Assembly (NCBI GenBank): GCA_947459245.1
Contig: CANHCV010000004.1
Coordinates: forward strand, 12,893 to 76,892
Source of the DNA: Bacteroidota bacterium
Lineage (GTDB): Bacteria > Bacteroidota > Bacteroidia > UBA7662 > CANHCV01
Length of the DNA stretch: 64,000 nucleotides
Direction: 5' to 3'
The notes beneath the pieces were generated by a model, which was not told where the DNA came from, did no database searches, and was given only the letters and a program-made list of their open reading frames with translations. The position numbers and the translations under genes are program-made. Positions 1-64,000 of this stretch are shown one piece after another (positions within the stretch are counted from its first letter, which is position 1; each line of letters begins with the position of its first letter).

Positions 1-312
1 CCAAAGAATTTGCAAGTAACGTGGTGGGTAGTAGGTGTGGGCGTTGATCAACGCAAAATGACTTCCTTTGGAATTTTTGATGCCTAAATTAAAGGCGTGA
101 TTGGCGGTTTTTTGTGGATTTGAAATGAGTCGAATGCGGGAATCTTTTTGTTCCCATGCTGAAATGATTTCCAAAGTACCATCCGTTGAACCTCCATCAA
201 CAACTAAAATTTCTAAATCAAAAGTTGGGCATTCCTGATTGCTCATTTGGGAAAGAACCGAATCTATGGTTCTTTTTTCTTGGTAACACGGAATGATGGC
301 AGTGATAATCAT
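1..312 (-). CDS. GT2 family glycosyltransferase (runs off the window start; not in the ORF track)
   Basis: Manual translation of the reverse strand gives MIITAIIPCYQEKRTI...EILVVDGGSTDGT...NLGIKNSKG, a typical GT-A N-terminus. TACTTTTG lies 6 nt upstream. Confidence 0.9.
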   Translation of the reverse strand, partial: MIITAIIPCYQEKRTIDSVLSQMSNQECPTFDLEILVVDGGSTDGTLEIISAWEQKDSRIRLISNPQKTANHAFNLGIKNSKGSHFALINAHTYYPPRYLQILW

Positions 313-318
313 CTGTTG

Positions 319-326
319 CAAAAGTA
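319..326 (-). promoter_or_regulatory. Bacteroidota -7 promoter element (TACTTTTG)
   Basis: Exact TAnnTTTG match 6 nt before the ATG at 312. Confidence 0.6.
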
Positions 327-368
327 CATTTCTTTGGAATATTTTTCCATATCACTTCATTTTATGGG

Positions 369-376
369 TATTTTTG
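369..376 (+). promoter_or_regulatory. Bacteroidota -7 promoter element (TATTTTTG)
   Basis: Exact TAnnTTTG match 5 nt before the ATG at 382. Confidence 0.6.
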
Positions 377-381
377 TGTCA

Positions 382-1419
382 ATGCGAGTGATTTACATTG
401 GAAATAAGCTGAGTAAAACCGGCGGAATTAATCCAACCTCCATTGAAACGTTGGGGGTTCAATTGAAGGATATTGGCTGTGAAATGAAGTATTCCTCATC
501 GGTTAAAAATCAGTTTTTGCGGTGGTTGGATATGGCTTTTGCCATCATTCGCTTGCGCCGCTGGGCACAAATTGTTTTGATCGATACCTACAGCTCAAAA
601 GCGTTCTTTTTTGCTTGGTTGGTGGCTCGTTTGTGCTATTTCTTTAAGATTCCGTATTTCCCCATTTTAAGAGGTGGAAATTTGAAAGAACGAATTAAAA
701 GTTCTCCAAAACTTTGCGATCATGTCTTTTCCCATTCCTACATGAATATCGGTGTAAGTCATTTTTTGAAATCTACTTTTGAAGAAAAGGGGTATTCTTT
801 TCAGATGATTCCCAACAATATTCCTGTTCGGGAATACGAATTTCAAATTAGAAAGCAATGTAGTCCCCAAATTTTGTGGGTAAGGTCCATGAATCAGGTT
901 TACAATCCCTTGATGGCCCTCGATATTTTTAAATTGGTAAAAGTGGAATTTCCAGATGCCACCCTCGCCATGGTGGGCCCCGATAAAGACGGTAGTTTAG
1001 GCGAGTTCAACGAATATGCTAAAACATTGGGATTGAACGATTCAGCTTGGACCACCGGCGGAAAATCGAAAAAAGAATGGAGGGAATATTCCAAAGATTT
1101 TTCGGTTTTTTTGAGCACCACCAATATCGACAATACGCCCATTTCTGTCATTGAGGCCATGGCACTTGGCTTACCCGTTGTTACTACCAATGTGGGTGGA
1201 GTGCCATTCATCATTCAGAACGGAGAAAACGGATTGCTCTATCCTCCCAAAGATCCACAGGCCGGCGCTAATGCCATTCTTTCCATCTTGAAAAATGCTC
1301 AGCTTGCCGAAGAACTTTCTGCCAACGGACGGAAAACGGTGGAGGCCTGGGATTGGGAAGTGGTGAAACACCAATGGAAAAGTTTATTCGAATCGGCCAT
1401 CCAAAAATCAAAATCTTGA
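382..1419 (+). CDS. GT4 family glycosyltransferase
   Basis: DNTPISVIEAMALGLPVVTTNVGG GT-B motif. Start moved to MRVIYIG because the longer ORF overlaps the divergent gene. Confidence 0.9.
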   Translation: MRVIYIGNKLSKTGGINPTSIETLGVQLKDIGCEMKYSSSVKNQFLRWLDMAFAIIRLRRWAQIVLIDTYSSKAFFFAWLVARLCYFFKIPYFPILRGGNLKERIKSSPKLCDHVFSHSYMNIGVSHFLKSTFEEKGYSFQMIPNNIPVREYEFQIRKQCSPQILWVRSMNQVYNPLMALDIFKLVKVEFPDATLAMVGPDKDGSLGEFNEYAKTLGLNDSAWTTGGKSKKEWREYSKDFSVFLSTTNIDNTPISVIEAMALGLPVVTTNVGGVPFIIQNGENGLLYPPKDPQAGANAILSILKNAQLAEELSANGRKTVEAWDWEVVKHQWKSLFESAIQKSKS

Positions 1420-2606
1420 AAATCATTGTTTTTTACCAGTATTTCGGCACCCCGAACGGCGGTTGGAGCACCCGCGTGTACGAAATGTGCCGAAGGTGGG
1501 TTGCTCAAGGAGCGGAAGTAACGGTGGTGACCAGCCCTTACGACAAATCCGATATTTCAGCTCAGCGGTTTTTTGACACCCAATATTTTGAAGGCATCAA
1601 GGTTAAAATCATCAACCTTCCTCAATCCAATAAACACCCCATTTGGAAACGAATTTATACGTTTCTTGGATTTTCATTTTTCTCACTTTGGTATGCATTG
1701 GTAGAGAACTACGACATTGCCATCGCTTCTTCGGGTCCCATTACCATCGGTTTGCCTGGCTTGGTGGCCAAGTGGATTCGTAGGAAGAAACTGATTTTTG
1801 AAGTTCGGGATTTATGGCCATTAGGAGCCATAGAATTGGGAATGATTCGAAACAAAGGACTTCAAAAAATAGCTCTTTTTGCTGAAAAAACCTTTTACCA
1901 AGCTTCCGATTTTATTGTCACTTGTTCGGATGGCATGACTGAAAATATCCAAAAACGATTTCCCAAATTGGATGTTCGAACCATCCCCAATGCCAGCGAT
2001 GTTGCGCTTTTTCAAAAGAAAACCTCATTTGTTTTGCCTGAAAAATATCAAGGTAAAAAAATCGTTGTTTACACCGGTTCGTTGGGAGCCATGGACAATT
2101 GCGAGCAAATGATTCGTGGAATTGCAGCGTTTTCTCCTCGAACAGATGTTTGTTTTGTGATCATTGGAGAGGGAGCAGAAAAGCCTCAACTCATGGATCT
2201 CGCTCGAACCTTGCAAATTCAAAACATTGAATTTTTGGGTTTAATTCCGAAGGTGGAGGTGATTGGGTGGTTGCAAAACGCGTATGCTGCGTTGGTTACT
2301 TTCCGCAATTTGGAAGTTTTTCAAACCAGCTCTCCCAATAAGTTGTTTGATGCTTTCGCTGCAGGGGTTCCCCTCATTCAAAATACCCAAGGTTGGATCA
2401 AAAGCTTGTTCATCGAAGTTCCCTGCGGCATCAATGTTCCTCAAGAGAATGCTGCTGAATTTGGAAAAGCCATCGAGAGAATGGTAACTTCTGCAGAAGA
2501 TCGGAACGAAATGGCTGCAAAATCAAAATTGCTTGGAGAAACCAAGTTTAATCGGGATCATTTGGCCGAAGAATATTTTCAATGGATGAAAAAATTAAGG
2601 CCATGA
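1416..2606 (+). CDS. GT4 family glycosyltransferase (WbuB-like)
   Basis: YQYF, FEVRDLWP and SPNKLFDAFAAG motifs; TTG start overlaps the upstream TGA. Confidence 0.9.
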   Translation: MKIIVFYQYFGTPNGGWSTRVYEMCRRWVAQGAEVTVVTSPYDKSDISAQRFFDTQYFEGIKVKIINLPQSNKHPIWKRIYTFLGFSFFSLWYALVENYDIAIASSGPITIGLPGLVAKWIRRKKLIFEVRDLWPLGAIELGMIRNKGLQKIALFAEKTFYQASDFIVTCSDGMTENIQKRFPKLDVRTIPNASDVALFQKKTSFVLPEKYQGKKIVVYTGSLGAMDNCEQMIRGIAAFSPRTDVCFVIIGEGAEKPQLMDLARTLQIQNIEFLGLIPKVEVIGWLQNAYAALVTFRNLEVFQTSSPNKLFDAFAAGVPLIQNTQGWIKSLFIEVPCGINVPQENAAEFGKAIERMVTSAEDRNEMAAKSKLLGETKFNRDHLAEEYFQWMKKLRP

Positions 2607-3508
2607 AAAAAGTGCTGTTAACCGGATCCTCCGGATTTTTAGGAAAATACCTTTTGAAGGCTTGCGATGAAAATGATTTTTCTGCCGTAAGTGTGGGTCG
2701 CTCTTCGGCTAATCAGGTGGTGTGCGATTTGAAAACGGCCGTTCCGCAAATTCCAAAGGAGGAGTTCGAAAAGGTGATCTTTGCCGCTGGAAAAGCGCAT
2801 TTGGTTCCCAAAACGGAAGCGGAAAAACAAGACTTTTTCGATGTGAACGTTACGGGATTAAAGCATTTCTTGGAAGGCCTTCAAGGCGTGAAAGTGAATC
2901 AATTTGTTTTCATCAGTACGGTGTCGGTTTACGGTTTGTGGAAGGGCAATAACATTTCCGAAAGTGATCCGCTTTTGTCGGAAGAGCCGTATGGAAAGTC
3001 GAAAATTGAAGCCGAGGAAATGTTGGTGAATTGGGGAAATAAACATGATGTGCCGGTTATCATTTTCCGAATTCCCTTGTTGGCTGGAGCAAATCCGCCT
3101 GGAAATTTGGGCGAAATGATCGCGGCTATCAATAAAAATCGGTACCCCCGACTAGGTAAAGGATCAGCACGGAAATCGATGGTCTTGGCCGAGGATGTGG
3201 CTCAATTTTGCTTGCATCTTAAAGGACAAGAATCCGGAATTTTTAATCTAACCGACCAGCAACATCCTTCTTTTTTTGAAATTGAAATGCATTTGAGAAA
3301 GCAACTAAACAAGCCTAATTCGATCGTAATTCCAACTTTTGTAGCTCGGTTGTTGGCGTTGTTCGGTGACTTGCTTCCGAAATTTCCGATGGATTCCCAT
3401 CGTTATAAAAAAATGACCTTGGACCTAACATTCGATTCTAGGAAAGCGGCCTCGGAATTGGGTTGGAAACCGCGCAGGGTTATCGATGTTGATTTCTTGA
3501 AAAAATGA
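2603..3508 (+). CDS. NAD-dependent epimerase/dehydratase (nucleotide-sugar)
   Basis: TGSSGFLG Rossmann motif, YGKSK catalytic motif, ATGA overlap with the upstream stop. Confidence 0.9.
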   Translation: MKKVLLTGSSGFLGKYLLKACDENDFSAVSVGRSSANQVVCDLKTAVPQIPKEEFEKVIFAAGKAHLVPKTEAEKQDFFDVNVTGLKHFLEGLQGVKVNQFVFISTVSVYGLWKGNNISESDPLLSEEPYGKSKIEAEEMLVNWGNKHDVPVIIFRIPLLAGANPPGNLGEMIAAINKNRYPRLGKGSARKSMVLAEDVAQFCLHLKGQESGIFNLTDQQHPSFFEIEMHLRKQLNKPNSIVIPTFVARLLALFGDLLPKFPMDSHRYKKMTLDLTFDSRKAASELGWKPRRVIDVDFLKK

Positions 3509-3599
3509 TCCCTTTTCTTCGGCGAGAAATGTGAATAATTATTGCCGATTGTCTGATAAGTTGTGCAGGATTGGTTCTACATTTTCTTGCAGAAAATCT

Positions 3600-3607
3600 T
3601 ACCTTTG
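3600..3607 (+). promoter_or_regulatory. -7 promoter element of clpC (TACCTTTG)
   Basis: Exact TAnnTTTG match 22 nt before the start. Confidence 0.6.
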
Positions 3608-3629
3608 AAGCTATTAAAATGGTAATTCC

Positions 3630-6215
3630 ATGGATGCTAAATTTTCTCCTAGAGTCAAAGATGTCATTAATTTAAGTCGAGAAGAGGCCATACGTTTGGG
3701 CCATGATCATATCGGTGCGGAACACTTCCTGTTGGGAATGATTCGGGAAGGCGATGGACAAGCCATTCGGGTGCTTAAATCCCTTGATGTAGAAATTGAT
3801 CAGCTCCAAAATCAAATGGAGAATGCGGTGAATTCCGGTAAGATTGCTCGCGTTAATGCAATTGAGCAAATTCCGATGACCAAACAAGCCGAGAAGATTT
3901 TGAAAATCACTTACTTAGAAGCAAAAATTTTCAAGAGTGATACCATTGGTACCATTCATTTGTTGCTTTCCATTCTTCGTGAAGAGGATTGCCTCGCTTC
4001 TCGCATCCTCAACCGTTTTGGAGTGAATTATTCCAATGTTAAAATGAAAATGGAGCAAATGGGAGAAGGTGGGAATTCCAATAAACCCAGTTCTTCCGAT
4101 AATTTCTTTACCAGAAACGAACCATCCAACGAGGCAAATCCCTTTGGGAACGATGATTCTTTCGACGATGACGAACCCAAAGGAATGGATTCCAATAAAA
4201 AACAAAATAACAGCAAATCCAAAACGCCTGTTTTGGATAATTTCGGCAGGGACTTGTCCAAATTAGCGGAAGAAGGAAAGCTAGATCCCATCATTGGCCG
4301 AGAAAAGGAAATCGAACGCGTATCTCAGATCCTTTCTCGTCGCAAAAAAAATAATCCCATTCTCATTGGTGAACCTGGAGTTGGGAAAACCGCTATTGCG
4401 GAAGGATTAGCCCTTCGAATTTTGCAAAAAAAGGTCTCTAGAATTCTATTCAACAAGCGAATCATTACCCTGGATTTGTCTTCCCTGGTTGCCGGTACCA
4501 AATACCGTGGGCAGTTTGAGGAGCGCATGAAAGCAGTGATGGGAGAGTTGGAAAAGAATTCCGATATCATTCTTTTTATCGATGAAATTCATACCATTGT
4601 AGGTGCTGGTGGAGCAAGCGGAAGCTTGGACGCTTCGAACATGTTCAAACCCGCCTTGGCACGAGGGGAAATTCAATGCATTGGAGCTACAACCTTGAAC
4701 GAGTACCGACAGTACATCGAGAAAGATGGTGCCTTGGATCGTCGTTTCCAAAAAGTTTTGGTCGATCCGCCAACCCCGGAAGAAACCATCCAAATCATTG
4801 GGAACATCCGTGAGAAATACGAAGATCATCACCGTGTTCAATACACCGAAGAAGCGATCGCCGCCTGCGTTACCCTTACGGAAAGGTACATTACCGATCG
4901 ATTTTTGCCCGATAAAGCCATCGATGCGTTGGACGAGGCCGGAGCTCGCGTTCACCTTTCTAACATTCAAGTTCCGACTGAAATTTTGGAACTCGAAAAT
5001 CAGATTGAAGAATTGAAGCTGGAGAAAAGAAAGGTCATTGAAGCCTCTAAATACGAGCAAGCTGCCCAATTGCGCGACAAAGAAAAATTGGTAGAAAACG
5101 AATTGGCAGCCGCAAAAAATGCTTGGGAAACCGAGGCGAAAGCCAAACGATACATGGTTACCGATGAGGACGTTGCCCAAGTGGTGGCCATGATGTCGGG
5201 AATTCCTGTTACCAAAATCGCCCAAAGCGAAACCGACAAATTGGCGAAAATGAAGGAAACCTTGAAAAGCAAGGTAATCGGTCAGGATAAGGCGATTGAG
5301 GCCATTTCAAAAGCCATTCAACGTACCCGCGTTGGACTAAAAGACCCCAAAAAGCCCATTGGCTCCTTCGTGTTTTTAGGTCCAACAGGCGTTGGAAAAA
5401 CGCAATTGGCCAAAGAATTGGCTCGCTTCCTTTTCGATTCTGAAGATTCATTGATTCGCATCGACATGAGCGAATACATGGAGAAGTTTTCGGTTTCACG
5501 ATTGGTGGGAGCTCCCCCCGGATACGTTGGGTACGAAGAAGGCGGCCAATTGACCGAAAAGGTTCGCAGAAAACCTTATTCCGTTATTTTGTTGGATGAA
5601 ATTGAAAAAGCACACCCCGATATTTTCAATGTTTTGTTGCAGGTTTTGGATGACGGTCAGTTGACCGATGGATTGGGTAGAAAAGTAGATTTCAAGAATA
5701 CCATCATCATCATGACTTCCAACATTGGATCTCGTCAATTGAAGGAATTCGGCACGGGTGTTGGATTTACAACGGCAACCAAAAAGGAAACCGAAGACGT
5801 GGAATCTCGTGGTGTTATTGAAAAAGCGTTGAAACGCGCCTTCGCACCTGAATTTTTGAACCGAATTGATGATGTTATCGTCTTCAACCAACTCACTCGA
5901 GCCGACATTCACCAGATCATCGATGTTTCTTTGAAAGGTGTTCTTCGTCGCATCGAAACGTTGGGATATGAGGTTGAATTAACGGATGAAGCCAAAGACG
6001 TGCTGGCCGAAAAAGGTTACAGTCCAGATTTTGGAGCACGTCCTCTGCAACGCGTCATTCAAAAGTACATCGAAGATAAATTGGCCGAAAAAATCTTGTC
6101 AGGCGAGCTTCATTTGGGCGATAAAATCATCGTTTCAAAAAATGCGGAAGGCGAAATTGTTTTGGAAAATAAAAAGAAATCGTCTAAAAAATCAAAAACT
6201 GAAACCGAGGAATAA
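3630..6215 (+). CDS. clpC: ATP-dependent Clp protease ATP-binding subunit ClpC
   Basis: Clp N repeats, two Walker A motifs (GEPGVGKT, GPTGVGKT), short UVR-type middle domain, VGF ClpP-docking loop. Confidence 0.95.
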   Translation: MDAKFSPRVKDVINLSREEAIRLGHDHIGAEHFLLGMIREGDGQAIRVLKSLDVEIDQLQNQMENAVNSGKIARVNAIEQIPMTKQAEKILKITYLEAKIFKSDTIGTIHLLLSILREEDCLASRILNRFGVNYSNVKMKMEQMGEGGNSNKPSSSDNFFTRNEPSNEANPFGNDDSFDDDEPKGMDSNKKQNNSKSKTPVLDNFGRDLSKLAEEGKLDPIIGREKEIERVSQILSRRKKNNPILIGEPGVGKTAIAEGLALRILQKKVSRILFNKRIITLDLSSLVAGTKYRGQFEERMKAVMGELEKNSDIILFIDEIHTIVGAGGASGSLDASNMFKPALARGEIQCIGATTLNEYRQYIEKDGALDRRFQKVLVDPPTPEETIQIIGNIREKYEDHHRVQYTEEAIAACVTLTERYITDRFLPDKAIDALDEAGARVHLSNIQVPTEILELENQIEELKLEKRKVIEASKYEQAAQLRDKEKLVENELAAAKNAWETEAKAKRYMVTDEDVAQVVAMMSGIPVTKIAQSETDKLAKMKETLKSKVIGQDKAIEAISKAIQRTRVGLKDPKKPIGSFVFLGPTGVGKTQLAKELARFLFDSEDSLIRIDMSEYMEKFSVSRLVGAPPGYVGYEEGGQLTEKVRRKPYSVILLDEIEKAHPDIFNVLLQVLDDGQLTDGLGRKVDFKNTIIIMTSNIGSRQLKEFGTGVGFTTATKKETEDVESRGVIEKALKRAFAPEFLNRIDDVIVFNQLTRADIHQIIDVSLKGVLRRIETLGYEVELTDEAKDVLAEKGYSPDFGARPLQRVIQKYIEDKLAEKILSGELHLGDKIIVSKNAEGEIVLENKKKSSKKSKTETEE

Positions 6216-6223
6216 ACGCATTC

Positions 6224-7051
6224 ATGGCCTATACCGACCAATTTAAGGAAGGAGAAGAATCTCCAAAAGAAATGTCTTTCTTAGAACATCTTGATGAACT
6301 TCGCAAGTACATTTTTCGATCAGTCATTGCCATTGGTATTGGATTTCTGATTGCCTTATTGAACCAGGAGTTCATTTTTGATACCATCATTTTTGGACCA
6401 ACCCATTCTGATTTTTTAACCTACCGATGGTTGTGTGAGTTGGCTCAGAAATATCCTTCGCTCGGGGCTTTGTGTTTTGAAATGAAAGAATTCAAACTCA
6501 TAGCTACAGATATGGATGCCCAATTCATGAGGTACATGTCGGGCAGTTTAATTGCCGGTGCCATTGTGGCATTTCCGTTTGTGATTTACCAGTTGTGGAC
6601 GTTTGTTAAGCCAGCGTTGAAGCAAAAAGAAATTCAATCCGTTCGCGGGATGACCTTTATAATTACGGGCTTATTTTTCATGGGTGTTTTGTTTGGTTAT
6701 TTTTTGATTGCTCCGTTTTCCATCGCGTTTTTTGCCAATTTTAAACTTTCACCCCAAATTGAAAACTATTTCAACATTGAAAGTTACATTTCAATCTTAA
6801 CCATGTTAACCTTGGCTACAGGATTGGTGTTTCAATTCCCAGTTTTGTGTTATTTCCTAGCCAAAGTGAGTATTTTAACTTCGGAGTTTCTTCGGAAATA
6901 TCGCAAACATTCGGTGGTGGTCATCAGCGTGATTGCAGCGGCAATTACGTATGATGTGATTTCCTTGGTCCTCATGATGATTCCACTTTGGGGATTGTAT
7001 GAAATCAGTATTTTTGTTGTTCGACGTGCCGAAAAAACTTTAGATAAATGA
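6224..7051 (+). CDS. tatC: Twin-arginine translocase subunit TatC
   Basis: MSFLEHLDELR, YQLWTFVKPAL and LYEISI motifs; about 6 TM segments. Confidence 0.93.
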   Translation: MAYTDQFKEGEESPKEMSFLEHLDELRKYIFRSVIAIGIGFLIALLNQEFIFDTIIFGPTHSDFLTYRWLCELAQKYPSLGALCFEMKEFKLIATDMDAQFMRYMSGSLIAGAIVAFPFVIYQLWTFVKPALKQKEIQSVRGMTFIITGLFFMGVLFGYFLIAPFSIAFFANFKLSPQIENYFNIESYISILTMLTLATGLVFQFPVLCYFLAKVSILTSEFLRKYRKHSVVVISVIAAAITYDVISLVLMMIPLWGLYEISIFVVRRAEKTLDK

Positions 7052-7473
7052 AATGGATCATCGCTTCCGACCATGCGGGATTTGAGTTGAAACAAGAAAT
7101 CATTCGCCATTTTCCTCAGTTAGAATTCCAGGATTTAGGTCCGGAATCAACCGATTCTGTGAATTACGCCGATTATGCTCATCGGTTAGCTGAAATGATT
7201 GAGCACCAAAAGGCCGACCGCGGGATTTTGATTTGTGGAAGTGGGGTAGGAGTGAGCATAACCGCCAATCGACATGCCAACGTTCGAGCTGCCCTTTGTT
7301 GGCAACCCGAAATTGCCCGATTGTGCAGGCAGCACAACGATGCCAATGTCATGTGCCTTCCTGCTCGATTCATTTCCGTGGAACAAGCCATCGAAATGAT
7401 CCAAATTTTCGTTTCTGAACCGTTTGAAGGCGGTCGCCACCAAACACGAGTATCATCCATTGAATGTTGCTAA
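7048..7473 (+). CDS. rpiB: Ribose-5-phosphate isomerase B
   Basis: SDHAG, ICGSGVG, HNDAN and FEGGRH motifs. Confidence 0.95.
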   Translation: MKWIIASDHAGFELKQEIIRHFPQLEFQDLGPESTDSVNYADYAHRLAEMIEHQKADRGILICGSGVGVSITANRHANVRAALCWQPEIARLCRQHNDANVMCLPARFISVEQAIEMIQIFVSEPFEGGRHQTRVSSIECC

Positions 7474-7474
7474 C

Positions 7475-9136
7475 ATGAGAAAATCATTATCCCTGTTTTT
7501 TGCGTTTTTAAGCGCATCTTTGTTTGCCCAAGTTCCCCAAGAAGGGTTGAAGTTTTTCAATCGTGGAGAATTGGAACAAATGATTCAAACCATAGGCGGC
7601 CCTTCGTTTCAAGGAAGGGGCGTAGGCCAACCCGGCTACCGCATGGCCGCCGATTACATTGCCCAAAATTTACGGGAGTGGGGCTTTCAAGAATTGAATC
7701 CCAACCCCAATACCTTGGTCAAAGAACCCGGATTTTTTCAAATGGTTCCCATGTGGAAGGAATCCATCAAAAGTGCAAACATCGCATCTTCCACCAAAGC
7801 GGTCATGTTGGGAGAACAGTTTGTTCCTTACCGAACCAATGGAATGAGTCAACTTACTGTTGAGGAATGGGTTTTCCTTGGATATGGAATTGAAGATGCG
7901 AAGTACACCGATTTTGAGGTTAAAACAGACGTTCGTGGAAAGGGAGTGATTATTTGGGATGGAGAACCTCAACAAAAAAATGGAAATTATTTGTTGAGTG
8001 GAAGCAAACAAGCCAGCAAATGGGGGCGTTTACAAACCAAAATCGAGAATTTATCCAAAAAAGGAGCGGTATGTGTTTTGGTGGTGACGCAAAACCCAGC
8101 GACCATTCAATCTCAACTCAACCGATGGAAAGAACCACGTATTCAGCTTGATACCACTTATTTAGATGTTTTGAAAGGCCAACGTTTTGATGTTGCTCCA
8201 GAAGAAAAGCTAATGCCAGTTCAAGAAATGGTGTTGGCTGATCCCTCTCAACAACCGAAGCCTGCCCCCAAAGCAGTTACCCGCCCCCCCGTTTTTTACA
8301 TCATGGAAAATTCGGCCATGGAAATTTTTCCAACATTACCATGGAAAAAAATGATCAAAGCACGTCAATCTTTGAAAACCATGGCCAATCAAGGAGTTTT
8401 GATGAATGTGTCGCTTTCGGTTCAAAAGAATTTGGAGAAAATTGAAGAACCCAACGTGGTGGGATACATTCCCGGTGAAAGTGGAAAAACCGTGGTGGTG
8501 TCGGCTCACTTGGACCACCTTGGCATACACGAAGGGAAAGTTTATCCTGGAGCCGACGATGATGGTTCAGGTTCATCCGCCATTTTGATGATGGCAAAAA
8601 ACATCATTGAATTAAAGAAGGCCAATTTCCCGTTTCAAAATGGAATCCTATTCGTTTGGTTTACCGGAGAGGAAAGCGGACTTTTAGGGTCGGAGGTTTT
8701 TGCCAACGTTCCTACCATCAAAAAGGAGAATATCATTTGCAATTTGAACGTTGACATGATCGGGAGAAACGATCAGATTCACCAAGGAAATACCGATTAT
8801 TTGTATTTGATAGGATCGGATAGAATTAGCCAACGATTGCACGAGATTTCTGAACAAGTAAACGAAAGGTGCTGCCAGCTAAAACTGGATTATACCTACA
8901 ACGATGAAAAAGATCCAAACCGGTATTATTACCGAAGCGATCATTACAATTTTGCCGAAAAAGGAATTCCAGTCATTTTTTACTTCAAGGGAGTTCACGA
9001 AGATTACCACAAACCAACCGATACGGTTGATAAAATTGAATTGGATTCTTATCTCAAAGCGTGCCGTTTGGTGTATGAAACGGCTTACGAACTCATTTCT
9101 CGTTCCGAAGATTTACCGCGAAAAACCAAAAAATAA
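7475..9136 (+). CDS. M28 family metallopeptidase with PA domain, secreted
   Basis: Signal peptide; SAHLDH, GADDDGSG, GEESGL, NVDMIG, RSDH and YH motifs. Confidence 0.9.
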   Translation: MRKSLSLFFAFLSASLFAQVPQEGLKFFNRGELEQMIQTIGGPSFQGRGVGQPGYRMAADYIAQNLREWGFQELNPNPNTLVKEPGFFQMVPMWKESIKSANIASSTKAVMLGEQFVPYRTNGMSQLTVEEWVFLGYGIEDAKYTDFEVKTDVRGKGVIIWDGEPQQKNGNYLLSGSKQASKWGRLQTKIENLSKKGAVCVLVVTQNPATIQSQLNRWKEPRIQLDTTYLDVLKGQRFDVAPEEKLMPVQEMVLADPSQQPKPAPKAVTRPPVFYIMENSAMEIFPTLPWKKMIKARQSLKTMANQGVLMNVSLSVQKNLEKIEEPNVVGYIPGESGKTVVVSAHLDHLGIHEGKVYPGADDDGSGSSAILMMAKNIIELKKANFPFQNGILFVWFTGEESGLLGSEVFANVPTIKKENIICNLNVDMIGRNDQIHQGNTDYLYLIGSDRISQRLHEISEQVNERCCQLKLDYTYNDEKDPNRYYYRSDHYNFAEKGIPVIFYFKGVHEDYHKPTDTVDKIELDSYLKACRLVYETAYELISRSEDLPRKTKK

Positions 9137-10528
9137 ATGAGTGTAGTTTCTCAATTTTTAAAAGAATCGGATGGGAAAGCCTTCGATTCGGAACACCGAA
9201 GGAAAATCCAATTCAACATTGGAAAGTACGATCATTCGGTGGATATTGGGAAAGCGCTCATCAAAGATTTGCCGTATTTGCGGAAGAAAACCAACTACAT
9301 CAAGTGGAAATCCATCGAAAATCTTGAAGCCTATTTGCTGGAGTTTGAAAGGAATTTTACTGCTCGAGGAGGAAAAGTAATTTGGGCAAGAAATGCCGAT
9401 GAGGCCAATACGGAAATTTTAAAAATTTTCCAAAAGCATCAAGCCTCCCAAGCAGTAAAATCCAAGTCCATGGTCACCGAGGAAATTCACCTCAATAAAG
9501 CCATGAAAGACCATGGAATTGATGTGCTCGAAACCGATTTGGGAGAGTTCATCGTTCAACTTAGAAATGAAGCCCCCTACCACATCGTAACCCCTGCCAT
9601 GCACCTTTCCAAGGAAGACATTGCGCTTACGTTTCACGAAAAGTTTGGCCTCCCCATCAATTCTACCCCACAAGAAATTGCGGCTTTTGCACGCAAAATT
9701 CTACGCGATAAATACCTGGAGTCGGCCATTGGAATTACAGGAGTGAATTTTCTGTTGGCCAAAGAAGGTGGCATGGCCATGACCGAAAATGAAGGCAATG
9801 GCCGGTTGTCGTTCGGTTACCCCAAAGTTCACATTGCCATTGCAGGAATTGAGAAGATTATTCCTTCCATGAATGATTTGAACCTATTTTGGCCCATGCT
9901 GGGTATTCATGGAACGGGCCAATTCGTAACGGTTTATAATTCTCTGGTGTTTGGCCCGAAACAAAGCAAAGAGTCCGACGGACCTGAAGAAATGTACGTT
10001 ATTCTTCTCGATAATGGTCGTACGGAAATCTTAGCAAAACCCGAAGCCCGTCAATCCTTGTATTGCATTCGCTGTGGTGCATGTCTCAATGCCTGTCCGG
10101 TTTACAAAAACATCGGTGGACACACGTATGGCACCACCTATGCAGGACCCATCGGGGCCGTTATTTCTCCTCACTTGAATGGAATGAAAGAAGCAGGGCA
10201 CCTCAGTTATGCTTCTTCTTTGTGCGGAAATTGCACGGAGGTTTGTCCCGTAAACATCGAATTGCACAAAATTTTACTAACCAACCGGAAAGAATACGTT
10301 GAAAATCAGTTTTCTACTTCAACGGAACGACTTACTTGGAAAATTTGGAAGAAAGCCATGTTGAATCGTTCATGGATGAATCAAGGTTCTGCCTCGGTGA
10401 AAAATTTTGTTTTTCGCCACCTCGCCAAATCCGTTTGGGGAAACCGACGGAGTCCCATTCATTTTGCTGAAATGTCTTTTCACGAATTATGGAAAGCAGA
10501 ACGCGGATTTCAGGACGAAAACTCCTGA
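9137..10528 (+). CDS. lutB: LutB/LldF family L-lactate oxidation Fe-S protein
   Basis: KSKSMVTEE and ETDLGE motifs; CIRCGACLNACP and SSLCGNCTEVCP ferredoxin-type motifs. Confidence 0.9.
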   Translation: MSVVSQFLKESDGKAFDSEHRRKIQFNIGKYDHSVDIGKALIKDLPYLRKKTNYIKWKSIENLEAYLLEFERNFTARGGKVIWARNADEANTEILKIFQKHQASQAVKSKSMVTEEIHLNKAMKDHGIDVLETDLGEFIVQLRNEAPYHIVTPAMHLSKEDIALTFHEKFGLPINSTPQEIAAFARKILRDKYLESAIGITGVNFLLAKEGGMAMTENEGNGRLSFGYPKVHIAIAGIEKIIPSMNDLNLFWPMLGIHGTGQFVTVYNSLVFGPKQSKESDGPEEMYVILLDNGRTEILAKPEARQSLYCIRCGACLNACPVYKNIGGHTYGTTYAGPIGAVISPHLNGMKEAGHLSYASSLCGNCTEVCPVNIELHKILLTNRKEYVENQFSTSTERLTWKIWKKAMLNRSWMNQGSASVKNFVFRHLAKSVWGNRRSPIHFAEMSFHELWKAERGFQDENS

Positions 10529-11616
10529 CGAATTTGCGCAGAATGCTCCCCTAATCGTGGAGGTTCAGCTAATGGAATTTCTTTCTGCAAGGGTCCTCTC
10601 CAATGGATAAAATCTCCCGATTTTTGAATAAACGCTGCTACTTTCGAATCTGTTAATGCCTCGGAAACGGTCATTACCGGTGCGATGGGTAATTTTTTAG
10701 AATGAAGTAATTGGATCCATTCTTCTCTGTTTTTTTTAGAAAAGAGATTTTGAAGCAACGCATGAATGTCGTTTCGGTTTTTTACCCGATTGGCGTTGCT
10801 GATCCAATGTTCGGGAAGCGCAAATCCAAGAATGTCTGAAAGAAGTTGAAATTGATGGTCGGAACCGATGGCAATAACAAAAGGTTGTTGCTTGGAATCT
10901 CTGAAAATGGAACCGTAAGGAACGATATTGGGGTGTTCAGACCCCATGGGTTGCGGGTTGAATCCGGCATTGAGCCAAGCGGATGCTTGATTGGTAAGGG
11001 ATTGAAGGGCGACCTCCCAAAGGGAAACATCTACTGTATTTCCCATGGAATTCGTAGTGCGATCTAAGAACGCCAACAACGTTTTTTGAATCAGGTGATG
11101 CCCTGCAAGAACATCAATCAAAGCCACGGGCATTTTGTGGAAATCGGCGGTTGAATTACCGTTGATGTACATGAATCCACTTTCGGCCTGCAATAGCGCA
11201 TCGTAACCAACTCTTTGATCGTTTTTTCCGTATGCAGAAATGTTGGCGACAATAGCTTTGGGGTTGATATCGTGAAGGTGTTGCGGGGTAAGCCCAAATT
11301 TGGTTTCATCGCCCGGTTTGAAAGAAGAAATGATTAAATCGGATTGGGCGATGATGTTTTGTAAAATGGATTTATCCTGATCGGAAGAATAATCAAAAAC
11401 GACCGATTCTTTTCCCGCATTGATCCAGGAGAAGTAACTGGGCCGATCGTTGTTCGGGTCTTCGGTAGGTAATTTCCAAGTTCGTGTAACATCGCCTTGT
11501 TGACTTTCTACCTTGATGACCCGGGCCCCGAGTTGCGCATAAAAATACCCCACCGAAGGGCCGGCTAACACATTGGCCAATTCCAAAACGGTAATGGACG
11601 ACCAATCAAATCCCAT
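10510..11616 (-). CDS. CaiB/BaiF family III CoA-transferase
   Basis: VLAGP, LGARVIKVE, NAGKES and GYDALLQAESG motifs; TAATG overlap with udk. Confidence 0.9.
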   Translation of the reverse strand: MGFDWSSITVLELANVLAGPSVGYFYAQLGARVIKVESQQGDVTRTWKLPTEDPNNDRPSYFSWINAGKESVVFDYSSDQDKSILQNIIAQSDLIISSFKPGDETKFGLTPQHLHDINPKAIVANISAYGKNDQRVGYDALLQAESGFMYINGNSTADFHKMPVALIDVLAGHHLIQKTLLAFLDRTTNSMGNTVDVSLWEVALQSLTNQASAWLNAGFNPQPMGSEHPNIVPYGSIFRDSKQQPFVIAIGSDHQFQLLSDILGFALPEHWISNANRVKNRNDIHALLQNLFSKKNREEWIQLLHSKKLPIAPVMTVSEALTDSKVAAFIQKSGDFIHWRGPLQKEIPLAEPPRLGEHSAQIRQEFSS

Positions 11617-12239
11617 TATCCGCGGTTGAGGTGAGCAGTGAGATGGTCGATGACCATTTGAAGGCACAAATCGTAGCTTTTGATGTTGTGAATAACCAAG
11701 TCTGCTTCATATTTGTACGGTTCTAGGAATTCTTTGTAACTGGGTAAAACATGATTGTTCCATTGGTACACCAACCAATCGGCTTCCAATCCTCGTTCGG
11801 CTTGGTCTCTTTTCAATCGTCTTTCCCACATTACTTCCTCGGTAGAATCGATGTAAATTTTCAGGTCGAGATTGTTCCGAATTTCTTCATTGTGGAAAAT
11901 GAACAGCCCCTCCATGATGATGATGGGAGAAGGTTCGACCACGATGGTTTTGGGTTCAGCATCTTTATTGTTGAAGGTATATTCCAAATAGGAAACTTGT
12001 TGTCCAGACCTAATGGAATTCAAGTCGTTTTGGAAGCGAACCATGTCGATGCTTTCCGGCAAATCGAAATGCGGGTGACCTTCGGGATCCCGGGGTTGGA
12101 AATCCAATGGTTTGTAATAATTATCTTGGGAAATCACCGAAAGGTCTTTCCCTGAGAAAATATCTCTTAAGCGGTGCACAAAAGAGGTTTTTCCCGATGC
12201 ACTGCACCCTGTAATACCGATGATATAAGGTCTTTTCAT
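11616..12239 (-). CDS. udk: Uridine kinase
   Basis: GITGCSASGKT, QDNYY, FDLPES and RRLKRD..ERG motifs. Confidence 0.85.
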   Translation of the reverse strand: MKRPYIIGITGCSASGKTSFVHRLRDIFSGKDLSVISQDNYYKPLDFQPRDPEGHPHFDLPESIDMVRFQNDLNSIRSGQQVSYLEYTFNNKDAEPKTIVVEPSPIIIMEGLFIFHNEEIRNNLDLKIYIDSTEEVMWERRLKRDQAERGLEADWLVYQWNNHVLPSYKEFLEPYKYEADLVIHNIKSYDLCLQMVIDHLTAHLNRG

Positions 12240-12241
12240 AC

Positions 12242-12269
12242 AAAAAAAAAGCTCCCTCACTGAGGAAGC
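12242..12269 (-). terminator. Intrinsic terminator
   Basis: Minus strand reads GCTTCCTC-AGT-GAGGGAGC followed by T9. Confidence 0.7.
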
Positions 12270-12290
12270 CTTGAATTTCTTTCTAACAGA

Positions 12291-12506
12291 TTATTTGTTG
12301 TTTTTCTCTTTGATGCTTTTGTATGCGCCTTGTGCAATAAAATAGCTAGCAGCAAATCCCAAAACCATGATAATCAACGGCCAAGTGTAATTTCCATTGT
12401 AGCTCTGCTGGAAATATTTTTGGGGATCCATGGCTGTTAAAACGATGAACGTTAAAATTGAGATGCAGGTAATGATGGTGACAATCCAAGGAGTTGAAGT
12501 TTTCAT
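12291..12506 (-). CDS. Small two-TM hypothetical protein (71 aa)
   Basis: Two hydrophobic segments and a Lys-rich tail; own -7 element (12521-12528) and terminator. Confidence 0.8.
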   Translation of the reverse strand: MKTSTPWIVTIITCISILTFIVLTAMDPQKYFQQSYNGNYTWPLIIMVLGFAASYFIAQGAYKSIKEKNNK

Positions 12507-12539
12507 TGGTATTTTTTTTACAAAAATAAGGAAGAAAAG

Positions 12540-13994
12540 TTACGTTGCAAGGCTTTTTTTGCTACCCATCCACAATCCCAAGAAGGTTATTGCGGCATTG
12601 ATCAGTAAAATTTCATAACCAAATTGGTAGCCGCCCAACAGATTGAGTTTTTTCGCTAAAACATCGGAGAGTAAATAACAAATTCCGGGACTTAAAATGG
12701 CCATAATGGGGGCGAAAATGGGCGAAAGGACTCGCTTTGTGAAAATTCCAAACGCGAATAAACCCAAAAGTGGACCGTAGGTAAATCCAGCAATTTTAAT
12801 GATCAAATCAATGATGGTTTTGTTGTCGATTTGATAAAACACCAACAAACAAACAAAGAACAATGCCGTGAATCCCAAATGAACCCATCTGCGGATTTTG
12901 GTTTTCTTTTCCTCGGTGTAATTTTTATGATTGAATTGCAATAGATCGATGCAAAAGGAAGCGGTTAGAGCGGTAATGGCGCCGTCGGCGCTTGGGAATA
13001 GTGCCGACACCAAAGCCACCAAGAAAATCAATCCGAAAATAGGTGGCAAATGCTGAAGAGCAACCGTTGGGAAAAGGGTATCTCCGCTGGCGCTGATGCC
13101 CAATTCGGTTCCGTAAATGGTTAAAATGGCACCTAAAAAAACAAAAAGAAAATTGACAAACAAAAGGGTAGAGGCAAAAACCAACATGTTCTTTTGAGAG
13201 TCCTTCAATGTTCTAACTGAAATGTTTTTTTGCATCATCTCTTGGTCCAAACCGGTCATGGCTATGGTGGTAAAGAATCCACCCAACAAGTGTTTTACCC
13301 AAAAAGAAGGGGTGTGATAATCGGTATTGATCCAAAAATCTAAATGAACAGATTTAATTTGATCCCAAACGGGAGCCGGGTTGTTCAGTTCACCGCTCAC
13401 AAAAAGGGTACATGCTACCAAACCAAGAAGCATTAACGAGGTTTGAAGCGTATCGGTCCAAACAATGGTTTTTACACCGCCTTTAAAAGTGTAGGCCAAA
13501 ATCATGAGCAGAATGATGATGGAAGTTGCTGCAAAATGCAATCCTAAATCGTTGAAAATGAATGTTTGGAGAATAGCGATCACCAAATAAAGTCGAGCGG
13601 TGGCTCCCAAAGTTCGGCTGATGATGAATACGGTTGCCCCGGTTTGGTAAGGCAGTGTTCCGAAGCGTTCTTTAAGGTAATGGTAAATGCTGGTAACATT
13701 CAATCGATAATACAGGGGCAACAAAATGTAGGCTACTGCAAAGTACCCAAGAAAGAAACCCAAAACCACCATCATGTAGGTGAAACCTCCTTTGGCAACT
13801 CCACCGGGGACCGAAACGAAGGTTACCCCACTAAGGGAGGTGCCAATCATTCCGAATGCAACCAGCCACCACGATGAATTTTTATTCCCAACAAAATAGC
13901 CCTGATTGTCGGTCCCTTTGGCCGTTCGAAGGCTTACCCAAAAGAGGACCAGGAAATAAATTCCTAAAACCGAGGCTAGCAATAAGGGATTCAT
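12540..13994 (-). CDS. Sodium:solute symporter (SSS family)
   Basis: YFVGNK, SLSGVTFVSVPG, GGVKTIVWTD and DQEMMQK motifs; about 13 TM segments. Confidence 0.92.
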   Translation of the reverse strand: MNPLLLASVLGIYFLVLFWVSLRTAKGTDNQGYFVGNKNSSWWLVAFGMIGTSLSGVTFVSVPGGVAKGGFTYMMVVLGFFLGYFAVAYILLPLYYRLNVTSIYHYLKERFGTLPYQTGATVFIISRTLGATARLYLVIAILQTFIFNDLGLHFAATSIIILLMILAYTFKGGVKTIVWTDTLQTSLMLLGLVACTLFVSGELNNPAPVWDQIKSVHLDFWINTDYHTPSFWVKHLLGGFFTTIAMTGLDQEMMQKNISVRTLKDSQKNMLVFASTLLFVNFLFVFLGAILTIYGTELGISASGDTLFPTVALQHLPPIFGLIFLVALVSALFPSADGAITALTASFCIDLLQFNHKNYTEEKKTKIRRWVHLGFTALFFVCLLVFYQIDNKTIIDLIIKIAGFTYGPLLGLFAFGIFTKRVLSPIFAPIMAILSPGICYLLSDVLAKKLNLLGGYQFGYEILLINAAITFLGLWMGSKKSLAT

Positions 13995-15934
13995 CCGATT
14001 TGGAGAAATTGGGACATTTTTTGAGCAACTTTTTCTGGGGTAAATCCGAAATAATCGGCCAAAACGTTGCCAGGTGCTGAAGCTCCAAAAGTATCAAGGC
14101 CGATGTTCAAGCCGTTCATGCCAGTAAACTTCTGCCATCCCAAGGTGCAGCCCGCTTCAATCGAAATTCTTTTCGAAGTGGTTGGAGACAGGATTTCGTT
14201 GCGGTATGCTTCATCCTGTTCCCAGAACAGCTCCCAACAAGGGATGGAAACCACTCGAATATTTCCAGAGAAATCTAACTTTTGGGCCGCCTCAATGGCT
14301 ACGTGAACTTCCGAACCGGTTGCAAAAACAATGGCATCGGCAGGTAGCCCGGGTTTTGTTTCAAACTTGATGAATGCTCCTTTTTCAATGGCAACGGAAC
14401 CTTCCAAAGTGGGCACGTTTTGACGCGTTAAAGCGATTAAACTTGGCCGATGGGTTTCTTTGAAATATTGGTTCATGCAGGCCAAGGTTTCGCGTGCATC
14501 CGCTGGTCGGAAAACCAATAAATTGGGAATGGCACGCAAACTCATCAAGTGTTCGATGGGTTGGTGGGTGGGGCCATCTTCTCCAACAAAAAACGAATCG
14601 TGAGTAAATACATGCAAGGTTTGAATTTCTTGAATGCCACTCATGCGGATAGCATTTCGAGAGTAATCGGCAAAAGTTAAAAATGTTGCTCCAAATGAAT
14701 GCATTCCGCCATAAAGCGACATTCCGTTTTGAATGCAAGCCATGGAAAATTCACGAACTCCGAAAGCAATGTTTCGGCCCAATCGATTTTCTTTGGAGAA
14801 TTCACCCACTTTTTTAGCAAATCCCTCCGTATTGTTTGACGGTTCTAGATCGGCCGATCCACCCATCAAATTGGGCGCAACATCGGCGGCTTGTTCCAAA
14901 ACCATACCAAACGCTTTTCGGGTTGCCATGCTTTCGCCAACGGGAAAGTCCACTTTCATTTCAGGTACAGCCGAGAAAAGGGAGGCAACTTTAGGTTGAT
15001 TTTGATGTGCTTGAATCCAGCGCTCTGCTTCTTCGTTGAAAACATTGAAATGGGTAGAGAAGCGCTGGTAAGTTGATTCCGATACTTGGAAGAATTTTTC
15101 CGGATCCAATCCTAATTTGGATTTGGTTGCTGCAATTTCTTCCGGTTTTAGGGGTTCCCCGTGGGTTTTGTGCGATCCTTCCATGGATGCAGTTCCCTTT
15201 GCAATGGTGGTATTCCCGATGATCAATAAGGGCTGAGTTCGTGGAGTTTGGGCATGATCCAAACAAGCACGAATGGCCGCATGATCGTGACCATCAATGG
15301 TTCGAACTTCCCAGCCAATAGCTTGAAACAGTAATTCGAAATTGGTGGAATCTGATCTTGATGTTTTTCCCGAAATTTGAATGTCGTTTTTATCGTAAAA
15401 AACGACCAAATTGTCCAACGCCTGGTGTCCGGCAATCGCGGCAGTCCCGATGGCTACGCTTTCTTGAAGGTCTCCATCACCCACCAAAACGTACACCTTG
15501 TTTTTAAGAATTTCAGAACCTAAAACCGCTTCTTGATGCTTTTCAGCCATGGCCATACCAACTGCCATGGAAATGCCTTGGCCCAATGGCCCCGTAGTGG
15601 CTTCAACACCGGGAGTGAGGTGAACTTCGGGGTGTCCGGGAGTTAAACTTCCCAACTGTCGGAAATTCTGAATTTCCTTCATTTCCAACAAACCCATCAA
15701 GTGCAACATGGAATATTGAAGCATGGATTCATGTCCTGCCGAAAGGATAAATCGATCTCGGTTATGCCATTTTGGATATTTTGGAGCAAATCGCAAATAA
15801 TCCATGTGGAGGATGCTCACAAAATCGGCGGAGGAAAAGGCCCCACCGGGGTGTCCGGAATTGGCGCTACGGGTGGCGTCCATGATCAATCCTTTTACTT
15901 CATTGATCACTTGAAAATCGATGGAATTCGACAT
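13991..15934 (-). CDS. tkt: Transketolase (single chain)
   Basis: SGHPG, RDRFILSAGH, TTGPLGQG, GDGD..E, FGVREF and GEDGPTHQP motifs. Confidence 0.96.
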   Translation of the reverse strand: MSNSIDFQVINEVKGLIMDATRSANSGHPGGAFSSADFVSILHMDYLRFAPKYPKWHNRDRFILSAGHESMLQYSMLHLMGLLEMKEIQNFRQLGSLTPGHPEVHLTPGVEATTGPLGQGISMAVGMAMAEKHQEAVLGSEILKNKVYVLVGDGDLQESVAIGTAAIAGHQALDNLVVFYDKNDIQISGKTSRSDSTNFELLFQAIGWEVRTIDGHDHAAIRACLDHAQTPRTQPLLIIGNTTIAKGTASMEGSHKTHGEPLKPEEIAATKSKLGLDPEKFFQVSESTYQRFSTHFNVFNEEAERWIQAHQNQPKVASLFSAVPEMKVDFPVGESMATRKAFGMVLEQAADVAPNLMGGSADLEPSNNTEGFAKKVGEFSKENRLGRNIAFGVREFSMACIQNGMSLYGGMHSFGATFLTFADYSRNAIRMSGIQEIQTLHVFTHDSFFVGEDGPTHQPIEHLMSLRAIPNLLVFRPADARETLACMNQYFKETHRPSLIALTRQNVPTLEGSVAIEKGAFIKFETKPGLPADAIVFATGSEVHVAIEAAQKLDFSGNIRVVSIPCWELFWEQDEAYRNEILSPTTSKRISIEAGCTLGWQKFTGMNGLNIGLDTFGASAPGNVLADYFGFTPEKVAQKMSQFLQIG

Positions 15935-15952
15935 GGAAAAGGGAATTTTTTG

Positions 15953-15960
15953 CAAAGGTA
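15953..15960 (-). promoter_or_regulatory. -7 promoter element of tkt (TACCTTTG)
   Basis: Exact TAnnTTTG match upstream of the MSNSID start. Confidence 0.55.
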
Positions 15961-15982
15961 AGGGGAAAAGCTTTTTCCCTTT

Positions 15983-16591
15983 TCACTCGTTGTTCACAAC
16001 CCACTTTTGAGGGATGATTCGCTTCCAAATTTCTGCCACCAAAATACCGATGAATGACCCAACAACAACATCCATTGGAAAATGTTGTGCAAGGAAAATT
16101 CGAGAAAATCCTACCAATGAAGCTAAAATTAGTAAAAAGAGGGTAGCTGATTTTGAAGGGACAAAAGAGGTTAATAGATAAAAAAAAGCGAATGCCCCAA
16201 TGGTGTGTCCGGAAGGGAAGGAATGATGAAGATGAACTTCAACATGCTGCGGCAATTGAATCGCCCGATGCATTTTTTCGAAATGCAATTTTGGACGATC
16301 GCTTTCGGGGAAAACAACCCTTTTGAAAAACTGTCCAACCAACCCCGCAACCGAAGGTGCAAGTCCCAAGAACAATCCTTGTTTCCAGCCTTTCCAAAAC
16401 ATCACGAGGATGGAAAGGATTCCAATCAACCAACCTTCGCCCAAAAAAGTAATCCATTTCCAAAATTCGGGAATGGGGGAGAAGAGGTGATTGAAATAAA
16501 GAAAAACCGACTCGTTCCCCCAGGTAATGAGGGCAAGTAACCACAAGGCAAACCAAGCAGTCAAGAAAATTGAAACGCTTTTTTGGTGCAT
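15983..16591 (-). CDS. PAP2 family phosphatase
   Basis: K-x7-RP, SFPSGH and SRIFLAQHF..D motifs. Confidence 0.92.
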   Translation of the reverse strand: MHQKSVSIFLTAWFALWLLALITWGNESVFLYFNHLFSPIPEFWKWITFLGEGWLIGILSILVMFWKGWKQGLFLGLAPSVAGLVGQFFKRVVFPESDRPKLHFEKMHRAIQLPQHVEVHLHHSFPSGHTIGAFAFFYLLTSFVPSKSATLFLLILASLVGFSRIFLAQHFPMDVVVGSFIGILVAEIWKRIIPQKWVVNNE

Positions 16592-16596
16592 TGAAG

Positions 16597-16614
16597 CAAA
16601 TGTAGTTACTTTTG
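16597..16614. promoter_or_regulatory. Back-to-back divergent -7 elements
   Basis: TACATTTG on the minus strand (16597-16604) and TACTTTTG on the plus strand (16607-16614). Confidence 0.6.
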
Positions 16615-16628
16615 TTCAAAACCTAATT

Positions 16629-17117
16629 TTGAGAACCCTCTATTTAATGCGTCACGGACAAGCCCTTTCTGCAGAAATGGGTCAGGCCGACTTTTCTCGG
16701 AAACTATCGGAGAAGGGGGAAGCAGATATTGCGCACGAAGCTCAAATATTACTTGAAAAAGCCATTCAGTTTGATTTGGTTCTGTGTTCACCCACAGAGC
16801 GCACCCAAAAAACTGCAGGAATTTTAGTTCATGGAATGGGTTTAAAACATGAAATCATTGAATTTGAAACACGATTGGTGAATGCATCTCCAGATCAAAT
16901 ATTCTTTTGCATCATGGAGGCCAATCCAGAAGCCAACCATCTGTTGGTTGTTGCTCACAATCCTGGAATATCCAATTTGGCTGGGATGTTGAGCACCCAA
17001 ACCCCAATTCTTTCTTTTCAACCCGGTGGAATTGCCGCCTTTCGCTATCCTGAAGCTCGTTCGTGGATGGAGGCGGCACAGCAAGAACCCGATTTTCTTT
17101 GGTACGTACAGCCCTAA
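16629..17117 (+). CDS. sixA: SixA-like histidine phosphatase
   Basis: LYLMRHG, SP..RT.KTA and VAHNP motifs; probable TTG start. Confidence 0.85.
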   Translation: MRTLYLMRHGQALSAEMGQADFSRKLSEKGEADIAHEAQILLEKAIQFDLVLCSPTERTQKTAGILVHGMGLKHEIIEFETRLVNASPDQIFFCIMEANPEANHLLVVAHNPGISNLAGMLSTQTPILSFQPGGIAAFRYPEARSWMEAAQQEPDFLWYVQP

Positions 17118-17125
17118 TTTGATAA

Positions 17126-18223
17126 ATGTTTACAGTGAATAAGCCCGATTTTTACCACGCCGATTGCCGACACTTGCGCGGTGACCTTCCTTGCAAGCCT
17201 CATAAAAAAACAGGAGCTCATTGCGGCAATTGTGGCGATTACGATCCCGTTTCTCAACGCATATTGATCATCAAGCTTGGCGCATTGGGCGATGTTATTC
17301 GGACAACGCCACTGGTAACACGGATGCGGCAGCGGTATCCTGGTTGTAAAATCACTTGGCTCACGTTAAGTCCCGCCATTTTACCTTCTTCAGAAATTGA
17401 AGAGATCTTGCCTTTTGAATTGAAATCCATCGTTTATTTGGAAGGATGCCATTTCGATGTGGCCATCAATTTGGATAAAGACAAGGAGGCTGGCTCTCTT
17501 TTGAAACGCATTTCAGCCGACCAGAAATTTGGGTTCATCTTAGAAAAAAATGTTGTTCAACCCATTGATTCTAAGGCTTACCACAAATACCACACGGGTT
17601 TGTTCGATGATGTAAGCAAAGCCAATACCCTCAGTTATTGCGAGGAGATTTTCGCCATTTGCGGATTGGAATATGCAGGAGAAAAGTATTTGCTCGATAA
17701 TCATTCCGACAAAGGGTACGAATGGCCAAGTTTAACCGTGGGGAAACCCATTGTTGGATTGAATACCGGAGTTGGGGCCCGATGGCCAACCCGACTTTGG
17801 GACAATGAGAATTGGGTGGAGCTATGTCGACAAATTGAAAATGCAGGTTTTCAACCGCTGCTCTTGGGTGGAGAACAAGAACATCCCAATAACGTTGAGT
17901 TGCAAAAGCTAACCGGTGCAATGTATTTGGGGCATTTCTCCCTTCAACAATACATCAATTTAATGAACCAATGCGATGTTGTAGTTACTCAAGTAAGCAT
18001 GTCGATGCACTTGGCGTTGGGTTTGCAGAAAAAAATTGTTCTGATGAATAACATTTTCAATAAGCACGAATTCGATCTTTTTGGAAATGGGTTTCTTGTT
18101 GAGCCTGAGCACGATTGCACCTGTTTTTATGCCGGAACTTGCTCCCAAGGCAAGTCGTGCATGCAGTACTTAAAACCATCAACAGTCTTGGATCGAATAA
18201 AAAAATTGGTTGAAAAGGGTTGA
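17126..18223 (+). CDS. GT9 (heptosyltransferase-like) glycosyltransferase
   Basis: IIKLGALGDVIRTTP, P.R.W and MHLALGL motifs; Cys clusters at both termini. Confidence 0.88.
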   Translation: MFTVNKPDFYHADCRHLRGDLPCKPHKKTGAHCGNCGDYDPVSQRILIIKLGALGDVIRTTPLVTRMRQRYPGCKITWLTLSPAILPSSEIEEILPFELKSIVYLEGCHFDVAINLDKDKEAGSLLKRISADQKFGFILEKNVVQPIDSKAYHKYHTGLFDDVSKANTLSYCEEIFAICGLEYAGEKYLLDNHSDKGYEWPSLTVGKPIVGLNTGVGARWPTRLWDNENWVELCRQIENAGFQPLLLGGEQEHPNNVELQKLTGAMYLGHFSLQQYINLMNQCDVVVTQVSMSMHLALGLQKKIVLMNNIFNKHEFDLFGNGFLVEPEHDCTCFYAGTCSQGKSCMQYLKPSTVLDRIKKLVEKG

Positions 18224-18240
18224 CTTTTATGATTTTTTTT

Positions 18241-18248
18241 TATCTTTG
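18241..18248 (+). promoter_or_regulatory. -7 promoter element of tRNA-Pro (TATCTTTG)
   Basis: Exact TAnnTTTG match 15 nt before the mature tRNA. Confidence 0.65.
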
Positions 18249-18263
18249 CACACCCTAAACGTT

Positions 18264-18337
18264 CGGGGTGTAGCGTAGCCCGGTATCGCGCCTGCTTTGG
18301 GAGCAGGAGGTCGTAGGTTCGAATCCTGCCACCCCGA
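18264..18337 (+). tRNA. tRNA-Pro(TGG)
   Basis: Acceptor stem CGGGGTG/CACCCCG, anticodon arm CCTGC-TTTGGGA-GCAGG, GGTTCGAATCC T-arm; CCA not encoded. Confidence 0.97.
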
Positions 18338-18344
18338 CGAACTT

Positions 18345-18378
18345 AAAAAGTCCTAACTTCGGTTGGGACTTTTTTTTT
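18345..18378 (+). terminator. Intrinsic terminator after the tRNA
   Basis: AGTCCTAAC-TTCG-GTTGGGACT followed by a T tract. Confidence 0.85.
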
Positions 18379-18424
18379 GGCATATTCCATGCAAAAAAGT
18401 AACTTTGTAAGATAACCGGAACCC

Positions 18425-19696
18425 ATGTTAGATATTCGTACCATTCGAGAACAAAAAGACCTCATCGCAGCACGTCTTGCTCGTCGATCCAAAGATTTTT
18501 CCGCCGATTTGGATCAAGTCATTGCTTTGGATGATCAACGGAAAGCCATTCAATTGCAATTGGATACCAATCTCGCCCGACAAAATGAATTGGCTAAATC
18601 CATTGGTGCGTTAATGAAGGATGGAAAAAAGGAAGATGCCGAAGCTGCAAAGCAAGAAGTTGCTCAGTTGAAGATGACTTCGAAGGACATCGAAGAAAAA
18701 AAGATTTCCAAGGAAATGGAAATCAAACAAATCCTTTTAACTATTCCGAACGCTCCGGCAGAACGTGTTCCAATCGGAAAAACTCCCGAAGAAAATGAAA
18801 TCGCTTTTGCCATGCCCGGTTTGCCATCGGTTCCAGAAGGTTCTATACCACACTGGGATTTAGCAAAAAAGTACGATTTGATCGATTTCGAAACGGGAGT
18901 GAAAATTGCCGGCGCAGGGTTTCCGCTCTACAAAGGAAAGGGTGCTCGTTTGCAACGTGCCTTGATCAATTTCTTTTTGGATGAGGCGGAAAAGGCCGGT
19001 TTTCAAGAAGTTCAGCCTCCAATTGTAGTGAACGAAGATTCGGGATATGGAACCGGTCAGTTGCCCGATAAAGAAGGCCAAATGTATTACATCGGTTTGG
19101 ATAACCTTTACTTGGTTCCTACCGCTGAAGTTCCTGTTACCAATATTTTTAGAGATACCATTCTAAAAGAATCCGACTTCCCCATTCAACTTACTGCATA
19201 CACTCCGTGCTTTCGTCGAGAAGCAGGTAGTTATGGAAAAGATGTTCGAGGGTTAAATCGCTTGCATCAGTTTGATAAGGTTGAAATTGTGGTGGTGGAT
19301 CATCCCGAAAATTCATACAGCAGGTTGGAGGAAATGAGGAATTACGTTGCAGGTTTGTTGGAGAAATTGGGATTGCATTACCGAACGCTTTTGTTGTGTG
19401 GAGGAGACATGGGTTTTGCATCAGCCATGACGTATGACATGGAAGTATATTCTGCAGCCCAAGAACGTTGGCTTGAGGTGAGTTCCGTTTCTAATTTTGA
19501 ATCGTTCCAAGCCAATCGTCTTCAGTGCCGATTCAAAGGCGAGGACGGTAAAACGCGATTGGTGCACACCCTGAATGGGTCGGCCCTCGCATTGCCTCGC
19601 ATCGTGGCATCTCTTTTGGAAAATAACCAAACCCCGGAAGGAATTCGAATCCCATCTTGCCTAGTTCCATATACCGGTTTTGACCTTATTTCCTAA
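18425..19696 (+). CDS. serS: Serine--tRNA ligase
   Basis: MLDI N-terminal coiled coil; PTAEVP, CFRREAG, RLHQFDKVE and HTLNGS motifs; TAACTTTG at 18400-18407. Confidence 0.97.
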   Translation: MLDIRTIREQKDLIAARLARRSKDFSADLDQVIALDDQRKAIQLQLDTNLARQNELAKSIGALMKDGKKEDAEAAKQEVAQLKMTSKDIEEKKISKEMEIKQILLTIPNAPAERVPIGKTPEENEIAFAMPGLPSVPEGSIPHWDLAKKYDLIDFETGVKIAGAGFPLYKGKGARLQRALINFFLDEAEKAGFQEVQPPIVVNEDSGYGTGQLPDKEGQMYYIGLDNLYLVPTAEVPVTNIFRDTILKESDFPIQLTAYTPCFRREAGSYGKDVRGLNRLHQFDKVEIVVVDHPENSYSRLEEMRNYVAGLLEKLGLHYRTLLLCGGDMGFASAMTYDMEVYSAAQERWLEVSSVSNFESFQANRLQCRFKGEDGKTRLVHTLNGSALALPRIVASLLENNQTPEGIRIPSCLVPYTGFDLIS

Positions 19697-21345
19697 TGAG
19701 AAAAATTGTCCTCTCTTTCCTTTTCCTTTGGATTGGCCTTGCATCTTCCGCTCAGTTAAGTGGAGATTTACAAGTAAACCAGAACTTTTTTATTCTGGAT
19801 TCAGCAATTTTCCCCAATGGAAACGTAATTCCTCCCCAATACTACCAGCAACTTTCATCCACTGAAGGTTGGCTAACGATGAATTACCGACATGATGACT
19901 ACACCTTCGGTATTCGTTACGATTTGTTTCAAAACAGTGGTTTAAGGAATCCGCAAGCGGCGTACAACGGACAGGGATTAGGCTATTGGTTTGTTCAGAA
20001 AAAAACAGATAACCTTGAAATTACTGCAGGTTATTTCTACGAGCAATTTGGTTCTGGAGTTGCTTTCCGGGCTTACGAACAGCGCGGCCAAAATTTGGAT
20101 TATGCCATTATGGGAATGCGGGCAAAATACCAGTTTTCCGATAAATGGAGCATGAAGGCATTTACGGGTAAGCAGAAATTTCTTTTTGGAACGTATCAAC
20201 CGGCCATCAGCGGGGTTTTTACCGAAAGAGAATTTCAACTTTCTGAAAATTTCAGATTCAACGCGTACACTTCGGTGGTTAACCGCGTTATGGATAATTC
20301 TGATGCTCAAACCATTTTGAATAATGTGAATTTACAAGCTCTTCAAGAACGATTTGACGTTCGAAGAAACGTGTGGATTTACAACGGTGGAATTCAAGCC
20401 GATTACAAAAACTTTAGTTTTCAGGGAGAGGCAAACTTTAAAACCCGTGAAGCCATGAACGATAATAAAATTGATACGTTGGTGGATGGATCAGGGAATG
20501 TAAGTTACACGCAAAGAAACATTCTTGTGAATAAACCCGGCACCGTACTTTTCGGCTCGGTTAGTTATTCCAAGCCGGGATTAGGGGTTACGGCTCAATT
20601 CAAACGAACCGATCATTTCGATTTTCGCACGTCTCCGAATGAAATTCTAAACAATGGCTTGGTTTCCTTTCTGCCTCCCATTGCCAGAATGAATACTTAC
20701 CGATTGCCTAGTCGTTATGCCCCTGCAACCCAATTGATCGGTGAGCAAGGTTTTCAAATCGACGTTTCAAAACGCTTGAATAAAAAACACGATGTTGCTG
20801 TTAATCTCGCTCAAAGCACCGATTTAAGGAATCAATTGCTGTACCGAGAGGTTTATTTGGAAGTGAAGTCGAAAATTGGAACGAAAGTCAAAGCGGTTTA
20901 CGGTGTTCAATACCTCAATTATAATTTTGGGGTGTATCAAAAACAAGAAATTCCCGGTACCAACGGAAATACGACCGATAAATTGGTTCGTGCTGTTACT
21001 CCTTACATCGACGTTACTTACAAAATTGATCGGAAAAAGTCGCTTCGCATGGAACTATCTCACATGTCTACACAACAAGATCTTGGGTCATGGTGGTGGG
21101 GATTGCTGGAGTACAACATTGCGCCGAAATACAGCTTTTCCATTATGGATATGTGGAATTATGGGAATCCAAGAGCTAACGAACGAATTCATTATTACAC
21201 CATTTTTGGTGCAGTGAATTTTGGTAAAAACCGTTTAGCTGGTGGATACGTTAAGCAAGTTCAAGGCGTGGTTTGCAACGGTGGCGTTTGTAGGGTTGAA
21301 CCCGCATTCAATGGATTTCGTTTTACCTTAACCTCAACGTTTTAA
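19696..21345 (+). CDS. DUF6029-like outer-membrane beta-barrel protein
   Basis: Signal peptide, amphipathic strands, FYEQFGSG, C-terminal CNGGVCR.EPAF.G...TSTF; family recognised from memory. Confidence 0.75.
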   Translation: MRKIVLSFLFLWIGLASSAQLSGDLQVNQNFFILDSAIFPNGNVIPPQYYQQLSSTEGWLTMNYRHDDYTFGIRYDLFQNSGLRNPQAAYNGQGLGYWFVQKKTDNLEITAGYFYEQFGSGVAFRAYEQRGQNLDYAIMGMRAKYQFSDKWSMKAFTGKQKFLFGTYQPAISGVFTEREFQLSENFRFNAYTSVVNRVMDNSDAQTILNNVNLQALQERFDVRRNVWIYNGGIQADYKNFSFQGEANFKTREAMNDNKIDTLVDGSGNVSYTQRNILVNKPGTVLFGSVSYSKPGLGVTAQFKRTDHFDFRTSPNEILNNGLVSFLPPIARMNTYRLPSRYAPATQLIGEQGFQIDVSKRLNKKHDVAVNLAQSTDLRNQLLYREVYLEVKSKIGTKVKAVYGVQYLNYNFGVYQKQEIPGTNGNTTDKLVRAVTPYIDVTYKIDRKKSLRMELSHMSTQQDLGSWWWGLLEYNIAPKYSFSIMDMWNYGNPRANERIHYYTIFGAVNFGKNRLAGGYVKQVQGVVCNGGVCRVEPAFNGFRFTLTSTF

Positions 21346-21346
21346 C

Positions 21347-22198
21347 ATGAAGAAGTTCTTTTTTGGAATGGCAATTTTGGGAAGCATCGCTTCGTGTTCC
21401 GAAATTCCATTACCCTATGATCAATCGAAAGGTAGTTTGAAAGATACCACTTATGTTGGTCCTGTAGAATCGCCTCAGTTAAGAAATGTTTTGGTAGAAA
21501 AGTCAACCGGAGTTCAGTGCAATAATTGCCCGAAGGGCGATGCTGCTATCAAGCTTTTTGATTCCATTTATCCGAATAGAATTGTTGCGGTAGGAATCCA
21601 TAACGGTTTTCTCGCCAATCCACATAAAGCTGGTGAGGACACCTTGAAAACCCAATTTGGAGAAGACATCATTACTTATTTAGGGTTCCAAGCACAACCT
21701 TCTGCAGGCATCAATCGACGTAAATTCGATTCTCAACCCAACTTGTTGGTGGCCCTTCCTTTTTGGAAAAATTTGGTCGATAGCCAACTGACCACTTCAA
21801 CGCCCATCAATCTTTCTTTGGGTCAAATTTCTTACAATGCCTCCAATCGAACGGTTACGTTTGCCATCACAGGGAAGTTTACCCAACCCGTTTCTGGTGC
21901 ACTGAATTTGAGTGTAATGGTGGTGGAAGATAAAATTGAAGCCGAGCAAAAAATGCCTGATGGCACTTACAACTCCACCTACGAACAAGAGCACGTTTTA
22001 AGAACCATGTTTACACCTGCTTTGGGTACCCCATTGAACCTGCCCGATCAAAATGCGGGAAGGGTGTTTACCAAGGTTTACGAGGAATCGCTTCCCGCCA
22101 AAATAAAACCGGAAAATGCTAAATTGGTGGTATTTATTCACCGAAGCAGTCCCGGACAAACCGAAGTGCTTCAAGCCATTCAAGCCAAACTAAAATGA
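21347..22198 (+). CDS. Omp28-related lipoprotein (thioredoxin-like plus Ig-like domain)
   Basis: Lipobox IASC; VLVEKSTGVQCNNCP, GIH, QP...INR and HVLR motifs. Confidence 0.8.
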   Translation: MKKFFFGMAILGSIASCSEIPLPYDQSKGSLKDTTYVGPVESPQLRNVLVEKSTGVQCNNCPKGDAAIKLFDSIYPNRIVAVGIHNGFLANPHKAGEDTLKTQFGEDIITYLGFQAQPSAGINRRKFDSQPNLLVALPFWKNLVDSQLTTSTPINLSLGQISYNASNRTVTFAITGKFTQPVSGALNLSVMVVEDKIEAEQKMPDGTYNSTYEQEHVLRTMFTPALGTPLNLPDQNAGRVFTKVYEESLPAKIKPENAKLVVFIHRSSPGQTEVLQAIQAKLK

Positions 22199-23430
22199 AA
22201 TCCCTCCCGCGGATAGCCATCATTGGTGCTGGTCCGTCGGGTAGCACGTGTTCATTTTTTCTATCTCGATTTCAAATTCCCCATGTTCTAATTGATGCCG
22301 CTGAATTTCCGCGCGATAAAATATGCGGAGATGCCATCAGCGGAAAAGCATTGCATATTCTTCGGAAAATGGACTCCCAAGCAGTGGAAGATCTCCATTC
22401 AAAAGCCGGGTTTACCGATACTTGGGGGATTTCATTCACTGCGCCAAACGGGAAAAAGCTCGATATTCCTTTCAAAAAAGATAAAAAAGAAGATGATTTG
22501 CCAGTTGGATTCGTTTCCAAGAGGTTGGATTTCGATCATTACTTATTTCAGAAAGCGCAATCAACTTTTGCTCAGATTCGAACCAATACGTCCTTGGTAG
22601 GCATTCAAAAAGGTCCCAATGGTGTAGTTTTAGAATTGAAGAAGAATGGATTGATGGAAACGATGGAGGTAGATTGGGTGATCGGTGCCGAAGGTGAGCG
22701 ATCCGTGGTTGCAAAGTCTTTAGCCGATTACCGAAAGGAGCCCCGACATTTTTCAGCGGGCATTCGGCAATACTGGAGAGGCGTTACCCAATGCCATTCA
22801 GAAAATTACATTGAACTCCATTTTTTAAAGGATTTACTTCCCGGTTATTTTTGGATCTTCCCTATGGCGGATGGAACCTGCAATGTAGGTTTGGGAATGC
22901 GATCCGATCGGGTGAGCAAAGGGAAGGTGAATTTGAAAAAAGAATTGGATCGAATCATTCAAGAACATCCCCAATTCAAAGATCGTTTTCAACAGGCCGA
23001 GGCCTTGGAAATGCCCAAAGGATGGGGTTTGCCGATGGGTTCCAAGCAACAAACCATCGCAGGAGACGGATTTTTACTGTTGGGCGATGCGGCTGCGTTG
23101 ATTGATCCATTTACCGGAGAAGGCATTGGGAATGGCATGAAATCGGGTTGGATGGCCGCCGAACTGATACGAGATTGTTGTGAAAATGGGTCATGGGCAT
23201 CGCTTCCTTCGAGGTACCAGCAACGGGTTTACCGGAGTTTGGGCGATGAATTACGGGTAAGCGACTTTCTTCAACGGTCGTTGGATTTTCCCTGGTTATT
23301 CAATGCCGTTGTTAGGAAAGCAAATAATAGTCCGCTTCTGAAAGAAACGCTGATTTGCATGTTTGAAGATGTAGATCTCCGGCAGCAGTTGCGCAAACCC
23401 AAGTTTTATTGGGATTTGTTGGTGAAATAA
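22195..23430 (+). CDS. Geranylgeranyl reductase family FAD oxidoreductase
   Basis: GAGPSG, FPRDKICGD, GYFWIFP and GDAAALIDPFTGEGI motifs. Confidence 0.9.
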   Translation: MKSLPRIAIIGAGPSGSTCSFFLSRFQIPHVLIDAAEFPRDKICGDAISGKALHILRKMDSQAVEDLHSKAGFTDTWGISFTAPNGKKLDIPFKKDKKEDDLPVGFVSKRLDFDHYLFQKAQSTFAQIRTNTSLVGIQKGPNGVVLELKKNGLMETMEVDWVIGAEGERSVVAKSLADYRKEPRHFSAGIRQYWRGVTQCHSENYIELHFLKDLLPGYFWIFPMADGTCNVGLGMRSDRVSKGKVNLKKELDRIIQEHPQFKDRFQQAEALEMPKGWGLPMGSKQQTIAGDGFLLLGDAAALIDPFTGEGIGNGMKSGWMAAELIRDCCENGSWASLPSRYQQRVYRSLGDELRVSDFLQRSLDFPWLFNAVVRKANNSPLLKETLICMFEDVDLRQQLRKPKFYWDLLVK

Positions 23431-23433
23431 CGA

Positions 23434-25371
23434 TTATTTTTTGGGAAGAATGAACGACCAGGGCTCTTTGAGTATGGTCCAAATGACGTGTCGAAAAAGC
23501 CCTGGTGTTTCTCCGAACTTGATTCCCCTGCTTCGCACGGCTACCAACATACTTAATCCAAAGCTGAAAACCACATTGATGGTAGCAACGCCAAGCACTC
23601 CCAAAACAAAATGCCAGATGTGCCAGTTGTTCGGCAATTGGTTATCCAAACTTTGAAATGCAACACCAATGTTTCCAAAAACAAAGGTTACGTGTCGAAT
23701 ATCGATGGGAAGACCGAGGATGAGTCCGAAGAAAGAAGCTGTTCCTAGGAAAAACCCTAGCGAGAAGTTACCCGCCAAGTTGCTAAGGTTGTGTTCAATA
23801 TAATTGGAGATTTTGATGGTCCTTTTTACACCGAACAATTGCTTGAAAGCCAAACTGTTTTTGATCCTTGCCGGCAATCGGTCGTAGTTCATTTTGTTTT
23901 CTACAAAGCCGGCAATCAATCCCGACAGCATGAGGAAAACACCCGTAAGGATGGCATAAAAGAATAATCCCGATTCCCACGGGTGGTTGTTCTTGAGCGT
24001 AATTTCCGCTTCTTCAAGAGTTAACAAGGAACTTCCCGTTTGAATTTTCCATAAATATGCCCACAAATAAGCGAAAGGGCCTACCAGCATCAAATTCCCA
24101 ATCAATGCAACCGTTTGGGTGCTCGAAATCCGCTTCACCAACCGGGTAAAATCTACCTTGATGTTTTCTAAACTTGAGTTTTTACGAATAGCCCCTGCCA
24201 AAGTACTGGCTGTCATGGAAGGTTGTTTGGTGGCAATGGTGAATCCAAATGTTTGAACTATGGTGAATCCTAGTCCATAATTGAAACTGAATAGCAATGC
24301 TTCAATGAGCGGTGGGGCGTGAAGAAAATGAAGCAAGGTTTTGGTTAGAACCATGATGGAAACGATAAATCCGCCTCCCATGGCAGCTTTTAGCATAGCG
24401 AACCATGCTTTTCTGCCAACCGCTATGAAATTTTCTCCTTTTCGCGAGGTTTGTTCAACAATTTTGTAGGCAAGCACATTCAGGGTGTCTTCCAACATGG
24501 GGCGAATGTGTTTTTTCTCAAATTCGTTTTTCAGAAGGGACTGAACCAAATGAAACATCGCCTCTTGGGCATTGGGATCTTTTGGTTGATGGTAAATAAG
24601 AAGCAGTTGGCGAATTCTAGAAATCTCCAATTCCATCCGCTTCAAGGTAAATGCCATTCGTAACGAAATTCCAAACTGGTCTTTGTGCCGTTGAAGTTGT
24701 TTCAATTGAAGTTCAACCTCGGCAATGTTTTCCCAAACCAAAATGTAATTGGGCTCCGTTCTACCTTCTTCGGTAAGGAAATGATGCATTTGGTGTTGAA
24801 GTTGCACCATGGGAGAAAGAACTTCATTCTCAATTTTTAGTTTCTCGATAACTTCAGGCAATAGCCCTTCTGACGCTAAGCGAGTGGTTAAAATGATCAA
24901 TGCGTCGCGAATTTCTCCCCGCATTTTTAAGCGGATGCCTTCAGGAATGGAGTCGAAAAATCGAAGTTTTTGGAACAATTCCCGGAGATTTCCGTGGGTA
25001 AATACGTGTTTTATGATCGCTCGATCTTTGGCAAGGAGGATTTTGGAAAGGTGGTCGTCCAAAGAGTTGGGCGAATACACGGGAGCAATGATTTTTGAAC
25101 CAAAACGTTTGTTCAATTCCGACCAAAATCCTTCGTATCCAAGAATTCCATTTTGAGCGAATGCCCACTGAAATTCGGTATGGTCTAAAAACCAATGCAT
25201 CATTTCGAGGAATTTATCCCTAGCGAAAGCATTGGTTTCTATTTCGTGAACAATTTTCTCCCATTGCAATTCTGCATTAACGCCTAAATGCAAAAAGCTC
25301 AGCATCTCCCGAAATCTTCGGTATTTGCCCATTCGGGGTTCGGTTAGAAAAACGGGTTGAAGCTGAATCAT
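23434..25371 (-). CDS. Gcr/'site-specific recombinase' family membrane protein (probable FNT-like channel, see findings)
   Basis: ATKQPSMTA, NYGLGF and DIRHVTF family motifs; six hydrophobic helices in the C-terminal half. Confidence 0.8.
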   Translation of the reverse strand: MIQLQPVFLTEPRMGKYRRFREMLSFLHLGVNAELQWEKIVHEIETNAFARDKFLEMMHWFLDHTEFQWAFAQNGILGYEGFWSELNKRFGSKIIAPVYSPNSLDDHLSKILLAKDRAIIKHVFTHGNLRELFQKLRFFDSIPEGIRLKMRGEIRDALIILTTRLASEGLLPEVIEKLKIENEVLSPMVQLQHQMHHFLTEEGRTEPNYILVWENIAEVELQLKQLQRHKDQFGISLRMAFTLKRMELEISRIRQLLLIYHQPKDPNAQEAMFHLVQSLLKNEFEKKHIRPMLEDTLNVLAYKIVEQTSRKGENFIAVGRKAWFAMLKAAMGGGFIVSIMVLTKTLLHFLHAPPLIEALLFSFNYGLGFTIVQTFGFTIATKQPSMTASTLAGAIRKNSSLENIKVDFTRLVKRISSTQTVALIGNLMLVGPFAYLWAYLWKIQTGSSLLTLEEAEITLKNNHPWESGLFFYAILTGVFLMLSGLIAGFVENKMNYDRLPARIKNSLAFKQLFGVKRTIKISNYIEHNLSNLAGNFSLGFFLGTASFFGLILGLPIDIRHVTFVFGNIGVAFQSLDNQLPNNWHIWHFVLGVLGVATINVVFSFGLSMLVAVRSRGIKFGETPGLFRHVIWTILKEPWSFILPKK

Positions 25372-26501
25372 TAAAAATCAAATTCTCGTTCGCTGATATC
25401 AATGCCCATCAATCGAAACATCTGAGCCATGTCCATGGGGCGGGTTTGATCGTTGTTGCTCAAAACAATAACGCACGCATTTCTTTTGGGGATGCGGAGG
25501 AAATTATTTTTAAAGCCGTTCCACCAACCGCGGTGGTAAACGATCCCACTTCCATCTTTAAAAAGTCGCCATCCCAAACCGTAGTCTTTTATTCCCTTCA
25601 TTTCCGGACTTCCTGCGTACATTTTCCGCTGAATCGAATCCGATAACAGAAAGTTGTTTTCTAAGGCAACGTGGAATTTCAGCAAGTCAAGGGCCGAGGC
25701 ATAAATGCCTTTGTCTCCAACAATTCCATCAATCAATTTATCGTTTCGGGCATATTTTCCACTGAATCCGATGGCTGAATTTTCGGTTCTCGGTGCATAT
25801 CCATTTCTGAAAATGAAAGAATTGTACATGCCAATGGGCTCAAAAATTTCCTGATCCACAAAATCTTCAAAAGGAGCTTGGGTAACTTGTTCAACAATGC
25901 AAGCCAATAACGCGTAATTGGTATTGTTGTAACGGAAAAACTGACCGGGTTTGGTGTAGGGAGCGGGTTTCTTCTCAACCATGTACTGAACCAATTGTTC
26001 GTTGGTTATGGGCTCGCCTCCATTGTAGCTTTTTGGAAGGAAATTCAGGTAATCGGGTAAGCCACTGCGGTGATTGAGAAGCATTTCTACGGTTACTTTG
26101 GGGTAGGGGATACCAGGAAAAAACTGGGGCAAAGTATCGGAAAGCGAAATAATCCCGCGTTCTACCAAGATCATCACCGCGGAAGAAGTAATGGTTTTAC
26201 TCACCGACGCCAATTGAAAGGAGGTGTTTAAATTCAAAGAATCCAAGGTTCTCCAATCGCGAACACCGTAAGAATTCCAAAATACCTGCCCATCGTTAAA
26301 TAAAACAACACTTCCATTGAAATGCCCCGACTGGTGCAATCGCTTGAAATACTGATCTATTTTTTGATGCGTTGCAGAATCAAAGGGTTGAAGCGAGTTT
26401 AAATAAATGGTCTCAGGATGAAGCGGAACAGGTGGATCTCCCGCAAAACTGAATTGGGATAAGCAAAAAGCGCAAAGGAGTAAAAAGAATCTACAAAGCA
26501 T
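25371..26501 (-). CDS. Serine hydrolase, beta-lactamase/PBP-like family, secreted
   Basis: FQLASVSK (SxxK), LLNHRSGL, YNNTNY (YxN) and HRGWW motifs. Confidence 0.9.
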   Translation of the reverse strand: MLCRFFLLLCAFCLSQFSFAGDPPVPLHPETIYLNSLQPFDSATHQKIDQYFKRLHQSGHFNGSVVLFNDGQVFWNSYGVRDWRTLDSLNLNTSFQLASVSKTITSSAVMILVERGIISLSDTLPQFFPGIPYPKVTVEMLLNHRSGLPDYLNFLPKSYNGGEPITNEQLVQYMVEKKPAPYTKPGQFFRYNNTNYALLACIVEQVTQAPFEDFVDQEIFEPIGMYNSFIFRNGYAPRTENSAIGFSGKYARNDKLIDGIVGDKGIYASALDLLKFHVALENNFLLSDSIQRKMYAGSPEMKGIKDYGLGWRLFKDGSGIVYHRGWWNGFKNNFLRIPKRNACVIVLSNNDQTRPMDMAQMFRLMGIDISEREFDF

Positions 26502-26610
26502 ACCACAAGAACGAGAAAAGCGCGCATTGAATCAATAAGCCATCTGCAAGTAGACGTTAAAATTCTCCTAAAATGGACAATTGCACAACCTCTTTTCAAC
26601 AATGTTGAAA

Positions 26611-28506
26611 TTAGCGCATCAATCTTTTGATATCCATTTTGGAATTCCAGTGCCTTAAATACTCGTTTTTTAACGCTTCTTCAATTTTTTCAAAATTGCT
26701 TTCGGAATAATTGAACACGTAATTTTTGTTTTTTCCTGGATTAGGAATCGGAACTCCTACCCAAGTTTTCCGACCGAGGAAAACGGAAAGTAGGTTGGTA
26801 AAAATGAGGTTTCTTCTTTTCGAAATTAGAAAATAAGGAAAAGTGAAGAAGAAAAAAAGGCAAATCAATAGGTCTAAAATTCGTTTGTTTCGTTGATTTG
26901 AGGGGGAGAAATAAGCCAAATTGAAATCTTTGCTGTACAATACCCCAGGTGTTTCAACCGATTGAGAGCCAATGATGAATGAACTTTCTTTGGGAACAAT
27001 TTTGAAGACGTATTTCTTTTTCAATTGCTCCATGCTTTGAATGATGCTAGTATTGGAAAGGGACGCGCCACAAAAAATGATTTGCTCCAGTTGTAAGTCA
27101 GATGCAATTTTGGGTAGCTCAAGGAAATTGCCGAGGCCATGGGTTGCAGAAGAAGGATTGATGTAGCCTAAATAACGAATGGAGGAATTGGCTTTTTGAA
27201 GAAGGCCTAAAACGCGTTCAACTTCCATTTCCGAGCCAATCATGATGGTTCTTAAATCGGTTTGAGAATCGTTTTTCCATTGGCCTAAACCAATTCTAAT
27301 CAACAGCCATCGGAAGCCAATGAGGCCAATGCCTCCCACGAGTGCTCCAACCAACAACATTCCTCTCGAAAATCGAACCGACTCATCCAATAATCCGTAG
27401 GCAGCTAACGTGATGGTTGTTCCCACGGCCAATCCTCGAAGCAATTTCCAAGGTTTGAACGGACGATCGTATCCTCCTGAAAAATACATCGAAAGCAACC
27501 AAACGAAAATGTAAGCCGGAACAAATCCAAACAGAAAAACATCGGGGTAGCGAACCCCATCCATTTCTTTGATGTTTCGCTCCCAATATCCTTCTAAAAA
27601 ATAAAAAAGGGTCCAAAGGAGCGAAAAATCGAACAAAGGGAGCAAGCTTTTTTGAATCCTGTGCGATAAATAGGCCCAAATGGCTTTGCCAATGATGGCC
27701 GGATAGAGCAAGGTGGAGAGGAGGAAGGCCTGCCCTTTGGTAAAGTACCTTTTTGCGAAAATGATCATGGCTCCGTAAAAGGCTTTTACATAACTATAAC
27801 TCTCTTTTCGAGTACTTTCTCCTTTGTAGTGAATGATGGGGGTGTAGGGGAAGTAATGATTTTCGTAACCTGCTAATCGAATGCGATGCGACAAATCGAT
27901 GTCTTCACCGTACATGAAATAAGTTTCATCCAATAAACCTATTTCATCCAAGACCGATTTTCGCATCCACATGAAAGCACCGGCTAATACCTCTACTTTT
28001 TGGGGCATGGTTTCCGATAAATTTCCGTGGTAATAGGCCCCAAAACGCGGATGTTCCGAAAATAATTTAGAGAGTCCTGTCATTTTGTAAACAGCAACCT
28101 CGGGCGTTGGTAGTCCTCGCTTGGATTCTGGCAAGTAAACGCCCGAACCATCCAGCATTTTTACCCCAAGTCCACCCAGTTTTGGATGCTCCTGGCAATA
28201 ACTCAAAATTTCTTTAAAACAATTTTCTGGTACAATCGTATCGGGATTAAGCAATAAAACCCATTCGCCCCTCGCCAAGCGAATGGCTTGATTATTGGCT
28301 TTGGAAAATCCAACATTGTTCTGATTTGCAATGAGTTTAACTTGAGGGAATTGGAGTTTGATCCATTCCACCGACCCATCCGATGAGTTGTTGTCTACCA
28401 CAAAAACTTCCGCTTCCAAATCTTGGGTAGCAGCAAAAACGCTTCTCAAGCACTGCTCTAGAAAGTATTTGACGTTGTAATTGACAATGACTACCGTTAG
28501 TACCAT
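26611..28506 (-). CDS. GT2 glycosyltransferase fused to a TM region and a WcaJ-like C-terminal region
   Basis: VIVNYN, VDNNSSD, LLNPD and YGEDID motifs; then several TM helices, a Rossmann-like segment and KRILD. Confidence 0.88.
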   Translation of the reverse strand: MVLTVVIVNYNVKYFLEQCLRSVFAATQDLEAEVFVVDNNSSDGSVEWIKLQFPQVKLIANQNNVGFSKANNQAIRLARGEWVLLLNPDTIVPENCFKEILSYCQEHPKLGGLGVKMLDGSGVYLPESKRGLPTPEVAVYKMTGLSKLFSEHPRFGAYYHGNLSETMPQKVEVLAGAFMWMRKSVLDEIGLLDETYFMYGEDIDLSHRIRLAGYENHYFPYTPIIHYKGESTRKESYSYVKAFYGAMIIFAKRYFTKGQAFLLSTLLYPAIIGKAIWAYLSHRIQKSLLPLFDFSLLWTLFYFLEGYWERNIKEMDGVRYPDVFLFGFVPAYIFVWLLSMYFSGGYDRPFKPWKLLRGLAVGTTITLAAYGLLDESVRFSRGMLLVGALVGGIGLIGFRWLLIRIGLGQWKNDSQTDLRTIMIGSEMEVERVLGLLQKANSSIRYLGYINPSSATHGLGNFLELPKIASDLQLEQIIFCGASLSNTSIIQSMEQLKKKYVFKIVPKESSFIIGSQSVETPGVLYSKDFNLAYFSPSNQRNKRILDLLICLFFFFTFPYFLISKRRNLIFTNLLSVFLGRKTWVGVPIPNPGKNKNYVFNYSESNFEKIEEALKNEYLRHWNSKMDIKRLMR

Positions 28507-28523
28507 ACCAACGTGCAAGATAT

Positions 28524-28913
28524 TCAATAATATTCAACGGGCACAAAAGCGTGTTCAAAATGTTCCAATTCCCATGCTTTTTCAGGATGGGTAATGATGG
28601 AAATTACATCGAAACGAATTTCATCGGGATGGGGAAATTTTCGCAAATAATGCCGTGCAGCTTGGGTGATTTTGCGTTGCTTGAGCGAATTTACGGCCTT
28701 TTCCGGGTGGGCGTTTTTCCAAGGTTTTCTCGATTTTACTTCCGTGAAAACCAAGGTGTTCTGATCTTTGGAAACGAGATCAATTTCGGCAATGGTAGAG
28801 TAATGGAAGTTTTTTTGAAGGATAAGATGTCCTTTTTGCAGTAAATAAAGTTCTGCAAATGCCTCCGCCGAACGTCCTGTTTCGGTAGAGGCGTTTTTTT
28901 CCGTCTTTTTCAT
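28524..28913 (-). CDS. yraN: YraN family PD-(D/E)xK protein
   Basis: G..AE, EIDLV, FTEVKSR and RFDVI motifs. Confidence 0.9.
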   Translation of the reverse strand: MKKTEKNASTETGRSAEAFAELYLLQKGHLILQKNFHYSTIAEIDLVSKDQNTLVFTEVKSRKPWKNAHPEKAVNSLKQRKITQAARHYLRKFPHPDEIRFDVISIITHPEKAWELEHFEHAFVPVEYY

Positions 28914-28939
28914 GGTAACTTTGCACAAAATACAAAAAA

Positions 28940-29470
28940 ATGCTGGCACCCAAAAAACCGAACGATTCGTTCACGGTAATGAACGAAATGATTTTGCCGA
29001 ACGACACCAACGTGTTAAACAATTTGATGGGCGGCCGTTTGTTGCATTTTATGGATATTTGCGCTGCCATCGCCGCCCAGAAACATTCCGGTCGAGTAGT
29101 GGTAACCGCATCGGTCGATTCGGTTTCTTTCAAAGAGCCCGTAAAACTGGGCGACGTTGTTACCCTCGAAGCTTGGGTTACCCGTGCCTTTACTTCTTCC
29201 ATGGAGGTTTTCATTCGGGTGACTTGTGAAAACATCCCAACCCGAAGAAAAGTAAAGTGCAACGAAGCATATTACACGTTTGTTGCCGTGGATCAATTGG
29301 GTACACCCATTGCTGTTCCTCCCATTCAACCCGAAACAGAAGAAGATCAACACCGTTTTGAGGATGCTTTGAAAAGAAGGCAACTTCGCTTGCTGATCGC
29401 CGGGAAAATCAAACCGGAAGATGCACCCGAATTGAAAGAATTGTTTTCTCCAAAAACAGAAAACCTATGA
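28940..29470 (+). CDS. Acyl-CoA thioesterase (hotdog fold)
   Basis: PNDTN..NNLMGG.LL..MD, VVTASVD and FVAVD motifs; TAACTTTG at 28916-28923. Confidence 0.92.
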   Translation: MLAPKKPNDSFTVMNEMILPNDTNVLNNLMGGRLLHFMDICAAIAAQKHSGRVVVTASVDSVSFKEPVKLGDVVTLEAWVTRAFTSSMEVFIRVTCENIPTRRKVKCNEAYYTFVAVDQLGTPIAVPPIQPETEEDQHRFEDALKRRQLRLLIAGKIKPEDAPELKELFSPKTENL

Positions 29471-30330
29471 TGCAATCCATGACCGGATTCGGTTCGGCGA
29501 GCGCCCAAACGAAATTGGGAAAAGTAACGATCGAATTAAGGGCGCTCAATAGCAAACAAATGGATTTAACCATTCGCTTGCCTAAGGAGTTTTCTAATTT
29601 GGAAGCTCACGTTCGGCAAGCCATTTCTGCCAAAAATCAACGTGGAAAAATTACGTGTTTGATTCATCTTGAATCTGATTCAAACGTTGAAGTGAGTCTG
29701 AATAAAGAATTGGCAAACAGTTATTTAAATCAGCTAAAGAGTTTTGCGGATGGGCATTCGTTGAAGGAGGTCGATTACTTAAGCATCATTTCCCGAATGC
29801 CAGAAGTTTTTTCCGGACAACTTTCTTCCGATGAAGAAGATGAAGGAGTGTTCATCTCGGCGGTTCATGAAGCATGTGATTCCTTGAATCAATTTCGTTT
29901 TCAAGAAGGAATGGAAACCCAGAAAGCCATCACAAACAGTGTTCGAGAAATTCAATCCAATTTGCATCAAATTGAAGCATTGGATGCTGAACGCATTGCT
30001 TTGATGAAGGAAAAATTCGAATCCTGGGTGAAAGATCGCTTAACCAAAGCCGCTTTTGACCAGGAGCGATTTGAACAAGAACTGATCTATTACCTTGAAA
30101 AGTTGGATGTTTCTGAAGAAAAACAGCGTTTGAATCAACACTTGAATTTCTTTCAGGAAAACATCAATGAACCGCAAGCTGGACGAAAATTGGGTTTTAT
30201 TGCACAAGAAATGGGGCGCGAAATCAATACCCTGGGTTCCAAGGCAAACCATTTTGGAATTCAACAAAAAGTGGTTGAAATGAAGAATGAACTGGAGAAG
30301 ATTAAAGAACAAGTGCTCAATATTTTATGA
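29467..30330 (+). CDS. yicC: YicC/YloC family endoribonuclease
   Basis: SMTGFG, EE..RL..H and GRKLGFIAQEMGREINTLGSK motifs. Confidence 0.93.
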   Translation: MMQSMTGFGSASAQTKLGKVTIELRALNSKQMDLTIRLPKEFSNLEAHVRQAISAKNQRGKITCLIHLESDSNVEVSLNKELANSYLNQLKSFADGHSLKEVDYLSIISRMPEVFSGQLSSDEEDEGVFISAVHEACDSLNQFRFQEGMETQKAITNSVREIQSNLHQIEALDAERIALMKEKFESWVKDRLTKAAFDQERFEQELIYYLEKLDVSEEKQRLNQHLNFFQENINEPQAGRKLGFIAQEMGREINTLGSKANHFGIQQKVVEMKNELEKIKEQVLNIL

Positions 30331-30890
30331 AAAGAAAAGCCATTATTTTTTCAGCTCCTTCAGGGGCAGGTAAAACAACGCTCGTTCAACATTTAATGCA
30401 ACAACTCCCCGTACTTCAGTTTTCTGTTTCGGCTACAAGCCGTGAAAAACGGGACCACGAGATTCACGGGAAGGATTACTTTTTCCTTTCTCCCGAACAG
30501 TTTCGGGCACACATTCAATCCAACGATTTTTTGGAATGGGAAGAGGTGTATCCCGATCATTATTACGGAACCTTGAAAAGTGAAGTGGATCGAATTTTTG
30601 AAGAAGGAAAAGTAGTGATTTTTGATGTTGATGTGGTTGGCGGATTAAATTTGAAGGAGTATTTTGGATCTGAGGCCTTGGCCGTTTTTGTAAAACCTCC
30701 ATCTGAGCAAGATTTAGAAGCTCGACTGAGATTTAGAAATACCGAAACAGAAGAAAAAATCCAATTGCGTTTGGCGAAAGCGAAACATGAATTGACTTTT
30801 GAAGATCGTTTTGACACCATCATTGTGAATGCCAACTTGGATGAGGCCAAGGAAGAATCGCTAGAAAAAGTTAAACAATTTATTCATTGA
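30327..30890 (+). CDS. gmk: Guanylate kinase
   Basis: APSGAGKTT, SATSR, E.HGKDY and YYGT motifs. Confidence 0.96.
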   Translation: MKRKAIIFSAPSGAGKTTLVQHLMQQLPVLQFSVSATSREKRDHEIHGKDYFFLSPEQFRAHIQSNDFLEWEEVYPDHYYGTLKSEVDRIFEEGKVVIFDVDVVGGLNLKEYFGSEALAVFVKPPSEQDLEARLRFRNTETEEKIQLRLAKAKHELTFEDRFDTIIVNANLDEAKEESLEKVKQFIH

Positions 30891-31837
30891 ATTCCATGAA
30901 TGTACTCATTATTGGATCAGAAGGCCAATTGGGCTCTGAATTGTACGACGCACTTGTACGTAAATACCCAAACGCCAAAGTGGTTTGCTCCGATATTCGA
31001 AATGCTTTTCCCGATAAAGAACGGTCATTTGAAATCCTAGACGCAACCGATGCAAAAACCTTGGATCAAATCCTTGAAAAACATCAAATTACGCAGATTT
31101 ATCATTTGGCTGCCATTTTATCAGCTCGTGGTGAGCAAAATCCCCTTTGGGCATGGGACATCAACATGCGGGGATTGTTGGTGGTGTTGGAAGCTGCGGT
31201 TAAACACAAAATTCATCGCATGTATTGGCCGAGCTCCATCGCCGCATTCGGTCCAAATACGCCTCGGGTTCAAACCCCGCAGCAAGTGGTGATGGATCCC
31301 AATACCGTTTACGGAATGAGCAAACAAGTGGGGGAACTGTGGTGCCGCTACTATTTCGAAAAATACGGATTAGACGTTCGCAGCCTTCGCTACCCGGGCA
31401 TCATCAGTTACAAAACCTTACCCGGTGGTGGTACCACCGATTATGCCATCGATATTTTTCACAAAGCACTGAAAGGAGAGAAATTTTCTTGTTTTCTAGG
31501 TCCAGAAACTCCTCTCCCCATGATGTACATCGATGATGCCATCCGAGCAACTTTGGAATTGATGGAGGCCCCTTCTGAACAAATTAAAGAACGAACCAGC
31601 TACAATCTCGCTGCCATTTCGTTTACTCCCAAACAATTGGGTGAAGCCATTAAAAAAGCTATTCCCGGATTTGAAATGGATTATACTCCCGATTTCCGAC
31701 AAAAAATTGCCGATTCTTGGCCAGGTTCCATCGACGATTCAGAAGCGAGAAAAGATTGGGGATGGAATCATCAATTTGGAATGGATGAATTGGTGAAAGT
31801 TATGTTGGATGGATTGAATTCAGGGTATTTATCATGA
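30887..31837 (+). CDS. SDR-type L-threonine 3-dehydrogenase-like epimerase/dehydratase
   Basis: GSEGQLG, LSARGE, PSSIA, YGMSK, PGGGTTDYA and IADSWP motifs. Confidence 0.85.
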   Translation: MNSMNVLIIGSEGQLGSELYDALVRKYPNAKVVCSDIRNAFPDKERSFEILDATDAKTLDQILEKHQITQIYHLAAILSARGEQNPLWAWDINMRGLLVVLEAAVKHKIHRMYWPSSIAAFGPNTPRVQTPQQVVMDPNTVYGMSKQVGELWCRYYFEKYGLDVRSLRYPGIISYKTLPGGGTTDYAIDIFHKALKGEKFSCFLGPETPLPMMYIDDAIRATLELMEAPSEQIKERTSYNLAAISFTPKQLGEAIKKAIPGFEMDYTPDFRQKIADSWPGSIDDSEARKDWGWNHQFGMDELVKVMLDGLNSGYLS

Positions 31838-32643
31838 TTGGCTCCATCCGAAAAATGCGAACAGTTCATTTCCCAGAAGAGGGTGGAAGAGTGGAGTATT
31901 TTTGGAGAACTACCGAAGGTGAAATTCCGTTGAATGATTTTTTAGGAAGAGAAATTTCCATTGAGCATACGGGTCGTATTTTTTGCAAGAATTGCGGAAA
32001 AAAGACGAATAAGTCGTTTAGTCAGGGATTTTGTTACCCCTGTTTTCAGAATGCCCCCGAGAATGCCGAATGCATTTTGCATCCTGAACTTTGCAGGGGG
32101 CATGAAGGATTGGGGAGAGATCCGGAATGGGAGAAAAATCATCACGTTCAGCCCCATTTTGTGTATTTGGCTTTTGCAACCGAGGTCAAAGTTGGTGTAA
32201 CGCGAACAACACAGGGAATTACCCGGTGGATTGATCAAGGAGCCGAGGCCGTTCAAGTGATAGCCGAGGTTCCTTACCGGCAATTGGCCGGAGAAATTGA
32301 GGTATTTTTGAAGGATTATTTTACCGATAAAACCCATTGGCAGCGCATGTTAACCCATGCAGGTGGCCCCAATATTCAAGCCTTGAAGGAAGGGGTTAAT
32401 CAGGCGGAAACGGTTCTTCCGGAGGTTTATCAAGAGTATTTTCCCATTGAAAATGAAGCATGCATCATTCGTTACCCGCAATTGGTAATTCCTGCAAAGG
32501 TTTCTTCTACCAATTTCGAAAAGGAATTGAAAGTTACTGGAAAATTAATTGGAATAAAGGGGCAATACCTGTTTCTTGAAGGAGGTAAAGTGATGAATGT
32601 TCGAACTATGGAAGGGTATGAAACAGAATTTTTTGAGAAATAA
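31834..32643 (+). CDS. DUF2797 domain protein
   Basis: CKNCGKKT.KSFSQGFCYPC, H.VYLA, KVGVTR, TRWIDQGA and GIKGQYL motifs. Confidence 0.85.
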   Translation: MIGSIRKMRTVHFPEEGGRVEYFWRTTEGEIPLNDFLGREISIEHTGRIFCKNCGKKTNKSFSQGFCYPCFQNAPENAECILHPELCRGHEGLGRDPEWEKNHHVQPHFVYLAFATEVKVGVTRTTQGITRWIDQGAEAVQVIAEVPYRQLAGEIEVFLKDYFTDKTHWQRMLTHAGGPNIQALKEGVNQAETVLPEVYQEYFPIENEACIIRYPQLVIPAKVSSTNFEKELKVTGKLIGIKGQYLFLEGGKVMNVRTMEGYETEFFEK

Positions 32644-32717
32644 TTCGTCAAATTTGAATTAATTATTGCAATTCCGAAATCAGTTTTCTAAATTGCGCAT
32701 CATTAAACCCAAATACA

Positions 32718-33488
32718 ATGAAAAAAATCATGCTATTGTTGGCTGTTGGCGCGTTCGCAGCTAGTTGCTCGAAAGAAGCAAAAGTTACAGAAAACATCAC
32801 TATTCCTCAGTCTCAAAAGACTCTTTTGATTTCTAGAAGCGCTACGTGGTGTGGTCCATGTGGTTCAAGTGGAAAGCCTGTTTTTCGTGCCTTGGAAGCT
32901 ATTGGTGATGACAAAATCGTTTGTCTTGCTTCTCAATCTAGCGATGGTCTAAATTCTCCAGCTGGTGATTTGATTGGTAACAATTTGATGTCACGTTTCC
33001 AACAGAATGGAATTCCTCACATGTTCCAAACAGGAAATGGAAATACCCTCAATTTCTATCCTAACCAATCAACGGCTACCAACAACATGAACACCATTAA
33101 CGCGAAAGCCGCTAATGCAAACGTTTATGTTTCTGCTACCGTAGAAGGATCAACCATCAATATCAAAGCAAAAACCAAATTTTTTGCAACAGGATCAGGT
33201 AACTACCAGTTGGGAGTACTTATTCTAGAAAACGGAATCCAAAAAACTCAATCAGGATCTTCAAATCCTAATCACGATGGTGTTATTCGCGGAAATGCAG
33301 GCTCTTCAGCTTGGGGTGAAGCCATCACAAGCACTGCCATGGATGCAGAGCAAGAGTTTACTTACACTGTGAATGTTGATCCTACTTGGAAAAAAGAAAA
33401 TTTGAAAGTTGCTGCCATCATCTGGAAAAAGAATGGTAACAATTACGATGCTGAAAACGCATCTGCTGTAAAAGTAACTGTAAAATAA
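32718..33488 (+). CDS. Omp28-related lipoprotein with thioredoxin CxxC
   Basis: Lipobox AASC, SATWCGPCG, GIP cis-Pro loop, H..VIR, W..ENL Ig-like tail. Confidence 0.8.
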   Translation: MKKIMLLLAVGAFAASCSKEAKVTENITIPQSQKTLLISRSATWCGPCGSSGKPVFRALEAIGDDKIVCLASQSSDGLNSPAGDLIGNNLMSRFQQNGIPHMFQTGNGNTLNFYPNQSTATNNMNTINAKAANANVYVSATVEGSTINIKAKTKFFATGSGNYQLGVLILENGIQKTQSGSSNPNHDGVIRGNAGSSAWGEAITSTAMDAEQEFTYTVNVDPTWKKENLKVAAIIWKKNGNNYDAENASAVKVTVK

Positions 33489-33507
33489 TAGTTCACTAGA
33501 AACGATT

Positions 33508-33534
33508 AAAAAGCCCCATTTAGGGGCTTTTTTT
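33508..33534 (+). terminator. Intrinsic terminator
   Basis: AAAAAGCCCC-ATTTA-GGGGCTTTTTTT. Confidence 0.8.
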
Positions 33535-33588
33535 ATTTTGCAACTGCAACTCCACTTTTGCGTTTTATTTTTGTAAAAACTGAAAGAC

Positions 33589-34083
33589 ATGTTCAAGGTT
33601 TTCCTTCCCCTTTTTGTGCTATTTTTTTTAGCGATCGGCTGTTCCCACGTGCCCGATAAAGGAATCAACAATACCTGGTTTGCACCCGAATTAACCCAAA
33701 GTGAATTTGGAGATGATGAAAGCCACAATGCAGGGAAAAATTGCATGTCTTGCCACGTGAAGGGCGGCGATCGGGAAGCCGCTAAAGAAGGAATTTGGAG
33801 CATTGCTGGAACCGTTTATCAAACGGGGACCACCAAAATATTGCCCGGTTCAACCCTCGAACTTTTTACCGGACCCAACGGTAGCGGTTCGAAAGTAATT
33901 TCCCTCCCCGTGGATGACGAAGGAAATGCTTATACCAATAAAAACATCCCTCTTGGTACGGGGCTTTTCCCTGTGGTGACCGGCCCAACAGGAAAAAAAG
34001 CATTCATGATGTCCTCCATCGGAAATGGAGCATGCAACTCTTGCCACAACAACGGAACTCCAAAAATTACGGTAGAAAAATAA
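33589..34083 (+). CDS. Putative di-heme c-type cytochrome lipoprotein
   Basis: Lipobox AIGC; CMSCH and CNSCH motifs; TATTTTTG at 33566-33573. Confidence 0.75.
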   Translation: MFKVFLPLFVLFFLAIGCSHVPDKGINNTWFAPELTQSEFGDDESHNAGKNCMSCHVKGGDREAAKEGIWSIAGTVYQTGTTKILPGSTLELFTGPNGSGSKVISLPVDDEGNAYTNKNIPLGTGLFPVVTGPTGKKAFMMSSIGNGACNSCHNNGTPKITVEK

Positions 34084-34084
34084 T

Positions 34085-35041
34085 ATGAACTCAGACGTAG
34101 CTCAAGTAGATCAACTAAAATCCAAATACGCCGAACTTCAAAAAGAAATCGGAAAAGCCATTTACGGACAAGAAGACGTCGTCAATGCGGTAATCACCTC
34201 GGTGCTGTGCAACGGTCACTGCTTATTGGTAGGCGTTCCCGGGTTAGCGAAAACCCTTTTGGTGCAAACCATATCAAAAGTATTGGATTTATCCTTCTCA
34301 CGCATTCAGTTTACTCCAGATTTGATGCCTTCCGACATTACTGGAAACGAGATTTTAGATGAGCAAAAACATTTTAAATTCATCCCTGGACCTTTGTTTT
34401 CCAACTTGGTCTTGGCCGATGAAATTAACCGAACACCACCCAAAACGCAAGCTGCCTTGCTCGAAGCGATGCAGGAACGAAAAGTAACCGTTGCTGGAAA
34501 ATCGTATGCTTTGCCAAGCCCATTTTTTGTTTTGGCGACCCAAAATCCCATCGAGCAAGAAGGAACCTATCCGCTCCCAGAAGCGCAATTGGATCGTTTC
34601 ATGATGAACATCTCCTTGGATTATCCTCATTTTCACGATGAAGTTCGAGTAGTTCGAGATACCACTTCCAATCACAAGGCCGAATTAAAAAATGTTCTCT
34701 CTGCTCAAGAAATTCTTGAATATCAAGAATTGGTTAGAAGAGTACCTATCAACGATTCGGTTTTAGAATACGCTGTTAAATTGGTTCATAAAACCCGACC
34801 CAATGGCGAATTCGCTACCGAAAAGGTAAAGAAATACGTTTCTTGGGGCGCCGGTCCACGTGCAAGTCAGTACTTGGTGCTTGGAGCCAAATGCCATGCC
34901 ATCCTGCACGGAAAATATTCACCCGATATCGAAGATGTACAAGCTGTAGCGGTAAATATTTTGCGCCATCGCGTAGTCATCAATTACAAAGCCGAATCCG
35001 AAGGTCTCACCATCGACCAAATCATCAAGGAACTGTATTAA
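34085..35041 (+). CDS. MoxR family AAA+ ATPase
   Basis: GVPGLAKT, RIQFTPDLMPSD, DEINR and NPIEQEGTYPLPEAQLDRF motifs. Confidence 0.95.
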   Translation: MNSDVAQVDQLKSKYAELQKEIGKAIYGQEDVVNAVITSVLCNGHCLLVGVPGLAKTLLVQTISKVLDLSFSRIQFTPDLMPSDITGNEILDEQKHFKFIPGPLFSNLVLADEINRTPPKTQAALLEAMQERKVTVAGKSYALPSPFFVLATQNPIEQEGTYPLPEAQLDRFMMNISLDYPHFHDEVRVVRDTTSNHKAELKNVLSAQEILEYQELVRRVPINDSVLEYAVKLVHKTRPNGEFATEKVKKYVSWGAGPRASQYLVLGAKCHAILHGKYSPDIEDVQAVAVNILRHRVVINYKAESEGLTIDQIIKELY

Positions 35042-35070
35042 ACACCCCTTTTCATCCTAATCAATAACTT

Positions 35071-37674
35071 GTGGCAAAATCCCCCGGTAAAAGTGGAAAA
35101 ACTCCGCTCATGGAGCAGTACGAGCAAATCAAATCCCAACACCCTGGGACCATTTTGCTGTTTCGCGTCGGTGATTTCTACGAAACCTTTGGTGAGGACG
35201 CCATTCTCGCAGCCGATATTCTTGGGATAGTTCTAACAAAACGGGGAAACGGATCTGCCACCGAGGTTGCTTTAGCCGGCTTCCCGCACCATTCCTTGGA
35301 GGTTTATTTGCCCAAACTCGTTCGTGCGGGCCAACGCGTTGCCGTTTGCGAACAACTCGAAGATCCCAAAGAAACCAAAACCATTGTGAAGCGCGGAGTA
35401 ACAGAATTGGTTACGCCTGGAACCTCACTGTCCGATCATTTACTTCACCACAAGAAAAATAATTACCTCGCGGCACTTTCATTCTGGGAAAACGAAATTG
35501 GATTGGCATTGGCCGATGTTTCTACCGGTGAATTCATGGTTGTTTCTGGAAAACCTTCCAGCATCGAGGCCATCATTCAATCGTACCAACCGGCAGAAAT
35601 CATCTTCCCAAAATCAAAATCTGCCGAACTCGCCCAATTGCAAGCCCATCGGTATTACCACCATCCTCTCGACGATTGGGCTTTTCGAACCGATTTTACC
35701 TACGAACGTTTAACCCGACATTTTCAAACCCAATCCTTGAAAGGGTTTGGAATTGAGGAAGATGTGGCTTCCATCATCGCTTGCGGAATTGTTCTGTATT
35801 ACCTCGAAGAAACCCGGCATCCCAATTTGGCTCACCTCAAAGGGATTTCAAAAATTCATCCCCTCGATTACCTTTTCCTCGATCGTTTTTCCATTCGGAA
35901 TTTGGAATTGATGGAAAACCCTCAATCGGAAGGTCGGTCCTTTGTGGAGGTTTTAGATGCAACAAAAACCCCCATGGGAGCACGAATGTTGCGGAAGTGG
36001 ACCTTGTTTCCATTGAAAGATTTGGAACAAATTCGATTCCGTCATTCCATCGTTTCTTCTTTTATTCAGCATAAAAAATGGTCCAAACAGGTTTCCGAAA
36101 TTCTTCAAGAAATGGGAGATTTGGAACGGCTCATTGGGAAATCGGCAACCGGAAGAATCAATCCTCGGGAATTGGTTCAATTGAAAAGATCGGTTGAATT
36201 ATTGCCAAAGGTTCAAAAATGCCTTTCTGAAATCAACGGAATAGAGGTGAAAACCTTGGCAAATCAACTTACCGATCAATCAGAATTCCTGCATCATTTA
36301 AAAACCTGGTTGAACGAAGATGCTCCGGCTCAGTTGGTTAAAGGTGGAGTTATTTCCAAAGGAATATCGGCTGAATTGGATGAACTGCGAAGTCTTTCCA
36401 ATTCAGGGAAGGATTATTTGATTCAAATTCAACAAAGAGAAATCCAACAAACGGGAATTTCTAGTTTGAAAATTAGCTTTAACAGCGTTTTTGGTTACTA
36501 TTTGGAAGTAACTCATACCCATAAAGACAAAGTGCCTGAAACATGGATCAGGAAACAAACGTTGGTGAACGCAGAACGCTACGTTACCCCTGAATTGAAG
36601 GAATACGAAGAGAAAATTCTTGGGGCTCAATCGAAAATTGAAGTCTTGGAAGCACGTCTATTCCAAGAGTTGGTTCAATTCGTTAATCAGTTCATTCCTG
36701 CCTTGCAGCAAAATGCAAAAGTGATTGCTACCGCAGATGTTTTGTTGGGCTTTGCTCAGCTTTCAGTTGAAAGAAAATACATACAGCCCACTGTAGATGA
36801 GTCGTATGAATTGGAGATCAAAGGTGGGCGTCACCCGGTGATTGAACAATTTTTACCCCACGGCAAAGACTACATTCCCAATGATGTTTTTTTAGATCAT
36901 GAAACCCAACAAATCATGATCATTACTGGGCCAAACATGGCAGGAAAGTCGGCCTTGCTTCGGCAAACCGCATTGATTGTGATGATGGCCCAAATGGGTT
37001 GTTTCGTTCCCGCCACTTCTGCCAAATTGGGCATTGTTGATAAGATTTTTACCCGGGTAGGCGCAAGCGATAATCAAGCTTTCGGCGAGTCAACATTCAT
37101 GGTTGAAATGAATGAAACAGCCGCTATTTTGAACAATATTTCGGCAAGAAGCTTGATCCTTCTCGATGAAATCGGAAGAGGAACCTCCACCTACGATGGA
37201 ATTTCCATTGCTTGGGCCATTGCCGAATTTCTGCATCAACAACCCATTCATCGAGCAAAAACATTGTTTGCAACCCATTACCACGAATTGAATGAAATGG
37301 AAGGGCAGTTCGAACGAATCAAAAATTACAACGTTTCCGTAAAAGAGGTGGGAAATCAAATAGTTTTTGTTCGAAAATTGCAAAGAGGTGGCTCAGAACA
37401 CAGTTTCGGAATTCATGTAGCCAAATTAGCCGGTATTCCCGCCGAAGTCGTTGCGCGTTCCGAAGATATCCTTCGCGATTTAGAAAGCCATCGCAGCCAA
37501 AATGGAAAACGTACGGTTTCAAAAAAATCTTCCGAGTGGCAAATGAACCTCTTTCAAACCTCCGATCCACAGCTGGAAGAAATAAGGAAAGCCCTCGAAC
37601 AAATCGACCCCAATGCCATCACACCGATGGATGCTTTGTTTACCCTGCATCAGTTGAAGCAAATCCTGAAATAG
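35071..37674 (+). CDS. mutS: DNA mismatch repair protein MutS
   Basis: GDFYE, TGPNMAGKS, STFMVEM, DEIGRGT and ATHYHEL motifs. Confidence 0.97.
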   Translation: MAKSPGKSGKTPLMEQYEQIKSQHPGTILLFRVGDFYETFGEDAILAADILGIVLTKRGNGSATEVALAGFPHHSLEVYLPKLVRAGQRVAVCEQLEDPKETKTIVKRGVTELVTPGTSLSDHLLHHKKNNYLAALSFWENEIGLALADVSTGEFMVVSGKPSSIEAIIQSYQPAEIIFPKSKSAELAQLQAHRYYHHPLDDWAFRTDFTYERLTRHFQTQSLKGFGIEEDVASIIACGIVLYYLEETRHPNLAHLKGISKIHPLDYLFLDRFSIRNLELMENPQSEGRSFVEVLDATKTPMGARMLRKWTLFPLKDLEQIRFRHSIVSSFIQHKKWSKQVSEILQEMGDLERLIGKSATGRINPRELVQLKRSVELLPKVQKCLSEINGIEVKTLANQLTDQSEFLHHLKTWLNEDAPAQLVKGGVISKGISAELDELRSLSNSGKDYLIQIQQREIQQTGISSLKISFNSVFGYYLEVTHTHKDKVPETWIRKQTLVNAERYVTPELKEYEEKILGAQSKIEVLEARLFQELVQFVNQFIPALQQNAKVIATADVLLGFAQLSVERKYIQPTVDESYELEIKGGRHPVIEQFLPHGKDYIPNDVFLDHETQQIMIITGPNMAGKSALLRQTALIVMMAQMGCFVPATSAKLGIVDKIFTRVGASDNQAFGESTFMVEMNETAAILNNISARSLILLDEIGRGTSTYDGISIAWAIAEFLHQQPIHRAKTLFATHYHELNEMEGQFERIKNYNVSVKEVGNQIVFVRKLQRGGSEHSFGIHVAKLAGIPAEVVARSEDILRDLESHRSQNGKRTVSKKSSEWQMNLFQTSDPQLEEIRKALEQIDPNAITPMDALFTLHQLKQILK

Positions 37675-37704
37675 TCGTATATTTGTACCTACAACAATAG
37701 GGGC

Positions 37705-38154
37705 ATGCGCATCGAAGAGGAAATCAAACAAAGTCAATTTGAAGATGCTTACCACAAAATGGTGGTAAACGTGATGTTTACAGCCCGATTCATTGAGTTG
37801 AAGTTTGAGCGAATTTTCAAAAAACACGGTCTTACCTCGCAGCAATACAACGTTTTGCGCATCCTTCGCGGACAATTTCCCCAGCCGATTTGCGCAGGTG
37901 ATGTTCTGTCTCGCATGTTGGACCAAAGCAGCAACATCACCCGATTGATGGAAAAACTCTTGCAAAAAGGATTGGTGGAACGAAAAATCAATGAAACCAA
38001 TCGGCGAATGCACGATATTTCCATCACCGAAAAAGGACTTTCCCTTTTAGAAATGATCTCACCCGATTTCAACGAACTGATGTTGGGATACCAGAATATT
38101 TCTTCCGACGAAGCTGAAAACGTAAGCGATCTTCTCGATCAATTTCGAGGATAA
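37705..38154 (+). CDS. MarR family transcriptional regulator
   Basis: QQYNVLRILRG, SNITRL.EKL..KGLVER and NRR motifs; TATATTTG at 37678-37685. Confidence 0.92.
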   Translation: MRIEEEIKQSQFEDAYHKMVVNVMFTARFIELKFERIFKKHGLTSQQYNVLRILRGQFPQPICAGDVLSRMLDQSSNITRLMEKLLQKGLVERKINETNRRMHDISITEKGLSLLEMISPDFNELMLGYQNISSDEAENVSDLLDQFRG

Positions 38155-38195
38155 AACATTTCTAGCTCATTTCGTGTTTCTGAAAGAAAAGAAAC

Positions 38196-38873
38196 ATGAA
38201 TTATTTAGTGGTAGGTGCATCGAGCGGTATTGGATCTGAAGTTGCAAATTTTTTAGTGAATGAAGGCCATCAAGTCTTTACCGCACAACGCAGAATGGTT
38301 GAAGGATTGCCCCACATTCCTTTTGATGCAACTCAACCCAATTTCGATTTTTCTGCGTTGCCGGATGAGTTGCACGGGGTTGTTTATGCGCCGGGAACCA
38401 TTTTGTTAAAACCCTTTCATCGCTTTAGCATGGAAGATTTTCAAAACGATTTTCAAGTGAATGTGTTGGGTGCCGTTCACGTTTTACAAGCTTGTTTACC
38501 CAAATTAAAGAAAGCCAACGGAGCCAATGTGGTGTTGTTTAGTTCGGTTGCAGCACAAATGGGAATGGGTTTTCATGCATCGATCGCTGCCGCAAAATCG
38601 GCCGTTGAAGGATTAACGCGTTCCTTGGCGGCAGAATGGGCTCCTGCCCAAATCAAAGTGAACGCCATAGCTCCATCGTTAACGAATACACCTTTGGCTT
38701 CGCCCTTGTTAAGCACACCCGAAAAAATGGAGGCCTCTGCTAAACGCCATCCATTGGGTAGGGTAGGAGAGAGCGGTGATTTAGCCCAAGCCGTTCAGTT
38801 CCTTCTTCAACCGAATTTGTGGATGACCGGAACCGTTCTTCAAGTGGACGGTGGACTAGGAAATACGAAATAA
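38196..38873 (+). CDS. SDR family oxidoreductase
   Basis: GASSGIG, NAIAPS and VDGG motifs; the catalytic Tyr position reads IAAAK. Confidence 0.88.
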   Translation: MNYLVVGASSGIGSEVANFLVNEGHQVFTAQRRMVEGLPHIPFDATQPNFDFSALPDELHGVVYAPGTILLKPFHRFSMEDFQNDFQVNVLGAVHVLQACLPKLKKANGANVVLFSSVAAQMGMGFHASIAAAKSAVEGLTRSLAAEWAPAQIKVNAIAPSLTNTPLASPLLSTPEKMEASAKRHPLGRVGESGDLAQAVQFLLQPNLWMTGTVLQVDGGLGNTK

Positions 38874-38902
38874 AAAAAGGGGTTGAAATCAGCCCCTTTT
38901 TT
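38872..38902. terminator. Bidirectional terminator between convergent genes
   Basis: A7-GGGGTTGA-AA-TCAGCCCC-T6. Confidence 0.8.
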
Positions 38903-38911
38903 ATTATTTGT

Positions 38912-40027
38912 TTATACCGCTGGTTTCCCAAGCTGCTTTTCTAACTCTTTCGCGATTTCTTCTCCCCTTAAATTCTTGGCAATGATTTTTCCATTGGGAT
39001 CCAAAAGGAAGTTTTGAGGAATGAAATTCACTCCATAAACCTTTGCAGGTTCACATCTCCAACCCTTCAAATCACTCACATGAATCCATGGTAAGTTATC
39101 TTGTTGAACGGCTTCTGCCCATGCGGCTTTATCTTCGTCCAAACTCACGCCATAAATTTCAAAATTCTTGTCGTGGTACATGGAATAAGCCAAAACAACA
39201 TTTGGATTTTCTCTTCGGCAGGGTCCGCACCAAGAAGCCCAAAAATCTACCAATACATATTTTCCACGCAAAGAACTCAACTTAATTTTTTCGCCTTTTA
39301 AGTTGGGCAATTCGATATCTGGTGCCACAGCACCCATTTCTGTTCTTTTGTAGGCATCAATCAAGTCTTTAATTTTCTTGCCATAACGGGACTTTTGAGC
39401 ATCTGCTCCAAATCCGGCGTAGAATTGCTCCATTTCTTTGGGAGTGGCATCCATGAAGTTTTCATACGTAAGCAATGCTGCCACGATGGAATTTTTATTC
39501 TTCCCAATGAAACTTTTGATGTTATTCAACCGCTGGTTATTCAACGATTCTCCGATGCGAGCAATGGAATCCATCAATCCGTAATTGCTGCTTTCCTGGG
39601 CCATTTGGTAGTACATGCCCAATTCTTGCATTTGATTTTCAATTTTATAAACCGATTCTTGGTACTGGTGATAAACATCGTGGGTAGGAGATCCTGTAAC
39701 GGATAATTTCTCCAAAGAATCCAAACTTCCACTTACGTTCATAAGGCTGTTTTCTACAAATAGAGGAAAAGAAACGTCTTTTCTCAAAAACATGATTTGG
39801 AAACGAGATGGTTCGTCTACGGTTCCTTCCAAAACCACTTTTCCATCTGCACCGGCAATAACCGTATCAATTCTAGATGAATCTGCCACCGGCAATTGAA
39901 CCAAAACCGTATCACCTTCTTTGGCTCCAGTGGCCTCAATGGTCACTTCATAACCACCTCCACCGCAAGAGGCCAATAACGCTGTTAAACCAATTCCAAA
40001 ACAGCCATTTAAAATCCAATTTTTCAT
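38912..40027 (-). CDS. TlpA-family thiol:disulfide oxidoreductase lipoprotein (DUF4369-like N-domain)
   Basis: Lipobox LASC; VDFWASWCGPCRRENP and IPQNFLLD motifs. Confidence 0.9.
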   Translation of the reverse strand: MKNWILNGCFGIGLTALLASCGGGGYEVTIEATGAKEGDTVLVQLPVADSSRIDTVIAGADGKVVLEGTVDEPSRFQIMFLRKDVSFPLFVENSLMNVSGSLDSLEKLSVTGSPTHDVYHQYQESVYKIENQMQELGMYYQMAQESSNYGLMDSIARIGESLNNQRLNNIKSFIGKNKNSIVAALLTYENFMDATPKEMEQFYAGFGADAQKSRYGKKIKDLIDAYKRTEMGAVAPDIELPNLKGEKIKLSSLRGKYVLVDFWASWCGPCRRENPNVVLAYSMYHDKNFEIYGVSLDEDKAAWAEAVQQDNLPWIHVSDLKGWRCEPAKVYGVNFIPQNFLLDPNGKIIAKNLRGEEIAKELEKQLGKPAV

Positions 40028-40029
40028 GT

Positions 40030-40773
40030 TTAAATATTTTTTGTCAAAGATAGAATATTTTTCACCCGTTCGGAATCCGTTCTTTGGTAAGAATATTCAC
40101 CACCAAAATCGGGTTTCCCCATAAAAACTCCTTCTTTTTCGAAGGTCATTTCACTTTTTTCAGACGTTCGTAGCGAAACATGAACGTGCTTGCATCCAGT
40201 TTCTTTAAGAATTTTGGCAACATTCGTTTCGTCAATTCCACTTCCCGGCATGATTTGAATTCGATTCCCAAATGATTTTTGCAAATCGGTGAGCAAATCA
40301 ATTCCATCCATCGCTTTGTTCGAACCTCCCGAACTCAAAACTCGTATAAAACCAAGAGATGCCAGTGATTCCACGGTTTCCAATGGATCTCTGCTCATGT
40401 CCACAGCTCGGTGAAATGCCCAAGGCAAAGTTGGTCCTTCTTTCATCAATGCTTTTAAAAAAGCGATGTCCAATTCTCCATTGCTCAACAAAGCACCGGT
40501 TACCATTCCTTGAATGGGTAATTTTTTGAGGTAGAAAACATCTCGAAGCATGCTTTCTTTTTCTTCAGATTGGAAGAGGAAATCTCCACCTCTCGGACGT
40601 AGTATGGGCCAGATTTCGATTTTTGGGATTTTCGTGCAAATTTCTACGGTTCCGATCGATGGAGTGGTTCCACCTTCTCCCAAATTATCGCAAAGTTCAA
40701 CCCGTTTGGCTCCGCCTTTGGCGGCTTCTTGGGTACTTCGAAACCCATTGGAACAAATTTCTACCTCAATCAT
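40030..40773 (-). CDS. cutC: CutC family protein
   Basis: EIC, RVELC, EGGTTPS, RPRGGDF, FHRA.D and LSSGG motifs. Confidence 0.92.
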   Translation of the reverse strand: MIEVEICSNGFRSTQEAAKGGAKRVELCDNLGEGGTTPSIGTVEICTKIPKIEIWPILRPRGGDFLFQSEEKESMLRDVFYLKKLPIQGMVTGALLSNGELDIAFLKALMKEGPTLPWAFHRAVDMSRDPLETVESLASLGFIRVLSSGGSNKAMDGIDLLTDLQKSFGNRIQIMPGSGIDETNVAKILKETGCKHVHVSLRTSEKSEMTFEKEGVFMGKPDFGGEYSYQRTDSERVKNILSLTKNI

Positions 40774-41756
40774 TAGTCGATGAGGTATTTGCCGGGGATC
40801 AACTCGGTTTTTTGAGCCGTTTTTACCGCATAGGAAAATCCTTTGTGAACGCAATAGGCGCCGTATTCTCCTTCTTTACTCACCGCAATAAATCCAACTT
40901 GAATGTCTTTAATTCGATGTTTTTGTCGTTTGTAAACCCGGTCAACGGCTTCTTTGCAGGCAGCTTCGGGCGATTTTCCTTGTCGCATTAATTCCACCAC
41001 CAAATGACTTCCAGCGATGCGTATAACTTCTTCACCGTGGCCGGTTGCTGTAGCACCTCCCACTTCTTCGTCTACAAACAAACCGGCTCCAATGATGGGC
41101 GAGTCTCCAATTCGGCCTCTCATTTTGAAAGCCATTCCGCTCGTGGTACAGGCCCCAGCCAATTTCCCAGCTTGGTCAATGGCCAACATGCCAATGGTGT
41201 CGTGGTTTTCAATGTTGATGATGGGTTTGTACTCGCTTTTTTTCAACCACTCTTTCCACGCTTTTTCCGATTCTGGAGTAAGTAGATTTTCTTTTTTAAA
41301 TCCTTGTTGAAGAGCAAATTGCAAAGCCCCATCTCCCGTAAGAATCACGTGCGGTGTTTTCTCCATCACAGCCCGAGCTACGGAAACCGGATGAACAATG
41401 TTTTCCAAGGCGAGCACGGCTCCGCAAGCTCCATCTCCACGCATCACGCAAGCATCCAAGGTAACTCTTCCTTCCCGATCGGGGAATCCACCCAAACCCA
41501 CGGTCATTTCTTTCGGGTCGGCCTCTGGGATCCAAACGCCTTGTTCTACTGCCGTAAGCGCATCTCCACCGGAAGAAAGAACATTCCAAGCTCCTTCGTT
41601 AGCGCCCAACCCCATGTTCCAAGTAGAAATGACCAATGGAAAACTGTTCGAAGCGTTCCTTTTTTTCTTTTTTTCTTCTCCAAAAACGGTTGTTGAATTG
41701 GAAAGAATTCCGGCTCCAGCGAGTCCGGCTAGTTTAATAAATGATTTGCGGTTCAT
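40773..41756 (-). CDS. N(4)-(beta-N-acetylglucosaminyl)-L-asparaginase (Ntn hydrolase), Tat-like signal
   Basis: NRKSFIK Tat-like leader, VISTW, HDTIG autocleavage site, GRIGDSPIIGAG. Confidence 0.88.
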   Translation of the reverse strand: MNRKSFIKLAGLAGAGILSNSTTVFGEEKKKKRNASNSFPLVISTWNMGLGANEGAWNVLSSGGDALTAVEQGVWIPEADPKEMTVGLGGFPDREGRVTLDACVMRGDGACGAVLALENIVHPVSVARAVMEKTPHVILTGDGALQFALQQGFKKENLLTPESEKAWKEWLKKSEYKPIINIENHDTIGMLAIDQAGKLAGACTTSGMAFKMRGRIGDSPIIGAGLFVDEEVGGATATGHGEEVIRIAGSHLVVELMRQGKSPEAACKEAVDRVYKRQKHRIKDIQVGFIAVSKEGEYGAYCVHKGFSYAVKTAQKTELIPGKYLID

Positions 41757-42109
41757 GCGGTAAATTCGGTTGTGGTAGCAATTCCATGAATGGCGGGACG
41801 CAATTTACGAACGGTTACGAAAACTTGTTGAGGGGAAAGGTTGAATGGAAGTAAATAGGCGTTTTTGATGGAAAAAGCCACTTCCTCTATGGTTTTTTTA
41901 GGAATAGCCATGTGGCTTTTTGCGATCGCAGAAATGCTTTCGTAATTGATGCTAGAGGTCAATTCGTCATCAATGCTGTTGGAAATGGGTAAAGAAAGTT
42001 CAACATCTACCTCAAACCATCCACCACATTTCTGCTCTTCAGGGTAGAAACCATGAAAGGCAAAAAAACGAAGCCCTTTGACCCTCAAGATAGATTCTCT
42101 TTTTTCCAT
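41753..42109 (-). CDS. folB: Dihydroneopterin aldolase
   Basis: FFAFHG...EE, INYE, TIE.VA and V.K..P motifs. Confidence 0.85.
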   Translation of the reverse strand: MEKRESILRVKGLRFFAFHGFYPEEQKCGGWFEVDVELSLPISNSIDDELTSSINYESISAIAKSHMAIPKKTIEEVAFSIKNAYLLPFNLSPQQVFVTVRKLRPAIHGIATTTEFTA

Positions 42110-42179
42110 GTTCAAAGTTCTTGATTTTTAAGAACCAAAAAGCCAATTGTGCGTTTTATTTTTGCAAAAACTTTTCATT

Positions 42180-43358
42180 ATGAGAACCGATAATTTCGAA
42201 GCACCCGATTATTACTTGTTGGACGAACTGCTAACCGATGAACATAAGTTGATTCGCGATTCTGTTCGGGCTTGGGTAAAAAAAGAACTTTCTCCCATCA
42301 TTGAAGATTACGCCCAACGTGCTGAGTTTCCTCGCCACATCATCAAGGGGCTAGGAGAAATTGGTGCATTTGGACCTGCTTTACCAGCCGAATACGGTTG
42401 TGGTGGTATGGATCAAATTACCTATGGAATCATCATGCAAGAATTGGAACGCTGCGATTCCGGTATTCGTTCAACCGCATCCGTTCAAGGTTCTTTGGTA
42501 ATGTATCCCATTTACAAGTACGGTTCTGAAGAACAACGCAAAAAGTATCTTCCTAAACTTGCTTCCGGTGAATGGATGGGATGTTTCGGACTTACCGAAC
42601 CCGACCACGGTTCAAATCCAGGTGGAATGACCACGAACATCAAAGACATGGGCGATCATTACTTGTTGAATGGGGCCAAAATGTGGATTTCAAACGCACC
42701 TTTCGCAGATGTTGCTGTAGTTTGGGCCAAAAATGAAGAAGGACGCATCAAAGGAATCATTGTTGAGCGTGGAATGGAAGGATTTTCAACGCCCGAAACC
42801 CACAACAAATGGTCGCTTCGCGCTTCCGCTACAGGAGAATTGGTTTTCGATAACGTAAAAGTTCCAAAGGAAAATCTTCTTCCCAACATTGAGGGATTGA
42901 AGGGGCCTTTGGGTTGCTTGGATTCTGCTCGTTACGGCATTGCGTGGGGAGTGGTTGGAGCGGCTATGGATTGTTACGATAGCGCTTTGAAATACTCTTT
43001 GCAGCGCGAACAGTTCGGAAAGCCCATTGCCTCTTTCCAATTGCAACAAAAGAAATTGGCTGAAATGGTGACCGAAATTACCAAAATGCAATTGATGGTT
43101 TGGCGCCTTGGAACCTTGAAAAACGATGACCGTGCTTCAACGGCGCAAATTTCCATGGCAAAACGCAATAACGTAGAGAAAGCCATGTGGATCGCTCGCG
43201 AAGCTCGCCAAATTCACGGCGGAATGGGAATTACCGGTGAATACCCCATCATGCGCCACATGATGAACTTGGAATCGGTGGTTACCTACGAAGGAACGCA
43301 CGACATTCACTTGTTGATTACCGGAATGGACATCACTGGAATTTCAGCTTTCCGTTAA
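42180..43358 (+). CDS. Glutaryl-CoA dehydrogenase-like acyl-CoA dehydrogenase
   Basis: ELERCDSGIRS, CFGLTEPDHGS, SLRASATG and TYEGTHDIH motifs; TATTTTTG at 42157-42164. Confidence 0.9.
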   Translation: MRTDNFEAPDYYLLDELLTDEHKLIRDSVRAWVKKELSPIIEDYAQRAEFPRHIIKGLGEIGAFGPALPAEYGCGGMDQITYGIIMQELERCDSGIRSTASVQGSLVMYPIYKYGSEEQRKKYLPKLASGEWMGCFGLTEPDHGSNPGGMTTNIKDMGDHYLLNGAKMWISNAPFADVAVVWAKNEEGRIKGIIVERGMEGFSTPETHNKWSLRASATGELVFDNVKVPKENLLPNIEGLKGPLGCLDSARYGIAWGVVGAAMDCYDSALKYSLQREQFGKPIASFQLQQKKLAEMVTEITKMQLMVWRLGTLKNDDRASTAQISMAKRNNVEKAMWIAREARQIHGGMGITGEYPIMRHMMNLESVVTYEGTHDIHLLITGMDITGISAFR

Positions 43359-44215
43359 TGAAACCGATATTTTTAAAAAGAGCGAAGGGGTTATTCTTCG
43401 CTCTTTTTGTTTCCCTTTTGGGAAAAGCGCAAACCCCCATTTTTGAAATATCCGGAAACGGATTAAGCAAACCATCGTATTTGATTGGAACCCTGCATTT
43501 AGGGTGCGAGGAATCAAAGTTGGTGCCGCCCAATTTCAGATCTTATTTGGTTAATTCGGAGGCCTTGGTTTTAGAGTTAAACCTGAAGAAGGTATCGGAA
43601 CAAATCAAAATCACCACCAAAGCCATTGTGCCCAAAGAGCGTTCGTTGGATCTGCTGATGGGAGCTCGGTATTCTGAATTTAAAAGGGAAGTTCAACAAC
43701 AGTACCAGTTGGATGTTGCGGCCTTTGAACGTTTTCATCCCATGATGACGACCTCGCTCTTGGCGGCTAAATTACTTCCGTGTTCCAAATCCAAAGGTTC
43801 AGAAACCATTTTGATGGAAGTTGCCGATTCCATAAAGATTCCAGTCATGGGTTTGGAAACAGCCTCCGAACAAGCCAACATTCTTTTTTCGATTCCCGAT
43901 TCGGAGGCCGTGCAATCACTTTGGGAAATGGGAACGAACCGAAGCAAGGCCCAGCACGATTGGGATGAACTCCAACGGGTTTTCGCCCTAGGTAACATCG
44001 ATTCAATCGCGAAGTTCATCGAGGAATCGGATGAAATGAAGATGGACTTGGAAAAAATGCTGTTTCAACGCAACCGGAATTGGGCGAAAACCCTTCCGGC
44101 CCTGATGAAAAAGAAGTCGGTTTTCATTGCTGTTGGGGCCGGCCATCTCGGTGGTTCTCATGGTTTAGTGGCTTTACTTCGTGAAGCGGGTTACACGGTG
44201 GTGGAAAAACAGTGA
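43358..44215 (+). CDS. TraB/GumN (TIKI-like) family protein, secreted
   Basis: SYLIGTLH, GLET..EQ, RNRNW and AVGAGHL motifs. Confidence 0.9.
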   Translation: MKPIFLKRAKGLFFALFVSLLGKAQTPIFEISGNGLSKPSYLIGTLHLGCEESKLVPPNFRSYLVNSEALVLELNLKKVSEQIKITTKAIVPKERSLDLLMGARYSEFKREVQQQYQLDVAAFERFHPMMTTSLLAAKLLPCSKSKGSETILMEVADSIKIPVMGLETASEQANILFSIPDSEAVQSLWEMGTNRSKAQHDWDELQRVFALGNIDSIAKFIEESDEMKMDLEKMLFQRNRNWAKTLPALMKKKSVFIAVGAGHLGGSHGLVALLREAGYTVVEKQ

Positions 44216-44300
44216 TTTAAAGAAACCGCAAAAAGTACTATCTTGGACTTTTAAAACCAATTCGGGCCATTCAAATGACCCCTTAATGAAAAACTTTACT

Positions 44301-46016
44301 ATGGAAAACACAAACTCAAAATCGCACCCCAAAGGACTATGGGTACTGTTTCTAACGGAAATGTGGGAACGTTTCGGTTATTATTTGATGTTGGGAATTT
44401 TCTCCTTGTACATGCTAGATGGATGGAACAACGGAGGTATGGGATTTAGCCCCGGTAAAAAATCCGATATCTATGGAACCTATCTCGGATTGGTGTATTT
44501 AACTCCTTTTATTGGAGGATTATTGGCCGACCGAATTTTGGGTTACCGCAGATCGATTATTTCAGGTGGTTTAATGATGGCAGCCGGTTATTTTTTGTTG
44601 GCTGTTCATAGCAATACTACGTTTTACATCGCCTTGTTGTTAATTATTCTAGGAAATGGGTTCTTTAAACCAAATATTTCAACATTGGTAGGAAACCTTT
44701 ACAGCGGAGATGATTTAAAAGATAAAAAGGACGCTGGTTTCAACATTTTCTACATGGGAATTAACCTGGGTGCATTTATCTGCAATTTCGTTGCGGCATA
44801 CATGCGCATCAACTACGGTTGGGGATTCGCTTTCGCAGCCGCTGGTGTGGGAATGATTATTGGAGTTCTTGTTTTTATCTCCGGTTCAAAACACATCAAA
44901 CATGTAGATATCGTAAAACCAACCAAAGAAGGAGACATGTCTACCGGTCGCATTTTGATGATGACCGTTTTACCCATGTTTGTGTTTGGTGCCATTGGTT
45001 ATGCCTTGCCCGGAAATTTCTTGGGCTCAGATACCAATGATGCATTTATCATTGGTTGTTTACCCGTAATAGGTTTCTTTATCTATTTGGCTTTCAAATC
45101 AGAAGTTAAAGAAAGTCGTGCCATTAAAGCTCTTTTGGCGGTATTTACTTGTGTTATTTTATTCTTCGCCATTTTTCACCAAAATGGAGATGCTCTAACC
45201 GTTTGGGCTGAAGATCATACCGATCGAAAAATGTCGGAAGGGGTTGCGCAAGTGGCCGACAAAATTGGAATGGCTCAAGTGGTTATCAACAACGATTTGG
45301 TATCGGCAGATCAGGCGACTTTTGATGCAGAAATTGGAAAAATGCGCGCTCAAGAAGAAGCAATGCCCGCTGTGTCTGTTGAAGAGATCAAAGCCAAAGG
45401 CGAGTTCAGTAACCAAGTTGGCCAACTGGAAAAATCTCGCAAATATTTTGAGACCTTGCCCAAGGACCAAATCCCAGCCCAAGGATCTAATTTGAAATTG
45501 TATTCTACCGAATTGTACCAATCGATTAATCCATTTTGGGTAGTTGTTTTAACTCCTGTAGTTGTAGGTATTTTTGGATGGTTGGCTCGTAAAAAGAAAG
45601 AACCAAGTACACCAACAAAAATTGCCATTGGTTTGATCATTACCGCTCTTTCGGCCTTGGTTATGGTTGGCGCCGTTTCTGCTAGCCACGACTTATCTAC
45701 CAAGGCAAGCTCATTATGGCTCATTGCATCCTATGGAGTTATTACCATCGGTGAGCTTTGTTTATCTCCAATGGGTCTCTCTCTGGTTTCTAAACTTTCT
45801 CCACCGCGCATTACGGCCCTCATGATGGGCGGTTATTTCTTAGCTATTTCAGTTGGAAATAAGCTTTCTGGAATGCTTTCCAGTTTGTGGGAAGGCATGG
45901 AAGATAAAAAAGATTTCTTCTACTTAAACTTCGGTTTGGTTTTGGGCGCAGCACTTTTACTGTTCTTAATGTTGAAGTGGTTGAATAATGTAATGAAAGA
46001 AAACAACGTTCAGTAA
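44301..46016 (+). CDS. POT/PTR family peptide MFS transporter
   Basis: EMWERFGYY, GGLLADR, GFFKPNIS and GELCLSP motifs; alternative start at 44286. Confidence 0.93.
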   Translation: MENTNSKSHPKGLWVLFLTEMWERFGYYLMLGIFSLYMLDGWNNGGMGFSPGKKSDIYGTYLGLVYLTPFIGGLLADRILGYRRSIISGGLMMAAGYFLLAVHSNTTFYIALLLIILGNGFFKPNISTLVGNLYSGDDLKDKKDAGFNIFYMGINLGAFICNFVAAYMRINYGWGFAFAAAGVGMIIGVLVFISGSKHIKHVDIVKPTKEGDMSTGRILMMTVLPMFVFGAIGYALPGNFLGSDTNDAFIIGCLPVIGFFIYLAFKSEVKESRAIKALLAVFTCVILFFAIFHQNGDALTVWAEDHTDRKMSEGVAQVADKIGMAQVVINNDLVSADQATFDAEIGKMRAQEEAMPAVSVEEIKAKGEFSNQVGQLEKSRKYFETLPKDQIPAQGSNLKLYSTELYQSINPFWVVVLTPVVVGIFGWLARKKKEPSTPTKIAIGLIITALSALVMVGAVSASHDLSTKASSLWLIASYGVITIGELCLSPMGLSLVSKLSPPRITALMMGGYFLAISVGNKLSGMLSSLWEGMEDKKDFFYLNFGLVLGAALLLFLMLKWLNNVMKENNVQ

Positions 46017-46033
46017 TCTCTAATCGCGAAATC

Positions 46034-47557
46034 GTGGAATCAAATCAGGCATTAGCCGATATTCATAATTTTAAAGGCAAGTACCCCAAGCAATTGTGGT
46101 ACTTGTTTTTTAGTGAAATGTGGGAACGTTTCAGCTTCTATGGAATGCGTGGAATGTTAACCTTTTTCATGATCAACCAACTGTTCATGGATGAAAAAGT
46201 AGCCAACCTTCAATATGGTGCTACTCAAGCATTTGTGTACGCATTTACGTTTATCGGTGGGCTATTTGCTGATAAAATCTTGGGATTTCAACGTTCCCTG
46301 TTTTGGGGTGGAATTTTAATGGTCTTGGGTAGTGTCATTTTGGCAATCGATCCGGAAAAGTTCTTCTTCTTAGGAATCAGTTTTAATATTGTAGGTTCTG
46401 GTTTTTTCAAACCCAATATTTCAACCATGGTGGGTGCTTTGTACCGCGATGGAGATGAACGCCGAGATGCCGGTTTTTCATTATTCTATTCGGGCATCAA
46501 TATTGGTGCACTTTTAGGAGGATATTTTTGTATCGCCATCGGAAAAGGTACGTTCATGGAAAACAGCATTCCTGTCGATTTGAGATGGAATATGGCTTTC
46601 GGTGTGGTATCTGTTTTGATGACCATTAGTCTAATTACGTTTGTCTTTACAAAAAAATCATTGGGACCCATTGGTTTACCTCCTGTAAGAACCCATGCAG
46701 ATGGAACACCAAAGAAGAAAGGAATGGCCGAAATTTCTGTTTTCGTTGGGTCTTTGCTTGCCATTCCCCTCATCATGAAAATGGTGGCCAATACCGAATA
46801 TACCGATTGGTTTATGTACTTCATTGGACCATTCAGTTTGCTGTATTTGTTGTGGGAAATGCGGTCTACAAGCAGTAGCGAAAATAAAAAGCTCATTGCA
46901 GCCTTGTGTTTTATCTTGTTTTCTGTTGTCTTTTGGGCGATTTTCGAACAAGCCGGTGGCTCTTTAAGTATTTTCGCAGCCAATCACGTTCATGATCAGC
47001 TTTTGGGGATGTTTACTCTCGATCCCAACGGCGTAAACAATGCCGCCAATTCGCTATTCGTCATCATCTTTGCCCCGATTATTGGTTTGATTTGGCTGGC
47101 CATGGCAAAGAAGAAAATTGAACCAAACACCGTTGTGAAATTCGGAATTGCCTTTTTGTTTTTGGGACTCTCTTTTTACACGTTTTTTGCGACTCGATTT
47201 TTTGCAGATATTCAAGGAATGACGTCCTTGGATATGTTTACATTGGCCTATTTTATTGTAACCCTAGGAGAGTTGTGTTTGTCACCCATTGGACTTTCCA
47301 TCATGACCAAACTTTCTCCCAAGAAATTACAAGGATTAATGATGGGAATGTGGTTTTTAGCCAGTGCCTATGGGCAATATGTTGCCGGTTTATTCGGTGC
47401 TAGTATTGTTTCTGATGTTCAAAATGCTTCAAACTTGGACAAGCTGAATACTTATACCGAAGGATACAAACAATTTGGTTTGTACGCTATCATTGCTGGT
47501 GTGGTATTGATCGCCATTTCACCGATCATAAGGAAGCTGATGCAAGAAGTTAAATAA
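46034..47557 (+). CDS. POT/PTR family peptide MFS transporter (second paralog)
   Basis: EMWERFSFYGM, GFFKPNIS and GELCLSP motifs; GTG start. Confidence 0.93.
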   Translation: MESNQALADIHNFKGKYPKQLWYLFFSEMWERFSFYGMRGMLTFFMINQLFMDEKVANLQYGATQAFVYAFTFIGGLFADKILGFQRSLFWGGILMVLGSVILAIDPEKFFFLGISFNIVGSGFFKPNISTMVGALYRDGDERRDAGFSLFYSGINIGALLGGYFCIAIGKGTFMENSIPVDLRWNMAFGVVSVLMTISLITFVFTKKSLGPIGLPPVRTHADGTPKKKGMAEISVFVGSLLAIPLIMKMVANTEYTDWFMYFIGPFSLLYLLWEMRSTSSSENKKLIAALCFILFSVVFWAIFEQAGGSLSIFAANHVHDQLLGMFTLDPNGVNNAANSLFVIIFAPIIGLIWLAMAKKKIEPNTVVKFGIAFLFLGLSFYTFFATRFFADIQGMTSLDMFTLAYFIVTLGELCLSPIGLSIMTKLSPKKLQGLMMGMWFLASAYGQYVAGLFGASIVSDVQNASNLDKLNTYTEGYKQFGLYAIIAGVVLIAISPIIRKLMQEVK

Positions 47558-47558
47558 C

Positions 47559-47588
47559 AAAAAAGCCCCGGAATTCGGGGCTTTTTTT
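47559..47588. terminator. Bidirectional terminator
   Basis: A6-GCCCCG-GAATT-CGGGGC-T7 between convergent genes. Confidence 0.85.
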
Positions 47589-48126
47589 ATTTTACGAAAC
47601 GAAATTTTTGGACTCGGGCCGATTGTTTTTCCAACAACCAAGCCACCGCATTCAAGGAGTTTTTAAACCGTGGTTCCTTCACCTTCGATTGATGCTTGAT
47701 GCTCAACCGTCCTTTTTGATGTCCAACCGAAAGCGTAAGAATCAATGTTTCTGCATCTTTAAAAGAAATCCAAGGAATCCATTTCCATTTTGAACGATTC
47801 AAAACCATGCGTTCCATCAACTCAAATCCAAAGTTTTCGGAGGCCTGTTTGAATGTGTGCGATTGATAAACGGTAAAACCTTCTTTTTTCACCATTTCAG
47901 AAAGGTATTCAAGCAGAAAATCTCCTTGTCCAAAAACGTCGTTGAAATCAAAAATAAATTGAATTTCGTCGGTTCTACCGGAATGAACGATTTCGATTGG
48001 ATTCCCCTCCAACAAACTCACGTACCTCAACTCCATTTTGGAAAGCAAGGCTCTGAATAATCCTGCTTGTTTCCAACTTTGGTAGGATTGTTTAAAAAAA
48101 CGCGAGCGGTGAATTCGGTTATTCAT
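47587..48126 (-). CDS. Hypothetical protein
   Basis: Fills the gap between flanking genes; TAATTTTG (48133-48140) upstream and terminator downstream; no motif recognised. Confidence 0.65.
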   Translation of the reverse strand: MNNRIHRSRFFKQSYQSWKQAGLFRALLSKMELRYVSLLEGNPIEIVHSGRTDEIQFIFDFNDVFGQGDFLLEYLSEMVKKEGFTVYQSHTFKQASENFGFELMERMVLNRSKWKWIPWISFKDAETLILTLSVGHQKGRLSIKHQSKVKEPRFKNSLNAVAWLLEKQSARVQKFRFVK

Positions 48127-48182
48127 GATCATCAAAATTACAAACAACAACTTGCCAAAATGGTTGTATTTTCGTAAAATTT

Positions 48183-49607
48183 ATGAAGAGAACGATTTCA
48201 TTTTTAGGTGCTGCAAAACAAGTTACGGGTTCCTTATTTCTGGTTGAGAACGATGGAGTAAAAATATTGGTGGATTGTGGGATGGATATGGAGAAACGAA
48301 AGAAAGAAAACGTGGTTCCTGTTGAATTTCCGTTCGATCCGTCCGAAATTCATGCCGTTGTATTAACCCATGCCCACATCGACCACTCGGGGAACTTGCC
48401 TCTTTTGAAACGATGGGGCTTTGAAGGAAAAATTTATTCCACCGTACCAACGTATTACCTCACTCACTTGCTTTTGATGGATTGTGCAGGTATTAATCGA
48501 AAGAAAATTGCTTCCTTATCGGGGAAAAGGGCAGGGAAGAGGGGGCCAGGTTTGAACAAACAAGCCTACGATTCACTCTACCTAGAACCGCAAGTGGTGC
48601 AAACCATGAAGCAATTCGCGACTTTAAATTTCAATGTTCGTCATAAAATTGCCCCCAACGTAGCCATCAAATTCATTCCTGCCGGACACTTATTGGGAGC
48701 CGCACACGTGGTGATGTACCTCAAAAGAGAAGACGGATCGGAAACACGAATTGGACTATCGGGAGACATCGGTCGAGATTATTACCCGCTCCTGGTTGAT
48801 CCCGAACCCATGGAAGCTGTTGATTACCTCGTAACGGAATCTACCTACGGAGGCCGCATGCACGAACCCGGTAGAGATTATACTGGTTACCTCTCCAAAA
48901 TCATCAAAGAAACCTGCGTGGAGAAGGGCGGCCGATTGATCATCCCCGCTTTTTCAGTTGGACGAACCCAGGCTTTGCTTTTCGAAATAAAAAAGATGGT
49001 CAACCTGGGGCTCATTCCCGAAATCAAGGTTTTTGTGGATAGCCCCCTTTCTTTGGAATCTACAAAGGCATACCAACAAATGCACAATTACCTCAATAAG
49101 GAAGCCAGAGAGGTACAAAAAGTGGATGGCGAAATTTTCATCTTCGATCAGCTTTTTTACATCGAAAACGAAAAGCAAAGCAAAATTTTGTCTCAATTCG
49201 ACGAGCCAGCCATCATCATTTCGGCCTCGGGGATGTTGGACGGTGGGCGCATTCAAACCCACATTCGTAAAAACATTGAAAACCCGAATGCGACCATCTT
49301 AATGGTGGGCTTTGCCTCACCGGGAACGTTGGGAGCGAAGTTGCGCGAACAACCGAAAGAGCTTCATTTTGATAAGAAAACCTACCAAGTTCGCGCTCGA
49401 ATTTTGTCAACCAGTCTGTTCTCCGGACACGGTGATCAAGCCGATTTGATTCGTTTTGTTCAACATCAAAATCCACAAGATTTAAAACAAGTATTCCTGG
49501 TTCACGGTGAAGAGCCCTCCATGGAACAATTATCTGCGTCCTTAAAAGAAATCGGATTTTCATCCATTGAAATTCCTTCAAAAAATGATGTGTATGAATT
49601 GCATTAA
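48183..49607 (+). CDS. MBL-fold beta-CASP ribonuclease (CPSF73/YSH1-like)
   Basis: VDCG, THAHIDHSG, AGHLLG, SGDIG, ESTYG, FSGHGD and LVHGE motifs. Confidence 0.92.
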   Translation: MKRTISFLGAAKQVTGSLFLVENDGVKILVDCGMDMEKRKKENVVPVEFPFDPSEIHAVVLTHAHIDHSGNLPLLKRWGFEGKIYSTVPTYYLTHLLLMDCAGINRKKIASLSGKRAGKRGPGLNKQAYDSLYLEPQVVQTMKQFATLNFNVRHKIAPNVAIKFIPAGHLLGAAHVVMYLKREDGSETRIGLSGDIGRDYYPLLVDPEPMEAVDYLVTESTYGGRMHEPGRDYTGYLSKIIKETCVEKGGRLIIPAFSVGRTQALLFEIKKMVNLGLIPEIKVFVDSPLSLESTKAYQQMHNYLNKEAREVQKVDGEIFIFDQLFYIENEKQSKILSQFDEPAIIISASGMLDGGRIQTHIRKNIENPNATILMVGFASPGTLGAKLREQPKELHFDKKTYQVRARILSTSLFSGHGDQADLIRFVQHQNPQDLKQVFLVHGEEPSMEQLSASLKEIGFSSIEIPSKNDVYELH

Positions 49608-50220
49608 ATTTTTCCTTCTAACCGCATTTTTCTTCCTGTTTTCTATTTCCTTGTTTTCACAAGATTTCGAGGACGGACGTGGAAGAACATCATCAACCAA
49701 AAAATCTTCTTCCTCAGATAGCCTTCGTAAAAAGTCGTTTGAGGTAAAGGAAGTGGATCATACCCTTTCTGGCGGTTTGGTTTTGTGGACCGATCCAACT
49801 CAATTTAACAACAGTTTGCTCATCACAACCTTGGAGTATTGTCCGAGATTTATCCTTGCTACCGGAAAAATTCAGTCGTCGCTTTCCATTGCGGCTCCCA
49901 TCAACATTGGAATTGGGACCAATAGTGCGGGCGATTTTACAGTGATGGGTCATGTACCTGTACTTTTAGAAGGAAGTTTGGGCCATTTCTCCCATCGAGA
50001 CGCAGAAGCATTAGTCGGAATTTTTGCAGGCTTGGGCGTTTCTGGATCTTTTTCCAATTTGGAAGCGCCATTCAATAACAATTTTGGACCCTCGGTATCA
50101 GCCGGATTGAGAATGGGAAACATGAACTTCCGGTCGTATACCTTCCGACTTGGATTTACCCCTTCTTTGAAATCACTCGGAAATGGGGTTATTTATTTCT
50201 CTTCTGGACTTAATTTCTAA
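49594..50220 (+). CDS. Hypothetical small outer-membrane beta-barrel-like protein
   Basis: Signal peptide, Gly/aromatic amphipathic strands, C-terminal GLNF. Confidence 0.6.
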   Translation: MNCIKFFLLTAFFFLFSISLFSQDFEDGRGRTSSTKKSSSSDSLRKKSFEVKEVDHTLSGGLVLWTDPTQFNNSLLITTLEYCPRFILATGKIQSSLSIAAPINIGIGTNSAGDFTVMGHVPVLLEGSLGHFSHRDAEALVGIFAGLGVSGSFSNLEAPFNNNFGPSVSAGLRMGNMNFRSYTFRLGFTPSLKSLGNGVIYFSSGLNF

Positions 50221-50672
50221 TGTCGTTATCCATTTTTTCCGATGATTATTTCATGCGTGAAGCGCTGAAAGAAGCTCAGTATGCGTATGAAAAAGATGAA
50301 GTTCCGGTTGGAGCTGTAATTGTGGCAAACCAAAGAATCATTGCTCGAGCGCACAATTTAACCGAGCTGTTGAACGATGTTACCGCCCATGCGGAAATGC
50401 AGGCTATTACGGCCTCAGCGAACTATTTGGGCGGAAAATACCTCGATGAATGTACGTTATACGTTACGTTAGAGCCTTGTACCATGTGTGCAGGAGCATT
50501 GAATTGGGCACAGATCAAAAAAGTAGTGTACGGGGCAAGCGACGAAAAACGAGGCGCACTAAAACATAAAATACACCTTCTTCATCCCAAAACCGAAGTG
50601 GTGGGCGGCATTTTGCAAGAAGAATGTTCCCAAATTCTTAAAGCCTTTTTCCTCAAAAAACGACTGAATTGA
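50220..50672 (+). CDS. tadA: tRNA adenosine deaminase TadA-like nucleoside deaminase
   Basis: EVPVGAV, TAHAE and TLEPCTMCAGA motifs. Confidence 0.92.
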   Translation: MSLSIFSDDYFMREALKEAQYAYEKDEVPVGAVIVANQRIIARAHNLTELLNDVTAHAEMQAITASANYLGGKYLDECTLYVTLEPCTMCAGALNWAQIKKVVYGASDEKRGALKHKIHLLHPKTEVVGGILQEECSQILKAFFLKKRLN

Positions 50673-51469
50673 TGACTAATTTTTGGCAAAGAACCGTTTC
50701 TGGAGTGTTTATCGTAGGAATCATCGTGGCAGCAAGCTGGGGCGGTTATTATTCGGGACTCGCTTTGTTGTCCATCATTGGTGCAATAGGTTTGGATGAG
50801 TTGTTGAAAATGGGGGAACCCGAATCTCGAAAAAATAAATTGCGTTGGATCGGCGCCTTTCATTCCGGGATTTTCCTCCTTGGACTTTGGCTGAAATTTG
50901 AAACCAATTGGCTTTCCTTGCTAACCATTCAATTGGTTTTGGCTGCGATCGGTTGCGTGTTAACCTTTCAAGAACACAGTTTTAAAGAATTATCCAAGTT
51001 GTTTTTTGGATGGATTTGGATTTGGTTACCGGTGTTTTTAGCCAAAGATATTTTAGAAGATTTCTTGCTTCGTTTCCCCATGATTTTATTGCTGGTTTTT
51101 ATTGGGCTCTGGACTTCAGATACCGGCGCTTATTTGGTTGGGAAATCGATCGGCAAGCATAAAATGATTCCCAACGTTTCACCCAATAAAACATGGGAAG
51201 GAACGGTAGGAGGGATGCTTTTGGCTTCGATGCTGGTATCCATTTTTGCTCATTATTTCATTTCGATGGATTGGTGGCAAGGAGCACTTTTGGGTGGAAT
51301 CATTTCGTTTTTCGGCACATTTGGAGATTTGATTCAAAGTGTGGTAAAACGAACGTTTGGAGTAAAAGATAGCGGGAACCTCATTCCTGGTCACGGCGGG
51401 ATTCTCGACCGTTTCGACAGCTTTTTGTTAGCGATTCCCGCCGTTTGGTTGGCATTATCGCTCTTTTGA
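50669..51469 (+). CDS. cdsA: Phosphatidate cytidylyltransferase
   Basis: SDTGAY, SPNKTWEG and KDSGNLIPGHGGILDRFDS motifs. Confidence 0.95.
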   Translation: MMTNFWQRTVSGVFIVGIIVAASWGGYYSGLALLSIIGAIGLDELLKMGEPESRKNKLRWIGAFHSGIFLLGLWLKFETNWLSLLTIQLVLAAIGCVLTFQEHSFKELSKLFFGWIWIWLPVFLAKDILEDFLLRFPMILLLVFIGLWTSDTGAYLVGKSIGKHKMIPNVSPNKTWEGTVGGMLLASMLVSIFAHYFISMDWWQGALLGGIISFFGTFGDLIQSVVKRTFGVKDSGNLIPGHGGILDRFDSFLLAIPAVWLALSLF

Positions 51470-51484
51470 TTGTATTTTCGAACC

Positions 51485-52144
51485 ATGATACATCGAGAAG
51501 GGATAGCGAGCATTGTCATCGCACTAATTGTAACCGGTTTTATTTCATTTTCTGCGTACAAATGGATTGAAATTTCATGGTTGAAAATCGTACTTTGGAT
51601 TTTTTCTCTTGCACTCTTGGCAATTGTTCTTCAATTTTTTAGAAATCCATCCCGCACTACCATCAAAAATGAAAACCACGTCATCGCTCCAGCCGACGGA
51701 AAAGTGGTGATCATTGAAGAAGTAGAAGAGCCTGAATTTTTTAAAGGGAAGCGTTTGTTGGTCAGCATCTTCATGTCGCCCTTTAACGTTCACGTGAACC
51801 GATATCCCATTTCCGGGGAGGTTATTTTTGAAAAGTACCATCCGGGGAAATACCTGGTAGCGTGGCATCCAAAAAGTTCTACTGAAAACGAAAGAACAAC
51901 GGTGGTGGTTCAAGATTCACAAAATCACCAAGTGATGTTCCGCCAAATTGCTGGAGCCTTGGCACGTCGAATTGTTTGTTACTCTAAAAAAGGAGATCGT
52001 GCAGAACAGGGCGGTGAAATGGGCTTCATTAAATTCGGATCAAGGGTGGATGTATACCTTCCAATTGGTACCGAAGTGCCTTTAGAACTTGGACAAAACG
52101 TGGTGGGTGGCGAAAGTATTATCGCAAAGTTTACCTCCAAATAA
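51485..52144 (+). CDS. psd: Phosphatidylserine decarboxylase proenzyme
   Basis: FFRNP.R, APADGKV, SIFMSPFNVHVNR and FGSRVD cleavage motif. Confidence 0.95.
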   Translation: MIHREGIASIVIALIVTGFISFSAYKWIEISWLKIVLWIFSLALLAIVLQFFRNPSRTTIKNENHVIAPADGKVVIIEEVEEPEFFKGKRLLVSIFMSPFNVHVNRYPISGEVIFEKYHPGKYLVAWHPKSSTENERTTVVVQDSQNHQVMFRQIAGALARRIVCYSKKGDRAEQGGEMGFIKFGSRVDVYLPIGTEVPLELGQNVVGGESIIAKFTSK

Positions 52145-52176
52145 CCTTTCAACATTAGTTTTGCTAAAAATAAGTT

Positions 52177-53076
52177 ATGAAACCAACATTACTTGTACTT
52201 GCAGCTGGTATGGCCAGCAGATACGGAGGAAATAAACAAACCGATTCTTTCGGCCCCAATGGCGAAACCATTATTGACTATTCTATTTTTGATGCGATTC
52301 GTGCCGGTTTCGGCAAAGTGGTTTTCATTATCAGAGAGGAATTCAAAGAGAATTTTGAAAAACTATTCGCTTCCAAATTGCACGGTCGTATTGATATTGA
52401 TTACGTTTTTCAACCCGTTGATCCCGAAATTCCAGGAATTGGCAAATTAAATCGAACCAAACCATGGGGAACTGCTCACGCAGTGATGTGCGCCAAAAAT
52501 CAAATCCATGAACCGTTCTGCGTAATCAATGCCGATGATTTTTACGGTCAGGAAGCCTTCGAAAAAATGGCTCAATTCCTTTCTCATGATGCCAATGCCA
52601 CCACATTTTCCATGATTGGTTACTTGCTGGGCAACACCTTGTCGGAAAACGGTTCCGTTAGCCGAGGCGTTTGCCAAACCGATGAACATGGAAACCTCGT
52701 TGCCATCAATGAAAGAACGAAAATCTATAAAAACGCAGACCAGAAAATAGTGTTTGAAGATGAAAATGGACAAACGGAATTGCCTTCCCATAATCCAGTT
52801 TCAATGAATTTCTGGGGATTCACCCCTTCGGTTTTTGAAATGGCTGAAACCATGTTTCATGATTTTGCATCAAAAAACCACGAAAATCCGAAATCCGAAT
52901 TCTTTATTCCCCTATTGGCCGATGCCTTTATTCAAGTTCCCGGTCAGGTGTTGAAAGTCATTCCTACCCAATCACCTTGGTTTGGCGTAACCTATCAAGA
53001 AGATAAGCCCGTCGTTAAACAATCCTTGTTGAATCTGGTTGAAAAAGGAATTTATCCCGCCCAATTATGGACTTGA
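52177..53076 (+). CDS. Sugar-phosphate nucleotidyltransferase
   Basis: LAAGMASRYGG.K, KPWGTAHA, INADDFYG and WFGVTY motifs; TAGTTTTG at 52156-52163. Confidence 0.88.
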   Translation: MKPTLLVLAAGMASRYGGNKQTDSFGPNGETIIDYSIFDAIRAGFGKVVFIIREEFKENFEKLFASKLHGRIDIDYVFQPVDPEIPGIGKLNRTKPWGTAHAVMCAKNQIHEPFCVINADDFYGQEAFEKMAQFLSHDANATTFSMIGYLLGNTLSENGSVSRGVCQTDEHGNLVAINERTKIYKNADQKIVFEDENGQTELPSHNPVSMNFWGFTPSVFEMAETMFHDFASKNHENPKSEFFIPLLADAFIQVPGQVLKVIPTQSPWFGVTYQEDKPVVKQSLLNLVEKGIYPAQLWT

Positions 53077-54074
53077 TTGCAAGTCAAATTCAACGAGTTT
53101 TTGGAATTCAAGTAGATTCCATTCAACATTTAAAAGGGGGGCACATCAACGCCTCCTTTTTTGTGAAGGAAAAAAACGGGGAGTTGAGTGTGGTTCAAAA
53201 GCTGAATCAACATGTTTTTCCCATGTGGAAGAATATTGAGCACAATTTATTATTAACTCAAACGGTTCTGCATCAGCATCATTCGCTTGGCTTAATTCCT
53301 CAGTTTTATATGGTCAATGCCAGCATTCATCAGGAACAATTCGATGGAATTTGGAGAAGAATGGAGTACATACCTGGGAAATTCGAGGAACATTCGGTTG
53401 ATTCATCTTCCATGGCTTTTCATGCAGCCAAATCGTTTGCTCAATTTTCTCAAATTTTATCCCAATCGTTCAATTCTTTAAATTGGAAGGAAGTCATTCC
53501 TCAATTTCACAACCTAGAGAGTAGAAAAGCTCAATTTGAAAATGCCATCAAAGAGGCAAATCGCCAAAGAAAAGAAGCGGCTGAATCGGTTATTCTTGGT
53601 TATCAAAATGGATTGAATCGATTAGGAAAAGTGGTGCCAATTCTCAATTTTCGAAGGATAACCCATAACGATGCCAAGGTTTCCAATGTGCTTTTTCGAA
53701 ATGGCGATTTGAATGATGCGGTTGTGATTGATTTAGACACCGTGATGCCAGGAAGTGTTTTGTTCGATTTAGGAGATTTAATTCGTACGTTCGTGCCTCA
53801 AAAACCGGAGGGAGATTTTTCGAATTCCCGCCAAGTGGTTCAACAAAATATTTTAGATTCGCTGTTGGCGGGTTATTTGGATGGTTGGAACAATCAATTA
53901 ACCACCGAAGAAAAAGAATTTCTTCCTTTTGCCGGTTCCTACATGACCCTTCTCATCGGTTTGCGTTTTCTAACCGATTATTTAGAAAACGACCATTATT
54001 TTAAAGTGGAAAGTGAAAATCAAAATCTTTTGCGCGCAATGAACCAATTGGAATTGTTCGAATTGCTTCTTTAA
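53067..54074 (+). CDS. APH-family phosphotransferase (N-acetylhexosamine 1-kinase-like)
   Basis: GHIN, Q.LN..VF, THNDAK.SN, VIDLDTVMPG and RFLTDYL motifs. Confidence 0.85.
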   Translation: MDLIASQIQRVFGIQVDSIQHLKGGHINASFFVKEKNGELSVVQKLNQHVFPMWKNIEHNLLLTQTVLHQHHSLGLIPQFYMVNASIHQEQFDGIWRRMEYIPGKFEEHSVDSSSMAFHAAKSFAQFSQILSQSFNSLNWKEVIPQFHNLESRKAQFENAIKEANRQRKEAAESVILGYQNGLNRLGKVVPILNFRRITHNDAKVSNVLFRNGDLNDAVVIDLDTVMPGSVLFDLGDLIRTFVPQKPEGDFSNSRQVVQQNILDSLLAGYLDGWNNQLTTEEKEFLPFAGSYMTLLIGLRFLTDYLENDHYFKVESENQNLLRAMNQLELFELLL

Positions 54075-56080
54075 TCTTCCTTCTTTTGTTCTTCTTTCAG
54101 CTCTTCTAAATTAGAATCCTCAACAGGTACAGAGTCCCCACGATCAATTTCAAACTCCACTCGGCGATTCAGTTTTCGATCTTCGTCGGTAACCTCAACT
54201 TTTTTAATGGGCTTCGAGCTACCATATCCCAAGGCTTTAATACGGTCGGGGTCAATATCTCCGGTGGTAATGAGATACTCCCGAATGCTTTCTGCTCGTT
54301 TTTGAGAAAGTTGCTGATTTTTTTCTGGATTTCCTTTGGAATCGGTATGCCCAGAAATGGTTAATTTAACCGTTGGATTGTCCAACAAATAATCAACCAG
54401 CTTATCCAAATCGGGTTTCATTTCTTCGAGAATCTCAAAGCTGTTGTTGGCAAATTCAATGGTTGAAAATTGAATGCGGTACGATTTTATTCCTTGCGCT
54501 TTAACCTCGAAAACCGTGTCTCCTTGGAGTTTGATTTCTTTCTCGATTCGGAAGAAATCCTCGCCTTGGATGATTAATAGGTATTTCTGATTATCAATCA
54601 AATCGAAAGAAAAGGTCCCATCTTCCCTAACAAATTTGGGTGCAACCTCAATCCCGTTCTCTAAATCAATCACGGAAACAATTCCTTGGTAACTTTTACC
54701 GGTTACGGAATCCTTTAAAACTCCAGAAAATTCGGTCGTTGCGGTCGGTTGCGCTTCCATCGGAAGTGGAAATGAGAACAAATCAATGTTTTTGTTTTCA
54801 TCGGATCGGGCGTAAAAAAGGTTTCTCGATTTGGAATCGATGGTGAAATAATGTTCATCGCCCGCTCCATTCACCAACGGCCCGATGTTTTTGGGTTCCG
54901 AGAATTTTCCGTTGTTCAAATAGCTTTTGTAGATGTCAAATCCTCCAAAATTGACAATTTCACCCGTTGAACTGAAATACAGGACATCGTATTCCGGGTG
55001 GAAAAAAGGCGACATTTCGTCGTTGATGGTATTGATCATGGGGCCCAAGTTGCGGGCAGGAAGCCAATTTCCTCGTTTGTCTTTTACCGAGAAAAACAAA
55101 TCTGTGCCGCCCAATCCGCCTGGTCTATTCGAGGCAAAGAATAAAGTATCTCCAGTTCTGCTTAAACAGGGCTGACTCTCCCAAAACGAAGAGTTAATGG
55201 CCGGACCTACATTTTTAACCTTCCCAAAGGTGGTGTCATCCACCCGTTCAGCCAAATAAATATCGCATTCGCCCATACCATCTTTGGCATTGCATCGAAC
55301 AAACAAAAGGGTATTCCCATCGGGGCTTAAACAAGGAGAACCTTCGTTATGAATGCTATTGATGCCCCAAATTTTAACCGCTTGCTGAAATTGTCCATCT
55401 TCTCCTTTAAGAGAGATGTACAAGTCTTCGTTGTAAATGTCTTGATTTCCACTGTTCCCCATGTAATCGCGTTTCGAAGAAAAAAACAGGGCTGCATCAT
55501 CCGCACTGATGCTCGGTCCATATTCTTCGAACGTGGTATTGATGGAATCTCCCATGTTTTCAAAAACACCTCGGGGAGGACGAAGGGTGTCAACTTTTTT
55601 TCGGTAATCGACCAGTTCGTAGTAGTACTTAATGGGAACAAATCGATCTTCGGAACCTTTATTGACTTCGTCGTAATATTGCTTCACCAAAGAATCAATG
55701 CTTAGATTTGAATTTCGGATCAATAAACCGTAATAAAACTTGGCTTTTTGAAGATCCCCTTGCTTCTCGAAAAGTTGGGCCAATTTCCAAAGGCTTTCCT
55801 TTTGATTTTTAAAGTTTTCAATCCCAAATTGCTGAACATATTGTTCAAGTTCTCGAATTAACTCGTTTGTTTTTCCGTCTTTTTCCAGTTGCCCAATTCG
55901 TTTTCGCTGATCAGGGTTGTTGTAAAAAGGAATGTTCCCGAAATTTTTAAAATTTACCTGATAGGTTTCATTGACCTTCTTTTGAAAATCGGCATTGATG
56001 GATTGATAATTCGGCTGCCCTTGAGCCCAAAAAGACCCAAAGTATAGAAAAAGTAAGCAAAAAAATATTTTTCTAATCAC
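54071..56080 (-). CDS. TPR-PD40-OmpA family periplasmic protein (PorE-like architecture)
   Basis: PD40 repeats (FASNRPGG.GG.D, N.GP.IN); GHTDS.G and NRRVEF OmpA motifs. Confidence 0.88.
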   Translation of the reverse strand: MIRKIFFCLLFLYFGSFWAQGQPNYQSINADFQKKVNETYQVNFKNFGNIPFYNNPDQRKRIGQLEKDGKTNELIRELEQYVQQFGIENFKNQKESLWKLAQLFEKQGDLQKAKFYYGLLIRNSNLSIDSLVKQYYDEVNKGSEDRFVPIKYYYELVDYRKKVDTLRPPRGVFENMGDSINTTFEEYGPSISADDAALFFSSKRDYMGNSGNQDIYNEDLYISLKGEDGQFQQAVKIWGINSIHNEGSPCLSPDGNTLLFVRCNAKDGMGECDIYLAERVDDTTFGKVKNVGPAINSSFWESQPCLSRTGDTLFFASNRPGGLGGTDLFFSVKDKRGNWLPARNLGPMINTINDEMSPFFHPEYDVLYFSSTGEIVNFGGFDIYKSYLNNGKFSEPKNIGPLVNGAGDEHYFTIDSKSRNLFYARSDENKNIDLFSFPLPMEAQPTATTEFSGVLKDSVTGKSYQGIVSVIDLENGIEVAPKFVREDGTFSFDLIDNQKYLLIIQGEDFFRIEKEIKLQGDTVFEVKAQGIKSYRIQFSTIEFANNSFEILEEMKPDLDKLVDYLLDNPTVKLTISGHTDSKGNPEKNQQLSQKRAESIREYLITTGDIDPDRIKALGYGSSKPIKKVEVTDEDRKLNRRVEFEIDRGDSVPVEDSNLEELKEEQKKED

Positions 56081-56168
56081 ACCTTAAAGCTAGAAAAAAA
56101 AAAGCAGTTTTTAGTCATTAATCTTACAACGAAGTTTTAGCTTTGTCGTTTAATCCTAAAATAAAAAA

Positions 56169-56726
56169 ATGAAAAGAAATAATTTAGTGAAGTGGGTGTT
56201 GTTGGGTGTTGTAGCCTTTTTGTTGATTTGGGTTTGGCGTTCCTACAATGGTTTGGTAGATAGTCAGTTAACTGTAGAGGAGTCGTATGCCCAAGTTCAA
56301 ACCGATTATCAGCGCCGTGCAGATTTGATTCCTAATTTGGTAAAAACAGTGAAGGCTGCTGCCAAAAATGAAAAAGAAATTTTGGAAAACGTAACGGCAG
56401 CCCGTGCTGGAATTCAAAATGCAAAATCTCCTGCTCAGCTCGATGCGGCAGGTGCTCAGGTCAATCGTGCCATTAACATTGTGATGGAGGCTTATCCTCA
56501 AATTAGAAGTACAGAAAACTTCGGGAAGTTACAAGATCAATTGGAAGGAACAGAAAACCGCATCAAAGAGTCGAGAAAAGATTACAACCGTGCGGTAAAA
56601 ACCTACAATTCGTCCACCAAAAAATTCCCTGGAAACATCATTGCCTCTTGGTTTAATTTCGAACCCAAAGAATTTTTTGAAGCTTCTGCCGGTTCTGAAA
56701 AAGCACCTGAGCTTAATTTTGAATGA
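56169..56726 (+). CDS. lemA: LemA family protein
   Basis: N-terminal TM; YQRRADLIPNLV, EAYP and LEGTENRI motifs; TAGCTTTG at 56138-56145. Confidence 0.95.
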   Translation: MKRNNLVKWVLLGVVAFLLIWVWRSYNGLVDSQLTVEESYAQVQTDYQRRADLIPNLVKTVKAAAKNEKEILENVTAARAGIQNAKSPAQLDAAGAQVNRAINIVMEAYPQIRSTENFGKLQDQLEGTENRIKESRKDYNRAVKTYNSSTKKFPGNIIASWFNFEPKEFFEASAGSEKAPELNFE

Positions 56727-57151
56727 GTATTTTTTCCGAATCGGATTTAGAAATCCTAAAATCCTGCATCGAAAAGGCCGAAAAGGCCACTTCTGGTGAA
56801 ATACGTTTGCACGTAGAAGCTGTTTGCTCCCATGATGTTCCCGAAAAGCGAGCCCATGAGGTATTCCAAGATTTGGGAATGCATCAAACTGAACAAAAAA
56901 ATGCCATATTGATTTACCTCGCTTTTGAATCTAAAAAATTTGTCCTTTGGGGAGACCAAGGTATTCATGATCGCGTAGGTCAAGATTTTTGGGATAAACA
57001 GGCCCAATTTTTATCGGAACAGTTGAAAGGCGGAAATTTCGTTTCTGGAATGCAAAAGGTCATTGAACAATTGGGTTTAGCCCTCGGAGAGTTTTTTCCT
57101 TGGGATGAATCCGATAAAGATGAGTTGGATAATTCAATTTCTACCGGATGA
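56723..57151 (+). CDS. TPM domain protein (short)
   Basis: AE..TSGEIR, F..LGM..T..KN, GDQGI and FW motifs. Confidence 0.9.
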   Translation: MSIFSESDLEILKSCIEKAEKATSGEIRLHVEAVCSHDVPEKRAHEVFQDLGMHQTEQKNAILIYLAFESKKFVLWGDQGIHDRVGQDFWDKQAQFLSEQLKGGNFVSGMQKVIEQLGLALGEFFPWDESDKDELDNSISTG

Positions 57152-57885
57152 AGAAGTTTCGTTTCTTAGGATTGATTCTTTTTTCCTTGTGGATAGGGCC
57201 GCTATTCGCATTAGAAATTCCTCCAGCTACCGGCCGGCCCATCAACGATTATGCTAAAATCTTTTCCGAAGAACAAGTTCAGCAGCTAGGCAAAAGCATG
57301 AAGCTTTTGTGCGATTCCACCTCCACCCAAATTGTGGTAGTTAGCATTCCAAATTTAGAAGGTGGAGATGTGTACGAAACCGCTATCCAATGGGCAAAGA
57401 CGTGGGGAATCGGTCAAAAAGATAAAGACAATGGAATTCTGTTGTTTTTCGCCATGGAAGATCGAAAAATGTCGATCATCGTTGGAAGTGGACTAGAAGG
57501 TGTTTTTCCTGATGGAGCCGCCTATGACATTCGAACGGAAATATTAACGCCTTATTTTAAGCGTCAGGAATACTACGAAGGAGTTCAAAAAGCATTGGAA
57601 ACCATTGCTATTGTGGTTCAAGGGGAATACAAAGGGGTGGAAAAAGAACAGCCATTCTCTCCACTTCTCCTTGTGGTCTTGCTGTTCATCTTTGCTATCG
57701 CATTGTTTTTCGGTAGAAAAGGTGGTGGCGGTGGCCGCGGAGGCGGATTGGGTGCAGCTCCTTTGTTTTGGGGTGGTGGCTTCGGAAGCAGGGGCGGTGG
57801 ATCAGGCTACTCCGATAACAACAGTTTTGGCGGTGGATTCGGTGGTGGTGGCTTTGGTGGGGGAGGTTCTTCAGGAAGCTGGTAA
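57148..57885 (+). CDS. TPM domain protein with TM and Gly-rich tail (YgcG-like)
   Basis: NDYA, QIVVV, WGIGQKDKDNG, GLEG..PD and a GGGFGGGGSSGSW terminus. Confidence 0.9.
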   Translation: MKKFRFLGLILFSLWIGPLFALEIPPATGRPINDYAKIFSEEQVQQLGKSMKLLCDSTSTQIVVVSIPNLEGGDVYETAIQWAKTWGIGQKDKDNGILLFFAMEDRKMSIIVGSGLEGVFPDGAAYDIRTEILTPYFKRQEYYEGVQKALETIAIVVQGEYKGVEKEQPFSPLLLVVLLFIFAIALFFGRKGGGGGRGGGLGAAPLFWGGGFGSRGGGSGYSDNNSFGGGFGGGGFGGGGSSGSW

Positions 57886-57914
57886 ATTCCTATCTTTGTA
57901 CTAAATTTCTATTT

Positions 57915-58694
57915 GTGCTCAAATTTATTTTTGGAATCATTGGTGCCGCAATTTTTAGAGGATTTACGGGATTCTTAATTGGTTATTTTGTTGGATATTT
58001 GATCGAAAGCTTTGCAACTGGTGACGATGAAACCAAGCAGGAGCGTAAAAGTGGCGGGAAATATTACCAGGGGATTCCCGATTTCGATTCGAGTTTATTG
58101 GTTTTGATGGCTTCGGTGATGAAAGCCGATGGGCGAGTGCTTCGAATAGAGTTGGAAGTGGCCAAAGAGTTTTTATTGCAGAGTTTCGGTGAAGAAAAAA
58201 GCAAGCAAATGTTGCTGCGGCTGCGGGAGTTCTTGAAGCAAGATATCGCGTTGCAGCCGGTTTGTCGTTCCATGGAAGCGAACCTGGCTTATGGAGCCCG
58301 CATTCAGTTGCTCCGTTTCCTGTTTCAAATGGCGGGCTCAGACGGAGAAATGACCGATGTAGAAGTGGTGCTGATTGAGAAAATTGCTCGTTACATGGGC
58401 ATCAATATTACCGATTATCAGCAAATTCGGAATCAGTTTAAAAATGCGTACCAAAACGGAGGCGGATTTCAGTCCTTCGGTGCGTCATCGTCCAAGGAGA
58501 ATTACGCCATGCTCGAATTGGATCCCAAGTGTTCCGATGAGGAGTTGAAAAAGCAATACCGGAAATTGGCCATGAAGTACCATCCCGATCGGATGGCCAA
58601 TATGCCTGAAGTCGCAAAAAATGAAGCGAATTTCAAGTTCGCAAAAATTAACGACGCATACGAGAAGATAAAAAAAGAGCGGGGCCTGATTTAA
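57915..58694 (+). CDS. djlA: DjlA-like co-chaperone (TM, TerB-like and J domains)
   Basis: KADG TerB-like motif, YRKLAMKYHPD J domain; TATCTTTG at 57891-57898. Confidence 0.85.
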   Translation: MLKFIFGIIGAAIFRGFTGFLIGYFVGYLIESFATGDDETKQERKSGGKYYQGIPDFDSSLLVLMASVMKADGRVLRIELEVAKEFLLQSFGEEKSKQMLLRLREFLKQDIALQPVCRSMEANLAYGARIQLLRFLFQMAGSDGEMTDVEVVLIEKIARYMGINITDYQQIRNQFKNAYQNGGGFQSFGASSSKENYAMLELDPKCSDEELKKQYRKLAMKYHPDRMANMPEVAKNEANFKFAKINDAYEKIKKERGLI

Positions 58695-58709
58695 GCCCCG
58701 CTCTTTTTT
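58671..58709. terminator. Bidirectional terminator overlapping the djlA 3' end
   Basis: Perfect 15-bp arms AAAAAAGAGCGGGGC / GCCCCGCTCTTTTTT with a 9-nt loop. Confidence 0.8.
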
Positions 58710-58710
58710 C

Positions 58711-58869
58711 TTACTTTCTCTTCACTTTAACCGTTGCCTTTTTACGGTCTTTCGAATCATCTTCCCATTTTTCATAATCGGAGTAATAATCCAAAAAATC
58801 TTCGGGTGATTCAAAAAGGTTTAATCCAACCCAAAATCCTTGTCCTTCTAAAAAATCAAATAACTTCAT
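58711..58869 (-). CDS. Small hypothetical protein, 52 aa (below the ORF-track cutoff)
   Basis: MKLFDFLEGQGFWVGLNLFESPEDFLDYYSDYEKWEDDSKDRKKATVKVKRK; TACTTTTG at 58892-58899, A-rich leader, terminator right after the stop. Confidence 0.7.
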   Translation of the reverse strand: MKLFDFLEGQGFWVGLNLFESPEDFLDYYSDYEKWEDDSKDRKKATVKVKRK

Positions 58870-59035
58870 GTCTTTGTTTGTTTGCTTAATTCAAAAGTAG
58901 AATTGCAATTTTTATTTAAATTTTTTCATAAGTTGATTTGATTTCATTGTGTTGAATAGATGGTTAATTTTGATTTTTTTTAGGGTTAAAGTTCTTTTTT
59001 GGCTCGTAATGGTGTATTTGTTCTTGTGGGGAAAT

Positions 59036-59064
59036 AAAAAAGCCCCGAATAATCGAGGCTTTTT
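59036..59064 (-). terminator. recA terminator
   Basis: Minus strand reads GCCTCGA-TTAT-TCGGGGC-T6. Confidence 0.8.
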
Positions 59065-59114
59065 GCAATTGAAAAGTTTAAAAAGTGGTGATTGGTCACA
59101 TGATTAAAAAATGA

Positions 59115-60137
59115 TTATCCTTCGTTTTCTTCAATCTTGTGGTCATGGATGTTGCTTTTTTCCATGATTTTGTGTTCGATTTCCTCGGCAAGTTCAGGAT
59201 TGTCCAAAAGCAATTGCTTCACGCTATCCCTGCCTTGGCCCAAACGGGTGTCTCCATAACTGTACCAAGATCCCGCTTTAGAAATGATGTTCATTTCTGT
59301 TCCCAGATCAATGATCTCACCAACTTTGGAAATACCTTCTCCATAGACAATGTCGAACTCGGTAACTCGGAAAGGAGGAGCCACTTTGTTTTTTACCACT
59401 TTCACCTTGGTGCGGTTACCGGTTACGTTGATGCCATCTTTCAATTGACCGATTCTGCGAATGTCAAGTCGAACGGAAGCATAGAACTTCAATGCGTTTC
59501 CTCCGGTGGTGGTTTCGGGATTCCCGAACATCACCCCAATTTTATCGCGAAGTTGGTTGATGAAAATGCATACGGTGCCGCTCTTCGCGATGGAACCTGT
59601 TAGCTTTCGCATGGCTTGCGACATCAATCGGGCGTGAAGACCCATGGTGCTATCGCCCATTTCGCCTTCAATTTCAGACTTCGGAACCAACGCTGCAACA
59701 GAATCTACCACGATCACGTCGATAGCTCCAGAACGAATAAGATTGTCGGCAATTTCTAAGGCTTGCTCCCCGTTATCGGGTTGCGAGATGAGGAGGTTTT
59801 CGGTGTCGATGCCCAAGGCTTCTGCGTATTTGGGGTCGAATGCGTGTTCAGCATCGATAAAGGCAGCCATGCCACCTTTCTTTTGGGACTCGGCAATCAC
59901 ATGTAAAGCGATCGTCGTTTTTCCCGATGATTCTGGTCCGTAAATTTCAATGATTCGTCCTTTAGGGAAACCACCAATGCCCAAGGCAAGATCCAAGCCC
60001 AATGAACCGGTGGGAATCACGTCCACGTCCACAACTTTGGCATCACCCATTTTCATCACAACGCCTTTCCCGAACGATTTTTCGAGCTTGTCCATGGTTA
60101 ACTTGAGAGCTTTGAGCTTCGCGGCTTTATCTTCCAT
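59115..60137 (-). CDS. recA: Recombinase RecA
   Basis: [20 protein letters not shown] and [14 protein letters not shown] motifs; TAATTTTG at 60161-60168. Confidence 0.98.
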
Positions 60138-60308
60138 ATCGATATTTATTTGAGGTTTTACAAAATTAACTGCTTCCATCACTGTTTGGTTTTAAGTTTA
60201 TTACCTATTTATCAACGCAAATTTTCTACTTGAATGTGACATCTTGCGACTCATGATTTTATTTCATTCCTTTTCCTTTGGGTTAAATTTGCGTCTTACC
60301 TTTATTCT

Positions 60309-60950
60309 ATGAAAAGGATCTTCTTTTTTTTCCTATTGTTGCTGGGATTTTTCCCAACCATCAATGCCCAAAGTCAGCGTCGCCCGGTTCAATTCTCAGG
60401 GGTCGTGATCTCGTCGGATAGTCTCACGGAGCTTCCGTTTGTTACGGTTTACGTTAAAAATCGTCGTTCGGGTACCTTTGCCGATCAGCGAGGATTTTTC
60501 TCGATGGCGGTCATGACGGGAGATACCGTAGTTTTCTCGGCCTTGGGATTCAAAGATGCTCTTTTTGTGATTCCCGCTCAAACTTCGGAAGAAGCGATTT
60601 CGGTGATTCAGCGATTGGAGATCGATCCAGTGACCATGAAAGGGGTACAAATTTATCCATTTACCAAAGAGGAATTTAAAGACCTTTTTGTTCGAACCCG
60701 AATACCCGACGACATGCTTGCACGTGCGCAAAAGAATCTGAGTTTCAATCCGTACATCCCAACCTACGCCGACCCCCAAATGGTGGCCATCACGAACGCT
60801 GCGGCTTTCAAGGATTACCAATGGCGTCAAGGCTTTTATGCCGGCACCCAAAATGGGATGATTCCGATGCCCAACGGCTTGCCCATTCCAACCACGTTGT
60901 TGAGTCCTGCTGCGTGGTACAATCTGATTAAATCGCTCAAAAACAAATAA
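60309..60950 (+). CDS. Secreted protein with a carboxypeptidase-regulatory-like domain
   Basis: Signal peptide, then FSGVV...LPFVTV...GT..D..GFF...FSALGFK; TAAATTTG at 60284-60291. Confidence 0.8.
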   Translation: MKRIFFFFLLLLGFFPTINAQSQRRPVQFSGVVISSDSLTELPFVTVYVKNRRSGTFADQRGFFSMAVMTGDTVVFSALGFKDALFVIPAQTSEEAISVIQRLEIDPVTMKGVQIYPFTKEEFKDLFVRTRIPDDMLARAQKNLSFNPYIPTYADPQMVAITNAAAFKDYQWRQGFYAGTQNGMIPMPNGLPIPTTLLSPAAWYNLIKSLKNK

Positions 60951-60994
60951 CACAGCGCAAAGGTCTGCTCGCTAAAACCAGCTAGCCGTATATG

Positions 60995-61019
60995 AAACGT
61001 TTATAAACGTTTATAAACG
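60995..61019. repeat. Self-complementary 10-bp tandem repeat (AAACGTTTAT x2.5)
   Basis: 60998-61019, CGTTTATAAACGTTTATAAACG, is a perfect 22-bp palindrome. Confidence 0.85.
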
Positions 61020-61083
61020 GATAGGGCGCATTAATGTGATAATTTTGTGTTTGGTTGGAGGGTTGGAGGGGAATAATAAAGGA

Positions 61084-62181
61084 TCAAAATTCTACCAATT
61101 CGTAATGGGTGCTTCTTCCTCCCTTGGGGTCTTGGCAAAGGATTCCTTTTTCAATCAAATCCTTCAGGTCGCGAAGTGCCGTGTCGGAGGAGCATTTGGT
61201 CATTTTCGCCCATTTGGAAGATTGTAATTTCCCCTCAAATCCATCAAAGAGTTTATTGATCATCACCCTCTGCCGTTCATTCAGCCGGGTTGCTTCATGA
61301 ATTTTCCAAAATTCCGCCTTTTTAAGTAAATTCTTTAAGGTAGAAATGCTTTCCAATAATGCAGTTTTTAAACACTCTAAAAACCAGATGATCCAATCCG
61401 TTATGTCGCCCTGGCTGTGTTGAACCTGCTGCAAAATGGCATAATATTTTTTGCGTTCTACCAAAATTTGACTCGACATGCTGTAAAAACGTTCGGAAGA
61501 TTTATCGGCACGTGCCAACCAAAAATCGGAAATGGCACGGGCAATTCTTCCATTCCCGTCGTCAAATGGGTGGATAATGATGAACCAAAAATGAGCGATG
61601 GCCGATTTTATGACCGGATCCAATGCTTGTTCTTCATTCAACCAATTCAAAAAAAGCTCCATTTCTTTTTCAACACGGTTGGCTGGAACTGCTTCAAAAT
61701 GCACCTTTTCTTTACCCATAGCTCCAGAAACAATTTGCATTTCACCACTTCGGTAGCGACCTACCTCAATTTTGAGCATTCCACTGTACCTGGTTGGAAA
61801 AAGTGCGGCATGCCAGCCCAATAATCTATTTTTGGTAATCGGATTCCCATGGTTTTGGGTAGCATCCAATATCATATCCACCACTCCTTCTACATTTCTG
61901 GAAACCGAATCCAACCCCGCTACCGATAGCCCAAGACGTCTGCTAATGGATGATCGAACTTGATCGTAATCCAACTTTTCGCCTTCAATTTCCGATGAAC
62001 GAACGATGTCTAACGTTAGCGTTGCAAGATTGAACTCTTCTTTTTTTGCAAATCCTAGGGTACTCATCTGCCCCAATATCAATCCCTGTAAATGCCTTAC
62101 TTCACCAAAAATGGCGTTTATTTCGACTTCTTTCCAAGAGAATTGAGGCCAATCTTTCGAATCGTAAATGTATTTTGCCAA
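61084..62181 (-). CDS. Fic family protein (DUF4172-like N-terminus, C-terminal wHTH)
   Basis: WP.F.W, SSEIEG inhibitory motif, HPFDDGNGRIAR, DTALRDL...GGRST.Y. Confidence 0.92.
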   Translation of the reverse strand: MAKYIYDSKDWPQFSWKEVEINAIFGEVRHLQGLILGQMSTLGFAKKEEFNLATLTLDIVRSSEIEGEKLDYDQVRSSISRRLGLSVAGLDSVSRNVEGVVDMILDATQNHGNPITKNRLLGWHAALFPTRYSGMLKIEVGRYRSGEMQIVSGAMGKEKVHFEAVPANRVEKEMELFLNWLNEEQALDPVIKSAIAHFWFIIIHPFDDGNGRIARAISDFWLARADKSSERFYSMSSQILVERKKYYAILQQVQHSQGDITDWIIWFLECLKTALLESISTLKNLLKKAEFWKIHEATRLNERQRVMINKLFDGFEGKLQSSKWAKMTKCSSDTALRDLKDLIEKGILCQDPKGGRSTHYELVEF

Positions 62182-62197
62182 GGTGAAGATGAATTGA

Positions 62198-62259
62198 TGC
62201 GGTAAATATAACGATTATTCACCGCAAAAATGCGGTGAATATGAAAATTATTCGCCGTA
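62198..62259. promoter_or_regulatory. Array of ATTCACCGCA-like half-sites (putative operator) upstream of fic
   Basis: TATTCACCGCA-AAAA-TGCGGTGAATA (62216-62241), flanked by TGCGGTAAAT and ATTCGCCGTA. Confidence 0.65.
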
Positions 62260-62276
62260 AACCTTATTTTAATTCC

Positions 62277-63182
62277 TCAATGCCTCTCGCCCTTTACCAT
62301 GTCCAATGCGTGAAGGCAAGATGGGAACCATGCATGGAAATAATCGTTGGCGGCGCCCAAAGACCCCGGAATGCCTAATACCAACATCCCGCGGCTGATG
62401 CCCGCAATGGCCCGTCCCAACATGGCCGTGGGAATGCGCGCCTGCCCATACTGAAGTCCGTATTGAACCATCCCCGGCAACGATTCATCCATCAAATCCT
62501 CCAACGTAGAGTAGGTGAAGTCCCTCGGACCAACGCCCGTACCTCCCGAGAATAGAATGACCTGAATACCACAATCGTGCGCTCGTTCCACCTCGTTGCG
62601 AATGGCTTGGGAATCGTCGGCAATAACGCGGAGCGGTTCGGTTTTCATGCCCATTCCCCCCAATTTCTGCACCAAAAAAGTGCCACTCTGGTCTACTGCT
62701 TCCCCACGACTAATGCGGTCTGAACACACCACTACCTGAACGGAAATCTCTTTTAAATCTTTCTTTATCTGGCTTTTGCCGCCCGTTTTGCTCAGCAATC
62801 CAATGGAAGAAATTGTTACCTTGGAATCAATGGGCTTCAGCATATCGTACATGGTTAGCGCAACAATGGAGGCACCGGTCATGGCTTCCACTTCTACCCC
62901 CGTTTTGTAAACCGTATGCACTTCCACCAAAATGCGCACCTTCAATCCGTGAAATTCGTAATTCACCTGTGTAAATTCGATGGGAAGGGGGTGACAATCG
63001 GGAATTAAATCAGACGTACGCTTTACGCCAAAAAGTCCGGCTGTTCGGGCTACTTCCAAAACGTTTCCTTTGGGTACTGTGCCTTGTTGAATGGCTTCAA
63101 TGGTGGCTAAGGTACTCGCTTCGATCCACGCTTCTGCCGTGGCTTTGCGCAGGGTGCTGTTTTTATGGGTAATATCAACCAT
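62277..63182 (-). CDS. moaCB: Bifunctional molybdenum cofactor biosynthesis protein MoaC/MoaB
   Basis: MVDIT.K, LIPDCHPL and TGVEVEA (MoaC); SD, GGTGVGPRD and IPGS (MoaB/MogA). Confidence 0.92.
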   Translation of the reverse strand: MVDITHKNSTLRKATAEAWIEASTLATIEAIQQGTVPKGNVLEVARTAGLFGVKRTSDLIPDCHPLPIEFTQVNYEFHGLKVRILVEVHTVYKTGVEVEAMTGASIVALTMYDMLKPIDSKVTISSIGLLSKTGGKSQIKKDLKEISVQVVVCSDRISRGEAVDQSGTFLVQKLGGMGMKTEPLRVIADDSQAIRNEVERAHDCGIQVILFSGGTGVGPRDFTYSTLEDLMDESLPGMVQYGLQYGQARIPTAMLGRAIAGISRGMLVLGIPGSLGAANDYFHAWFPSCLHALDMVKGERH

Positions 63183-63615
63183 GATTTTCTTTCCAAAATG
63201 ATTTTTCTGCTGTTTTTTCCTCTCCCCAAATGGGGCATTTGGCTTTGATTTCGTTCACCAACCATTCGCAAGCTTCGAAAGATGCTTTCCGGTGAGGCGA
63301 GGAAACAAAAACAAAGAAACAAATTTCACCGGTTTTAATCTCCCCTAAACTGTGGTGGATGTGCAAACACGTAATGGCAAATTTCTGAAATGCTTCCTCC
63401 CGAATTTCGTGACAAATGCTCAAGGCCAACGATTCATTCGCAGTATAAATAATGGATGTAACGGGCAACCCCTCCTTTTCATCGGCTCGTACTTGACCCA
63501 AAAACAAGTCGTGTGCACCGATGGAAGTTTTGGTTTGGTGTTTAGCAATGCTATCTGCAATAAACGCAGGTGTGATGGGGCCTTGGGTAAAAATATTTTT
63601 GATCGATGCGCTCAT
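63175..63615 (-). CDS. moaE: Molybdopterin synthase catalytic subunit MoaE
   Basis: FLGQVR, HSLG, SSPHRKASF and IK...PIWG.E motifs; start moved to MSASIK (ATGA overlap). Confidence 0.9.
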   Translation of the reverse strand: MSASIKNIFTQGPITPAFIADSIAKHQTKTSIGAHDLFLGQVRADEKEGLPVTSIIYTANESLALSICHEIREEAFQKFAITCLHIHHSLGEIKTGEICFFVFVSSPHRKASFEACEWLVNEIKAKCPIWGEEKTAEKSFWKENHG

Positions 63616-64000
63616 AAAGGTATTTTTTGAAACTGAAAATCGGATAAATTTCCATGTAGAAGCGGGTTGGAGAGGGGATCTCTTCCATTTCCTAGAATTT
63701 CTAACGCTTGAATAACTTGCATTTGTGCCACCAATGCCGGAACCGGTGGGAGAACTCCTTGAATTTGGCAGCTTCCGCCTTCCGCGCCGGCCGATTCTCC
63801 AAACAGTTGGCGGAAAGAACGTCCACGGCTTGGATGGAAAACCCCCGTTTGAATCTCCGATTGAAAAATTCCAGCGAAAATCCAGGGAATACCCAATTCC
63901 TCGCAGGCTTCGTCCATCCAAACTCGGGCTGAAAAATCGTCGGTTCCATCCAAAACCATATCGCAGCCCGCTAAAAGTTCCAACCGATTTTCGGTGGTTA
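63612..64000 (-). CDS. moeB: MoeB/ThiF family adenylyltransferase, 3' part (runs off the window end)
   Basis: DMVLDGTDDF.AR and SC...GVL.P motifs; adjacent to moaE; frame open to the window edge. Confidence 0.85.
   Translation of the reverse strand, partial: TTENRLELLAGCDMVLDGTDDFSARVWMDEACEELGIPWIFAGIFQSEIQTGVFHPSRGRSFRQLFGESAGAEGGSCQIQGVLPPVPALVAQMQVIQALEILGNGRDPLSNPLLHGNLSDFQFQKIPL

Follow-up and report, generated by a model that had tools for sequence, protein, structure and literature searches.

The open reading frame at 23434..25371 (minus strand) of the window, that is, of the whole 64,000-nucleotide stretch of Bacteroidota DNA analysed here, encodes a protein of 645 amino acids that belongs to the Pfam family PF10136 ('SpecificRecomb') and is read here as a channel of the formate-nitrite (FNT) superfamily carrying an N-terminal cytoplasmic domain. 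Taken as a whole, it is probable that this is an inner-membrane protein in which residues 290-645 constitute a distant FNT homologue, most likely conducting a small anion or weak acid, and in which a helical domain, residues 1-289, probably regulates the entrance. The analysis also supports the view that PF10136 is a new and widespread variant of the FNT superfamily, misannotated family-wide. In sequence the protein is the same as the members of this 'site-specific recombinase, Gcr' family, and it is only the functional label of the family that the evidence contradicts.

ORF calling of the window gave a single ORF of 645 codons plus stop at 23434..25371 of the minus strand, confirming as real the one proposed in a preliminary description of the DNA. 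Its start ATG overlaps by one base (TAATG) the stop of the upstream gene (25371..26501, minus strand), which encodes a serine hydrolase of the beta-lactamase family (PF00144, E 4.7e-51). The two genes are probably co-transcribed, and the one-base overlap is also kept in the same-genus genome G151. An alternative start exists at Met14 (ATG at 25330-25332), since the Atlas copy of the protein begins at residue 14 and P0002 has 632 amino acids. A scan of 10 phylum loci, covering at each the two nearest ORFs per side (40 in all), reported no PF00144, and the PF10136 family does not keep the serine hydrolase gene as a partner. In these 10 loci only close relatives shared neighbours, namely a TonB-dependent receptor and PhoD in 2 loci and an amidohydrolase in 2. 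When 530 ORFs from 80 loci were clustered, from crude ORF calls in which GC-rich genomes yield a number of spurious long frames, no neighbour cluster occurred in more than 6 loci. The genomic context gives no substrate clue.

The protein matches PF10136 over its full length (E 1.1e-152, 510.1 bits for a gathering cut-off of 24.6 bits; residues 33-643 on profile positions 25-639 of 639), and at E<=1 only PF10136, PF01226 and PF10459 were listed for it. Membership in PF10136 extends to all 72 relatives tested. The family comprises 1,425 representative clusters (50% identity) at E<=0.001, its relatives are present in at least 574 species genomes from several phyla, and 11 of its genes were found in 151 phylum genomes. 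Possible stand-alone membrane domains were represented by 48 short matches, most of which are probably cut off, since their contigs are only 1-2.5 kb long; three of them, P0320, P0323 and P0334, begin with a Met just before TM1 on contigs of 5-7 kb, and P0344 and P0347 appear frameshifted.

PF01226, the FNT family, matches residues 308-482 of the protein at profile positions 6-162, below threshold (E 0.0062, 16.4 bits). The same family is matched at E<=0.01 by 33 of the 72 relatives (best 6.1e-7), all at profile positions of about 2-165 and in a common register, and no other Pfam family recurs more than twice among them; because of this recurrence in one register, together with the sub-threshold match of the protein itself, the FNT match goes beyond chance. 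Seven of the 11 phylum genes likewise match PF01226 at E<=0.01, the best at 9.5e-8. The gathering cut-off of PF01226 (34.6 bits) was reached by none of the 72 relatives, whose best score was 29.5 bits, and the 645-residue protein, being also below it, is therefore related to FNT at superfamily level without being a curated PF01226 member. Alignment of the family profile with the FNT profile by hhalign gave P 6e-5 over 172 columns, compared with controls of 0.27 for the N-terminal half and 0.23 for the reversed FNT profile. Sequence comparison thus points to significant homology with FNT that is detectable for TM1-TM4 only; the N-terminus of FNT is matched in the alignment by the helix at residues 291-315. 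Residues 494-645 (P 0.23) and a trimmed TM5a-TM6 segment (P 0.12 local, 0.28 global) showed no significant similarity to FNT, and a global alignment of the full domain misaligns the second half (TM4b-TM6). Neither the family HMM nor the single 645-residue sequence found any FNT, or anything below E 0.1, among PDB sequences, because the relationship is too remote for an HMM-versus-sequence search. The preliminary description had lined the helices up with E. coli FocA: for TM1, TM2 with its omega-loop Thr, and the Gly-Asn of TM3 that line-up is exactly the hhalign register (P 6e-5), and for TM4 it is one residue off. For the TM5 His and the TM6 Asn, it lacks significant sequence support (P 0.12-0.28) but agrees with their positions in the structural model.

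The membrane domain (residues 290-645; 23437..24504, minus strand) was modelled with AlphaFold2 at a pLDDT of 93.9 and a pTM of 0.91. The model runs from a helix preceding TM1 through TM1, TM2a/TM2b, TM3, TM4, TM5a/TM5b and TM6 to C-terminal helices, and it presents the six-helix, aquaporin-like hourglass fold in which TM2 and TM5 are broken by loops. By DSSP, in the numbering of the 290-645 model, TM2 consists of helix 65-85, loop 86-93 and helix 94-105, and TM5 of helix 226-263, loop 264-271 and helix 272-285. In a VIA-align search of 48,161 chains the first four ranks were taken by FNT representatives, with 235-247 residues aligned at an rmsd of 3.3-3.8: LciA (Z 21.3, 246 residues, rmsd 3.3), NirC (Z 21.3, 245 of 249 residues), PfFNT (Z 20.3) and FocA (Z 18.4). 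With Foldseek, ranks 1-29 among the matches listed were all FNT, with probability 1.00, target-normalised TM scores up to 0.75 and E-values that are weak, 1.8e-3 at best. In the predicted model the fold is therefore matched best by FNT channels, well ahead of the other folds. This modelling bore out the preliminary description in several respects: where six hydrophobic helices had been counted, the model shows six membrane helices in the C-terminal half, with a break in two of these; the FNT channels fill the top of the Foldseek matches listed for the C-terminal model; and the proposed divergent membership in the FNT superfamily is supported by VIA-align (Z 18.4-21.3), Foldseek and the profile homology of TM1-TM4.

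After the FNTs, VIA-align placed 15 aquaporins at Z 10.7-13.9, the next fold being at Z 6.1, and the hourglass fold is common to FNT and MIP proteins (PMC5525234). A channel of aquaporin/MIP type for a neutral solute, bearing no relationship to FNT, is nevertheless exceedingly improbable, since the protein, which shares the general fold with aquaporins, scores lower against them than against the FNTs, which lead by 5-10 Z units. Moreover, the sequence signal is that of PF01226, no MIP family was matched by the protein or the 72 relatives, the NPA motif occurs in the membrane half of 0 of 99 family members, and the Thr and His of the loops are features of FNT.

The predicted inner loops carry 17 lysines and arginines in 81 residues and the outer loops 1 in 38, and the predicted topology is that of an inner-membrane protein with both termini in the cytoplasm. 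Between TM4 and TM5 the model contains a basic cytoplasmic insertion (residues 497-528; 23788..23883, minus strand; 7 of 32 residues Lys or Arg), formed by a helix at 499-513 and an extension of TM5a, while classical FNTs have there a 3-residue turn connecting TM4 (161-184) with TM5a (188-204) (PMC5525234). FNTs are homopentamers; a two-copy complex prediction of the membrane domain, run without controls, gave scores of 0.01 and 0.00, with the mark at 0.42, and speaks neither for nor against oligomerisation.

Studies on the hallmark residues were carried out by counting their conservation over 99 family members, with the residue roles and the conservation among 2,206 FNTs taken from the literature (PMC5525234). 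Seven pairs of FNT and family residues, F75/Y365, L79/F369, T91/T381, N121/N426, A171/G477, H209/H560 and N262/N599, are each kept in 99 of 99 members. In TM2a, Y365 and F369 (24265..24279, minus strand) are placed by hhalign onto F75, the aromatic (98.8%) of the central constriction, and L79 of the cytoplasmic slit (PMC5525234), so that the aromatic at the constriction is present as Y365. The break of TM2 resembles the omega loop and comprises F375-P384 (FGFTIATKQP; 24220..24249, minus strand), which the model places as a loop between helices 354-374 and 383-394. The near-invariant omega-loop Leu-x-Thr of FNTs (L89 in 99.9% and T91 in 97.9% of the 2,206; PMC5525234) has its counterpart here, hhalign putting I379 on L89 and T381 on T91; position 379 is aliphatic in all 99 members (66 Leu, 22 Ile, 11 Val). 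A380, T381, K382 and P384 are each present in 99 of 99, and Q383 in 98. A380 and K382 are specific to the family, FNT F90 being replaced by the invariant Ala. In TM3, G425 and N426 (24094..24099, minus strand) are both found in 99 of 99, N426 aligning by hhalign with N121, which is conserved in 99.4% of FNTs, as N262 of TM6 is in 100% (PMC5525234).

The break of TM5, resembling the S loop, comprises G553-H560 (GLPIDIRH; 23692..23715, minus strand), between helices 515-552 and 561-574 of the model. H560 is a candidate pore histidine equivalent to FNT H209, which is near-invariant (98.7%) (PMC5525234); it closes the loop as its last residue in the model, as H209 does in FNT (PMC5525234). D557 and H560 occur in 99 of 99 members and R559 in 95, and D557 and R559 are family-specific: the residues before the His are Asp-x-Arg in PF10136 versus G-[YFW]-E-H, His included, in FocA-like members of the FNT alignment. 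N599, in the middle of TM6 (23575..23577, minus strand; 99 of 99), is a candidate equivalent of N262, being the 15th residue of the helix in the model versus the 16th in FNT (PMC5525234). The S-loop His and the Asn of TM3 and TM6 are thus present as features, H560 and N599 by topology only; as the second half has no significant similarity to FNT, both equivalences rest on the predicted model and the order of the helices. No other peptides of the family are as strongly conserved as the two loop motifs, and T381 and H560, the residues picked beforehand as pore Thr and His, turned out invariant (99 of 99), with a pore role that is predicted.

A mechanism can be proposed from these arrangements. 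Residues 290-645 cross the membrane as six helices in the model, TM2 and TM5 each being interrupted by a loop midway, with the invariant T381 in the first loop and the invariant H560 closing the second, and the constriction and Asn positions of FNT are retained as Y365, F369, L/I/V379, N426, G477 and N599. By analogy with FNT, the Thr and His would lie at the constrictions of the proposed pore, one within each subunit, which would most likely conduct some small monovalent anion, or the corresponding weak acid. K382, D557 and R559, beside the Thr and His, may point to a chemistry of selectivity or gating unlike that of FocA, NirC and HSC, and the N-terminal domain together with the basic TM4-TM5 insertion would probably regulate the cytoplasmic entrance. 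The analysis itself gave the fold, the TM1-TM4 homology, the residue conservation, the membrane topology and the absence of a recombinase signature; conduction, its substrate, the oligomeric state, and a gating role of the N-terminal domain are what we infer for this protein. The invariant Ala in place of F90 and the invariant Lys, Asp and Arg beside the Thr and His mean, at the same time, that the pore could be plugged, or that the site could serve for binding and not as a channel. The protein might have an FNT-derived fold that is no longer a channel and acts as an anion sensor, transceptor or carrier whose N-terminal domain signals to cytoplasmic partners. The charges of K382, D557 and R559 could indeed occlude the pore or make a binding site, and the divergence of the second half beyond sequence recognition and a large, conserved cytoplasmic domain with invariant residues of its own (G234 and R252) are in favour of such a role. 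However, we regard it as unlikely, because the hydrophobic constriction (Y365, F369 and the aliphatic residue 379; 99 of 99) is strictly kept, as expected for a working pore, the N-terminal half carries no signalling domain (kinase, GGDEF, HTH) in Pfam searches of the protein and the 72 relatives, and no conserved partner gene was found in the 10 and 80 loci.

The N-terminal domain of the putative channel (residues 1-289; 24505..25371, minus strand) is all-helical and predicted to be cytoplasmic, and its core is a four-helix bundle spanning roughly residues 142-269; the model of residues 1-320 has a pLDDT of 89.8 and a pTM of 0.89 and agrees with the helical N-terminal half of some 310 residues described beforehand. 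VIA-align returned for it generic four-helix bundles only (best Z 9.1, below the noise level for helical bundles), Foldseek gave no specific match (best E 0.074, TM 0.25 or less), and an Atlas feature search excluding PF10136 clusters yielded no usable match.

That this domain has no assigned fold leaves room for an activity of recombinase type, and both the PF10136 name 'Site-specific recombinase' and the database source names favour it, as does the 3.6-fold increase of meningococcal Gcr in a recG mutant, where it was grouped with repair proteins (PMC5063381). According to this reading the protein would be a novel membrane-anchored site-specific recombinase, its N-terminal helical domain binding and recombining DNA. 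We consider it very improbable. Neither a recombinase family of the tyrosine or serine type nor any transposase or HTH family was found at E<=1 for the protein or at E<=0.01 for the 72 relatives, in line with the missing recombinase motif of the preliminary description, NCBIfam gave no match for the protein, and no recombinase appeared among the listed fold matches of Foldseek and VIA-align for either half, which supports the earlier claim that the family label is wrong. Of the 18 invariant residues of the family, the membrane half contains 16, and several of these occupy pore positions of FNT. The scan of the 40 neighbouring ORFs at the 10 loci reported no gene family of mobile elements, and no neighbour cluster, these being without annotation, was in more than 6 of the 80 further loci. 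Between 20000 and 29000 only short imperfect inverted repeats occur (30 nt or less, 70-85% complementary); considered as recombination sites, they were judged to be due to chance. Finally, the literature outside subscription papers offered no experimental work on recombination by Gcr, and the proteomics paper assigns meningococcal Gcr to DNA recombination and repair by annotation only (PMC5063381).

Compared with the FNT family (PF01226; FocA, NirC, HSC/FNT3, PfFNT, LciA), PF10136 has in common the six-helix hourglass with breaks in TM2 and TM5, according to the model, the predicted cytoplasmic location of both termini, the homology of TM1-TM4, the aromatic and aliphatic constriction residues, the loop Thr and His, and the Asn of TM3 and TM6. 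It differs from FNT in a second half that is unrecognisable by sequence, in scores below the Pfam threshold for 72 of 72 relatives, in the Ala for F90 and the invariant Lys after the Thr, and in the addition of the N-terminal helical domain of about 290 residues, the basic insertion of about 32 residues and a C-terminal helix. In FocA, a short N-terminal helix gates the channel and binds a separate enzyme, pyruvate formate-lyase. Like FocA, the protein has before TM1 a cytoplasmic element that could control the cytoplasmic entrance; unlike in FocA, the putative regulator is a covalently attached domain of about 290 residues and not a short helix binding a separate enzyme. A 2017 survey of FNTs collected its members by cross-references to PF01226, PROSITE and InterPro and nowhere uses the word 'recombinase' (PMC5525234). 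No paper linking PF10136 or Gcr to FNT was found in literature outside subscription papers.

A more far-reaching reading is put forward tentatively, at slightly less than an even chance for all its parts together: PF10136 would be a widespread, previously unrecognised FNT branch with a distinct pore chemistry (Ala-Thr-Lys omega loop, Asp-x-Arg-His S loop) and a substrate other than formate, nitrite, hydrosulfide, lactate and bicarbonate, those of the FNTs known so far, gated by a new, covalently attached cytoplasmic ligand-sensing domain of about 290 residues. The relabelling concerns the whole family and not one gene. Once its members are read as regulated channels of FNT type, a false call of DNA recombination disappears, a label that feeds into analyses such as the proteomics study mentioned above (PMC5063381). 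The channel superfamily, which is studied as a drug target since animals do not have it (PMC5525234 and abstracts), gains a deep branch. Moreover, the family presents a new cytoplasmic domain and, because its sequence has drifted except at the Thr, the His, the two Asn and the residues of the constrictions, it constitutes a natural test of which residues of the FNT pore are indispensable.

The gene at window 23434..25371 (minus strand) is a single open reading frame of 645 amino acids, and its product is a full-length member of Pfam PF10136 (SpecificRecomb / Site-specific recombinase; E 1.1e-152); no NCBIfam model matches it. The preliminary description of a hydrophilic helical N-terminal half followed by six hydrophobic helices, without a recombinase motif, was accurate: recombinase, integrase, resolvase and transposase families were absent from the Pfam scan of the protein at E<=1. 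Below the Pfam threshold, the protein also matches PF01226, which is the formate/nitrite transporter (FNT) family, over residues 308-482 (profile positions 6-162; E 0.0062; 16.4 bits, the cut-off being 34.6). Met14 (window 25330-25332, minus strand) is an alternative start codon. The ESM Atlas entry begins at that residue and the closest database cluster, P0002, is 632 amino acids long; four other near relatives are called at 645.

The membrane half (residues 290-645) was modelled from a 108-sequence alignment (pLDDT 93.9, pTM 0.91). The model was compared by VIA-align, without a Foldseek prefilter, with 48,161 PDB representatives, and the predicted fold ranked FNT proteins first to fourth: LciA (9v2a; Z 21.3, 246 residues aligned, rmsd 3.3 Å), NirC (4fc4; Z 21.3, 245 of 249, 3.4 Å), PfFNT (6vqq; Z 20.3, 247, 3.8 Å) and FocA (3kly; Z 18.4, 235, 3.5 Å). 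Foldseek agreed, its best 29 rows being all FNT entries with probability 1.00, at target-normalised TM-scores of at most 0.75 and E-values of only 1.8e-3 or weaker. Ranks 5-19 of VIA-align were 15 aquaporins (Z 10.7-13.9), and the next fold, at rank 20, had Z 6.1. An aquaporin-type channel for a neutral solute is extremely improbable; the NPA motif occurs in the membrane half of 0/99 members of the family alignment. In the model, eight-residue loops break TM2 (helices 354-374 and 383-394) and TM5 (helices 515-552 and 561-574); this predicted arrangement is shared with the FNTs, of which it is the defining architecture according to the consulted portion of a 2017 survey (PMC5525234).

Relatives were scanned against Pfam by taking the first 72 of the 99 aligned members. 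PF01226 was matched at E<=0.01 by 33 of them (best 6.1e-7, 29.5 bits) in one shared register, profile positions about 2-165, and none of the 72 exceeded its cut-off; the only other families were DUF2207_C, in two members, and four single matches. In the scan of the phylum 7/11 PF10136 genes matched PF01226 at E<=0.01 (best 9.5e-8), and precomputed PF01226 matches exist on three relatives. For profile comparison, the FNT profile comprised 26 sequences, namely five FNTs of the phylum, of which two are FocA/NirC-like and the other three divergent, and relatives of one of these five. The profile of the PF10136 membrane half aligned with it in hhalign over 172 columns (residues 303-493 to FNT 8-184; P 6e-5), and the controls were clean, with P 0.27 for the N-terminal half and P 0.23 for the membrane half against the reversed FNT profile. 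Similarity was not significant for residues 494-645 (P 0.23) or for trimmed TM5a-TM6 (P 0.12 and 0.28), and a search of PDB sequences with the PF10136 family HMM found no FNT. Homology is therefore demonstrable for TM1-TM4, and beyond TM4 the relationship rests on the collinear match of the modelled fold. FNT fold and ancestry are judged very likely.

Conserved FNT positions have been tabulated from 2,206 sequences (PMC5525234, Table 2; numbering of 3KCU, FocA). Under the hhalign register these hallmark positions fall on unvarying columns of the 99-sequence alignment: F75 (98.8% aromatic) on Y365, the constriction residue L79 on F369, T91 (97.9%) on T381, N121 (99.4%) on N426 and A171 (99.9% small) on G477, each in 99/99; L89 (99.9%) falls on position 379, occupied by L (66), I (22) or V (11). 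H209 (98.7%) and N262 (100%) correspond by topology to H560 and N599, also 99/99. In the model H560 ends the TM5-breaking loop, as H209 does, and N599 is the 15th residue of TM6, the FNT Asn being the 16th. Of the two pore residues first proposed, the Thr (T381) is placed by the hhalign register and the His by topology only. Across the full-length alignment 18 columns do not vary, and 16 of these fall in the membrane half; the two loop motifs were the peptides picked as most conserved in the family by locus pattern selection. Other invariant or nearly invariant residues are specific to PF10136: A380 in place of FNT F90, K382 directly after the Thr, and D557 (99/99) and R559 (95/99) ahead of the His. 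A putative conducting pore for an anion or weak acid is moderately likely; a derived protein of FNT fold that acts as a sensor or carrier and has lost its channel role is unlikely.

Lysine and arginine account for 17 of the 81 residues in loops predicted to be cytoplasmic and for 1 of the 38 in loops on the outer side, which places both termini and the N-terminal domain in the cytoplasm, as are the termini of FNTs. A basic insertion of about 32 residues (497-528) separates TM4 from TM5, where the FNTs have a turn of only three residues (PMC5525234). Residues 1-320 gave a confident all-helical model (pLDDT 89.8, pTM 0.89). VIA-align returned only generic four-helix bundles over residues 142-269, with Z <=9.1, which falls within its stated noise for helical proteins; Foldseek gave no match (best E 0.074) and the Atlas feature search no usable one. 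Between this domain and TM1 lies a strongly conserved motif, T-G-E-H-Y-I-T (residues 309-317 in the family consensus, window about 24421-24447, minus strand; G312 98/99, Y315 94/99), degenerate here as K-G-E-N-F-I-A, which could be a hinge or plug between regulator and pore.

A true membrane-anchored recombinase, as the family label has it, is highly improbable. No recombinase was among the fold matches listed for the N-terminal half by VIA-align, Foldseek or Atlas, though such lists may miss a fold. Convincing inverted repeats were not found within 20000-29000 of the window. At 10 loci of the phylum the 40 nearest ORFs, two from each flank, were diverse in kind, and no mobile-element family was reported among them. 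Upstream lie a beta-lactamase-family serine hydrolase (376 aa, 25371-26501) and a family-2 glycosyltransferase with a long hydrophobic C-terminal extension (638 aa, 26611-28527), which form with the PF10136 gene a consecutive trio on the minus strand (window 25371-28527). The hydrolase stop and the PF10136 start share a single base (TAATG), pointing to translational coupling, and their arrangement is kept in a same-genus genome. From the plus strand, genes at 19696-23430 converge on the PF10136 gene, identified by Pfam scan as DUF6029 (549 aa, E 1e-109), a 283-aa outer-membrane protein of the Omp28 family and a 411-aa FAD oxidoreductase resembling geranylgeranyl reductase, the last also present in the same-genus genome. 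Conservation of the neighbourhood is limited to close relatives, and across bacteria any one neighbour cluster recurred at no more than 6 of the 80 loci compared.

The family is large: among 1.84 billion representative proteins it accounts for 1,425 clusters at E<=0.001, of which 773 remain at E<=1e-30. When one genome per species was scanned by pattern, relatives turned up in at least 574 genomes. The matches listed include Bacteroidota, many Beta- and Gammaproteobacteria, Bdellovibrionota, Myxococcota, Calditrichia and Chloroflexia. The distribution is patchy: 11/151 sampled genomes of the phylum, both same-genus genomes versus 1/18 others of the order, and 0/14 control model organisms. The genome under study carries a single PF10136 gene, and a canonical FNT was not found in it. 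Two genomes of the phylum, G031 (loci L003/L025) and G039 (L004/L023), each encode a canonical FocA/NirC-like FNT as well as a PF10136 gene, so that neither kind simply stands in for the other. Locus L007 (G075:C7:45588-46202), which matches PF01226 at E 1.1e-16 with a single TAA in frame, may represent a disrupted FNT gene; its genome, 2.0 Mb in size, belongs to the same class. Three short relatives (P0320, P0323 and P0334; 322-325 aa), starting with Met just ahead of TM1 on contigs of 5-7 kb, may represent FNT-like domains that occur naturally on their own, or else genes that are split or mis-started.

The name Gcr derives from Neisseria gonorrhoeae. Literature linking PF10136 or Gcr with FNTs, or testing Gcr as a recombinase, was not found outside subscription journals. 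The 2017 survey gathered its members by way of cross-references to PF01226, PROSITE and InterPro, and the word 'recombinase' is absent from it (PMC5525234); PF10136 therefore lay outside its net. One proteomics paper (PMC5063381), in the part consulted, adopts the recombinase label as it stands. The best reading, probable when taken as a whole, is that the protein would be a regulated FNT-superfamily channel. A family-wide re-annotation of PF10136 as an FNT relative with a putative channel function is well supported, and it brings with it a new cytoplasmic domain and an altered pore chemistry.
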